In this document: positions 1-45,452 of the stretch, piece after piece
Numbering within the stretch: the stretch's first letter is position 1
Layout of the letters: each line of letters begins with the position of its first letter
Virus record (IMG/VR): IMGVR_UViG_3300034682_000426
Location: 1 to 45,452 of that record
DNA from: a virus
Taxonomy: Duplodnaviria > Caudoviricetes
Reading direction: 5' to 3' (one strand)
DNA: 45,452 nt
Program-made: the position numbers and the translations under genes
The notes under the pieces: generated by a model
What the model saw: the letters and a program-made list of their open reading frames with translations, nothing else
Told to the model about the DNA's origin: nothing
Database searches by the model: none

Positions 1-63
1 AATTTGCGGCACTACAAACAGGATGTATGCTGATGTAAGTTGAAAGCAGGCTTAAACCAAAGC

Positions 64-122
64 ATTAGCGCAAGATGAATCACTGCCCTCCACGGTTTTG
101 AGTTGTTTTGCGCTAATTTTTT
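64..122 (+). terminator. Long hairpin plus T-run, candidate sib/tI-like element downstream of int across attP
   Basis: 64-82 pairs with 99-117 (19-position stem, 3 G-U, 1 mismatch), followed by a T-run to 122. Confidence 0.5.
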
Positions 123-147
123 GCCCCAACCATGCCCCATTGCCCCA
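120..147 (+). repeat. TGCCCCA repeats, candidate integrase arm-type sites (left arm)
   Basis: TTTGCCCCAACCATGCCCCA (120-139) matches 45280-45299 at 19/20; a third TGCCCCA at 141-147. Confidence 0.55.
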
Positions 148-465
148 TCACACCACCCTGTCATCCTGCAGCGCACTGTTGATGAAGAACGTCACGCGCC
201 CCATCACCTCCACTTCCTCCGCCGCTTCCCCCTCAATCGCTTCGCCATCATCCGTGATTAATGCCCTTCCCATCACTCTGGCAAACTGCGTCCTGCCGCC
301 GGACAAAATCAGCAGAACCTGATTCTGTACCAGCCTGGTGCACGGCTCGATGACCGCAAAGCCGGATGAGGTTTCCAGGATGCGGCTGTCGATGCCGATC
401 CCGCAGATACGCTCCGGTGTTAACCGCTGCTCTACATAGTCGCCTGCCGGTGAAGGAAATCCCAT
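148..465 (-). CDS. UmuD/LexA-like (S24-related) small protein, probably degenerate
   Basis: N-terminal GFPSPAGDYVEQRL resembles the UmuD GFPSPAADYVEQRI motif; no clear catalytic Ser motif; second gene of the LexA-box operon. Confidence 0.7.
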   Translation of the reverse strand: MGFPSPAGDYVEQRLTPERICGIGIDSRILETSSGFAVIEPCTRLVQNQVLLILSGGRTQFARVMGRALITDDGEAIEGEAAEEVEVMGRVTFFINSALQDDRVV

Positions 466-704
466 CAGTGAATCCTCCCCATGTTGCGCAGGATCCAGTA
501 GTGATTGTCGGTTCCGTCAGTTGTCTTATCCGTGAAATCTGGCTGGTAGTACGTTATCCATTCGTTAGCGTCGCTCGGCGTGAAATGCCAGTTCCTGGCG
601 CGCAGCTCACGGATGAAGTCATTCGTATGAAGGCACTGATAACCTTTGGGATTATGCTGTATTGCAGCGACAAATGCGCTGTGAATGTCTGATTTGCGGG
701 GCAT
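465..704 (-). CDS. SOS-associated phage hypothetical protein
   Basis: ATG at 704 with AAGGAG at 713-718; MPRKSDIHSAF...; stop overlaps the start of the next gene. Confidence 0.75.
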   Translation of the reverse strand: MPRKSDIHSAFVAAIQHNPKGYQCLHTNDFIRELRARNWHFTPSDANEWITYYQPDFTDKTTDGTDNHYWILRNMGRIH

Positions 705-719
705 GATCTGCACTCCTTC

Positions 720-762
720 TACTGTTTTTATATACAGTAGTTTTAAAGGCAGTGCAGATCAA
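720..762 (-). promoter_or_regulatory. LexA (SOS) box overlapping a sigma70 promoter
   Basis: CTGT-N8-ACAG at 722-737; minus-strand TTGATC (762-757), 17 bp, TACTGT (739-734). Confidence 0.85.
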
Positions 763-783
763 GCCCGACCAGCAAGGAGATGA

Positions 784-1212
784 TTAACTCTGGAACGTAG
801 GCGGCGCCTGGCTACCTTCACCAGTATTGATATATGCGCGCAACGCACGACGGTATGCGGTCCAGTTAGCGAGGGAATCTCGGACTGCTTCCTCTGACGT
901 TTCAGCCCAGTCACTATCAGCAATTTGTTCCTGCAGCGCCAGAATGTTCGAGGAGGCCTGCGCATATTCAGTTGTAGCTGCTCGCAGGTTTTCAACAGCA
1001 ATTTCTTCAGGAGACCTGACAACCTCAACCCATGCAGGACGGCCATCATGACTACCTAACGTCATTCCTAACGGAGCAATAGTTGTATAGAATTCCTCGA
1101 TCTCTTCAGGTGTCAATGCTACTGCGTCATCAGGCCAAACAAATGAGTATTCATCACGAAGAGATTCCTGTAAAAACCCGCAAATCTGTGCAGAAAAATA
1201 AATCTGATTCAT
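784..1212 (-). CDS. Tail fibre assembly chaperone (Tfa-like)
   Basis: Follows the tail fibre gene (ATG overlaps its TAA); WPDDAV and WTAYRRALR motifs typical of Tfa proteins. Confidence 0.8.
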   Translation of the reverse strand: MNQIYFSAQICGFLQESLRDEYSFVWPDDAVALTPEEIEEFYTTIAPLGMTLGSHDGRPAWVEVVRSPEEIAVENLRAATTEYAQASSNILALQEQIADSDWAETSEEAVRDSLANWTAYRRALRAYINTGEGSQAPPTFQS

Positions 1213-1832
1213 TAAAGTTTCCCCAGACAAAAGCCCCACGCACTCGTGGTGATAGAAGAGTTGTTGATGTAGTTGATTACAGCTCCGGAGTTGTTTGTAA
1301 AAACAATATTTGCCGATCTCAGAGTTGCAAGACCTTCAATCGAGCACCAGCACGCCATCGTATTCGACATGGCTGTTCCCCATGTGAAGTTACGGTCTGT
1401 GTTCGTTGATACGTTGGCAGGGATCGCCATTTTTACGTACTGAATAATCAGGCCACCTGGAAGCACAAATTTTCCCTGATCGCCTGTCGTTGAAGTAAAA
1501 CTCGACATGTCAGGGATCTGGTTCGCACCTGTCCCGACATCACGTTTAGCAGCTGTTTTCAGATTCAGGTTTGAGGTAAGTGCATTTGTGAATTTTGTAA
1601 CCAGCGCATCCAAATCCCCATTGTCCAGGGCGTCAATATTGGCATTGGCAATAAACTGCCCCACCAGTGCAGCAATGGTCGTTCCCTGTCGGATCGCTTT
1701 GTTAACCTGGGCGCTGGATGCCTTTCCTGACTGGAACCCTGTCAGCAGCGCGGACAGTGTCAGATAATCAGCCTGGCTCATTACGTTTGCGCCAGCACCT
1801 GTCGCGAACGGTTTAAAGTCATTAGTTGCCAT
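1212..1832 (-). CDS. Short tail fibre protein
   Basis: MATNDFKPFATGAGANV...GFQSGKASSAQVNKAIRQ baseplate-attachment N-terminus; AAKRDVGTGANQIPDMSSF and LPGGLIIQ fibre motifs. Confidence 0.85.
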   Translation of the reverse strand: MATNDFKPFATGAGANVMSQADYLTLSALLTGFQSGKASSAQVNKAIRQGTTIAALVGQFIANANIDALDNGDLDALVTKFTNALTSNLNLKTAAKRDVGTGANQIPDMSSFTSTTGDQGKFVLPGGLIIQYVKMAIPANVSTNTDRNFTWGTAMSNTMACWCSIEGLATLRSANIVFTNNSGAVINYINNSSITTSAWGFCLGKL

Positions 1833-1841
1833 TTTCTTTCC

Positions 1842-2126
1842 TTAAGCCCAGACGCGAGCAGGTGTTTTAGGATTCACAACGAAGCCATTCAATCTGGATA
1901 AATCGAGATCGTCGTTAATAACGCGGAGATTGACGTGGTAGCCGGGTTCGGTGACGCATTCCACGGACTCTACATCGCCGGTAGTGATAGTAATGACGCC
2001 CACCACATCCAGGCAAATATCAGGGTGATATAAACCGCCCTGCTCTTCATCGACCACAAACCCCGCCGCGATCAATTGCGTGCGCATTTCTTCGGCGTCA
2101 GCGAAGCGCAGATAAAAGTCTCTCAT
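1842..2126 (-). CDS. Tail fibre-associated protein (partner of the upstream RBP)
   Basis: Coupled to 2126-3631; MRDFYLRF...GYHVNLRV...PKTPARVWA pattern seen after such fibre genes. Confidence 0.7.
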   Translation of the reverse strand: MRDFYLRFADAEEMRTQLIAAGFVVDEEQGGLYHPDICLDVVGVITITTGDVESVECVTEPGYHVNLRVINDDLDLSRLNGFVVNPKTPARVWA

Positions 2127-3631
2127 TAGCGGAGTCCTTTAATTTGGATATCGGATAACAGTCGGTGCCAGAAACGCAGGTTACGTATGTGGTAAACGAA
2201 GGCGGTCCCTGACGGTCCTGTGGAATTTGATACGTTTGAGGCAGTTCCTGTGGTGTCGTTAGGTGCTTGTGTTCTGGTACTGGTGTTTCCGCCAAAATAA
2301 ACTGTGTATTTATCACTATCTAATTGGTGCACATATATACCCGAAATGTCTGGAGTATAGGGGACAAAAACCCCTCCACCATCTCTGTAAGACGTAAGCC
2401 TATTAGATGCGCTTATTCTACAAACAATGTCGTTAGTGACACCCGGAACGCGTAACACATCTACATAGCTATTTGCAGCAGGTCCCAGCCCTTTCACAAC
2501 AAATTCGAAAGCGATAGTACGATTAATCTTAGACGCTAAAGTCCTATAACCTATATTCTCTGCCGGAATCGACCAGTTATCAGGTGACCTTGTAACTGCT
2601 GCCGAACCGGTGGGAATATAGCTTGTTGCAACTGGATTCTTCTCGGTCTGCGGCATCTGCAGATAGAATTCTGCGCCAACAGGCATCACCGCCTCGCTGC
2701 CTAATTTATTGGCGGAGATGTAGCTGTCACAACTTCCAGCGGTTGCTGCTGTAAGTGTGGCGGTGAAATATACGTAACCATCCTGTATGACTTGCGTTGT
2801 TATTGTTACAGGACCCGATTTATTGTCATAGCTTGGATTGTTCGGGTCTATGTAAGCCAGCGCAGCCGTGAGTGTATCTATTCTGAACAAAACCCTAATC
2901 AGTCCGGAGGAGCATTTAGCCCTTCCAGAAGTTGTGACAGTATCGCCAACAACCACAGTGATAGCAGAAGACCTCACAATTGATGATACGGTTATCTCAG
3001 AGTTGACAACGAACTTGCCCGTAATGCTCTGGGAATAACCGTCTGCCGCTAACACCGTTTTCGTCAACTGTGTGCCATTTTCCCACTTGCTGGGGTCATC
3101 ACTATTCAGAATGTAATTGGTGCTTTGCCCCTCCATCAGCAAGCCTTCACGCTCAAAACGTGGCTCGTTCACGGCAGCCGTCTTCAGCACACCAGATTTA
3201 TCGATGTACGTCCCCGTCGTTGAGCGCGTGAACGACATCGACTTCGTGGGCAAAGGGTAACTGGTGCCGGCCACGGTGATTGTGTCCGCCGGCGCGACCC
3301 CGGCCAGCAGGCGAAGGTCATCGGACAGCGGCGCCCAGACATCCGGGAACGGCGCATCAACGTATCCGGTGGCGGCCGCCGAGTTCGCAGCATCAGCTGC
3401 ACTCTGGGCGGCGGCGGTAGCTGAATTTGCTGCGGCCTGCGCCGACTGGCTCGCTGATTGCCCTATCGCTACCACGTCTGCTTGTAGCCCGGCGAGCGTT
3501 TTCACCTTTTTCCCCGTACGGGTCGTGACTTCCTTGCTGCTGGAATTTACCACCTCATCCATAGTTTTTTGGTTGTCCGCAAAGTCACGCAAGTCGCTGG
3601 AAGGTACAGAATTATTTGTATTGTAAGGCAT
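2126..3631 (-). CDS. Second receptor-binding protein (tail fibre/spike)
   Basis: Spike-type N-terminus, Ala/Ser-rich linker, PFPDVWAPL and NEPRFEREGLLMEGQSTN motifs, ATSYIPT; AT-richer C-terminal part. Confidence 0.8.
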   Translation of the reverse strand: MPYNTNNSVPSSDLRDFADNQKTMDEVVNSSSKEVTTRTGKKVKTLAGLQADVVAIGQSASQSAQAAANSATAAAQSAADAANSAAATGYVDAPFPDVWAPLSDDLRLLAGVAPADTITVAGTSYPLPTKSMSFTRSTTGTYIDKSGVLKTAAVNEPRFEREGLLMEGQSTNYILNSDDPSKWENGTQLTKTVLAADGYSQSITGKFVVNSEITVSSIVRSSAITVVVGDTVTTSGRAKCSSGLIRVLFRIDTLTAALAYIDPNNPSYDNKSGPVTITTQVIQDGYVYFTATLTAATAGSCDSYISANKLGSEAVMPVGAEFYLQMPQTEKNPVATSYIPTGSAAVTRSPDNWSIPAENIGYRTLASKINRTIAFEFVVKGLGPAANSYVDVLRVPGVTNDIVCRISASNRLTSYRDGGGVFVPYTPDISGIYVHQLDSDKYTVYFGGNTSTRTQAPNDTTGTASNVSNSTGPSGTAFVYHIRNLRFWHRLLSDIQIKGLR

Positions 3632-3659
3632 GAATATTCCTTGAATTATTCACAGGAAA

Positions 3660-4433
3660 TTAGAACGGTGATTCCCATGCCCCCTGATCGAAACCGGAAA
3701 CATATTCATCATCGAGATCAAAACCGAAAAACTGATACCCGGCAGAAGGTGTGATAATTTCACGAACGCGGACGCCAGCTGGCTTTATGGTCAGGTAACC
3801 ATTTTTTATTACCCACACCATTTCATTGCTCAGGTCAGCAATTGGATTGTTGAAATACTGAGAGGGTGTGTAATCCGCGGGGAGGTCAATAAACGGTCCG
3901 CCATTTATAGCTGAGTCAAAAATAAGCCTGTCCGTTGGATTAATAATCGCGTCAGGGTCTGCCATAACCCAGATCGATTCAGTCATGTCCAGGTTATCGA
4001 TTATCGCCATCCTGATGCCTGACCCAGCCAGTGCCACGTCCAGAATGTCCGGTATGCTTTCGTTACGACCGTCCCACTGGTTCATTGCTGCCTTAGCTTT
4101 GAGCACCACTCGATAGGTATCATCGCTAAGCTGCATCAGACCCTCGTCCGGGTCGAATGGCCCCTGCCAGTTGCCGCGATCCCACCCGAGGCTGTCTGTG
4201 TCCCATGAGAAGTAAACGCCGGTTATTGGCGTAGACACCTGTCTGCTGCGGCCGATCCACTCCCCCAGGATGTCCAGCTGCACGCCGATGGCTGTGTCCA
4301 AATCGAAAGCATCAACCAGACCGCCAGTTGCGACGTAGGTGTCAGTCAGTGGGCGGGTGATCAGGTCAACGTGCTGCGGGAATAGCTGCCGTGTCGCGTG
4401 GTAATTTGTGATCAGCTCGGTGTATTTGCTCAT
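3660..4433 (-). CDS. Baseplate wedge protein, DUF2612 family
   Basis: FDLDTAIGVQLDILGEWIG and LSDDTYR motifs; follows baseplate J. Confidence 0.85.
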   Translation of the reverse strand: MSKYTELITNYHATRQLFPQHVDLITRPLTDTYVATGGLVDAFDLDTAIGVQLDILGEWIGRSRQVSTPITGVYFSWDTDSLGWDRGNWQGPFDPDEGLMQLSDDTYRVVLKAKAAMNQWDGRNESIPDILDVALAGSGIRMAIIDNLDMTESIWVMADPDAIINPTDRLIFDSAINGGPFIDLPADYTPSQYFNNPIADLSNEMVWVIKNGYLTIKPAGVRVREIITPSAGYQFFGFDLDDEYVSGFDQGAWESPF

Positions 4434-5626
4434 GAGGCGGTCACCTTGATGTTCGCCACATCGCAGTGCGCCGCCTCATCGAACAGAATGGTGATATTGG
4501 CTGCCGCGGTCGTAGAAGCACTTTTCCCGATCTTCAGAGAGGTGATGTCGTAAAACTTGCTCTCCCCGCCACTCATCACGCCCAGGTTAGCCGGAGAGTA
4601 AAGCCGGCTAAGCAGCACGGGGTCGCCGATGCGCAGCGAGTTTATATATTTCGCCACCTCTGCCTTAATTCTGTCCGCCGTAGAGGTGGTGTAGCCAGGG
4701 TAAGTGGTTAACGTGATATCCACGAAAACCTCTACCACTTTCGGTCGCGAGAAGCGTATTTTCTTGGATTCGCCATATCGCCCTACCAGGTTAACCGTCG
4801 TGGTACCGAACGGGGTGGTGCCCACGTCCTTTTTGCTGGCGATCACCGTGGCAATTTCAGTGGCACTTCCGCCATCGACGATGCAGCACATGGAGTGCGG
4901 CGGCAGGCCATTCGAATCAGTGGTTTCGGTGTCATTCTCATAGCTGCGCAGCCGGGTTACGCCAGTGACGTTCAACAGCGCCCCATCGACACCTTCCATG
5001 GTGGTTTGCGATGGTAACGCGGTGCTGCGGGCCTGTCGTTCTCGAAGTTCCGCGTCGGTCTCACCGCTTTCGCCAACTGTTGCAGCGGCCGGGTTGTTTA
5101 CTGTTCGCCACCCACGCGTAGGTGTGGCAATTCGGTTTATGGTGTTCGCCAGCGCCACCACAGGGCCAGAAACAGAGCAGGTAGCAGTGACTGTGATGGA
5201 CTGAGTTTGCGGGATGATCACGCTGGCCGGCAGGTTCCAAACTGTGCCATTTGCATCGCGCACACTGCCAGCGGTGATCTGCGTGCCGACATCACCTTCA
5301 ATCACCACATCTGCGGTGGAATTTGTCGCCAGCTTCCGAGTGATTCCGTTGATTTTGACGTTACTGGACAGTGCCCTGCCAATACCAGTGCTGGGCGAGA
5401 ACGAGTTATAAACAGCGATACTGGTGTTGTTCGCGTCATGGATGCCCAGCGCGTAAATCGCCAACATTTGACCGTCTTTGCTGTCGGGATCGAGGTATGC
5501 GTCATTGCCGTAAATCTGCCTGAAATATTCCGACAGCTTGTCGACTATGGTCTGGTAATCGGGCGCGCTGATCCCCTGGGCGGTTACCGTTGCCGATAAC
5601 CCCAGCGTGTCGAGGTTCAAAGCCAT
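4430..5626 (-). CDS. Baseplate J/gp47-like protein
   Basis: GESGETDAELRER motif, size 398 aa, position. Confidence 0.9.
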   Translation of the reverse strand: MALNLDTLGLSATVTAQGISAPDYQTIVDKLSEYFRQIYGNDAYLDPDSKDGQMLAIYALGIHDANNTSIAVYNSFSPSTGIGRALSSNVKINGITRKLATNSTADVVIEGDVGTQITAGSVRDANGTVWNLPASVIIPQTQSITVTATCSVSGPVVALANTINRIATPTRGWRTVNNPAAATVGESGETDAELRERQARSTALPSQTTMEGVDGALLNVTGVTRLRSYENDTETTDSNGLPPHSMCCIVDGGSATEIATVIASKKDVGTTPFGTTTVNLVGRYGESKKIRFSRPKVVEVFVDITLTTYPGYTTSTADRIKAEVAKYINSLRIGDPVLLSRLYSPANLGVMSGGESKFYDITSLKIGKSASTTAAANITILFDEAAHCDVANIKVTAS

Positions 5627-5980
5627 TTATGCCTCGCTGGTTACTGTGGTTTGTCCGTAGATGGTGTCGATGGTTGCCCGGAAGGTAACGCGTCGCGTGG
5701 TGCCATCATTGATGGTGTCGAAAGAGATGATGGAGAGAACGCCGGGCGTCGTGCTGATGCGCTCGCGGATCGCCAGGTTGTAAACGTCAGCACGCTGCTT
5801 GCCGAGCACGGACTGAACGTAGGGCGTCCCTTCGGTCGAATCGAGGAACCACTGGCCCTGCCATAACTCGAAGCGCGTTTTCACGGCCTGAGCCACGCAC
5901 TCCGGGCTGTTGACCAGGAAGGTGTCGTCACCCTGCCCGAAGGTGTAATCGCCGTTTTCGTCTTCACGCCGGTATCGCAT
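5627..5980 (-). CDS. Baseplate wedge protein (gp46/gp25-like)
   Basis: AQAVKTRFELWQGQWFLD and TIYG motifs; synteny. Confidence 0.8.
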   Translation of the reverse strand: MRYRREDENGDYTFGQGDDTFLVNSPECVAQAVKTRFELWQGQWFLDSTEGTPYVQSVLGKQRADVYNLAIRERISTTPGVLSIISFDTINDGTTRRVTFRATIDTIYGQTTVTSEA

Positions 5981-6732
5981 TAGTTCACCTTGCCTGAGTT
6001 GCCGTTACCAGATTGCACGCTGTTATGCGTGTGCTGATCGCTGATGTCTTTGCCGTTGGATTTGAGAGTGCCCATGAACTCTATAGCGCCGGTAATCTTC
6101 GCCGCGGTGCCGCTCGCAAGACTACCAACCATGCCGCCCATCCACGTTAACAGGCCGGTGATCGTTACCTTCTCGGAGAAGGTGGACAGCGGGGAGATCA
6201 CATCGAAACCGCCTGGTGCGACCAGTTTTATTTTCTGCGTGGCCGGGTTGATTTCGAGATAGGTGCTGCCGTCATCACTGCGGAACTGCGCTGCAGTGGT
6301 GCTGATGCCGCTGATTTTCTTTGCCTGCGACTGCGGGCCGACGATGGCGAAGGCATCACTCAGGTCATGCTGGCGCGGGTCCACCGCCTCCTGTACGCCG
6401 CCGTTCTGCCACCAGAAATCAATGCAGCGATCGGAGAACACCAGCAGGCACTCATCGCCAGGGTTAACCGGGAAAGTCAGCGTGCAGCCGCCGCCCCGCG
6501 GGAAAACCACCGGAACATCAGGAAGGATCGGGATGGCCTCGGAGGCGACCTTGCCGTCATCACCGACTTTTTGGCCGTAGATGGCAGGCTGAACGGTGCA
6601 GGTCACTGTTTCGGGGTCGAAAGACTGGATGATTCCGGGCATGGCAACGCGCAGGCCAGTGAAGATAGACAGCTTCTGCGCGTCAAACGCCTGCTGCTCG
6701 CTGCCGTCCTGCGCGCGTGGTGATACTGGCAT
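5980..6732 (-). CDS. Baseplate spike/puncturing protein (gp45/gp138-like)
   Basis: AMPGIIQSFD, GDECLLVFSDRCIDFWW, C-terminal HTH iron-binding motif; ATG at 6732 with GGAG upstream. Confidence 0.85.
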   Translation of the reverse strand: MPVSPRAQDGSEQQAFDAQKLSIFTGLRVAMPGIIQSFDPETVTCTVQPAIYGQKVGDDGKVASEAIPILPDVPVVFPRGGGCTLTFPVNPGDECLLVFSDRCIDFWWQNGGVQEAVDPRQHDLSDAFAIVGPQSQAKKISGISTTAAQFRSDDGSTYLEINPATQKIKLVAPGGFDVISPLSTFSEKVTITGLLTWMGGMVGSLASGTAAKITGAIEFMGTLKSNGKDISDQHTHNSVQSGNGNSGKVN

Positions 6733-6749
6733 GAGGATCTCCGGACAAT

Positions 6750-6771
6750 AAAAAACCCGCCGAAGCGGGTT
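6750..6771 (-). terminator. Intrinsic terminator after the lipoprotein moron
   Basis: AACCCGC-TTCG-GCGGGTT followed by a T-run on the minus strand. Confidence 0.85.
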
Positions 6772-6823
6772 GATAATAAAATTTAGGATCAATGGCTTGG
6801 TGTGTTTCGTCACAAGTCTTAAA

Positions 6824-7543
6824 TTACCTAACCAACCCCATTCTTTGCGCGGCTCTGATGTTTAATGTATCGCCGTCATCATTGCACGGAGCGGCCAAGG
6901 TCACCAAGGACGTATATCCGACATTTCCCTGCGACTGGCAGAGCCTCTCAAACATGTTCATCAGCTTTGCTGCGTGACCAAAGTCAATGTAATTGCCAAA
7001 TGTAGCATCCCTCAATGCCGCTACTTTTCCTTTGTTCGATTTAGTTGTTCTCAACGCTGCTGAAAACTCATTCATGTCAAAAGATAATGCGTCAAGGCAG
7101 TATCCTGTGACATCTTTACCTGAGTAAGCCGAGGCCCTTTTGCACTCGTTGCCCAACGCGGAAACCGACTGCATGATTCTTGCAAAAGTAAGGTAAAAGC
7201 CACCAATATTGATGTAAACCTGGTTTGCGTCCTCTGTTCCTGGATGTCTTGTTACAAGCGGAAGGGAGTCAATGGCATTGAATAATTTAATGAATCTTTT
7301 ATCAGCCCCATCATAACCAAGAGGCTTAGCGGCTATTTCAGGGTTCTCAGCTTCAAATTTTTCCTTTTTTAATTTTTCATCATTTAGGGTCTTCAGATAG
7401 TCTTTATTTTCTTTATCCCGCCTAGCCTGAAGGTCTGCCATTTCTTTTTCATGGTAAGTAGGCTGTTGATTTTGGCTCTTTGTAGCCGTGCAACTTCCTA
7501 ACAAAAAACATGAAATAAAAATAATCCCTAAACTGCGCATCAT
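6824..7543 (-). CDS. Moron lipoprotein, unknown function
   Basis: MMRSLGIIFISCFLLGSC signal peptide with lipobox; AT-rich; interrupts baseplate genes and has its own terminator. Confidence 0.75.
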   Translation of the reverse strand: MMRSLGIIFISCFLLGSCTATKSQNQQPTYHEKEMADLQARRDKENKDYLKTLNDEKLKKEKFEAENPEIAAKPLGYDGADKRFIKLFNAIDSLPLVTRHPGTEDANQVYINIGGFYLTFARIMQSVSALGNECKRASAYSGKDVTGYCLDALSFDMNEFSAALRTTKSNKGKVAALRDATFGNYIDFGHAAKLMNMFERLCQSQGNVGYTSLVTLAAPCNDDGDTLNIRAAQRMGLVR

Positions 7544-7544
7544 C

Positions 7545-8606
7545 TTAAGTTGTCCTATTAATGGCCGTGTTTGTTTGCAAATCACGCGCCCCTCGAGCCC
7601 CACACATGAGATCCATGTACCATGGATTTCCCCTTGTATCGCCTGTGTAGCTTATGGACTGGACGATGTAGACGCCATCAGTGGCCACACTGGCTGGCTG
7701 CGCTATTGTGCCGCCAATGGAAAGGTTACCATCATTGCTCGACTCTGTGATTCTTGCCTGTGATCTTTGGATCTCATCGTTCGGCAGTTGAGTGCGGTAG
7801 ACAGATGCCTGGTCGAGCTGGATTAAGCCGTTCACCCTGATATTGGGGTTAATCAGGCAGCGAACATTCACGCCATTACCCATAGTCTGTTGCGGCATTC
7901 CTATAAGCCCGGTCGCGCTGCTCAGCACGATAGCCTCATGAAGATATTTGTCCTCCGGCACCATCTGCAACTGACCATCTACAAATTGCCAGTTTGCGTT
8001 GCACTGAGCCGCGAGGTTGCTCATGTAGTCACGGGTCATGCCATAGAACACCCGGCCTCGGGGCATCACGCGATCCGGGAACTCTCCGGTAACGCCCTGG
8101 GTGACACCGAACGGGGAGAAGTCTCTCATCAGCACCGTGTGAACATCGGACAGCCTATATCCCGCCGCCATGCTTCCGGAGGAAACAGCTTCGTTAAAAG
8201 CCCGGTGCCCATCGATGGACTGAATCAGGGTGAAAATGTCGGTGGGGTTATCTCGCCCGGTGATAGTAAAACGTATCTCCCCATCAAAAATAACGCCATA
8301 GTTCTGTCCGCGCGTTTGCCCTGCCTGGTTCTCCGAGACTTCGACTACTTTCCCTGTCTCGCTTTCAGCAACTGTTGGTGCCAAGCCATCATACCCAGCA
8401 ATGATAGTCATTCGAGAAAACTCATCCCCTGTAATGCGGGTGATCGTGTCTCGCTTCAGATTATATATCTTTAGCGTCGCTACGCGCGGCCACATGGAGT
8501 TGAACCAGTCGATTGCAAAGGTGACTTTGAAGTCAGAAAGGGAAATCCCATTCCCTTTGTCATTCAGCAATCTCAGCTCAAAATGGCGCATCCAGTTAAC
8601 GGTCAT
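7545..8606 (-). CDS. Baseplate hub protein (gp44/gp27-like)
   Basis: ATLKIYNL, TGLIGMPQ and GDTRGNPWY motifs; synteny. Confidence 0.8.
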   Translation of the reverse strand: MTVNWMRHFELRLLNDKGNGISLSDFKVTFAIDWFNSMWPRVATLKIYNLKRDTITRITGDEFSRMTIIAGYDGLAPTVAESETGKVVEVSENQAGQTRGQNYGVIFDGEIRFTITGRDNPTDIFTLIQSIDGHRAFNEAVSSGSMAAGYRLSDVHTVLMRDFSPFGVTQGVTGEFPDRVMPRGRVFYGMTRDYMSNLAAQCNANWQFVDGQLQMVPEDKYLHEAIVLSSATGLIGMPQQTMGNGVNVRCLINPNIRVNGLIQLDQASVYRTQLPNDEIQRSQARITESSNDGNLSIGGTIAQPASVATDGVYIVQSISYTGDTRGNPWYMDLMCGARGARDLQTNTAINRTT

Positions 8607-8914
8607 GCGGTCACCTGTGCAAAATAGAGATGGCTGGAAGATCCAAGATTGGTTTTCGTCGGGTATTCCGGCGCGCCATTGTCGGTCATGACGATCAGCG
8701 CGCCGGAGATACCCAGTTCCGGGTATTGTTCCATCAGGTCGACATCAGGCACCAGCGGAACGCCCATCAGCAAAGGCTGTGCCCCGCTATCCATTACGTC
8801 CATGATCCAGCCAGCTTCGTCCCGCCAGAGTACGCGCAACGTATAGTTGACCTCACCCAACGTAACGCGGAATTCCTGATTGTCAGGAATCAGCGGTATT
8901 TCATTGACGATCAT
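8603..8914 (-). CDS. Baseplate plug-like protein
   Basis: 103 aa, GVPLVPDVDL motif, position between tube initiator and hub. Confidence 0.7.
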   Translation of the reverse strand: MIVNEIPLIPDNQEFRVTLGEVNYTLRVLWRDEAGWIMDVMDSGAQPLLMGVPLVPDVDLMEQYPELGISGALIVMTDNGAPEYPTKTNLGSSSHLYFAQVTA

Positions 8915-9489
8915 GTTCCCCTCGCTAAATCAACGACCTTTTGGATTAGAGATGAATTGCTCGTCGGCACCAAGGATTTCACGCCGGTGTTCTGTACCGG
9001 CGCGGTGCTAACCCCTTCCTGCATATTGGCTTTATCTGTGACGGTAATGCTCTGCGTATTGGACATAATCACTTCACGCAACGTTAAGATGCAGGAAAGC
9101 ACATTCTCACTTGTTCGATCAGTAGTTACCTCGATTGCGCGGATCAGCATGTTGGTATAGGTCCGCTTTCCCGTCACAACATCGATAGGCCTTCTGTCCT
9201 GCTGGGCCTGAAGCAGTTGGGCGTATATATCACGCGGACTTTCCCCTATACGCAGGCCTATACTGGAAAAGTTCACCAGATCCAAGATTGACCCGCCGCC
9301 AGCGAATCCACACTCCATTGTTACTTCGCTGGCTCGCTTGTAAGCGTGGTCGTTGATAGATGCCCCAAACTCCACTGGATGCTCAGTAATTTCCAGTGCA
9401 TCCACATGCTTTTCAGAAACCACGACATCAGGCACAAAGATACCAATCTTCCTCGATTGCAGCCGAAAGATGGCCGACAGAATATCCAT
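8911..9489 (-). CDS. Tail tube initiator/Dit-like baseplate protein
   Basis: ITEHPVEFGASINDHAY and VVTGKRTYTNMLI motifs; follows tape measure. Confidence 0.8.
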   Translation of the reverse strand: MDILSAIFRLQSRKIGIFVPDVVVSEKHVDALEITEHPVEFGASINDHAYKRASEVTMECGFAGGGSILDLVNFSSIGLRIGESPRDIYAQLLQAQQDRRPIDVVTGKRTYTNMLIRAIEVTTDRTSENVLSCILTLREVIMSNTQSITVTDKANMQEGVSTAPVQNTGVKSLVPTSNSSLIQKVVDLARGT

Positions 9490-11441
9490 CAGTAAACCCT
9501 CGGTTGAAGTTGCTGCGTGAGGCGGGAGTTAACACCAGATTGACGATCTGCCACTTCCCGTCCCGTAGATGCCGGATCATTCACGCCGTAGATATTGATG
9601 TTGGTTTCCTGGCTAATCTGGGCTGCCGCCTGGTTTGCTGCGAGGCTCGCTACGGGGGAGTTCCATTGCCCGTAGCCTTCCTTGCGGGACATGGCCTGCA
9701 GAAGGTTACTGAACTGCTGCGGGTCGCTCAGGTTCAACTTATCCTTGGCCCCCACGCCCATCATGTTGGCGACAAAGTTGGAGTATGCCTCCGGATCGTT
9801 ATTATCAGCTGCAGGGGCATATTTATGGACAATATCCCAGATGGACTGGAGTTTTTTATAACCAGCCGCGGCGCTCTTACCTGTGAAGTAAAGGCGGATT
9901 TGCCTGGCCATTGCCATCCAGCCCTCAAGAGGAGATTGGTACTGCCCGAACTGACCATTGAGTTCGCGCATGTTCCCCGGGTTGTTGTTCCGGTCAGCCA
10001 GGGTTTTACCTGCCCCCCCACTATCGCTGAACAGCCATCCATTGAACGTCTGTCCGATACTCCTGGGGTCGAAGCCGGTTCTGTTTTTAATCCATTCGGC
10101 GGTGTTATTGGCGCTGTCCGAGACAGCCGGCAAAGCGTCCTGGCCTTGTCCCTGCGCCAGCAGACTTTTGCCAATCGAATAAGCGTCGGACCAGCGGCCC
10201 TCGTTGATGGCGTTTATCAGCTCGCCAATCATCTTGATCATCTTGCCAAACTCACCGAACTGCTTCGTGAGGTTGTCGATGTCGCCTTTCAGGGTCCAGT
10301 TTTTGAGGTTGATGTTGAGCAATTTAGCGATCTCAACACCTATCGCTTTTACTGAATCACGCAGCTCGCCGAGTGACTTCAGGGCCGAGTTAATCTCCGG
10401 CTCCCACTTATCCCAGGCGATCAGGCTTTTCCCGCCCTCCTTCCATGTCTGGTAGTCCTCAATAAGCGCCAGTATTGCGCCACCGAGGGCTATCACAAGG
10501 CCGAGGGGAGACTTCAAAAACTCGGAATTGAGAACCTGCCAGGCGGACACCAGGGCAGAAACCAGGGCGATCAGCTGCTGAATATCCGGAGGCAGCTTTT
10601 TAAACCACTCAATCAGGCCGCCGACTGCTTGCGATACACGCCACGCCATCTGGGCAATAGCATCGGCCGCAAAGAGCACTCCCTTGACTACTTTGGTGAC
10701 GACGTTCTCTATCTTCGGCCAGTTCTCCAGCATCTGCTTGCTGAGGTTGTTCAGCGTGCCGCTCAGGCCACCAGCCAGGTTAGAGCCGACCTTATCGCGC
10801 AGGATCCCCAGCAGCGAAACGAATTTACGCATGGAGGTCATGAACTTATTGGACTGCTGCGCGGCCTTGTCGGCGTCAAACCCTGTCTTGTGCATCATCG
10901 ACTGGTATTCAGCCGTGAAGCCAGACATCCCCCGGCGCATCGCCATCAGGGTGTTTTCATCGATGCCCAGCATCTGCGCGTACTGGTTTGCCCGGTAATA
11001 CGGCATGCTGCTGAGCCGCTGACCGACACCAGTGAAGATCGCCGACATGTCGCGCATTTGCCCGGACGCATCCCGCGTCTGCACGCCAAGGCGGTTCAGG
11101 AAACCCTCAGCACCCGGGTTGCTGCGCATGAATCGCGCCAGGCTCTCCAGAGAGTTCTGGGCAGCCTCGGCGCTGGAGCCAGTTTGTGAGGCTGCATATC
11201 CCAATGCCTTGATGCCGTTGACCGTGGCCCCGGTGCGCTGTGAGGCCCAGTACAGCTTGTCCAGTCCATTGGCGATCGAGGTGGTGAACCCCACAATCGC
11301 CAGCGCCGTTGATTCCACCGCGGCCCCCAGCTTAACGACGTTCGCCGCTACGCCTTTGAGCGTGGCTTCAAACTTCGCCTGGCCAGCGCCATCGATATCG
11401 AACCCCAGAGAGACCAGGTAATCACGGATAGTATCAGCCAT
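9489..11441 (-). CDS. Tape measure protein with C-terminal lysozyme-like domain
   Basis: 650 aa, helical and Ala-rich; MADTIRDYLVSLGF start; RNNNPGNMR...KYAPAADNNDPEAY muralytic-like motif. Confidence 0.85.
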   Translation of the reverse strand: MADTIRDYLVSLGFDIDGAGQAKFEATLKGVAANVVKLGAAVESTALAIVGFTTSIANGLDKLYWASQRTGATVNGIKALGYAASQTGSSAEAAQNSLESLARFMRSNPGAEGFLNRLGVQTRDASGQMRDMSAIFTGVGQRLSSMPYYRANQYAQMLGIDENTLMAMRRGMSGFTAEYQSMMHKTGFDADKAAQQSNKFMTSMRKFVSLLGILRDKVGSNLAGGLSGTLNNLSKQMLENWPKIENVVTKVVKGVLFAADAIAQMAWRVSQAVGGLIEWFKKLPPDIQQLIALVSALVSAWQVLNSEFLKSPLGLVIALGGAILALIEDYQTWKEGGKSLIAWDKWEPEINSALKSLGELRDSVKAIGVEIAKLLNINLKNWTLKGDIDNLTKQFGEFGKMIKMIGELINAINEGRWSDAYSIGKSLLAQGQGQDALPAVSDSANNTAEWIKNRTGFDPRSIGQTFNGWLFSDSGGAGKTLADRNNNPGNMRELNGQFGQYQSPLEGWMAMARQIRLYFTGKSAAAGYKKLQSIWDIVHKYAPAADNNDPEAYSNFVANMMGVGAKDKLNLSDPQQFSNLLQAMSRKEGYGQWNSPVASLAANQAAAQISQETNINIYGVNDPASTGREVADRQSGVNSRLTQQLQPRVY

Positions 11442-11679
11442 TGTTCTGGGCTCTCCATTTGGCTACGCGCGCGTCGTTATCGTCACGCATATCGAGGTAA
11501 TCGTTAAGCAGCGCGATGCGGCACAGGTCCACTGCACCGCTGTCGAGGTCTTTCTGATCGAGGTTGAAGGCGAGCGCCGGGCGAAGGATGTAATCTTCAC
11601 CGCCAGGCAGAGTGTTAAAGGTTATTCCGCAGGCTGGGTGCTCGTCTCGCTGGTAGGAAGTCCTTGCAAAAAATTTCCC
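11434..11679 (-). CDS. Tail assembly chaperone -1 frameshift extension (gpT-like)
   Basis: Open -1 frame from GGGAAATTTTTTG (11679-11667) reading ...LPGGEDYILRP...DLCRIALLNDYL...NG, stop at 11434; no upstream ATG of its own. Confidence 0.8.
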   Translation of the reverse strand, partial: GKFFARTSYQRDEHPACGITFNTLPGGEDYILRPALAFNLDQKDLDSGAVDLCRIALLNDYLDMRDDNDARVAKWRAQNNG

Positions 11680-12047
11680 AGAGAATCCGCGACCACCCGC
11701 GCCACCAGCTGCAGCATCACGAACAGGTCGATATCATCGAATGCCATAGTGTTCTGCTGGCAGATTGGCACCCAGACTTTACCGTGCTGACGCGCCACCA
11801 CCTGCAGGCACGGGAACAGGATCGCATCCACATCAGCATCGCTGAGGCCGGAAACAGCGTCAGCAATCTTCGGCAGGATGCTTTCCAGCGCGCCCTCAGT
11901 ATCCTTGGCGCTGATCCGTGATTGGATATTGCGGAAGTCAGAGACAAGGCCCGCCAGCACGGGAAGGAGCTTACGGGAGACCTTAAGCTGCTCGAAGACG
12001 CTCAGTTTGCCGATACGGTACTGCTGATCCTTGATGGTGATTTCCAT
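11622..12047 (-). CDS. Tail assembly chaperone (gpG-like)
   Basis: Between tube and tape measure; slippery run near the 3' end. Confidence 0.85.
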   Translation of the reverse strand: MEITIKDQQYRIGKLSVFEQLKVSRKLLPVLAGLVSDFRNIQSRISAKDTEGALESILPKIADAVSGLSDADVDAILFPCLQVVARQHGKVWVPICQQNTMAFDDIDLFVMLQLVARVVADSLGNFLQGLPTSETSTQPAE

Positions 12048-12050
12048 GTA

Positions 12051-12494
12051 TTAGTACTCCCCCAGGAACGGGTCGATTTTGATGCAGTCGAACACCCAGG
12101 CTACCGTGCTGCCCTCTTTGGCGTTCTGCCAGTCCGGGTGCTTCTGGAATGCACCGCCGCGCGCGGTCATGATGTCGCCGGAGGCGGTATTGCGGAACAC
12201 GAATACGTTATTGCCCCACAGCGCAGAAGACACGCTCTGCGCGTTATAGGCCAGCGACAGTTTTTTGTTCACCGGCGAAGTCTTCAGCAGGTTAACGGTC
12301 ACCGTCCCTGCCTTGCCCGCGTGCAGGGAGTGCATGCCCTCACCGTCAGCACCGATCGTCATGGTGTTTTTGTTTTCCACCATAGTGATGGTGATGCCCT
12401 CTTCGGAGTTGGCAGAGCCAGCCCCGAGATCAATCACCCCGGTGGGGCCCGTCATTGACCCCGTGATATCAAGAAAGCTATAGGTTGAACCCAT
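12051..12494 (-). CDS. Tail tube protein (DUF3277-like)
   Basis: TYSFLD and MTIGADGEGMHS motifs; 147 aa after sheath. Confidence 0.85.
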   Translation of the reverse strand: MGSTYSFLDITGSMTGPTGVIDLGAGSANSEEGITITMVENKNTMTIGADGEGMHSLHAGKAGTVTVNLLKTSPVNKKLSLAYNAQSVSSALWGNNVFVFRNTASGDIMTARGGAFQKHPDWQNAKEGSTVAWVFDCIKIDPFLGEY

Positions 12495-12496
12495 GT

Positions 12497-13132
12497 TTAT
12501 TTCATCCTGTTTGCACCTCCTTTCCTCGCGTTTTCAGCAAGAGTAAGAGGCTGGATATTAGAAAAATGGCAGGCCTTGGCCGCCTGGATTTCATCAGTTA
12601 AGTCGAATGCTGTTAGCGGGATGACGTGGTCGAAAGTCCACTCGACCCCGTAATTTTCCCAGCTCATTTCAGAGGAAAACTTATCTTCAATGTGTCGAAT
12701 GAACTGAGCCTCATCGCAGCCAGCCATAATGGATTTAAACCTACCAATGCCTCTAACCCACCGGGTTAGCCGTCGATTGATATACTTCCTCAATGAAAAC
12801 TGAGGATTTTCTTTCCATTGCTGACTGTTCCATTCAGCCTGGCGCTTATAGGCCTCTGTGCGGTTTTTACGCTGATACTCAAGCGATGACTGGCGATGCT
12901 CTGTTGGGTTTTCCCAATAGCGGTCCCTGACGCGCGCCTTTATTTCTTCGCCATTTTGCTGGTAGTAAATTTTTGCTTTTACGCTAAGTGCATCTTTATT
13001 TTCTTGATAGTAGGTTTTTTTGTGAGCGGAGCAGCACGACTTACACCAGTAATGCAAGCCGTCTGACCTCCGCTTATTTTTACCGAAACTATCAAGAGTT
13101 TTTTCTTCGCCGCAGCGAGTGCATTTTTTCAT
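12497..13132 (-). CDS. Free-standing HNH homing endonuclease
   Basis: N-terminal CxxC...CxxC; C-terminal WTFDHVIPL...CHFSNIQPL...EN..KG; inserted between sheath and tube. Confidence 0.85.
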   Translation of the reverse strand: MKKCTRCGEEKTLDSFGKNKRRSDGLHYWCKSCCSAHKKTYYQENKDALSVKAKIYYQQNGEEIKARVRDRYWENPTEHRQSSLEYQRKNRTEAYKRQAEWNSQQWKENPQFSLRKYINRRLTRWVRGIGRFKSIMAGCDEAQFIRHIEDKFSSEMSWENYGVEWTFDHVIPLTAFDLTDEIQAAKACHFSNIQPLTLAENARKGGANRMK

Positions 13133-13162
13133 TGCTTTTCCATTGACATCAAAAAAGCAATG
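13130..13162 (-). promoter_or_regulatory. Hairpin occluding the HNH RBS and start codon
   Basis: CATTGCTTTT (13130-13139) and AAAAGCAATG (13153-13162) form a perfect 10-bp inverted repeat including the ATG. Confidence 0.65.
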
Positions 13163-13171
13163 ATAGCATTT

Positions 13172-14662
13172 TTAGCGCACCACGTTAATCAATACGTCAG
13201 CGAAGTGGATAGCACCCGCCAGTTTCGTCGCCACCTGAATCACTGGTGCTTTGCGCGCTTCGCGATCTGCCTGCGCCTGGGCGTTGAGCGGATTCGCGTA
13301 AACGTAATAGCCCTTCGACAGGGTGTCGCCAGGAGACAGCTGGCCGATACTTCCGCCGTTCCAGACTCCCGGTGCCACCAGCCCGTTATTCACCGACTGA
13401 TCCATCGACTGCTCGATGTTCGTCACCAGGCGCGTCACGCCGGCTTCGGTTTGAGGAATTTTGGTGGTGGAGGTGTACAGCAGATTCCAGAGGTTGTTCT
13501 GGACGTAGTTCTGCAGCCAGTCGAGGCCGTGGCGCTCATCGAAGAAATCACCGTTGCACATCACGCCTTCCTGGATGATGGCGGTGTCGTTGGCGTAACG
13601 CACAAACACGTTGCAGTTTTTGGCCTTCAGTGTGTCGGCCTGCTGCGCGGTGATCGTCTCAGCGGTAATGCCCGGTTCCTGCTTGAACTTCAGGGTAATA
13701 GTGGTGTTATTGCCCAGGAAGTTCACAGTAAACGCCCGGCCAAATGCCGACGCCGCGGCATAAGGCACCTGACTGTACTGGCAGAAGGTACGCCCGTAAC
13801 CCGCAGCTTTTAGCTTGTAGGCGATATCCGTGGTGCTGGTCGAATCCAGAACCGCAGCAGCAGCGGTGCTGACGCCATACACGCGGGAGTCGCTTGCGGA
13901 GCCAATCAGCGCGGAAACGTCCAGGTGGTCCTGATCCGTCATTGCCGTATCAGCGATCACCAGCCCATACCAGTCAGCGGAGTAGCTGAGCGCGGTGTTT
14001 ACCGATGGCAGGACGGATGTCGATGCGGCCTGGCCGTTTACCACAGTAGGCTTATGCGCCGAATCGATACCCAGCAGCGGTGCCAGGTCTGTGCCGGTAC
14101 CCGCAGCCGTCGGGATGCCGATTGCGGAAGATGCCCCGGTGGTGGTCGAGGTGATAACGAACTGGCTGGAACCAGCCACCCAGGACACCGTAGCGCCGGT
14201 CATCTTCGCGGTGATCGCCGTCGCTACACCGGCAAGGTCGGTAACCGCCGAGAGGTTAATCGCAGTGAGCGTAACGACGGTGCCGTTAATCGAAAGCTTC
14301 AGTGCGCCAGCTGTCACGGCAGTGAAGTTCGTCAACGTCTTCTCAGCAGTTGAGAGGACGGCACCGGTCAGCTTGCCAGACGAGGCAGTAACAGAGGTGC
14401 GGGTCAGTTTGCCGATATACAGATCGCGAGGCTGCGGCGACTGCTGGAAGTAGAGGTTAGCCGCTTTGTACTCTTCAGCACTGGTGCCAAAGTCCGTGGC
14501 GACGCTTTCAATGCTCTGGTAGAGGCGCATCACCTCTGGTGCGGTGATCACGCTGGACGTGCCAAGCACCAGCAGCGCCCCAAAATTGCGCCCGGCCGCC
14601 GCACGAACGGCGAGCGAGACCTGCACGTTCACGACGCGCTGGACAGATAAGCCGTTAGGCAT
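13172..14662 (-). CDS. Tail sheath protein (DUF3383 family)
   Basis: 496 aa; [22 protein letters not shown] and LAGAIH motifs. Confidence 0.9.
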
Positions 14663-14665
14663 GGT

Positions 14666-15208
14666 TTATTCTCCGAAAAATTGAACTGGAGCAGAGAGGA
14701 TCGATTTGATGCCGTACTCACGCTCTACCTTGCGGCGGAGGGTCACGGACAGGTCGTAGCGGCGCTGCCACTGGTTGTTGATGAGTTCCGGCGCAGGGAT
14801 GATTCGCCCCACCTCGCCGACGGTGAGGCCGACCCGGTTGAGTTCTGCGTTGTTCTGCGGCACAAACAGGCCGCTGCGGAACGTTTTGGCGTAAGCCTGA
14901 CCGTCGGGGCCGTAAAAGCAGCAGAGCACCACCAGCGTTTCGTATTGCCACTGATAATCGGTGTCGTCGTCTTTGGTTACGGATGCCGGGTTGGCCGCGT
15001 CCTGAAAGTCGGAAATGTTGAACCCGCACCAGCTGCTACCCAGAGCGGGGATGGTGGGCTGTGGATCGGTGAAGCGCGACATGGCCATACCGTCAGGAAG
15101 ACCAGAAACACCACGAATCCACCGGCTGATTTCACGCTCCAGCGCCTGGTCGTACTGCGGCACCGGGCTGGTCGGCGTCAGGTAACCCGGTTGCGTGGTG
15201 TCATTCAA
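14666..15208 (-). CDS. Tail terminator/neck protein
   Basis: PELINNQWQRRYD motif; directly upstream of sheath. Confidence 0.75.
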   Translation of the reverse strand: MNDTTQPGYLTPTSPVPQYDQALEREISRWIRGVSGLPDGMAMSRFTDPQPTIPALGSSWCGFNISDFQDAANPASVTKDDDTDYQWQYETLVVLCCFYGPDGQAYAKTFRSGLFVPQNNAELNRVGLTVGEVGRIIPAPELINNQWQRRYDLSVTLRRKVEREYGIKSILSAPVQFFGE

Positions 15209-15587
15209 CTGGCGTACCTCCGTCGAACTCCATCAGCTCACAGTGAGCCTGAACAAACCCGGCACCGTACGAGGTGTACGGATCCACAAACGTGACGCGA
15301 TAATGCCGGCCGTTATAGAGCACCACATCAGCATCCAGCCCTGGCTGACCCTGAGTTAAGCGGAATGTGGTCACCACCAGTATCGCACCGCCAATAACCT
15401 GCCCTGCCGCCATGCGTTTGGCTTCCAGCGAACGGTCCACCGTCACCACGCCGTTGAAGGGGATCTCCTCTTTGGTGTTGGTCGCGAATCCGTCAGCGTC
15501 TTTCGCCTGGTGGTTGCGGGTGCAGACCAGGCTGTAATCGCAGAAATCAGGATCCGACAGCACCTCAGTGACATCGAGAAAAGGCAT
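15201..15587 (-). CDS. Head-tail adaptor/closure protein
   Basis: MPFLDVTEVLSDPDF start; synteny. Confidence 0.7.
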   Translation of the reverse strand: MPFLDVTEVLSDPDFCDYSLVCTRNHQAKDADGFATNTKEEIPFNGVVTVDRSLEAKRMAAGQVIGGAILVVTTFRLTQGQPGLDADVVLYNGRHYRVTFVDPYTSYGAGFVQAHCELMEFDGGTPVE

Positions 15588-16093
15588 TATTTTTTACCTC
15601 TTACAACGAAGGTTATCGAGCGAAGCAGGTAGCCGTGGTCATACAGCGGCTTAATGCCTGCGAACCCGCGCCCCCTGCGCTTCTGGATGGTGAAATCCGA
15701 TATCGGTGCCAGCCGGTCCCCGTCCGTAATAACGCGCTTAGCGGCATCTGATGCCAGTTGGCCGGCAGAGGTAAGTTCGCGCTCAGCACCAGAGAAATTG
15801 CCATCCAGCGCATGACCAGCAGCCATTTTGAGGTGTTCAGCAGTTACCTTTGCCGAATCCTCAATACCGATGTCCAGGAACGGACGCGGCGGCAAGGTCA
15901 CCTCCTGCCCACCAAGCCGGACCGTAGCCCCGGTGGATTGCAGATAGGCAATCTCAGCGTTGTTGAGCTCTTCCCCGTCTTCACGCACAGCGTTGGATTC
16001 AGGAATGCCCACCAGCACATCCATGCGGGACAGCCTCTCCAGACCGGCCAGCACTGAGGCGGCATTGTCCACCCTGATCTTTACGCCGCTCAT
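15587..16093 (-). CDS. Neck/tail completion protein
   Basis: VLVGIP, PPRPFL and KPLYDHGYL motifs; ATG at 16093 overlaps the upstream stop. Confidence 0.75.
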   Translation of the reverse strand: MSGVKIRVDNAASVLAGLERLSRMDVLVGIPESNAVREDGEELNNAEIAYLQSTGATVRLGGQEVTLPPRPFLDIGIEDSAKVTAEHLKMAAGHALDGNFSGAERELTSAGQLASDAAKRVITDGDRLAPISDFTIQKRRGRGFAGIKPLYDHGYLLRSITFVVRGKK

Positions 16094-16494
16094 AACAGTT
16101 GCCGCCCTCCAGCGCCAGACATCGACCACCACCAGAAGAACTCCTGGCCGTATCCGGTTTTGTTCCAGAATCCGGCGTCGGGGTTGATGGTGCCCGAGTT
16201 GTCATAGCTGACGCTGACCTTATCGACAGACTTTGACGACGCCACGCCGCTGCCAGCCGTATTCACACCACCAGCAGCGCCAGCCGTTGCCCGCCCACGC
16301 AATTCTGCATAGTGAGCCGTGAACAACTCAGCGAGGTAAACAAACTGGCAGCCGAACACATCCTGATTGAGCAGGCAATCAGCCTGATTCAGGTAGAAAT
16401 TTACGGATGTATCGGGGTATCTGGCTTTGTTGGCGAACTCAGGGAAGTCGGTGCGGAACTGGTCACTTGTTGGCAGAAGGCTGTTTTTTGGCAT
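16090..16494 (-). CDS. Head-tail connector, DUF4054 family
   Basis: FRTDFPEF, LFTAHY and WNKTGYGQEF motifs; ATG at 16494 with GGAGG upstream. Confidence 0.85.
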   Translation of the reverse strand: MPKNSLLPTSDQFRTDFPEFANKARYPDTSVNFYLNQADCLLNQDVFGCQFVYLAELFTAHYAELRGRATAGAAGGVNTAGSGVASSKSVDKVSVSYDNSGTINPDAGFWNKTGYGQEFFWWWSMSGAGGRQLL

Positions 16495-16651
16495 TGCCAG
16501 CCTCCTTCTCAATTGGCTCAGCGTAAGCACTGAATGCCCAGTGCTCTGTTACGTCATCTTCCACATCCTGTACGCCTGGCGCTAACTCAACCCGGCGACC
16601 GTCAGGGAACTGCAGCACTGCGCTGCGATGAACGATGCATTTCATATCCAT
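16463..16651 (-). CDS. Small head-region hypothetical protein
   Basis: 62 aa with GGAG RBS, directly after the capsid gene. Confidence 0.65.
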   Translation of the reverse strand: MDMKCIVHRSAVLQFPDGRRVELAPGVQDVEDDVTEHWAFSAYAEPIEKEAGNAKKQPSANK

Positions 16652-16684
16652 GCTCCATAAAGGCGGGTTGCCCCGCCATGAGGG

Positions 16685-17629
16685 TTACGCTACAGGCACG
16701 TCCATGTAGGAAATGGTGTTGCCGTACGGAGTTTCTACCTGGCCCAGGCGGCCATAGTAGGTGGTCAGCTGGTACAGGCCGCGGTATTCCAGCGGAGTAT
16801 TCAGCAGCGGAACCAGCGGGAAGCGGATGAATTTCTCATCCTGGGTGTACGCAACGACACGGTGAGCGCCGGATGCTCCGCGCTTGGATGCCCACTTCAT
16901 GGAGACGATTTCCAGTGGCACGCCGTTCTCCTGGAACGCGATGCAGTTGATCTTCACGTACTCCAGCACGGAGATGTTGCCCGCGTCAGAAACCTTTTTG
17001 CTCGCCAGCAGGCCGAACAATTCAGGTGCCAGACCGACTTTAGCCGGGCAGATCGCATAACCAGAATTAACCCATGCCTGGGAAAGAAGGAGGTTAAAGT
17101 CCTGCACGATTTCGTCAGGTGTGGCGGTAGCCCACGCTTTAGCCGCGCTGATTGGTGTCACCTGAGAGAGGTTCAGCAGGCCAGTAACACCCAGATCGCT
17201 GTCGCCGATGTAAACCTGCTCATCGATGTCCATGTTCCACTTCAGCTGCATGGCATCATACTTCTGGCTGTCTACAGGACGGCCTACCTGCTGCGCAGAT
17301 GCCAGCTCAGGGAGAGTCCAGCCCAGCTCCATACCCCACAGGCTCAGTGGCTGTGCGGTCTTCTCGATGTAGAGGTTGGTCTGCGGGATCGCGGTAGAGT
17401 TCTTGCCAATCCAGTTCTTACCGTTCGGGTTCACGCCACCGGCGGCCGCCAAATCGGTGTTGGTGAAGGATGACTGCTCGTCAGCGATAGAAACGTCGCT
17501 GCGCAGCGGCATGTCACGCGACCATTTATAACTGACCAGCGGCAAGTTAAGCGTCTGGTCAAGGCGCTCAAGTTCGCCGACCAGGAATACGCCAGCAGCG
17601 TCTACGGTGGCTTTATCGATAGTAAACAT
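16685..17629 (-). CDS. Major capsid protein (DUF2184 family)
   Basis: GELERLDQTL and YIGDSDLGVTGLLN motifs; 314 aa. Confidence 0.9.
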   Translation of the reverse strand: MFTIDKATVDAAGVFLVGELERLDQTLNLPLVSYKWSRDMPLRSDVSIADEQSSFTNTDLAAAGGVNPNGKNWIGKNSTAIPQTNLYIEKTAQPLSLWGMELGWTLPELASAQQVGRPVDSQKYDAMQLKWNMDIDEQVYIGDSDLGVTGLLNLSQVTPISAAKAWATATPDEIVQDFNLLLSQAWVNSGYAICPAKVGLAPELFGLLASKKVSDAGNISVLEYVKINCIAFQENGVPLEIVSMKWASKRGASGAHRVVAYTQDEKFIRFPLVPLLNTPLEYRGLYQLTTYYGRLGQVETPYGNTISYMDVPVA

Positions 17630-17639
17630 TCATCGTTCC

Positions 17640-18158
17640 TTAGATGTTGTAGGCGATTTCAACGTTGCCGTGGGTGGTGGTTGCCGCTGCATCGCCGGGG
17701 CCCATCACCTTGGCGGTGGTCAGCTCCGGGGTGTTTGCGGCGGTGCTGTCTGGGGTGAGCACAATGGAGCCCAGAGGACTGGAAGCCGTCGGCGCAGCGA
17801 CGCGGATATAAACCTTGTCGCCTTTCTTGGCAGTACCTGCCTGAGCCGTAGGGACAGCCACGCAGATGTAACCACGCTTCAGCTGGTCGCCAGTGTAGCC
17901 AGCCGTAACACCGAGTGCGCGAGCGTCTGTTGGGTTGGTGGTTGGGTACGGACGAATAAAGATGCCAGCAACATCAGCGATGGTGTCGCCTGCTTCCAGC
18001 GGTACGAATTTACCGTTGAGGTTTTTGCCAGCCAGCCCGTAAGAAGGGAATGGCTTAGAAGCATCGAGGATTGCAGGCTCGGCGGTGAGATCCTGCGGAC
18101 GAGTAACGGCGCCAGGGAAACCAATCCCCATGCGAGTCAAATAAGCTTTACCAGCCAT
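17640..18158 (-). CDS. Capsid decoration/cement protein
   Basis: Between protease and MCP; RPYPT motif and EIAYNI terminus. Confidence 0.75.
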   Translation of the reverse strand: MAGKAYLTRMGIGFPGAVTRPQDLTAEPAILDASKPFPSYGLAGKNLNGKFVPLEAGDTIADVAGIFIRPYPTTNPTDARALGVTAGYTGDQLKRGYICVAVPTAQAGTAKKGDKVYIRVAAPTASSPLGSIVLTPDSTAANTPELTTAKVMGPGDAAATTTHGNVEIAYNI

Positions 18159-18169
18159 TGTTGGTTACC

Positions 18170-19423
18170 TTATTGGTTGCGTTTCCAGAATTCGGCGTTG
18201 ATTTTGTTCAGCTCAGCCGGGGACATTGGGCCGCGGGCGCGGTCACCAGTTGGTTTGCCAGATGGCGGGGTGATGTGGTTCTTGGCCTTGCAGATCTCGA
18301 CGGCGGCCTTGAACACCGCATCGACGGTGGCTTTCGGCGCTTTATCGAAATCGCTAATGCCAAACGCTTTGAGGCTGTCACCAGTGCGTGCAGCATGTGC
18401 CAGCACCTGACGTTTCAGGCCTTTGTCACTGGTCGGCTGGAAGCCCGGACAGATGATCTCGGCGTCACCGATGATGTTGCGCTTGTACGCAGCATCGCAG
18501 GTCACCTTCGCATCTTCTTCAGCGTCTTCATCACAGGTCTTCTTGTCGTCGTCAGGATCAGAGTCGCCAGTCTTACCCTCCAGCTTATCGAGGCGGGCAA
18601 TGATCGTCTGCGCCCAGGCTGGCACCTCTTCATCACCGGTTTTCTTATCCGGATCGGTGTCTTCGTCGGTGGTGGTCTTCTGGTCTGCCGGCAGCGCGGT
18701 AGCCTGTGAAGGCACGTTCATGTTGATGGTCACTCCGGGGATAGAACCCATGCCATCAGACGGCATGTCCGGCGCTTCATCGATGAGCTGCGCGAGCGCG
18801 TCCTCATCTTTCGTCTTAATGGCCTGAGCCAGTTTTTTCAGCCATGACATTGCAGGCTTCTCCTTTGGTTTTGATGGGGCCGAATCCCCGATTGCACAGC
18901 GGGAACCCGCCCGACCCTTATCAACGATGGCCAGATGGTTTCCTGTGATTTCTGTTTGCTTGCCCTTGCCCGGGCCGATTTGCACGTACTGGGCGTCGTA
19001 GCCGCAGCTGACCTGGTTCTTTCCGGCGTTGACCGCATCGATACCTTCCTGGCGCTTCACCAGCACATCGGCGATCAGCAGGTCGGCTTTATCACCGGTA
19101 CCGCGGCGGACGTTCTGGATGTGACCGTGGGCCAGCTCCGCGAAGTTCGCCGGATTAACGAAAACGATGTTGCCGTCTCCGTCTTCCGGATGGTCCAGCG
19201 TTACCGCCATGCCCTCAAAGCTCGCCATCGTCTCCGGGGAGAAAACCTCGTCCTCAGTGCGATAGACGACGACAAGGCCATCAGCGCCGGGGATCAGGTC
19301 TATTTCTTCGGGAAGATAGGTTTGCGTGCCGGTTCGGGCGATCGGGACGTCTTTGCACAGCAGGGAGCCGTCCGCCAGCTGGTAGCGCGTCTCGCCCAGG
19401 CGGGTAGTGAAGAAGTATTTCAT
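18170..19423 (-). CDS. Prohead protease-scaffold (DUF2213 family)
   Basis: PIARTG, VTLDHP, VSCGYD and NHLAIVDKGRAG motifs; acidic scaffold C-terminus. Confidence 0.9.
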   Translation of the reverse strand: MKYFFTTRLGETRYQLADGSLLCKDVPIARTGTQTYLPEEIDLIPGADGLVVVYRTEDEVFSPETMASFEGMAVTLDHPEDGDGNIVFVNPANFAELAHGHIQNVRRGTGDKADLLIADVLVKRQEGIDAVNAGKNQVSCGYDAQYVQIGPGKGKQTEITGNHLAIVDKGRAGSRCAIGDSAPSKPKEKPAMSWLKKLAQAIKTKDEDALAQLIDEAPDMPSDGMGSIPGVTINMNVPSQATALPADQKTTTDEDTDPDKKTGDEEVPAWAQTIIARLDKLEGKTGDSDPDDDKKTCDEDAEEDAKVTCDAAYKRNIIGDAEIICPGFQPTSDKGLKRQVLAHAARTGDSLKAFGISDFDKAPKATVDAVFKAAVEICKAKNHITPPSGKPTGDRARGPMSPAELNKINAEFWKRNQ

Positions 19424-19620
19424 CCGTCTACCGCCCGTGTAGATTTGGCGAATTCACGCAGTAGGTGCTTAATCTGCCGAGCGTTACCTCTGCCGCCTAA
19501 ATGGCAGCGCTGAGCACGATCGCCAGCTCGCTGGTAGGTTGCGCTGATGCCGTTGTATTTGGCGGTGATGCGCACAGTCTCTCCCGCCTGCTGCTTCAGG
19601 AAATAAATATTCTTTTTCAT
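19420..19620 (-). CDS. Small basic hypothetical protein
   Basis: 66 aa, AGGT RBS, ATGA overlap with the protease gene. Confidence 0.6.
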   Translation of the reverse strand: MKKNIYFLKQQAGETVRITAKYNGISATYQRAGDRAQRCHLGGRGNARQIKHLLREFAKSTRAVDG

Positions 19621-19645
19621 GGGTTACCTGCTGAATTGCGGGCAT

Positions 19646-19669
19646 AAAAAAGGCCGCTCAGTGGCGGCC
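19646..19669 (-). terminator. Intrinsic terminator after the gpF-like gene
   Basis: GGCCGC-CACTGA-GCGGCC followed by T6 on the minus strand. Confidence 0.75.
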
Positions 19670-19671
19670 CG

Positions 19672-20448
19672 TTATTTTCTTGGCGCTGGCACCTGCACTT
19701 CCGGCCAGCATTTGCAGTTCGGCAGGCACCCGGCGTGCCCGGTCATGCCGTCCAGCGTTGGAGGGTTGTCCCAGCGCACGAAGCCACGCCCATAGACAGG
19801 ATCGACTACATTCAGCATCCCGCGATGAGATGGTCGCGTTCCAGCGCCCTCGATGCGCCACCAGTACCCCTCTGAGCCAATCGACTCCGCGCGCGCCTGG
19901 GTGAGTGCTGTGGTGGCCCTGCCAATTTCGGTGCGGGCGATCATCTTCGCGCGGCTCTCGGCCACGTCGCCGGACTCCATAATCATCCGGTACAGCGCGT
20001 CGGGGCGCTCACCATTGATGACGGCTTCCATTGCGCGAGCCTGAATGTCTCGAACGCGGTCGGCAGCTTCTAGCGGCAGAGACTTAATCAACTGCACCTG
20101 GCGGGATACGATGTCCTGAGCCACGAACCCCACCGGCGTATTGCCGACGACATCACGCAGCCCCTCAGATATCTCCTGCGACACAGAGCGCCACTGGTTC
20201 CACTCTTCCTGTTCAACCTGGAGAAACATCCGCTTAGCGACCCGGTCGGCCCAGTCGTCAATCAGCAGGGAGTAATCCATCAGCCGGGCGTTAACCTGTT
20301 CGGCGCTCGCCTGTGAACCATCGTAGGAGTCGGCTACGATTGCCCCCACCTGGCGCGCTATCTCCTGTAGGCTTTTCTGATACTGGCGCTCCGATTTGCG
20401 GCGGAGGTTCGGTTTCAGATTCAGCCTCCTCCCATTCTGCTTTGGCAT
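19672..20448 (-). CDS. Head morphogenesis protein (Mu gpF/SPP1 gp7-like)
   Basis: RAKMIARTE, TRPSH and GHAGCLPNCKC motifs. Confidence 0.9.
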   Translation of the reverse strand: MPKQNGRRLNLKPNLRRKSERQYQKSLQEIARQVGAIVADSYDGSQASAEQVNARLMDYSLLIDDWADRVAKRMFLQVEQEEWNQWRSVSQEISEGLRDVVGNTPVGFVAQDIVSRQVQLIKSLPLEAADRVRDIQARAMEAVINGERPDALYRMIMESGDVAESRAKMIARTEIGRATTALTQARAESIGSEGYWWRIEGAGTRPSHRGMLNVVDPVYGRGFVRWDNPPTLDGMTGHAGCLPNCKCWPEVQVPAPRK

Positions 20449-21775
20449 CCTGAATATCCTTGTCGGTGATAGAGCCGCCGATGCCGATGATGTCGGACAG
20501 GTTGCGGAGATCGTTCAGCGCGGCATGCTGCGGCATGCCGATATCGCGCACGGCGGTCGCCAGGGCTGTGGCCACGTTGCTCGCCATCGTCGCCCGGTCG
20601 GTGTCCGACATCTCCCAGAGCTTGTTGAACTCGAAGGTAAAGTCTTCCGGCAGCGGCTTACCGAACAGCGATCGCCAGGTTATATCCAGCAGCCAGCGTA
20701 TGTGGCGGCGCAATCGGCGCTCCTGAAGTGAGTTAACCCGGCTGTAGTAGTTCTCCAGATCCCCGTCACCCGTGCTGAATCCTGACGGTGATTGCCCGAA
20801 CAGGCGCACCAGCGGAATACCGGTTGCACCGGACACCTGCTCAGCAAAGCGCAGGATGACGTCGGCGATCCCTGCGAACGAATAGCTATGGGTGGCGAAC
20901 TCATCGCTTTTGTCCATCAGGGTCATCCCCTCGATGGTCTGAAACTCACGGATCATGTCCATGTGTTTCATCAATCCCTCATGCATAGGGTTGCCGGGGC
21001 CAAGCGCCAGAATCTTGCGCAGCCCTTCGATGCTATACGTGCGCAGGTGCGCTTTGTGAATCAGCTGCGTGGTGCCGACGGTTGCCGTATCGAAGGCCTG
21101 AATGCGCTCGAAGATACGCTCAACAACCGACATTCCCCAGCCGTTCTCAGTCTGCGCCTGCTGGAATGGCAGCGTGTCGCCCTCCATGCGGATAATGCGG
21201 CTGTGGTGAATCTTCCAGGGTGGAATGCCCTGCTGGTTGGTCACCACCCTGTAGAACTTCGGTTTGCCGAACTCGGGCCCGTAGTCTGTCACCAGGTCGT
21301 AATAGCTCGGATTGACCTGCCAGCGGTCGAGACACATCACCCCTTTAAACTGCCCCTCTTTGATGCGGTCGAGCTTCAGCGGAGTGGACATATCCTGTCC
21401 TTCCAGCAACACCACCAGCAGCGCGCCGCCATAAAGACGGGACCACTTCAGGGTGTCGTTCAAGCCGTCCCAGATAGCAATGTCGTCCCAGAATGTCTCG
21501 AATGTGCCTTTCTGTCCAGGCTCCAGCTTCGAGCTGATATTGATGCCCTTTCGGGTCATGTCATCAGCCATGTGATCGACACCAGCGCCCACCAGAAACG
21601 ATGACCGGTAGGCAAATTCCAGCTGAACGCGGTTACGGGAGATGTAGCCAGGCTGATAACTCCCGCCACTCTGTATGTTGGCCGTGTACCCGCCGAGCTT
21701 AGCCGCGAAGTTGTTATACCCGTCAGCAGTCGCAACGGGCTTTTGTGCGCCGTTATGGCGTTTCTTACGGGACAT
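20291..21775 (-). CDS. Portal protein (DUF1073 family)
   Basis: WSRLYGG, IHHSRII and TGIPLVRLFGQSPSGF motifs; ATG at 21775 with GAGG upstream. Confidence 0.9.
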   Translation of the reverse strand: MSRKKRHNGAQKPVATADGYNNFAAKLGGYTANIQSGGSYQPGYISRNRVQLEFAYRSSFLVGAGVDHMADDMTRKGINISSKLEPGQKGTFETFWDDIAIWDGLNDTLKWSRLYGGALLVVLLEGQDMSTPLKLDRIKEGQFKGVMCLDRWQVNPSYYDLVTDYGPEFGKPKFYRVVTNQQGIPPWKIHHSRIIRMEGDTLPFQQAQTENGWGMSVVERIFERIQAFDTATVGTTQLIHKAHLRTYSIEGLRKILALGPGNPMHEGLMKHMDMIREFQTIEGMTLMDKSDEFATHSYSFAGIADVILRFAEQVSGATGIPLVRLFGQSPSGFSTGDGDLENYYSRVNSLQERRLRRHIRWLLDITWRSLFGKPLPEDFTFEFNKLWEMSDTDRATMASNVATALATAVRDIGMPQHAALNDLRNLSDIIGIGGSITDKDIQDAKAEWEEAESETEPPPQIGAPVSEKPTGDSAPGGGNRSRLLRWFTGERRTG

Positions 21776-21777
21776 AA

Positions 21778-23076
21778 TTAACCTCTTTGCCCAAGCGCGG
21801 CCCATGAGCCAAGTCCGTCAGCGCTGGTAATGTAGCCGTCCAGTGAGTAGCGCACGGCATCCCACAGATGGTTGTGCTTATCCACGACAACCGGCAGAAC
21901 TTCGCCGGTCATGCGGTCTGTTTTATAGGAGTACAGGCGCGCCTCATCGACCATGTGCTTGCAGCGCTCATGGATGATGATCTCCTCGAACCCTTTCAGG
22001 TAGGTGATGCCGTCCTCAACGCTTCCCGGCCATTTGGTAGCGCCATCGATAACGAAGCCCTGACGCGAGAGATAGCTAATGGTCTCTGGTCGGCTGCAGT
22101 CGCCGTGGATGGGCCATTTTCTGGAATCCGGGATGGAGTCATAGAACGATGCCATTTCGTCCAGTTCGACACCGACGCCATACGCCTCATACTCGATGTA
22201 CAGTCTGGTGCCGATTATGAAGCAGCGGACCAGAGTGGATGGGTCGTTCGCAAAGCCGAAGTCAGCGCCATAGAACAGGCGATCGGCTTCTTTCCACAGG
22301 TCGTCAGAGAACGCCTCAACCCGGTACTTACCGGAAAAGATGACAGCCTCACTGAGCGCCTTCGGCAGGCCAAGCCAGATATGCTCGTAGGCCTCAAAGT
22401 CGATGCGCTTGCAGTACTCCATCTCGTGCCGGAGCACGTCAGGAAAGAAGGCGTTATCGCAGTAGTTGACGCAGGTGATAATCGCCCCGCCATCCGGAGG
22501 GTCGGCACGGTGCCGCTCCATCATGGCGTAAGTCGGGTCGGTAGCTTCTCGCGGGTTGAATGACACCCACACTTCAGATTTATTGGCACGAACGGTCGGA
22601 CCGAGAATATCCCAGCTGTCCTGCGATACGGTCTGCGCCTCCTCCACCCAGCATATTTTGATGCCGTGCATCGACTTGATGCTCTGGATGTTGTTGCGCA
22701 GGCCTTTGAAGGTAAACCGCGTGCCGTTGCTGCCCTCTATCTCGTTGTTCTTGACCTTGTAGAAGTGCGCCAGGCCAAGCGAGTGGATCTCAGCGTCCAG
22801 CAGCGCCAGCACCGAATCGTTGATGGAGTTCTGGAACTCACGAGCGCAGAGGATGATCATCGGCTCGATAGCGCCCAACAATACCAGTGCGCGGGCAATC
22901 TCTACCGATTTGCCACCACCACGACCGCCATACGTCCAGCGCCAGCGGACAGAGCCTATCGGTGCGTCGTACAGCGTCCCGAGCACCCAGTCGCTACTGA
23001 ATGAGTACAGGACACCATCGATTATTGTTGGGCTGTCTGCTTTCCCTCGCGCAGCTTTTCCATGTGCGCCGTCCAC
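21778..23076 (-). CDS. terL: Terminase large subunit (PBSX/headful-type); true start uncertain
   Basis: Walker A GGRGGGKS, Walker B CWVEEAQ, SFNP, nuclease DFGF and HLWDAVRY motifs. Confidence 0.95.
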
Positions 23077-23729
23077 GCTTCAGGCGGACAGTTCGACGGC
23101 GTGACGATGCAGACCTTTCCGTAACTCAGCCCAGCCAGATCGACATTCACTTCTGTTTTGTTGCTCATGTCGATGCCGGTGAGCTGCGCTGCGTTCTTGA
23201 TGTTCGGGGCCACCTGCCCAAACTTCTCAGCATCAAGCGCGGCTTTTGCCGATTTGTAGGAGAGTTCAGCCAGGTCTTTCGCGTCGAATGATACGAGCAG
23301 CGCGGCATCCTGACGCAGTTCCCTGATGCGCCTGCGGATATCCGGGCGCTTGAACAGGATGGACGCCTGAGAGTCAGCGCGCGATGGCGAGTAGCCAGCG
23401 CATATCGCCGCCTCTTTCTGTGGCATGCCTCGTGCGATGTTCTGCGCAAATTGCTCATGCTGTGGCTTTAGGATGCCCGCGCTTTCCTGCGCAGTATCAC
23501 CGTCAGTCGATGAAGAGGCCTCAACCACAACAACATGTGGCATCTGGCTTTGCGCAGGTTTGCGCACTTCCTTCTGCGCAGTTTTTTGCGCAGCTGGCTT
23601 TTTAATGTACCTGCGCGCAGATGTGTAATTCAGTCCCTGCGCTTCGCACCACTCTTTCGGTGATATACCCGTTTTGGCATGCTCGGCGAGGAACTGGTCT
23701 TGCAGCGCTCCCCAGTCCGGTTTTGCCAT
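23022..23729 (-). CDS. terS: Terminase small subunit
   Basis: MAKPDW N-terminal HTH and a second HTH ([10 protein letters not shown]); GGAG RBS; upstream of TerL. Confidence 0.9.
23040..23046 (-). promoter_or_regulatory. Slippery heptamer G GGA AAG linking the terS frame to the terL frame (-1)
   Basis: terS codons GAG GGA AAG; the -1 frame GGG AAA GCA is the terL ORF. Confidence 0.6.
23443..23592. repeat. Array of six TGCGCA palindromes in terS (candidate pac/TerS-binding region)
   Basis: TGCGCA at 23443, 23488, 23551, 23561, 23575 and 23587. Confidence 0.5.
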
Positions 23730-23741
23730 TGGTCACTCCAT

Positions 23742-23936
23742 TCAAACGAGTTCAGTCTCGATGGATACTTTCTTCATGAGAGCGTTGGTAAGCTCATCAA
23801 GAATGTATGCCTGTAGTTGCGGGGTAAGGCGTCGTCCGGCTAGTGCCGTTTTGAGCCTTTCAAACTCATCGAGCATATCCTGCTCGGTCGGTAAGCCAAC
23901 AACGGTTACTTTCAGTTCCATAGTCTCTTCTCCCAT
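23742..23936 (-). CDS. Small hypothetical protein
   Basis: 64-aa ORF co-oriented with the late operon; start may be the ATG at 23921. Confidence 0.6.
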   Translation of the reverse strand: MGEETMELKVTVVGLPTEQDMLDEFERLKTALAGRRLTPQLQAYILDELTNALMKKVSIETELV

Positions 23937-24058
23937 CCCCTGCAGGGGATATTTGATATTTATCTGCTCAAGGGGATATCCATTATCAAGCCCACCCGCA
24001 GATGAGCTTTGGAATGGAAAGCCGTTGTGAAATTGGCTCTCGAAGCTATTTTTGTAGC

Positions 24059-24748
24059 TTAGGCCGCCAGACGGTGCTGTTCTTCGATAAGTGGTCGGCG
24101 GTGATTACGCTCGAACATTATTGTTAGCTCGGCTTTGCGCTTGTCATAATCCCAGCCCATATTGATGAACACAGTGTCAGCACGCTGAAGCTCAGTGATT
24201 GCCCTGATCTGTTCAGCAGTCAGGTAGTCGCGAATTGCTTCTGCTTTACCAATGTCGTTTTCCTTTCTGAATTTTGCGGCGGTAGTACCAAGGACGATCC
24301 GGTTAATCATGTTTGCTTCATTGCTGAAGTGATAATGCTCAACCTCTTTACCTTCCGCCTCCTTGCTGTGCTTGATAGCGTTTGTCATCGGGCGATACTC
24401 AACGCGGGCCAGCTCCCGCTCGGCCTGAATAGCAGCTTCTTTCTTCGCCTTCTCGCGGTATTCAATAAAACTGTCTACCAGACGAACCTGTCCATCTCTT
24501 GCTTTTTCCCCGCCAATAAATGGCATGGCAATCAGGAAGCCGCGCTCAGTTAGTTCATAAGCTGGTTGAGTTTTGTTCTGTTTATCGATGTAAGAGGAGG
24601 GCTTGAAATCAAGCTCACCTAAATGTCCACTATCAATAAGTGATCGCAGGTTCTGCATGAGGTTTTTATGCTCACGCCCAAATTCCTCTGCGACTACTTT
24701 GCTACTTACAACAGGCTGACCATTTGCGATTTTAATAAGATGCTTCAT
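24059..24748 (-). CDS. rha: Rha family phage regulatory protein
   Basis: VSSKVVAEEFGREHKNLMQ and YELTERGFLIAMPFIGGEKA motifs; P22-like position after Rz. Confidence 0.85.
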   Translation of the reverse strand: MKHLIKIANGQPVVSSKVVAEEFGREHKNLMQNLRSLIDSGHLGELDFKPSSYIDKQNKTQPAYELTERGFLIAMPFIGGEKARDGQVRLVDSFIEYREKAKKEAAIQAERELARVEYRPMTNAIKHSKEAEGKEVEHYHFSNEANMINRIVLGTTAAKFRKENDIGKAEAIRDYLTAEQIRAITELQRADTVFINMGWDYDKRKAELTIMFERNHRRPLIEEQHRLAA

Positions 24749-24977
24749 TGCGTTTTACCTTACTAGTGAGATGAACCTTTGCCGAAATGAAACGCCAGCC
24801 CACCGAAGGCTCGCCAGCACTAAACTGACGTCTCCAAAGGCTCATTTCACAGGTTAGGGTTCGGTGTGTTTAAGTTTGCATAGTCATGCGATAGCCAATC
24901 AGGAGCGGGCCTTTCGCATTTCAGCCATGCTCTGCCATTTCGGGTGGCAGTTCTTCTTGGGGTTTGTCATGCCCAAT

Positions 24978-25005
24978 AAAAAAAGCCCGACCGGAGTCAG
25001 GCTTT
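24978..25005 (-). terminator. Intrinsic terminator after Rz
   Basis: AAAGCCTGAC-TCCG-GTCGGGC followed by T7. Confidence 0.8.
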
Positions 25006-25028
25006 GTTTGTGTAAAAGGGGTGACGAA

Positions 25029-25484
25029 TTACTTCAGGCACTGCGTCCTGACATATTCCTGCAAGCCGGTCAGTTGCTTTGTGACTGTGGCGATCCCGTC
25101 TCTGAGACGCCAATAATTGAGTTCAGCATCTGCTGTAAGTCGAGGGCTTGAGCCATCAGCCAGGCTGGAGGATCCGGTGGTTTCGTCTTTGGAGCAGGTG
25201 GCGGCGATTTGCAGCCGACGCTTACCAGCGACAACATCAGCACGAAGCCTGTCATTCTCAGCTTGCGCATCAGCTAACTCCTTCGTGTATTTGGCATCAA
25301 GTGCAGCGACATCACGCTGACGGGTTTGCATGTCGGTGATGGTGGCTTTTGCCAGCGCCAGACTTTGCTCAGCAGCATCAGCGCGGGTCTTCTCTCCCTT
25401 ATAGCTGGAGTACGAGAGCCATGACGCCAGCGCCAGCAGGAGAATCACTCCCGGAACTATCAGCGACTTCAGGCTGATGTTCAT
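25029..25484 (-). CDS. rz: i-spanin Rz
   Basis: N-terminal TM helix; QRDVAALDAKYTKELADA and LQEYVRTQC motifs. Confidence 0.95.
   Translation of the reverse strand: MNISLKSLIVPGVILLLALASWLSYSSYKGEKTRADAAEQSLALAKATITDMQTRQRDVAALDAKYTKELADAQAENDRLRADVVAGKRRLQIAATCSKDETTGSSSLADGSSPRLTADAELNYWRLRDGIATVTKQLTGLQEYVRTQCLK
25070..25270 (-). CDS. rz1: o-spanin Rz1 lipoprotein embedded in Rz
   Basis: Lipobox SVGC and Pro-rich PPDPPAWLM; nested in an alternate frame of Rz. Confidence 0.9.
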   Translation of the reverse strand: MRKLRMTGFVLMLSLVSVGCKSPPPAPKTKPPDPPAWLMAQALDLQQMLNSIIGVSETGSPQSQSN

Positions 25485-25876
25485 GCGGGGATCTCAACGT
25501 GAGGCGCGTCGATGAATTTGGTTTCGATAGGCAGCGCCGGGTCATTCTTCCAGTTGATGCCGAAGCGGAGTTTCAGGCCCTGCTCGTCAGCTGCCTGCTT
25601 AACCGCTTTGAGCAGAGGGTGGAACTCTTCAATCTTCCAGGTGGTGTTGACCGGGATGATGTCGACGGCGTGACCGGTCAGGTGACGGCTGTTCATCGTC
25701 TGAGATTTCCCGGTAGCGACCAGCTCTTTCTGCCGGGCCTGAGTTCTCAGCCCTTCAATAACGATGAAGTCTACCGGTGTGATTTCCAGCGCGCGGCGAA
25801 TCACTTTCACCAGGTCAGGATTGACGCCTTTAAGGTTGTTCTCGCTGCGCTGAGAGAATTTGAAATTTTTAGTCAT
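25481..25876 (-). CDS. Endolysin, M15 family L-Ala-D-Glu peptidase
   Basis: SRHLTGHAVD and DAPHVE zinc-peptidase motifs; ATG at 25876. Confidence 0.9.
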   Translation of the reverse strand: MTKNFKFSQRSENNLKGVNPDLVKVIRRALEITPVDFIVIEGLRTQARQKELVATGKSQTMNSRHLTGHAVDIIPVNTTWKIEEFHPLLKAVKQAADEQGLKLRFGINWKNDPALPIETKFIDAPHVEIPA

Positions 25877-26154
25877 TGCCCGGCCTTCTGGAATACTTTT
25901 GCGAGATTGCCGCGGGAGCGCCACACGGCGATGCAGATAGCGATGTTCAGCATCAGCTCGCCAGGATCGACCTGCAGGTATTTGCCGTAGAGGATGCGGA
26001 ATGCCGTAAAGCCGGCTGCGAGGATCATCATGTACGCCATCCATGCCACGGCAGGGCGGTGTCGCTTCCCGCTCTTACTGAAGAACATCAGCCTGATGGC
26101 GATCAGCGCGCAGATAATGGCGTTTACATCAAGAACGATGGTTTGCCATGTCAT
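25873..26154 (-). CDS. Holin-family membrane protein (DUF754-like)
   Basis: Three hydrophobic segments and a RGNLAK terminus; lysis cassette. Confidence 0.8.
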   Translation of the reverse strand: MTWQTIVLDVNAIICALIAIRLMFFSKSGKRHRPAVAWMAYMMILAAGFTAFRILYGKYLQVDPGELMLNIAICIAVWRSRGNLAKVFQKAGQ

Positions 26155-26549
26155 TTACCTTCCTCCTCCAGTCCCGGCATTTTCCCCCGTTTTGATTTGG
26201 CGAGGATGCGTAACAGGACTGCGACAGAGATGGAAGCGGAAACCAGCGCGCCAATGTTCGGGGATACCTCGATGCTTACCGGCGGCTGTAGCAGGCCAAG
26301 GGCGGTGTTAATCACCCCGGCCAGTATCTTCGCCATTGGCACAGAGAAGAAAACCCCGCCGACAAAGCTGATGACGGCGAACAGGAACTGCTTCCACAGT
26401 TGGTGTGGATCGGATGTCAGAACGTACATTGCTGCGCCAGCCAGCGCGCACAGCATTACGCCGGGCGTTGCCTCGGGGAACAGAGATGCGAACGTCACTC
26501 CGATTGTTGCGGACGTTACACCGCCAGCAATGGTTAGAGGTTCAGACAT
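26151..26549 (-). CDS. Putative holin/antiholin
   Basis: Multiple TM segments, GVMLCALAGAAMYV, charged C-terminus; first late gene. Confidence 0.8.
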   Translation of the reverse strand: MSEPLTIAGGVTSATIGVTFASLFPEATPGVMLCALAGAAMYVLTSDPHQLWKQFLFAVISFVGGVFFSVPMAKILAGVINTALGLLQPPVSIEVSPNIGALVSASISVAVLLRILAKSKRGKMPGLEEEGK

Positions 26550-26626
26550 AGGTGGTCCATGTGTAGAGAAGGCCGTCAGACACGAGGGCTACGTGGCATC
26601 TGAGGGTGATTGTCTGCGGCCTGAAT

Positions 26627-26650
26627 AAAAAAGGCGGGCTCTGGTCCGCC
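26627..26650 (-). terminator. Second late-leader terminator
   Basis: GGCGG...CCGCC followed by T6. Confidence 0.7.
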
Positions 26651-26711
26651 AATCGATGGGTGCTGCGTTGCGCTATGCGCTTATAGTCCCAGGTAGCGGG
26701 ATTCAGATACG

Positions 26712-26740
26712 AAAAAGCCACCGGCATTAACCAGTGGCTT
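26712..26740 (-). terminator. tR'-like terminator
   Basis: AAGCCACTGG-TTAATG-CCGGTGGC followed by T5. Confidence 0.8.
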
Positions 26741-26885
26741 GGATTTTTGGTGATGGCTCAAGTCGCGTTTTGGCTGTCGCCACACAATTCAGCTTTTGGG
26801 CTTTCGATGTCCCCGATTCATGAGCGCTGTCATCTTGCTCTTCATCACCGCGCTCTTTCGCCTTTGACGTCCGAGCATATACTGA

Positions 26886-26913
26886 ATTATGCACTTTCAT
26901 TTCGCCAAATCAA
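26886..26913 (-). promoter_or_regulatory. Late promoter PR'
   Basis: TTGATT, 16 bp, CATAAT immediately downstream of Q. Confidence 0.65.
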
Positions 26914-26937
26914 TACTTTCAGATAAATATTTTCTAA

Positions 26938-27561
26938 TTAAGCAGCCTGGAGTTGATTTTCTTTCTCCATTTCACGCTGTAATGCATAAAAGAGTTCTGA
27001 TTCAAAAACCTTCTCACACCACACGACCCGGCGGCGGCACTGTTGCACATCCACACCAGTAACTTTGCTCATTGCCTGTGCGATATGTTGAGTGCAGTTG
27101 CGCTCACAATAACGTTTAATCGCATAATCGCGGACTGGGCTTTCCCGGTGAAACAGCTTAACCATCACTTTTTCTACGAACGCGGCATCATCTGATTCTT
27201 TGGCGAGAGCGATGATGTTGCTGGCTGATGACTGAGGGATAACCAGTTCGCGAGCTTTTTTATAAAGCGCCTCACCTCTTAGCGCCCCTCCCTCATCGCT
27301 ATAGAGCCAGTTGACCATCCTCTCGATGTGTCCGCCCATATCTGGGCTCCATTGACTGCGGATCATCAGTCGACCAATGACGTTAATGGCACCGGCAGGA
27401 GAATCATCCCCACGGTTAATGCGGCCCCATACAGTCAGCATGTACTGCACCCATGCCCGTTGCTTTGGAGTTATGGTCTTTTTGGGATGCTTCCAGACAC
27501 GGCGGAAGTGAGCGTCATCGACAAAGTTGACCATGGAGTAAATTGGTGTGAGCTTTCTCAT
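26938..27561 (-). CDS. Q: Late antiterminator Q
   Basis: Last gene before the late promoter and lysis cassette; C-terminal CRRRVVWC HTH region. Confidence 0.8.
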   Translation of the reverse strand: MRKLTPIYSMVNFVDDAHFRRVWKHPKKTITPKQRAWVQYMLTVWGRINRGDDSPAGAINVIGRLMIRSQWSPDMGGHIERMVNWLYSDEGGALRGEALYKKARELVIPQSSASNIIALAKESDDAAFVEKVMVKLFHRESPVRDYAIKRYCERNCTQHIAQAMSKVTGVDVQQCRRRVVWCEKVFESELFYALQREMEKENQLQAA

Positions 27562-27668
27562 GCTGCTTCCTTCTGAGGTTGTTTGGTCTGGCTGTGCTTT
27601 GCTACTGGCTGCATCTTGGCGCGCATGACGCTTTCGGCCTGGTATCGGGCTATCTGGTCGCGGGTCAT
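27558..27668 (-). CDS. Small nin-region protein (36 aa)
   Basis: [14 protein letters not shown]...KEAA; ATGA overlaps on both sides. Confidence 0.6.
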
Positions 27669-28027
27669 GCTGGCTCCAGTTCGGTGATGGTTAACTCCAG
27701 CTTGCCGCCTTTAAAGATCGGCATCCGTTTGACCCGGTAATCGTCTACCTGCTGGTCGTCCTGCCAGAACCCGGCTTTGGTGAGCGCGTCGAATGCAGCC
27801 TTCTGCAGGTTGTCCAGGTCCCGACGGCGGCGGTCAGGCATGTGGCATTCGATGCGGATCTTTACCGGCGCGGTGATGCCGATATCCAGCATCTCGTCTT
27901 TGATTATTTGGGCTACGCGATCACGGTAGGCCTGCCCGTCCGTACTGATGTGAGTGCGCCCACGATTATGGCGGTAATAGCGGTTGCTGCTCGGCGGCCA
28001 CGGCAGGCTGATTCGATATTCGCTCAT
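27665..28027 (-). CDS. rusA: Holliday junction resolvase RusA
   Basis: [13 protein letters not shown] and [19 protein letters not shown] motifs. Confidence 0.95.
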
Positions 28028-28314
28028 GCTTTTACTTTCCCCTCTTTCAGCCAGATGACCTGTGTGCGGGCCATACCTTCCAGCGCACACTCCTTTGCAT
28101 AATCCGCATCTACCAGATGGGTGCGGCGGTCTATTTCGTCGTGGCAGCTGCTGCAGGCGATGGTGGCGATCAGGTCAGGTGGCTTAATGCCGGTACCGCA
28201 CAGACCAACCAGGCGGATATGCGCCAGAACGGACGTTTCAGGATTGCCATTGCATACGCCGGGGATCCGAACCTGACATTCACGACCACGAGCCGCTTTG
28301 CGTAAATCAGCCAT
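28024..28314 (-). CDS. ybcO: YbcO/DUF1364 family protein
   Basis: [32 protein letters not shown]. Confidence 0.9.
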
Positions 28315-28477
28315 GTGACCTCCGTGCTTTCAGACGATCCCATTTCACCTGGGTCAGGCGGGCCGTATAGCCGAGCAGTGATGGGATTTCGGATGGCTTG
28401 AGTTCCGGCTTGCGCTTGCGGCGCGTCCGAACCCGGTAGATTTCGTTGGTGATGATGCGAGCGAGAGGGCTAGCCAT
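28307..28477 (-). CDS. ninE: NinE-like protein (56 aa)
   Basis: MASPLARIITNEIY...KPSEIPSL...WDRLKARR; follows ninB. Confidence 0.7.
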   Translation of the reverse strand: MASPLARIITNEIYRVRTRRKRKPELKPSEIPSLLGYTARLTQVKWDRLKARRSHG

Positions 28478-28911
28478 TACGCAACCCTCCCGAAGTAATC
28501 ACCTGAGTAGCGAACCTCACGGAGCTGCACGCCGTTCTGCACAGCAAATGCCTGGCTGTATTCGATGAGGCTGGTCATACGGCGAATGCCCATCTTCGCG
28601 GTGCTTTCCCGGATGGCGCAGAACTCCCCTTCCAGACCCGGTACAACTTCGCCCGGCTTGCCAGTTGCAATGGCATGACCTGAGACGTACAGGACTTTCC
28701 AGGATGCGAGGTCGCGCGACTTGCCAGCCCATTGCAATTGCTTCGCTGTATCGCCGCAGAGAGCGTGGAACAGGTCATTTTGGGCGAGAGTACGCGGCGC
28801 ATCAGAAAAGCTCACCACGAGAGGGAAATCCGCGTTAATGGGCTGCTTGTTGATATAGTCGATGAGGTTGCGACGAACACGGTCATCGCGGAGGTAGAAT
28901 TTGGTGCTCAT
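28477..28911 (-). CDS. ninB: NinB recombination protein
   Basis: RTLAQNDLFHA and VVPGLEGEF...RESTAKM motifs. Confidence 0.9.
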   Translation of the reverse strand: MSTKFYLRDDRVRRNLIDYINKQPINADFPLVVSFSDAPRTLAQNDLFHALCGDTAKQLQWAGKSRDLASWKVLYVSGHAIATGKPGEVVPGLEGEFCAIRESTAKMGIRRMTSLIEYSQAFAVQNGVQLREVRYSGDYFGRVA

Positions 28912-29003
28912 ACGCCACCCCCGAGAGGTAACGCAGAATGCAGAAAATCGCCGGTGCATTTCTGCATCGGTGACAGGTGAAGATGTTCAGATTGTGGTCG
29001 CAT
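28908..29003 (-). CDS. 31-aa leader ORF coupled to ninB
   Basis: MRPQSEHLHLSPMQKCTGDFLHSALPLGGGV; ATGA overlap with ninB. Confidence 0.55.
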   Translation of the reverse strand: MRPQSEHLHLSPMQKCTGDFLHSALPLGGGV

Positions 29004-29092
29004 ATAACGTCCCCATTATATGCGCAGGGGTACCGCCGGGCGTTCAACTCCGGCGGCACAGTGATTATACCACTAGTTTTGAGAAATGATTA

Positions 29093-29749
29093 TCAACTTT
29101 CAGCGGTTTGCTTCGGGGGTTCTTGAAGTGGCATCCAGTGGGTTACGCGACCGCCATTTTCACTTTCAACCCACCACCGATCGCCATTCCATGAACAGTT
29201 CCACTGGTAGTGAGATTTGCCCAGGCAGTTCTGCTCTTCGACGTAGCACCAGTAGCGTCCAATTTCTTCCGGCATCCGCTCACTGCACGGAATCCACCCC
29301 TGCGTAGGCTCGGCAAACTCAAGCACCTCTCGCACCGCTTCAAACGCCGGAGTGACATACTCGACATCCTCCTCACATACGGCATCCAATGCGTTTAGCG
29401 TATCGCCCATGAACGACATGGCCTGTAGAGCTTTTTCCAGGGCATCGATAACATTGTCCGGCAACGTGTAAGGCTGGCTTACAGGTTCGGCACCCTGAAG
29501 CATGGCGGCGCGGCAGCCCTTAGCCAGAACCTGTATTTCCCAGCGGTTAGCTTTACCCGTCCGCAATATCTCCGGTATGCGCTTGGCTATATCATCCGGC
29601 ACCGCTGGCTGCGGTAACTGTGGTGCTGCATTGGTGAGCAAAGACATCAAATTGCAGATGGTGTCCTCGCTGATTTCAAACATGCCACTGGCGTTCTGCG
29701 TCGAGGCTTTCAGCTCTTCGATAATGCGCTCCTTCGTAAATTCAGCCAT
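29093..29749 (-). CDS. Mosaic EaA-like protein with C-terminal DUF551 domain
   Basis: CRAAMLQGAEPVS, WIPCSERMP and VTHWMPL motifs. Confidence 0.8.
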   Translation of the reverse strand: MAEFTKERIIEELKASTQNASGMFEISEDTICNLMSLLTNAAPQLPQPAVPDDIAKRIPEILRTGKANRWEIQVLAKGCRAAMLQGAEPVSQPYTLPDNVIDALEKALQAMSFMGDTLNALDAVCEEDVEYVTPAFEAVREVLEFAEPTQGWIPCSERMPEEIGRYWCYVEEQNCLGKSHYQWNCSWNGDRWWVESENGGRVTHWMPLQEPPKQTAES

Positions 29750-29753
29750 ACCC

Positions 29754-30005
29754 CTACTCCCCCACCTTAGTGATGATTCCAGCGGCTTCCAGTTCTGCGA
29801 TCTGCTTCTCTGCATCTGCCGCCAAAGCCAGTTGCTTCTCCGCAACCGCCTGCCACGCTGATGATTCCTGTTGCCACTTATCCAGCTCATCCAGAAGCGC
29901 CAGCACGTCGCGAGTTTCCACGAACATATTCGGGTCGAAGTTATCTACCGCTTTCGCTGCGGCTAATTTCAATTTTTCGCGAGCCTGTTTGTCGATGTTG
30001 CTCAT
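29754..30005 (-). CDS. Ead/Ea22-like protein
   Basis: MSNIDKQA start and VLALLDELD motif. Confidence 0.75.
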   Translation of the reverse strand: MSNIDKQAREKLKLAAAKAVDNFDPNMFVETRDVLALLDELDKWQQESSAWQAVAEKQLALAADAEKQIAELEAAGIITKVGE

Positions 30006-30205
30006 TGGGCTGCTCCCTGCTTCTGCTTGTTGTATACGGCCCAGCTCAGAGCATCGAGCTTGTTGCGGCCTACCTTGTCGTACATGTGGATGCCGTCTTT
30101 GCAGGCGTGTTCGAGCTTCACCTGCTCCTCAAGCTCGTTGAGCTGCTCGAATGACAGGGTTGCCAGTTTCAGGCGATTCCAGCCGAAGTTGCGGATGCGA
30201 GTCAT
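30002..30205 (-). CDS. Hypothetical phage protein
   Basis: 67 aa, ATGA-coupled in the PR operon. Confidence 0.7.
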   Translation of the reverse strand: MTRIRNFGWNRLKLATLSFEQLNELEEQVKLEHACKDGIHMYDKVGRNKLDALSWAVYNKQKQGAAQ

Positions 30206-30606
30206 TGGGCGGCCTCCTGGCGAAGTTGGGTGGCGAAGGTAAGTGCGCCTCTTTCGGTGCAGCTAATGTCCAATTCTGTGAGGAGTGCAGCAAACATCTC
30301 CACACCCTGCGCCCGCACTTCAGCCAGGAAGGCTTTGTATGCCGGAATCTGCATAACGGCTAAAGAACGGATGATTTTCTGCACTTCCGGAGGGCATTGC
30401 TCGTAGTGGCCATCGGTGATAAACACCGCATCGTTGCGAATGGCTTCGACCACGTTCAATTCAGCGGCCAGCGCCGCGCACTTGGCCTCAAGAGCGGACA
30501 CCACTTCCTGATGGTCTCTGTATTTAACGTATGAGCCAGAGATTTCATCGCCCTCGGTGTTTAGCCATGCGTCATTGCAATTCACTGCGTAGGTTCTGAT
30601 GCTCAT
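30202..30606 (-). CDS. Hypothetical phage protein (Eae-like)
   Basis: LEAKCAALAAE and AFLAEVRAQGVEMFA motifs. Confidence 0.75.
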   Translation of the reverse strand: MSIRTYAVNCNDAWLNTEGDEISGSYVKYRDHQEVVSALEAKCAALAAELNVVEAIRNDAVFITDGHYEQCPPEVQKIIRSLAVMQIPAYKAFLAEVRAQGVEMFAALLTELDISCTERGALTFATQLRQEAAQ

Positions 30607-31070
30607 GCTGATGCTCTCCCGCCCCTGACAGAAGCCAGGCACTGATTGAATAGGTTGTTAAGAGGGTTGGCCATGCCAAAGATGTACGGTGCACTCTTGC
30701 TGTAGTGCCACACTTTCGCTCGGCCCAGCCATTGCCGGTGCACCGCCCTCTGCTTGCTTAGTGATGCAAGAATCTGCGAGGTGACTTGCACCTCAAGACC
30801 TGTCGCGGCTGCAATATCCGATGAAGCTCCTTCGTTTCCAGCCTCCAGATAGTCCAGAACCGCTTTACGCCGGTTTGCATGAAGCTCGGTCAACCGATAA
30901 CGCTTGATGCCGTTATGGGCGCTGTAGATTTCAAGTTGGCCTGATTCTGTGAGTTCCCGGAGGAGTTGGGTAATGCGGGATTTTGGTGCGCCGGTTAAAG
31001 TGTGGAATTCTCTGGATGATGTCGGTTTGTTGGTTTCAAGGTGGTGAAGTATTTTTTCTCGGGTGTTCAT
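30603..31070 (-). CDS. Tandem winged-HTH protein
   Basis: Two HTH-like repeats and a FGMANPLNNLFNQCL terminus. Confidence 0.7.
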   Translation of the reverse strand: MNTREKILHHLETNKPTSSREFHTLTGAPKSRITQLLRELTESGQLEIYSAHNGIKRYRLTELHANRRKAVLDYLEAGNEGASSDIAAATGLEVQVTSQILASLSKQRAVHRQWLGRAKVWHYSKSAPYIFGMANPLNNLFNQCLASVRGGRASA

Positions 31071-32953
31071 GTACCTTGCCTCACGTTATCGCTGGCCCAG
31101 ACCTCGTTGTATTCAGAGACCGGCATGTTGGCGATGTAGTTGAATGGGGATGCTGTTTCGGTGGGTAAAAACTGGTGTGAGTTGGCATCGAGGTAAAGCG
31201 GTATGCCTCCCTCCCATCCCTCTCCGTTACGCTGCTTCTCAAGCATCAGGACAGATGCAGGAGCGGCCAGCGCCTTGCGTTCCTTGTCGTCCAGTTCCTC
31301 ACCCTGCTGGTCTTTCTGAATGGCCTTCTCACGAACCTTGTTGCGCCAGATGATGAACAGGTTATCGGTGAGGTCGGTGATCGAACCTGAACCCTTAACA
31401 TCCATCTTGCCGGTAGGCTTCTCCTCGCTGTCTCCCTTGCGGCTATGAGTGACGAGCAGGACGTGAGTATTGGTTTTGTTCTTGAAGTCACATAGCGCAT
31501 CTACGAAGGCTTTCTGGCCGTTGTAATCGTCATCCCCTATTCCGCATTTCATCAGGCTGTCGATGATGAACAGCTCGATGCCGTAGCGCTTCCAGGCGTA
31601 GGTGAAGATTTCAATCAACCGATCAGCTTTGGCGGTTCCCGTCAGGCCGAATAGCCATAGCCGGTCATCGTAAAACTTGAAGGCCGATTCGATTTCAAGC
31701 TGCGGCGGCAGTTTCAGGCAGGTTGACTGCCGGGTCAGACGTTTCAGCAGGATGCCGGGCTTAATTTCCAGTGAAGCGACGCAGGTCTTAACCCCCTGGC
31801 GCATGGCTTCCAGTGCCATATGCCCCACCACCTCGGTCTTGCCGTGGCCGTTGACACCGTTGACCAGCGTCAGCTCGGCCTGACGGAATGCGAAGTTGTG
31901 ATTCAGGCATTCCCACGGGCTGTAGAACAGGCTTTGCTCTTTGCCGTAGAAGGCGTTGATGGTGTCCTGATAAAACTCCCTGGCGCTGTAAAGCTCCTCA
32001 GGGTCGAAAAATGATGCCCGTTCCAGATATCCCACGATGTCATCGGAAGAGATGCCAGCCATCAGGCATTCGTTGATGTCTTTGTGAGGGAGTTTTACCA
32101 GGCGGCAGCGGTGTTCACCCAGGCGGGTTGCAATTTCTCTGGCGGCCGTCTGGCCTACTTCATCACTGTCCATGCTGATCCAGATCTCGTCGAACCGGTC
32201 CAGATTGTGATACTCGAACTCAATCCACTGCTGCTTGGCCCCCTTCCCCCCACCGAACGGCACGGACAGTGCCGGGAACCCGTACTCGTAGTAACTCATG
32301 CAGTCGATTTCACCTTCGCAGAGGATGACGATCCGCATGTTCTTTGGGATAGCCTGCCAGCCATACAGACACGGCTCACAGTCGCCCTCAGCCATGATGA
32401 CCTTCTTCCCGTCAGGCCGTTCAGTGCTGATGCGCTTGACCTGCAACAACTCACCGTCCCGCTTGTAGGGGAATGCCAGCGCGTCCAGCTCTCGCTCTCC
32501 GTTCCAGACCTTCGCCGCGGCAACCTCGTACAGCTTCGCCGTCTCTGCGGAGATCCCACGAGTGGCAAGATATTCGATGTGCTTTTCGGTTTTGGTGAGG
32601 TAACGGGAGATTTTCTTGCGATCTGGCCGGGAGAACTTCTTTTGCTGCTTTGCTGCGAAGTGGTGATCGTCGTCCTTGATGCCCAGAAACTCTTTGGCTT
32701 CGGTCATCGCCTGATGTAACCCGCAATCCCTGACGGCTACCCAGAGGTCGAGAAGATCGCCAGCGGTTCCCTCTGCAAAATCAGACCAGACTTTCTTCCC
32801 TGCCAGATTAACCTTGAGGCTCTTCCCTGACTCCCCGTTGATACTGCCGGCCACCCATTCGTGGCTTTCTCGCTTCCCATTAGGCAGCAGGTATTTCGCT
32901 ACCCTTTCGACCTGATTCCATAGCAGGTCACTCAATTCACTCGGCGTCATCAT
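31067..32953 (-). CDS. Fused primase-helicase (TOPRIM plus SF4 helicase, T7 gp4/Twinkle-like)
   Basis: ILCEGEIDCMS, MDSDEVG and KDINE TOPRIM motifs; GVNGHGKT Walker A, FIIDSLM, VKGSGSITDLTD, KQR. Confidence 0.9.
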   Translation of the reverse strand: MMTPSELSDLLWNQVERVAKYLLPNGKRESHEWVAGSINGESGKSLKVNLAGKKVWSDFAEGTAGDLLDLWVAVRDCGLHQAMTEAKEFLGIKDDDHHFAAKQQKKFSRPDRKKISRYLTKTEKHIEYLATRGISAETAKLYEVAAAKVWNGERELDALAFPYKRDGELLQVKRISTERPDGKKVIMAEGDCEPCLYGWQAIPKNMRIVILCEGEIDCMSYYEYGFPALSVPFGGGKGAKQQWIEFEYHNLDRFDEIWISMDSDEVGQTAAREIATRLGEHRCRLVKLPHKDINECLMAGISSDDIVGYLERASFFDPEELYSAREFYQDTINAFYGKEQSLFYSPWECLNHNFAFRQAELTLVNGVNGHGKTEVVGHMALEAMRQGVKTCVASLEIKPGILLKRLTRQSTCLKLPPQLEIESAFKFYDDRLWLFGLTGTAKADRLIEIFTYAWKRYGIELFIIDSLMKCGIGDDDYNGQKAFVDALCDFKNKTNTHVLLVTHSRKGDSEEKPTGKMDVKGSGSITDLTDNLFIIWRNKVREKAIQKDQQGEELDDKERKALAAPASVLMLEKQRNGEGWEGGIPLYLDANSHQFLPTETASPFNYIANMPVSEYNEVWASDNVRQGT

Positions 32954-33057
32954 GATGCCCTCAAATCAAACTTATTGAACCAGTACCGGACAAACCCATC
33001 GCTCAGTAAGCCGTGGTTGTAACCGGCAATCAGCAATGCCTTGAACCGTGATTTCAT
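32950..33057 (-). CDS. 35-aa hypothetical protein
   Basis: GAGG RBS; MKSRFKALLIAGYNHG...; ATGA overlap with the primase-helicase. Confidence 0.6.
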   Translation of the reverse strand: MKSRFKALLIAGYNHGLLSDGFVRYWFNKFDLRAS

Positions 33058-33064
33058 CGTCACC

Positions 33065-33928
33065 TCAGAAGAAAACGTATCCGCTATTGCTGACGGTCAC
33101 GGCTGGCTTCTGGCCGGATGATTCTGGTCCTGCAGCTGGCTTCTGGTCATTCCATCGCTGCCCATTTAGGTAACTGGATGGAAGCAGGCGATCAAAACCG
33201 AACTGTTTTCCTAGCCGACACGCGATATCTTCTGCCAGCATGGAAGCGAATTGCTCTGCCGTACCTTTGGTGGCGGCTCGCCATTCCTTGAACTGAGTTC
33301 TGAATGCTGAGGCTGCATTTTTCTTGCCGTCTTTCCGCATTCCTGCAATCCAGAAAATCTTCTCGAATGCCTCGTCGGTTGCCTGATGTTTGTTTGAAGG
33401 CTGAGATGGTTTTTCGTCTTCCGCTCGAACTTGTTCGGGCAGAGTGTTTTTACTTTCTTTCTTTTCTTTTGTAATAGTTTCTTTTGTGTGACCCTGTTTT
33501 GGTGACAGGCTAGTCACCGTTTTGGTGACATCTTTTGTCACCAATGCAGTGACATTATCACCAGAGTAGTGACACCCTTCGATTTCCCATTCTGAAATGT
33601 TCTTGTTTGGCCCTATGTGATTGCCTTCTCGAAGGATTACCTTCATGGCTATCAGCTCGTTTTTGGCCTTGTTAACCTTCTGTCTTGGCAGCCGGGTAAG
33701 TTGAGCTAACTGGCTGTCAGATATGCGATCCAGTTTCTTGCCGAAGCCATATGTTTTACGGCAAATGGCATGAGCAACCTTGCTCTGGTTCTTCGTTAAA
33801 TCTGCGCCGATAAGCTCGTCATACAGGGCATTTGCAAGACGGGTATATCCATCTTCAAGTTCTGCCACGCGACGCTCCACGACCGCCAGAGACGGCCTGA
33901 TTGGTGTTACTGTTGCAGGGCTACTCAT
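33065..33928 (-). CDS. O: Replication initiator O (lambda O/P22 gp18-like)
   Basis: VAELEDGYTRLANAL and RKTYGFGKK motifs; internal iterons. Confidence 0.9.
   Translation of the reverse strand: MSSPATVTPIRPSLAVVERRVAELEDGYTRLANALYDELIGADLTKNQSKVAHAICRKTYGFGKKLDRISDSQLAQLTRLPRQKVNKAKNELIAMKVILREGNHIGPNKNISEWEIEGCHYSGDNVTALVTKDVTKTVTSLSPKQGHTKETITKEKKESKNTLPEQVRAEDEKPSQPSNKHQATDEAFEKIFWIAGMRKDGKKNAASAFRTQFKEWRAATKGTAEQFASMLAEDIACRLGKQFGFDRLLPSSYLNGQRWNDQKPAAGPESSGQKPAVTVSNSGYVFF
33445..33574. repeat. Replication origin: four imperfect palindromic iterons plus AT-rich tract
   Basis: GTGACCCTGTTTTGGTGACA, GTCACCGTTTTGGTGACA, TGTCACCAATGCAGTGACA and TATCACCAGAGTAGTGACA next to a T-rich run at about 33445-33485. 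Confidence 0.8.
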
Positions 33929-34067
33929 GACCGTTCTCCTTTCGCTTAAGTTCTTCGATGATGGCTCTCAGCTTTACGCCAACAGCCGGGTTACAGGATT
34001 TGATGAACCGGTCACGAGCAATATTTTTGTGTACTGCCACCTGGTATGAACGAGGTTTTTTTGGCAT
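33921..34067 (-). CDS. 48-aa protein between cII and O (P22 orf48-like)
   Basis: GGAG RBS, MPKKPRSYQ...; size and position. Confidence 0.65.
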   Translation of the reverse strand: MPKKPRSYQVAVHKNIARDRFIKSCNPAVGVKLRAIIEELKRKENGHE

Positions 34068-34142
34068 AATTGACTCCGTGATTGCTGACGTGATTACACC
34101 TGAGAGCCCTTTCTGTTCCCGCAGAGGGGCTTTCGCTTTTTT
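34062..34142 (+). ncRNA. Candidate OOP-like antisense RNA
   Basis: Extended -10 TGGCATAAT (34062-34070); GC hairpin about 34103-34132 then a T-run; position between cII and O. Confidence 0.5.
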
Positions 34143-34153
34143 GGTAGTACCCA

Positions 34154-34693
34154 TCACATAACTCCCAGCATTGAAGTAACCATTGTCATCAGCGGGCCTA
34201 CCTGTTCCGGCATGAGGCGGAACATGGCTGCTATACCCTCGCTTACCTCTTTCAGCTTCTGATGCTCTGGCGCGTCCAGCATGACGGCCTGCTTCGCTTC
34301 GGATACTTCCTTCTCGGCTTCTGCCAGTCTGACCAGCTTGCAGTCAGCGCCAATTAGCTTTGTGCGGTACTCAATCGGCAGAACAGACATGATTGCCGGT
34401 GTCAGCTGGCGAACGTTCTCGCGGTACTGCTCGGAGTCGAAGCGGTTATCGAGGAAGCGGAACAGCTTCTGGCGCTGGCGGCTTACATCCTCCGGGAAGG
34501 TGATATCCACCCCGCCCTGCTCCCGGTACTCATTGACGATGAGCATCGTCACCACATCCTGACCCTGAGAAGCTGCCCATGAGCGGATCGCATTGCGAAT
34601 AGCCTCGTGGTTATCTTCTTGTTTTTGCTGAGCGCGATTTATCATCACGCCGGGCGAAAATGCGATACTCTGTTGATAAGTAAGTGATTGCAT
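34154..34693 (-). CDS. cII: CII-like regulator (YdaT/phi80-type)
   Basis: After cro and nutR; RQRQKLFRFLD, LTPAIMSVLP and KLKEVSEGI motifs. Confidence 0.75.
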   Translation of the reverse strand: MQSLTYQQSIAFSPGVMINRAQQKQEDNHEAIRNAIRSWAASQGQDVVTMLIVNEYREQGGVDITFPEDVSRQRQKLFRFLDNRFDSEQYRENVRQLTPAIMSVLPIEYRTKLIGADCKLVRLAEAEKEVSEAKQAVMLDAPEHQKLKEVSEGIAAMFRLMPEQVGPLMTMVTSMLGVM

Positions 34694-34773
34694 GTGCAGT
34701 GCCTTAAATTGAAAAAATGACAGATAGGCCATGCGTCAAACACGCAAAGCCGGTTTGATTTTTCGTTTGATGC

Positions 34774-34806
34774 GCCCTTTTCCAGGGCAGAGATGTATTA
34801 AGAGCG
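34774..34806 (-). promoter_or_regulatory. nutR (boxA plus boxB)
   Basis: CGCTCTTAATAC then GCCCTGGAAAAGGGC, lambda-like. Confidence 0.9.
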
Positions 34807-34813
34807 GTGTTGC

Positions 34814-35029
34814 TTAGGCTGCGTGTTGTTCTGGCGGGAACACGTCATCCAGTTTTACGTTGGCGCCAAAGGCATTAAGAGCGGCTACCAGCTTGCGACA
34901 GGTTTTAAGGTCTGGCTGTCTGCGGCCAGACTCGTAATGGCCGATTGCACCCTGCGTGCAGCCAACCAGCTTCGCTAAATCTGTCTGGGATACCTTAGCG
35001 GCTTCCCGTTTAGTCCGAAGATTGCTCAT
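34814..35029 (-). CDS. cro: Cro repressor
   Basis: HTH SQTDLAKLVGCTQGAIGHYESG; divergent from cI. Confidence 0.9.
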   Translation of the reverse strand: MSNLRTKREAAKVSQTDLAKLVGCTQGAIGHYESGRRQPDLKTCRKLVAALNAFGANVKLDDVFPPEQHAA

Positions 35030-35061
35030 CGGGATACCTCCTTGGGTGTTAATTCAGACTA

Positions 35062-35141
35062 ATAATACAAAGTGTACTGAATAAAAGCAAGAGGGGTAAT
35101 ACATTTTGTGTGTTGTCACAGTTAATACACAGCGTAATAAT
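35062..35141. promoter_or_regulatory. OR operators with PR and PRM
   Basis: AATACA-N3-TGTATT-like sites at 35064-78, 35098-112 and 35124-38. PR (minus): TTGCTT-17-TATTAT. PRM (plus): TTGTCA-17-AATAAT, placing +1 at the cI ATG (leaderless). Confidence 0.8.
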
Positions 35142-35147
35142 CGTGGG

Positions 35148-35810
35148 ATGAAAACTCCGTGGAACGAACTGGCAAAAGCCAGAATGAAGCAGGTCGGCAT
35201 AACCCAGGACAAACTGGCGGAGGCGCTTGGGAAAACCCAGGGCGCGATCGGCCATTGGCTTAACGGTCGCCGCGAGCCAAGCATTGAAGATATCGCCGCG
35301 GTAATGAAGCAGTTGGGGTTAAAGGAGCTGATCCTGTCTTCTGACGGAATGGTTGATTATCCGGAAGGGTCGATGGCCAACGTTACCAACCCGCGACCTC
35401 ATGCTGAGGTGAAAAGCTTCCCACTTATAAGTTGGGTTAGCGCCGGGAACTGGTGTGAGGCCGTTGAGCCTTATCGTCTGGAAGAGATTGATGTATGGCC
35501 GGAAACCACCGCCCATGCGGGTGGACACTCCTTCTGGCTAACAGTGCGCGGTGACTCTATGACGGCGCCAACTGGGCTGAGCATTCCAGAAGGTATGCTT
35601 ATCCTGGTTGATCCAGAAGTTGAGCCTACCAGTGGAAGATTGGTCGTCGCGAAGCTGGATTCTGAGAATGAAGCCACTTTCAAGAAGTACATAATCGATG
35701 CCGGTCAAAAGTACCTGAAGCCACTGAACCCCAGCTATCACATGATCCCAGTCAATGGGAATTGCAGAATCATCGGCGTTGTTATCGAAGCAAAGTGGCA
35801 GGGCCTGTAA
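35148..35810 (+). CDS. cI: CI repressor (HTH plus S24 autopeptidase)
   Basis: HTH; VSAG cleavage site; GDSM and ATFKK catalytic motifs. Confidence 0.95.
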   Translation: MKTPWNELAKARMKQVGITQDKLAEALGKTQGAIGHWLNGRREPSIEDIAAVMKQLGLKELILSSDGMVDYPEGSMANVTNPRPHAEVKSFPLISWVSAGNWCEAVEPYRLEEIDVWPETTAHAGGHSFWLTVRGDSMTAPTGLSIPEGMLILVDPEVEPTSGRLVVAKLDSENEATFKKYIIDAGQKYLKPLNPSYHMIPVNGNCRIIGVVIEAKWQGL

Positions 35811-35827
35811 AATCCCCCTCCCCAATC

Positions 35828-35850
35828 AAACCCGCTACGGCGGGTTTTTT
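35828..35850 (+). terminator. Terminator after cI
   Basis: AAACCCGC-TACG-GCGGG followed by T6. Confidence 0.85.
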
Positions 35851-35882
35851 ATTACCTGCGTAAAATAATTTCCCTTCATTTT

Positions 35883-35954
35883 CATACCCTTTGTATTTTT
35901 CTCGGATTTTTAAGTACAATATGTATTGACGTTATTTAGTACATTTTGTATTGT
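35883..35954 (+). promoter_or_regulatory. OL operators and PL promoter
   Basis: Operators at 35883-97, 35913-27 and 35938-52; TTGACG-17-TATTGT; transcript start ATCAGCAGGACGCACT as in lambda PL. Confidence 0.85.
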
Positions 35955-35993
35955 TAACCCATCAGCAGGACGCACTACTCACCAGGACGGTGA

Positions 35994-36121
35994 TGCTCTT
36001 AAAAATCTGGCGCTGAAAAAGCGCAGCATTCAAAGCAGAAAGCTTTGGGGTGTGGTGGGTAGCTACTCCGTGATGGTCGCGGGTTCAACCCGGTCCACGG
36101 TGCCATCACACCACCAAAGCT
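35994..36121 (+). promoter_or_regulatory. nutL (boxA, boxB) and RNase III hairpin of the N leader
   Basis: TGCTCTTAAAAA, GCGCTGAAAAAGCGC and AGCTTTGGGGTGTG...CACACCACCAAAGCT, as in lambda. Confidence 0.9.
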
Positions 36122-36140
36122 AACTGACAGGAGATCCACA

Positions 36141-36479
36141 ATGGATGCACAAGCACGCCGCCGCGAACGCCGCGCAGAGAAACAGGCCGAATGGAAAGCT
36201 GCAAATCCCCTGTTAGTTGGGGTGAGCGCCAAGCCAGATAACCGCCCTGTTCTGTCGCTGAATCGCAAGCCGAAATCACGTGTAGAAAGCGCTGTGAACC
36301 CGATTAACTTCACTGAGCTGACTGAGTATCGGGAAGGCATGGAAAACCGCGCAGAACTCATCAGGGTCAAGATTGACCGCAAGAATCACCGCACCTGGTA
36401 CAGCAAGCCCAGCACCGAGAGGGGCGTTACCTGCACCGGGCGCCAGAAAATGAAAGGCAAATCCATCGCATTAATCTGA
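36141..36479 (+). CDS. N: Antitermination protein N (lambda-type)
   Basis: MDAQARRRERRAEKQAEWKAANPLLVGVSAKP arginine-rich motif. Confidence 0.95.
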   Translation: MDAQARRRERRAEKQAEWKAANPLLVGVSAKPDNRPVLSLNRKPKSRVESAVNPINFTELTEYREGMENRAELIRVKIDRKNHRTWYSKPSTERGVTCTGRQKMKGKSIALI

Positions 36480-36487
36480 GGTGGCCC

Positions 36488-36646
36488 ATGAAGAACATCA
36501 TCAAGTGCCCGGTATGCGGTAGAGACTTCGATCCACGCACACCGGTCTGCCACATCAGCAAGTATCACCAGTCAGCGAAGAACTGCGAGCTGGAGAAGAT
36601 TCGCGATGCACGGCGTCAGCATTTCAACCAGCTCCCCAGAGGCTGA
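36488..36646 (+). CDS. 52-aa C2H2-like zinc finger protein
   Basis: GAGG RBS; KCPVCG...CHISKYH. Confidence 0.65.
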   Translation: MKNIIKCPVCGRDFDPRTPVCHISKYHQSAKNCELEKIRDARRQHFNQLPRG

Positions 36647-36670
36647 CGGTAAACAAACAGAGAGGTGGGT

Positions 36671-36835
36671 ATGAAATTAATTGATATGCACGAAAGTGTG
36701 CAGGCGGTTGCAGCTGAGTCGCTGGCTACGGCCTTACGGGAAAGGGTAAATCTGATGGCGGATGACCGGACGGAGTCGGCAAAGCAAGTAGCAGAAACCG
36801 TCCGGGAGGCGTTTGAGTCACTATTCAGTGATTAG
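36671..36835 (+). CDS. 54-aa hypothetical protein
   Basis: GAGG RBS; MKLIDMHESVQ...FESLFSD. Confidence 0.6.
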   Translation: MKLIDMHESVQAVAAESLATALRERVNLMADDRTESAKQVAETVREAFESLFSD

Positions 36836-37005
36836 CTGTTGTGTTTTTCACGGTACCCGTCAAGCAGCTTCGAATAGAGCTCGTTGATTTCTTTTGCGGT
36901 GGTTTCGGCATCGTAAAATGTAATTTTACCAGCGCGGATCAGCTCGATAATAACCTGTTGCGCGGCACCAGAGCGATTGGTGCTAGGGGCAATTGTATCT
37001 GACAT
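36832..37005 (-). CDS. 57-aa hypothetical protein antisense to the PL operon
   Basis: AAGGA RBS; MSDTIAPSTNRSGAAQQVIIELIRAGKI...; stop overlaps the convergent gene. Confidence 0.65.
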   Translation of the reverse strand: MSDTIAPSTNRSGAAQQVIIELIRAGKITFYDAETTAKEINELYSKLLDGYREKHNS

Positions 37006-37008
37006 TTT

Positions 37009-37076
37009 ATTTCCTTGTTTTGACTGTGGAAACAGCAGTCTACGGCATTCCTTTGACTGTGGAAAGTAAAGGAAAT
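37009..37076. repeat. Twin-hairpin element with a 14-bp direct repeat
   Basis: TTTGACTGTGGAAA at 37019-32 and 37052-65, bracketed by the ATTTCCTT/AAGGAAAT inverted repeat. Confidence 0.75.
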
Positions 37077-37119
37077 CACGCGCCGGGCGTGGCTAAACAT
37101 CCCGGCACCAATCATCGCG

Positions 37120-37144
37120 AAGCCGCCTAACCAGCGGCTTTTTT
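37120..37144 (+). terminator. tL-like terminator
   Basis: AAGCCGC-CTAACCA-GCGGC followed by T6. Confidence 0.8.
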
Positions 37145-37272
37145 CATACCTCAGAAACTTCATAGAGGTTTCTAAGTTATGAGACGGCGGCCATCCACCG
37201 CCAACATTTTTGTCTTGCGCATATATGCGTAGGGGTAACGTTCAGCGGCGCGGCTTAAGCGCGGAGATGATT

Positions 37273-37503
37273 ATGAGCAAACAAGTTGCAGAAGCAAAAA
37301 TTCTTTACGCCAACGACACATATTTTGTCGAAGGCTCAATTCTTCCGGTGTTTCTCAACGAAGAAGGCGATACATACCTGGTTGAAGAATACGAGCCCGG
37401 GCAGCCTTGCGAGCACTTGATCAGCGACCTTCTTGCTGACGGCGTTGCTGTATCAGTATGCCCAATCGGTTACAACGCCATCGGTAGCGCGGAGGCCTCA
37501 TGA
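37273..37503 (+). CDS. Acidic hypothetical protein
   Basis: GGAG RBS; MSKQVAEAKILY... Confidence 0.65.
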   Translation: MSKQVAEAKILYANDTYFVEGSILPVFLNEEGDTYLVEEYEPGQPCEHLISDLLADGVAVSVCPIGYNAIGSAEAS

Positions 37504-37658
37504 CAGTCACCCACAACGGCAAGCAGTACAGGGTACGACAGTTTACGGGGAATGTATGGCGGTTAACGTCGGTCGATAAGCCGCGCGAATCCATAACCCT
37601 GAACCGTCAGCAGATGGCGTATGCCGGGTTGCTTGAGCAGGTGGAGGGTAAGTCATGA
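37500..37658 (+). CDS. 52-aa hypothetical protein
   Basis: GGAGG RBS; MTVTHNGKQY...; ATGA overlaps on both sides. Confidence 0.65.
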   Translation: MTVTHNGKQYRVRQFTGNVWRLTSVDKPRESITLNRQQMAYAGLLEQVEGKS

Positions 37659-37867
37659 TTGGGACGCACTACGGCACCACCCCTATCATTCGCCAGTGTA
37701 TCGAGCCTGGCATGATGGCGCTGCATGAAGGCCGCACCTACCGCGTGTCAGCTGTCATCCACGAACGCAAATGGGTGTACCTGCACACCGACGCGGAAAT
37801 CATCCGGGTTAACGACCGCGTGATTGACGTACTGCTCGACGGCACCGGCCAACCAATTCAGCACTAA
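37655..37867 (+). CDS. kilR: KilR-like cell division inhibitor
   Basis: HYGTTPIIRQCIEPG...HEGRTY...DRVIDV resembles Rac KilR (HFGTDEIPRQCVTPG...HEGRTY). Confidence 0.75.
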   Translation: MIGTHYGTTPIIRQCIEPGMMALHEGRTYRVSAVIHERKWVYLHTDAEIIRVNDRVIDVLLDGTGQPIQH

Positions 37868-37939
37868 TCCCCCACCCAATTTCACATCTGGCAGCCAATC
37901 GGTGCCGGGTGACGCACAAGCAGATTTCAGGAGTAACCC

Positions 37940-38944
37940 ATGAGTGAAGCAACGGATTTAGTCGTCATCGAGAAGTCGAACGCGATGGCAGTCTTTACCA
38001 GCAAAGAACAGCTCGACCCGCTTCTCGAGAAAATCGAGACAGAGGCCCGCAGTCTGATACCAGACCTGACCACGAAGAAAGGTCGCGATGCCATCGCATC
38101 AATGGCCCATAAGGTCGCCCGCTCGAAAACGTACATCGACAACGCTGGTAAAGACCTCGTTGCCGAGCTCAAGGCATTGCCCAAGCAGATCGACGAAAGC
38201 CGCCGAATTGTTCGTGAACGACTCGATGCACTGAAAGACGAAGTGCGCCGCCCGCTGACTGAGTGGGAGGCCGAGCAGGAGCGCATCAAGGCCGAAGAGG
38301 AAATGAATGCCTGGCATGCCGAAGCTCTGGAGATGAACGCAGAGTTCGATCGCCAGCTGGCAGCACGACGCGAAGCAGACCATGAAATGGCCCTGCTGAT
38401 GAATGACAAGTTCGACCGGGATCGGGAAGAACAGCGCCGCCTGGCAGAACAGGCCCGGCGTGACCGTGAAGAGCAGATTAAGCGTGAAGCCGCTGAACAG
38501 GCCAAGCGTGAAGCGGAAGAGAGGCACCGCGCTGAAATGGAAGCGGCCTCCCGCCGCGAAGCAGAAGCCCGTGCGGCGACCGAGCGTGCGGAACGGGAAG
38601 CGCGTGAAGCTCAGGAACGTACCGCCCGGCTGGCACAGGAAGCTCGCGAGCAGGCTGAACGTGAGAAGCAGGCAGCCATTGAAGCCGAGCAGCGCAAAGC
38701 CCGTGAAGAAGCGGATCGCATTAAGCGTGAGGCTGAGCAGAAAGAAGCGACCCGACTGGCGGAAGAGAAACGCATCGCCGATGAAACCGCGAAACGTGAA
38801 GCTGACGTGAAACACCGTAAAGCCGTTGGCACCGACATCGTCAATGCCCTGATGGCGAATACCAGCCTCACCCGCGAACAGGCCATCGAGGTACTTACTG
38901 TTCTGAAAGATGGCCTGATCCCCCGAGCCAAAATTAACTACTGA
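37940..38944 (+). CDS. Long coiled-coil phage protein (often labelled TolA-like)
   Basis: PDLTTKKGRDAIASMAHKVARSKT N-domain and E/R/A-rich coil. Confidence 0.8.
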   Translation: MSEATDLVVIEKSNAMAVFTSKEQLDPLLEKIETEARSLIPDLTTKKGRDAIASMAHKVARSKTYIDNAGKDLVAELKALPKQIDESRRIVRERLDALKDEVRRPLTEWEAEQERIKAEEEMNAWHAEALEMNAEFDRQLAARREADHEMALLMNDKFDRDREEQRRLAEQARRDREEQIKREAAEQAKREAEERHRAEMEAASRREAEARAATERAEREAREAQERTARLAQEAREQAEREKQAAIEAEQRKAREEADRIKREAEQKEATRLAEEKRIADETAKREADVKHRKAVGTDIVNALMANTSLTREQAIEVLTVLKDGLIPRAKINY

Positions 38945-38952
38945 GGTAACCC

Positions 38953-39123
38953 ATGGCAGCTGAAACCACAGAGAAAGGCAGCCTGTTACAGCGCCGCATT
39001 TATACGCAGCAGGCTCTCTACTTCCGCTTTAAGGGTGGCCGGGATCAGATGCGAATGTACCTGAACTTGTCCCGCCTTGAAGTGTTGAACAAACGTTATT
39101 TCCTCGGGGGATGCCCCTTCTAA
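38953..39123 (+). CDS. 56-aa protein preceding the recombinase
   Basis: GAGG RBS; ends GGCPF. Confidence 0.65.
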   Translation: MAAETTEKGSLLQRRIYTQQALYFRFKGGRDQMRMYLNLSRLEVLNKRYFLGGCPF

Positions 39124-39135
39124 AAGGTACACACT

Positions 39136-40008
39136 ATGAAATTCGAAAAAGCCATGAGAAAGAAAGCCAGGCTACGGCTGGCACTTACCGGGCCAAGCGG
39201 TTCAGGCAAGACCTACAGCGCGTTGCTGGTCGCCAAAGGTATCGGCGGCAAGGTCGCTTTCATCGACACCGAAAAGGGCAGCGCGTCGCTTTATTCCGAT
39301 ATCGCTGACTTTGACGTGCTTGAACTGGATCCGCCCTTCTCTCCCGAGCGATTCATTGAGGCGATTAAGTCAGCCGAGGATGCCGGGTACGAAACGCTGA
39401 TCCTCGACAGCATCACCCATGAATGGGGCGGCGTCGGCGGATGTCTGGAACTGGTCGACACCATCGCCAAGGCAAGGTACCGCGGCAACAGCTGGTCAGC
39501 ATGGAGCGAGATTAATCCTCGCCACCGTCTGTTCCTCGACGCAATTTTGCGTTCGCCAATGCACATCATCGCAACCATGCGTAGCAAGACTGAAACGGCA
39601 CAGGTAGAAGAGAACGGCCGCAAGAAGGTCGCCAAGCTTGGCATGAAGTCTGAACAGCGCGACGGCGTCGAATATGAGTTCACTACGGTGCTGGACATTG
39701 CCCACGAAACACACCATGCGATCGCCAGTAAAGACCGTACAAAGCTGTTCTCTAACTCCGACCCGGTAATCCTCAGCGAAGACACCGGTAAGCGCCTGCT
39801 GGAATGGCTTGAATCCGGCGTTAACCAGCACGAAGAAAATCTCAAACAGTTCGTTGCTGATGCGAAAGTTGCCGCAGATATGGAAGCTCTCAAGCCTCTA
39901 TTCGAAGAAGCATGGCGAACACTGCGCGGCACCGAATATCAGGCAAAAGCGAAAGTTGTCTATGACATCAGGAAATCAGAACTCGAACAGGCAGGAGCAG
40001 CAGCATGA
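39136..40008 (+). CDS. sak4: Sak4-like ssDNA-annealing ATPase
   Basis: [22 protein letters not shown] and EYEF motifs; adjacent to ssb. Confidence 0.85.
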
Positions 40009-40511
40009 GCAGCAGAGGCGTTAACAAGGCAATCATCGTTGGGCGATTGGGTCAGGATCCGGAAGTGCGTTATGCACCTTCCGGTGCTGCATTTGCAAAC
40101 CTCACGGTAGCCACGTCGGAGCAATGGCGCGACAAACAGACCGGGGAGCTGAAAGAGCAAACAGAATGGCACCGCGTAGTGCTGAGCGGGAAGCTGGCAG
40201 AAGTGGCTGGCGAATATCTTCGCAAGGGTTCTGAGGTGTACCTGGAGGGGAAACTTCGGACTCGCAAATGGACTGATCAATCAGGCGTGGAGAAATACAC
40301 TACCGAGGTTCTGGTCGGCGTAGGCGGCACCATGCAGATGATTGGCGGCCGGCAGGATGCAGGCGCTCAGCAGAGCGGTGGACAGCAGCAGAGTAGCGGA
40401 TGGGGTAAGCCCCATATGCCTCAAGGCGGCTCGCAGTCTCGGCAGCAGCCTTCCACGCCATCGAAACAAAATGAGCCGCCGACTGACTTCGATGACGATA
40501 TCCCTTTTTAA
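40005..40511 (+). CDS. ssb: Single-stranded DNA-binding protein
   Basis: [17 protein letters not shown] start and DFDDDIPF tail. Confidence 0.97.
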
Positions 40512-40525
40512 CCAGGGCCGGGCTG

Positions 40526-40702
40526 ATGATTATCGTCGTCACCACCACGGAGAAGAACGAAAAGACCGGCCAGATGGAACTGCTCGCCTCTCATGGCGTT
40601 GAAGAGCTCACTGGCCGGCAATTAGTCCTCCCGGCCGAACACCCGAAGGAAATCGGCGCCCATTACAGCGACGAACTTCAGTCCTGGGTAATCCACCCCT
40701 AG
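40526..40702 (+). CDS. 58-aa hypothetical protein
   Basis: Fills the gap after ssb; MIIVVTTTEK...WVIHP. Confidence 0.55.
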   Translation: MIIVVTTTEKNEKTGQMELLASHGVEELTGRQLVLPAEHPKEIGAHYSDELQSWVIHP

Positions 40703-40758
40703 CAACTACCACCCAATTTCACCTCACGGAGGCGGGTTAACCACACCCGCAATTCGCT

Positions 40759-41088
40759 ATGCACCACATATCTGGCAGACGCCTTTACTCGAAAGAGACG
40801 CTTTTCCAGCTGCTCAGCGTTGATGAGCGCAACTTCATTGCAGCTTACTGGACCGGCGTTAACCCGGGCGACGGATGTTTCAACGCCGGGATTAACCTGG
40901 TGACGCACGAAGCGTTCTACGCAGGCTGGGGTGGCTCGCTGGAAGAGAAAAGCGAGTACATCACTGCTGCTGAGCTGGAGATGGTGAAGGAGATGTGTGA
41001 TGCGACGCCGTGGGGCGCTAAGTTTGGCGGGAAGTGCCTGGGTGGGACGGAATACAGACTTAAACCTGAAATGAGGGTGACACAATGA
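40759..41088 (+). CDS. Hypothetical protein
   Basis: 109-aa ORF co-oriented; ATGA overlap downstream. Confidence 0.65.
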   Translation: MHHISGRRLYSKETLFQLLSVDERNFIAAYWTGVNPGDGCFNAGINLVTHEAFYAGWGGSLEEKSEYITAAELEMVKEMCDATPWGAKFGGKCLGGTEYRLKPEMRVTQ

Positions 41089-41243
41089 AACACGCTCACG
41101 ACGACATAGTAGTTCACGGACTTCGCCTGACATTCATTGTTGGGCCTAACGGCTGGCTGATGCCATGGGGTGATGTTATCCGCAACCCACTCAAGGCGCA
41201 GAGGCTGGCTGAAGAATATCTCAACAGGCAGGAGGCAGCATGA
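41085..41243 (+). CDS. DUF1317-like protein (lambda orf60a-like)
   Basis: MKHAHDDIVV...GW...NPLKAQRLAE. Confidence 0.7.
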   Translation: MKHAHDDIVVHGLRLTFIVGPNGWLMPWGDVIRNPLKAQRLAEEYLNRQEAA

Positions 41244-41791
41244 CCGATTACACCGGAAGTAACACGCCTGTAGATCAGCGTGATTTATGGCGCACGCCAC
41301 CGGCACTGTTCGCCGCGTTGGATGCTGAGTTCTGCTTTCAACTTGACGCCGCCGCAGCGCCGCACAACACGCTGTGTCGAAAGTTCATCACCGCTGAGCA
41401 GAACACGCTGGAAACGCCTTGGGCCGACCACCTCACTATTCCCGGCTATGCCTGGCTTAACCCACCTTACAGCGACATCACGCCATTCGTGAAAAAATCC
41501 GCGGCGGAGAGCAAGAATCAGATCGGCACCGTCATGCTGGTTCCGGCTGATACGTCCGTCGGCTGGTTCCGTGAGGCTATCGAGACTGCCAGCGAGGTGC
41601 GATTCATCACCGCCGGGCGGCTGGCATTCATCAACCCGGTCACCGGTAAGCCTGTTCCTGGTAATAACAAAGGGTCGATGCTCATCATCTGGCGCCCATA
41701 CCCGCGCACACACTGCCACTTCGCAACTGTGGATCGGGATGAGTTGATGACTTTCGGAGCGAAACTTCTCGCCCGCCGGGAGGCCGCATGA
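41240..41791 (+). CDS. dam: Phage N6-adenine DNA methyltransferase (phage Dam family)
   Basis: DLWRTPP, FQLDAAA and LNPPYS motifs. Confidence 0.92.
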   Translation: MTDYTGSNTPVDQRDLWRTPPALFAALDAEFCFQLDAAAAPHNTLCRKFITAEQNTLETPWADHLTIPGYAWLNPPYSDITPFVKKSAAESKNQIGTVMLVPADTSVGWFREAIETASEVRFITAGRLAFINPVTGKPVPGNNKGSMLIIWRPYPRTHCHFATVDRDELMTFGAKLLARREAA

Positions 41792-42012
41792 AGAAGATGA
41801 CCGTTGAGCAGGAGAACGTGATGCTTTCTACCGCAAAGCGCTGCAGCGATGAGATGAAGGCCGAATTGGCGAAGAAGCCAAAGCCAAAATTCGACGCCGT
41901 GAGCAGGCCGCTACTGGCTAAGCACTTCGAGAAGATAAAGGGACTTGGCGTCCCTTTTTTATTATTCGTCTACACGATTGGTCGGATCAACGGCCAGTTC
42001 AGGGAGCACTGA
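41788..42012 (+). CDS. Hypothetical protein
   Basis: 74 aa, GGAGG RBS, coupled to the upstream gene. Confidence 0.65.
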   Translation: MKKMTVEQENVMLSTAKRCSDEMKAELAKKPKPKFDAVSRPLLAKHFEKIKGLGVPFLLFVYTIGRINGQFREH

Positions 42013-42014
42013 CC

Positions 42015-42209
42015 ATGAGCGAAGAAATTAAGCCGTGCCCGTTTTGCGGATCCGCTGCCCAGTGGCTTAACCATCAATTCAATGGAATAGATTTTGGCGG
42101 CCATCAGATAGCTTGCTTAAACCCATCATGCCAAGCGCAAGGTCGCTACTCAGGGCAAAAACATAAGGCCCTTGCCGCTTGGAATAACCGAGTGGAGAAA
42201 CAGTCATGA
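42015..42209 (+). CDS. Lar-family restriction alleviation protein
   Basis: KPCPFCG...C..C...AAWNNR pattern. Confidence 0.75.
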   Translation: MSEEIKPCPFCGSAAQWLNHQFNGIDFGGHQIACLNPSCQAQGRYSGQKHKALAAWNNRVEKQS

Positions 42210-42424
42210 CTGAAATCATCGACCAGGCCAGCGCTCTCGAAACGATGATGCGCGAACAAGCAATACAGGCTCACCGGATTAACCGTGATGCGGTATCTGC
42301 GGTTAAGTGCGAGGAATGTGGTGACCGCTTGCCGGAGGCTCGCCGGAAAGCGTATCCGGGCTGCACTACCTGTGTCAGCTGTCAGGAAGAGTGGGAAATT
42401 TTAATCAGGCAAAGGAGGGGATGA
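42206..42424 (+). CDS. TraR/DksA C4 zinc-finger protein
   Basis: EIIDQAS...CEECG...ARRKAYPGCTTCVSCQ. Confidence 0.9.
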   Translation: MTEIIDQASALETMMREQAIQAHRINRDAVSAVKCEECGDRLPEARRKAYPGCTTCVSCQEEWEILIRQRRG

Positions 42425-42645
42425 TGAAAGAGTTAATGACCAATCGCGAGCTTGTTGATGCCGCAATAGAACTGGCCGGGGAGTTTTACGCCATGCAGGG
42501 ATATTCGCACCGTCCTGGCTTTGAGTATTGGAAGTCACCTCACCCCCATGAACGTCTGTGCTTTGAAATGGCTTGCCGGGCGTTTGAGATGATTCGCGGC
42601 TCCGATGTGATGGATGCTGTGGCTGATTTGGAGGATGAAGAGTGA
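42421..42645 (+). CDS. Hypothetical protein
   Basis: GGAGG RBS; coupled ORF. Confidence 0.65.
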   Translation: MMKELMTNRELVDAAIELAGEFYAMQGYSHRPGFEYWKSPHPHERLCFEMACRAFEMIRGSDVMDAVADLEDEE

Positions 42646-42983
42646 TCGGAATATTAAAGCCAGTACCGCAGTCGCAATGGCCGGTGCGATGTCACGACCC
42701 GAAGCGCAGCAATGTGTGGGTTAATGCATATTTTCTGGTGCAGGAATTTCAGGAAGAGAACGGCGTTATCCGCCTTTCGGTGAATACAACGAGCGTTGCC
42801 AGTTCTGGCCGGTGGAAGGATGGAATTAGCTGGGATGCGCTGCAGGAGATTAAAAACGCGGTTGGTTATGCGGATCGGGATGCTGTGGAGATTTACCCGC
42901 GGGATGCTGACGTGGTGAATGTAGCCAACATGCGGCACCTCTGGATTACGCCGGAACCACTTACCTTTGCCTGGCGCAAATAA
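42642..42983 (+). CDS. Conserved phage hypothetical protein
   Basis: ISWDALQEIK...AVEIYP...VVNVANMRHLW motif. Confidence 0.7.
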   Translation: MIGILKPVPQSQWPVRCHDPKRSNVWVNAYFLVQEFQEENGVIRLSVNTTSVASSGRWKDGISWDALQEIKNAVGYADRDAVEIYPRDADVVNVANMRHLWITPEPLTFAWRK

Positions 42984-43026
42984 ACAACGTTGGCTTCGCG
43001 CTATGCGTGCGGCATGAGGAGAGATT

Positions 43027-43644
43027 ATGTCAGACCAAAGCAAATTTTATGATTACTACATGGTTGAGGGCGATGAAGTGAAGTCGCTTATTGCAGGGTA
43101 TGACGATATCAGAGAGCAGCGTAACTCTATTCTCCCTGAAGCGGCCGGAAAGGTCGGCGCTATTGCGTGGACAACATCCAGCGGATGGGGTGGAGGAGGC
43201 GGCTTGCTTAGTGGGTTTGTGTGGGAGAAGGGATATCAATTCCCCTGCCCTATGACCATTAAGCGTGAAGAGATGTTTGATGGTAAGCGAGTAGTGCTTG
43301 GGAGAGGGAAAGGGAATACAAAAGAGGGCCGGGCTTACAACAAAGAACTCGACTCGGTAATGGAGGAAGCCAACAAAAAGCTGAAATCTCTGCCTGAGTG
43401 GAAAGACTACATCGTTAACCACTACGGCATTATGCGAACCGGCATCGGCGGCCAGTCTGGACGTGGCTTCGGTTTCGCGATGCTCTCTACATATGGAGGT
43501 AAGCACCCGGGTCGTGATGACTGCTTGGTATTCGCTATCCCAAACAACAAAGAAGAGCGGCACGGCGAAGTGGAGATACCGGACAACTTCCAGAAAATAA
43601 CCTACGGGCAGTTTTACGACATCGCTAACCAGCCGAATGAATGA
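43027..43644 (+). CDS. EaC-like protein
   Basis: 205 aa upstream of xis; MSDQSKFYDYYMVEG...ITYGQFYD. Confidence 0.65.
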   Translation: MSDQSKFYDYYMVEGDEVKSLIAGYDDIREQRNSILPEAAGKVGAIAWTTSSGWGGGGGLLSGFVWEKGYQFPCPMTIKREEMFDGKRVVLGRGKGNTKEGRAYNKELDSVMEEANKKLKSLPEWKDYIVNHYGIMRTGIGGQSGRGFGFAMLSTYGGKHPGRDDCLVFAIPNNKEERHGEVEIPDNFQKITYGQFYDIANQPNE

Positions 43645-43754
43645 CGCAACTGATAGCCGGCTCCATCGCGTCGGCTATTGGGTGCGAATGCACTGCCACG
43701 TTATCCCCCTTTCAGCCCTCCATTGCGAGGGCTTCTTTTTGCCTGGAGAAAACC

Positions 43755-44003
43755 ATGAGCGACATTATTCAGCTGGTACCGAACAAATGGGTTTCTGAGG
43801 AGCTGCTGATCGCACTTACCGGCCTGACAAAGAACGCGATTAAGTCAGCCCGCACCCTGTCATGGATGGAGGGGCGCGAGTACAAGCACTACTCCGGCGA
43901 CTGCCAGCCGAAGGATAACTCCCCTATCCTCTATAACCGTCACGAGGTGGATAACTGGGTAGAGCGTCAGCGCCCGGCGATCCCCCGCCAGAAATCTGCT
44001 TAA
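43755..44003 (+). CDS. xis: Excisionase (DUF1233-like)
   Basis: PNKWVSEELLIALTGL...WMEGREYKH...YN...VDNWVE; GGAG RBS; upstream of int. Confidence 0.85.
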   Translation: MSDIIQLVPNKWVSEELLIALTGLTKNAIKSARTLSWMEGREYKHYSGDCQPKDNSPILYNRHEVDNWVERQRPAIPRQKSA

Positions 44004-44034
44004 ATAGCCATACCTTTAACAGAGAGGAAAAGGC

Positions 44035-45321
44035 ATGTCTAAATATCCAACCGGGGTTGAGAACCACGGCGGCACATTGCGCCTGTGGTTTATCTATAAA
44101 GGGGTCAGGGTCAGGGAAGGCCTTGGCGTTCCGGATACACCAAAAAACAGGAAGGTTGCTGGCGAGCTTCGCACATCAATATGCTATGCGATCAAGACCG
44201 GCACCTTCATCTATTCGTCTCAGTTTCCTAACTCAAAAAATCTGCAGCGTTTTGGAGAGGCAAGGCGGGAGGTGACGATAGGAGAGCTGGCCGGAAGGTG
44301 GCTCGTTTTGAAGGAAATGGAGGTGGCTGAATCATCGCTAAATACTTATGCTCGCGTGATTGCTAATGTCATGGCTATCATTGGCCCAGGCGCCCTTCTT
44401 TCTTCAATATCAAAAGAGAGCATACTGGAAGTTAGAAAGGAATTGCTGACCGGTTATCAGGTCATGAAGAAGGGACATAAAACGGCAAAGAGGGGTCGAT
44501 CCTCAGTCACTGTGAACAACTACATGACCGTGTTGTTCGGCATCTTCCAGTTTGCGGTTGAAAATGGGTATATCTCAAGGTCACCAATGACGGGTGTCAC
44601 ACCTCTTCGAGAGTCCCGCCCTGATCCTGACCCTATCACCAGAGAAGAATTCCCACGCCTTATAGACGCCTGCCACCATCAGCAGAGTAAAAATCTTTGG
44701 GCTATCGCCGTTTACACCGGATTGCGGCCGGGTGAACTGTGCGGGCTTGCCTGGGAGGATGTGGACTTAAAGGCGGGGACTATCACCGTCAGAAGAAGCC
44801 TGACGCAGAAAGGGATATTCACGCTGCCGAAAACCAATGCTGGCACTAACCGGGTTGTGCACCTGATCGAGCCTGCACTCGAGGCGTTCAAAAGCCAGTA
44901 TGAAATGACCCGCCTCTCACAGGAGCATAACGTAGCCGTTAAGCTGAGGGAGTACGGAAAGAAAGAGTTCAGTAAGTGCACGTTCGTCTTCCTGCCGTCG
45001 CTGACAGCCAGGGCCGGGAATTACGGCAAGCACTTCTCCATCAATTCCATAGGGAACTCGTGGGATGCAGCGATGAAAAGAGCCGGGCTTCGCCACCGGA
45101 AATCTTATCAGTCGAGACACACCTATGCATGCTGGTCACTTTCGGCAGGAGCAAACCCGAACTTCATTGCTAACCAGATGGGCCATGCCGATGCTCAAAT
45201 GGTTTTTCAGGTTTACGGAAAGTGGATGGAGGAAAACAACCTGGACCAGATAGCATTGTTGAGCTCAAAATTAAGCGACTTTGCCCCAACGATGCCCCAC
45301 AGCAACAGGCCTGCTGCATAA
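44035..45321 (+). CDS. int: Tyrosine integrase with N-terminal arm-binding domain (IntQ-like)
   Basis: YPTGVENHGG N-domain; TGLRPGEL, YQSRHTYA, QMGH and VYGKW catalytic motifs. Confidence 0.95.
   Translation: MSKYPTGVENHGGTLRLWFIYKGVRVREGLGVPDTPKNRKVAGELRTSICYAIKTGTFIYSSQFPNSKNLQRFGEARREVTIGELAGRWLVLKEMEVAESSLNTYARVIANVMAIIGPGALLSSISKESILEVRKELLTGYQVMKKGHKTAKRGRSSVTVNNYMTVLFGIFQFAVENGYISRSPMTGVTPLRESRPDPDPITREEFPRLIDACHHQQSKNLWAIAVYTGLRPGELCGLAWEDVDLKAGTITVRRSLTQKGIFTLPKTNAGTNRVVHLIEPALEAFKSQYEMTRLSQEHNVAVKLREYGKKEFSKCTFVFLPSLTARAGNYGKHFSINSIGNSWDAAMKRAGLRHRKSYQSRHTYACWSLSAGANPNFIANQMGHADAQMVFQVYGKWMEENNLDQIALLSSKLSDFAPTMPHSNRPAA
45280..45299 (+). repeat. TGCCCCA repeats, candidate arm-type sites (right arm)
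   Basis: 19/20 match to 120-139. Confidence 0.55.
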
Positions 45322-45326
45322 TATCT

Positions 45327-45452
45327 TTATATATCCTCGACATACCACTCGTAGCGCTGAAAATCCATAAACTCTAACGCGGTACCCAGCCATCCGGAGA
45401 CGGCGGCTCTTATCAGGTCAGATGTGGATCTTTCATGTTGTACTTGAGTCAT
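45327..45452 (-). pseudogene. ydfJ: 5' fragment of host ydfJ-like MFS transporter truncated by prophage insertion
   Basis: Translates MTQVQHERSTSDLIRAAVSGWLGTALEFMDFQ then RYEWYVEDI*, matching the recalled YdfJ N-terminus up to MDFQ. Confidence 0.85.

Follow-up and report, generated by a model that had tools for sequence, protein, structure and literature searches.

The stretch of DNA analysed here (45,452 nt; hereafter the window) has the appearance of a complete temperate myovirus provirus, as its annotation includes integrase, repressor, replication, lysis, terminase, portal, head, sheath, baseplate and fibre modules. The junction between the terminase genes terS and terL lies on the minus strand. 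Between the lysis cassette and terS are a Rha-like regulator (24748-24059, minus strand) and a short unannotated open reading frame (about 23923-23742, minus strand), and an endonuclease VII/HNH-like gene (13132-12497, minus strand), possibly a homing endonuclease, separates the tail sheath gene from the structural gene that follows. The principal features of the terminase pair are:

23736..23739, minus strand: terS ribosome-binding site GGAG (anti-Shine-Dalgarno duplex, -5.9 kcal/mol)
23022..23729, minus strand: terS, terminase small subunit, 235 aa, 25.7 kDa (PF03592, phrog_32222, phrog_51)
23040..23046, minus strand: slippery heptamer G_GGA_AAG, at which a -1 shift is predicted; relatives have G_GGA_AAR
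21778..23046, minus strand: terL, read in the -1 frame onward from the heptamer (420 codons past the slip), with a PBSX/Sf6-gp2-like ATPase and an RNase H-like nuclease
22906..22929, minus strand: Walker A motif of TerL, always 117 nt after the start of the heptamer

TerS, which is encoded just upstream of terL, matched PF03592 with an E-value of 3.8e-8 (34.5 bits; gathering cut-off 26.1). Its C-terminal ~30 residues are specific to the clade of relatives that carry this junction, and its full C-terminal half was matched by one of the 150 profile hits listed. The GGAG upstream of terS is likely the only strong initiation site of the pair. TerL scored 161.5 bits against TIGR01547 (cut-off 105.05) and was also above the cut-offs of PF04466 and PF17288. 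By both sequence and fold, its closest relative was gp2 of Shigella phage Sf6 (PDB 4IDH, E 4e-55; Foldseek TM 0.77, 49% identity over the aligned part), with which it shares the ATPase fold, and the gene order terS-terL-portal is also that of Sf6 and the PBSX family. These matches, together with the ATPase and RNase H-like nuclease domains, place TerL in the PBSX (Sf6-like) family. One usual trait of that family, a separate start ~20-40 codons before Walker A, appears to be lacking in the clade. A TerL model built from a 59-row alignment reached a pLDDT of 87.7 and contained an N-terminal hairpin at residues 5-16, with residues 1-10 averaging 47, too low for argument; a model from a shallow 21-row alignment (pLDDT 35.8) was unusable. 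Prediction of a complex between the TerL ATPase domain and the last 56 TerS residues scored 0.02 (mark 0.32) and gave no answer.

Close to its end, terS reads GAG GGA AAG; five further sense codons then lead to its TAA stop. Thus, as an earlier note on this DNA had described, an in-frame G_GGA_AAG is present at 23046-23040: an X_XXY_YYZ heptamer in the zero frame of terS, from which the -1 frame encodes the conserved TerL domains. This frame is open from 23079 to 21778 (minus strand), with 422 codons open from the heptamer, and recomputing the predicted TerS-TerL fusion (230 + 420 = 650 aa, 72.5 kDa) reproduced the ~650-aa product proposed in the note. The note's reading of the start codons was also borne out. 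There is no ATG before Walker A, the first in-frame ATG being codon 63 (22860), and the two GTGs lack a Shine-Dalgarno (SD) sequence, with duplexes of +0.4 (23076) and -0.1 (22986) kcal/mol compared to -5.9 kcal/mol for the terS ATG. The slippery site of lambda gpG/gpGT is GGGAAAG.

Across the window, 22 in-frame X_XXY_YYZ heptamers (Y = A or T) occur in 11,859 codons, three of them of the G_GGA_AAR type. Besides the terS heptamer, only three tail-chaperone heptamers open a -1 frame longer than 66 codons. By simple arithmetic, the chance of finding a heptamer within the 18-codon overlap is ~3% for any such sequence and ~0.5% for the G_GGA_AAR type. At these values, the heptamer of a single window is only suggestive, and conservation has to carry the case.

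The tail-chaperone heptamers are distinct from the terS/terL site. They overlap in frame at 11679-11667 (minus strand; G_GGA_AAT, A_AAT_TTT and T_TTT_TTG) within the tail assembly chaperone gene (12047-11622, minus strand) and give access to ~80 codons of -1 frame, which run up to the start of the tape-measure gene. They make up a second frameshift in this phage, one of the canonical G/GT type.

Conservation of the heptamer and its surroundings

Viral contigs, GTDB genomes, metagenomes and two annotated records served as sources of relatives. A peptide motif of TerS, and not the heptamer itself, was used to anchor the junctions. The TerS of the clade was present in 193 of 343 loci, which reduced to 63 distinct junctions; we give counts per distinct junction because many loci were the same contig fetched twice. 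For codon conservation we used 57 intact loci, having dropped the six of 63 loci with a broken terL as well as three short loci. The hosts include Escherichia, Photorhabdus, Xenorhabdus, Serratia, Morganella, Pantoea and Providencia. Clade members occurred in 17 of 5426 complete E. coli genomes, and a search of plasmids returned no match.

G_GGA_AAR was present in the same register in all 63 distinct junctions, although the loci have a mean pairwise nucleotide identity of 0.79 (minimum 0.70). The seventh base was always a purine (G in 43, A in 20). The TerS glycine codon was GGA in 63/63 junctions, and the preceding codon, which encodes Glu in 56, Ala in four and Thr in three, always kept its final G, such that both third positions within the heptamer were invariant. 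Among the 57 intact loci, the third base was fixed in none of the 16 other invariant Gly codons and in one of the 66 other four-fold columns. By these sequence comparisons, the heptamer is conserved beyond coding need.

Constraint on the flanking codons changes at the heptamer. Upstream, the variable positions are third positions of TerS codons; downstream, they are third positions of TerL codons. Stops in the TerL frame lie directly before the heptamer in five of the 63 junctions and three codons further upstream in 11, while TerL-frame codons 1-14 are free of stops in every junction. The TerS tail beyond the heptamer varies freely, and its stop occupies three positions, once immediately after the heptamer. 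This switch in constraint and this pattern of stops are as expected if the product reads TerS up to the heptamer and TerL thereafter. Thus, the alignment of homologues that the earlier note had proposed as a check retained the heptamer in 63/63 junctions and a fixed -1 geometry, and the start codon was not conserved, an outcome that favours the frameshift.

The same junction is found in Providencia phage PSTCR3 (MW057855.1), a temperate myovirus that was one of 17 phages isolated from single plaques, according to the part of the report available (PMC8065852). As PSTCR3 was plaque-purified with this junction, the arrangement likely yields a working terminase.

Five loci (L099, L105, L110, L201 and L204) retain an intact terS and heptamer together with the initial ~22 codons of TerL, after which the frame jumps into unrelated DNA, with breakpoints just after the 3′ arm of the hairpin described below. 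Beyond the breakpoint, L204 resembles the C-terminus of a tail chaperone, and the other four appear tail-fibre-like by eye. These loci are probably deleted prophage remnants.

Candidate stimulatory elements flank the heptamer:

23058..23061, minus strand: GGAA resembling an SD sequence, 11 nt upstream of the heptamer; many relatives have GGAG here, and across 63 junctions the median duplex is -3.3 kcal/mol
23028..23033, minus strand: 5′ arm of a candidate 3′ stimulatory stem in the consensus fold, 6 nt after the heptamer
22985..22990, minus strand: 3′ arm of the same stem in the consensus fold

In bacterial -1 frameshift cassettes, a 3′ stimulatory structure would be expected 5-9 nt after the heptamer. 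The consensus structure from RNAalifold contains a stem beginning 6 nt 3′ of the heptamer. All 63 junctions have canonical or wobble pairing at the five outer pairs of this stem, and the probability of the central stem pair exceeds 0.5 in 45. In 34 junctions, essentially the Val7 subgroup, the 60-nt segment folds at -22 to -30 kcal/mol with z < -2. Covariation is slight, with double changes in two of 20 pairs; the score was reached by 86 of 500 shuffles, so that it does not clearly exceed them, though it was better than that of all slid controls. The GCCCA/TGGGT pairing that the earlier note had put forward as a stimulator (23033-23029 with 22989-22985) corresponds to this stem and can form in all 63 junctions, but in the window, which belongs to the Thr7 subgroup, the conserved helix has an ensemble probability of 0.01 and the z-score is -0.3. 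Slippage may be less efficient at junctions of the window's type, or a different fold may serve there. A further pairing from the note, GTCCTG/CGGGAC, is part of the window's own minimum free energy structure but is absent from the consensus, and we rejected it as a conserved element. Upstream, the SD-like GGAR is a possible 5′ stimulator, although the pairing is weak and the sequence is also explained by the Met-Glu codons. SD-like stimulators of -1 shifts act at spacings of 9-14 nt, as stated in the accessible portion of PMC5009743.

Where translation of terL may begin

Two sites at which ribosomes could instead start on terL are:

23074..23076, minus strand: GTG chosen by ORF callers, two codons after an in-frame TGA, without an SD in the window and not conserved
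23020..23025, minus strand: Ile8-Ile9 codons (ATA ATC), overlapping the terS stop, a rival non-AUG start

The frame is intact to Walker A in 61 distinct junctions. Eighteen of these have no ATG, GTG or TTG at least 17 codons before Walker A; among the remaining 43, GTG or TTG is the only option in 37 and an ATG is present in six, at scattered positions. For comparison, three pattern scans of viral contigs, in which a GGRG Walker A had to be preceded by G_GGA_AAR, T6 or A6G, returned at least 359 loci, at least 280 of them confirmed as TerL, which gave 193 distinct non-clade genes and 23 clade members, with three dropped as too short. All 193 non-clade PBSX-type terL genes, which as controls were thus fetched by slippery-like patterns, have a canonical start of their own (168 ATG, 25 GTG/TTG), such that the scans contained no start-less terL outside the clade. 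In four outgroup junctions, unlike in the clade, terL begins at its own ATG overlapping the end of terS. Together, these counts indicate that terL in the clade probably lacks a conserved independent start. Two pairs of non-clade loci (L356/L452 and L288/L297) have a heptamer in register and the -1 geometry but also a plausible GTG start, and their heptamers probably arose by chance.

Of the 43 junctions that offer a candidate start, 11 have an SD-like duplex of -4 kcal/mol or stronger before the upstream GTG; among them are a subgroup containing L095-L112 and, in addition, L091, at -9.5 kcal/mol. Initiation at the upstream GTG may therefore also occur in some lineages. This measure discriminates weakly, as among 191 starts of the controls only 67 reached -4 kcal/mol. 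Existing annotations differ from one another: terL of PSTCR3 (L070 3181-4329, MW057855.1) is annotated to start after, and hence without, Walker A, and a RefSeq E. coli terL (L071 2744-3949, NZ_CP062811.1) is annotated from Val21, which would remove an invariant strand and Phe16, both shared with free TerLs. Both annotations are likely mis-started.

Since the terL frame starts at a conserved heptamer and has no conserved start codon, TerL is likely made as a fusion. We consider it highly probable that a -1 frameshift like that of lambda G/GT supplies TerL mainly as a TerS-TerL fusion beside an excess of free TerS. The main rival, which the earlier note did not include, is that a TerL of ~415 aa is initiated at a near-cognate AUA, AUC or AUU at Ile8/Ile9 by re-initiation at the terS stop, with the weakness of the start keeping TerL low. 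Both codons are Ile (ATH) in 63/63 junctions and the overlap with the terS stop is kept in 62, and the Met of free homologues falls at about the same column. However, ATA, ATC and ATT interchange there like ordinary Ile codons, the median anti-SD duplex is -2.1 kcal/mol, the codons lie inside a strong hairpin in 34 of the 63 junctions, and in one junction terS ends 15 nt earlier. Initiation at Ile8/Ile9 also leaves unexplained both the invariant heptamer ~20 nt upstream and the absence of TerL-frame stops in codons 3-7. We regard it as unlikely. A conventional start at a GTG or TTG (23076 in the window, or Val21), used in all lineages or in some of them, with the heptamer incidental or a back-up, would fit the 43 of 61 junctions that have some canonical start, the 11 with an SD-like site before the upstream GTG and the RefSeq choice of Val21. 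Such a start is very unlikely given the 18 junctions that have none, the window's two SD-less GTGs, the lack of positional conservation, and the loss of the invariant strand and Phe16 from a Val21 product.

The frame change could also occur in the RNA, by transcriptional slippage on an A-run, or the fusion could be merely a precursor that is cut to free TerL. At least four A's are present in 20 of the 63 junctions, and we found no in-frame fusion among the matches listed. But the other 43 junctions, including the window, have only three A's before the G; RNA polymerase is known to slip on runs far longer than three A's. The heptamer also keeps codon register, making this pair of explanations highly improbable. 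A sequencing error or pseudogene would account for the broken terL frame of six of 63 related loci. This reading has a negligible probability and is largely refuted by conservation across genera: the junction had no indel in contigs from four of four sequencing runs (one of which may be the window's own source), its geometry is the same in all relatives, variation in terL is dominated by synonymous changes, and the cultured phage PSTCR3 has the junction.

Origin, mechanism and significance of the predicted fusion

In a quick maximum-likelihood tree of 59 TerL ATPase domains, all 17 sampled clade members fell on one branch (SH-aLRT 100), with a stem of 0.92 changes per column and short internal branches. 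TerL residues around Walker A differ in the clade from those of all outgroups. The tree points to one derived origin, with fast change of TerL alongside the apparent gain of the frameshift. Because the junctions form one clade, the 63 junctions represent one origin and are not independent cases.

The earlier note had also suggested looking for TerS and TerL fused naturally in one frame, and none was found among the matches listed. No in-frame fusion near 650 aa occurred among the 120 TerL matches listed of 6340, and PF03592 was absent from the long TerL matches among the 120 listed of 150. Similarly, the clade TerS C-terminus was absent from 11 long TerS matches (three judged by sequence, the others by coverage), and the 150 profile matches listed included no fusion-size protein, the longest being 384 aa. 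The lack of an in-frame fusion among these matches gives no precedent for a working one, but it fits a need for excess free TerS. Among the matches listed, nearly all long PBSX TerL relatives (P0282-P0401, 579-1108 aa) contain intein/Hint domains. In P0121-P0131, the TerS N-terminus is joined to tape-measure, tail or head fragments; these are probably remnants of prophage deletions.

TerS rings consist of 8-12 subunits. In the frameshift model, ribosomes would load at the terS ribosome-binding site and most would end at TAA, giving free 235-aa TerS. A minority would undergo tandem slippage, in which tRNA-Gly exchanges GGA for GGG and tRNA-Lys exchanges AAR for AAA, and would then read terL. 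A 3′ stem 6 nt downstream, strong in the Val7 subgroup and weak in the window's Thr7 subgroup, may aid the slip. The slip efficiency may be a few to about 15%, which would give about one fusion per ring. The TerS moiety of the fusion would co-assemble into the TerS ring, from which the ATPase/nuclease would hang on a linker of ~35-40 residues, and the TerS:TerL ratio would be set at translation.

This proposal resembles lambda gpG/gpGT in that a shift-prone heptamer of the G_GGA_AAG type, a sequence highly shift-prone in E. coli, lies towards the 3′ end of an upstream gene with an abundant product, and the -1 frame lengthens a minority of that product into a fusion, by which a molar ratio is set; for lambda G:GT this ratio is 30:1 (PMC5009743, in the part available). 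It differs in its -1 product, the essential packaging ATPase/nuclease of 420 aa in place of a short chaperone tail, in its location at terS/terL and not between the major tail gene and the tape-measure gene, and in the 3′ stem that some of the clade have. An abundant upstream subunit, nucleic-acid-binding or structural, accompanied by a rarer -1 fusion bearing the enzyme, is also the logic of IS3-family OrfA/OrfAB and retroviral Gag/Gag-Pol (PMC7556043 and PMC5009743, as far as their available text goes). The proteins are unrelated, and the literature searched, to the extent its text was available, does not describe this logic for a phage packaging motor.

Recoding has been proposed in other terminase genes: UUA bypassing in Streptomyces phage Hau3 (PMC10732093) and, speculatively, a +1 frameshift in Staphylococcus prophage vB_G30_01 (PMC11512304). 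Unlike in the clade, both lie inside terL and restore one open reading frame, with neither a TerS-TerL fusion nor a conserved -1 heptamer in the available portions of these papers. More generally, where the accessible parts of PMC5009743, PMC10732093, PMC3025963, PMC11512304, PMC3711429, PMC8065852 and PMC7556043 bear on terminase recoding, it is internal to terL; the word "terminase" is absent from the main text of PMC3711429 as available. The earlier note knew of no recoding of the present kind in terminases, and a full-text literature search, with subscription journals mostly outside it, likewise found no description of a terS-terL frameshift fusion.

Judged on conservation at the sequence level, the -1 frameshift signal in this new gene context appears to be real, and if the fusion is made as predicted, it adds a new gene class to phage recoding. 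Public annotations of terL in the clade are likely wrong at the start. More tentatively, and on balance somewhat doubtfully, the pair could act as a one-gene terminase of the Gag/Gag-Pol kind, in which every TerL is a fusion built into a ring and the slip rate sets the number of motors per ring, and frameshift-fused terminases could have arisen repeatedly with differing slippery sites. Phage terminases are taught as two separately translated subunits. To our knowledge, the manner and ratio in which TerS acts on the TerL motor are unsettled, as is its retention during packaging. A natural covalent TerS-TerL, if confirmed, would make the engagement of TerS with the motor, and their ratio, testable.
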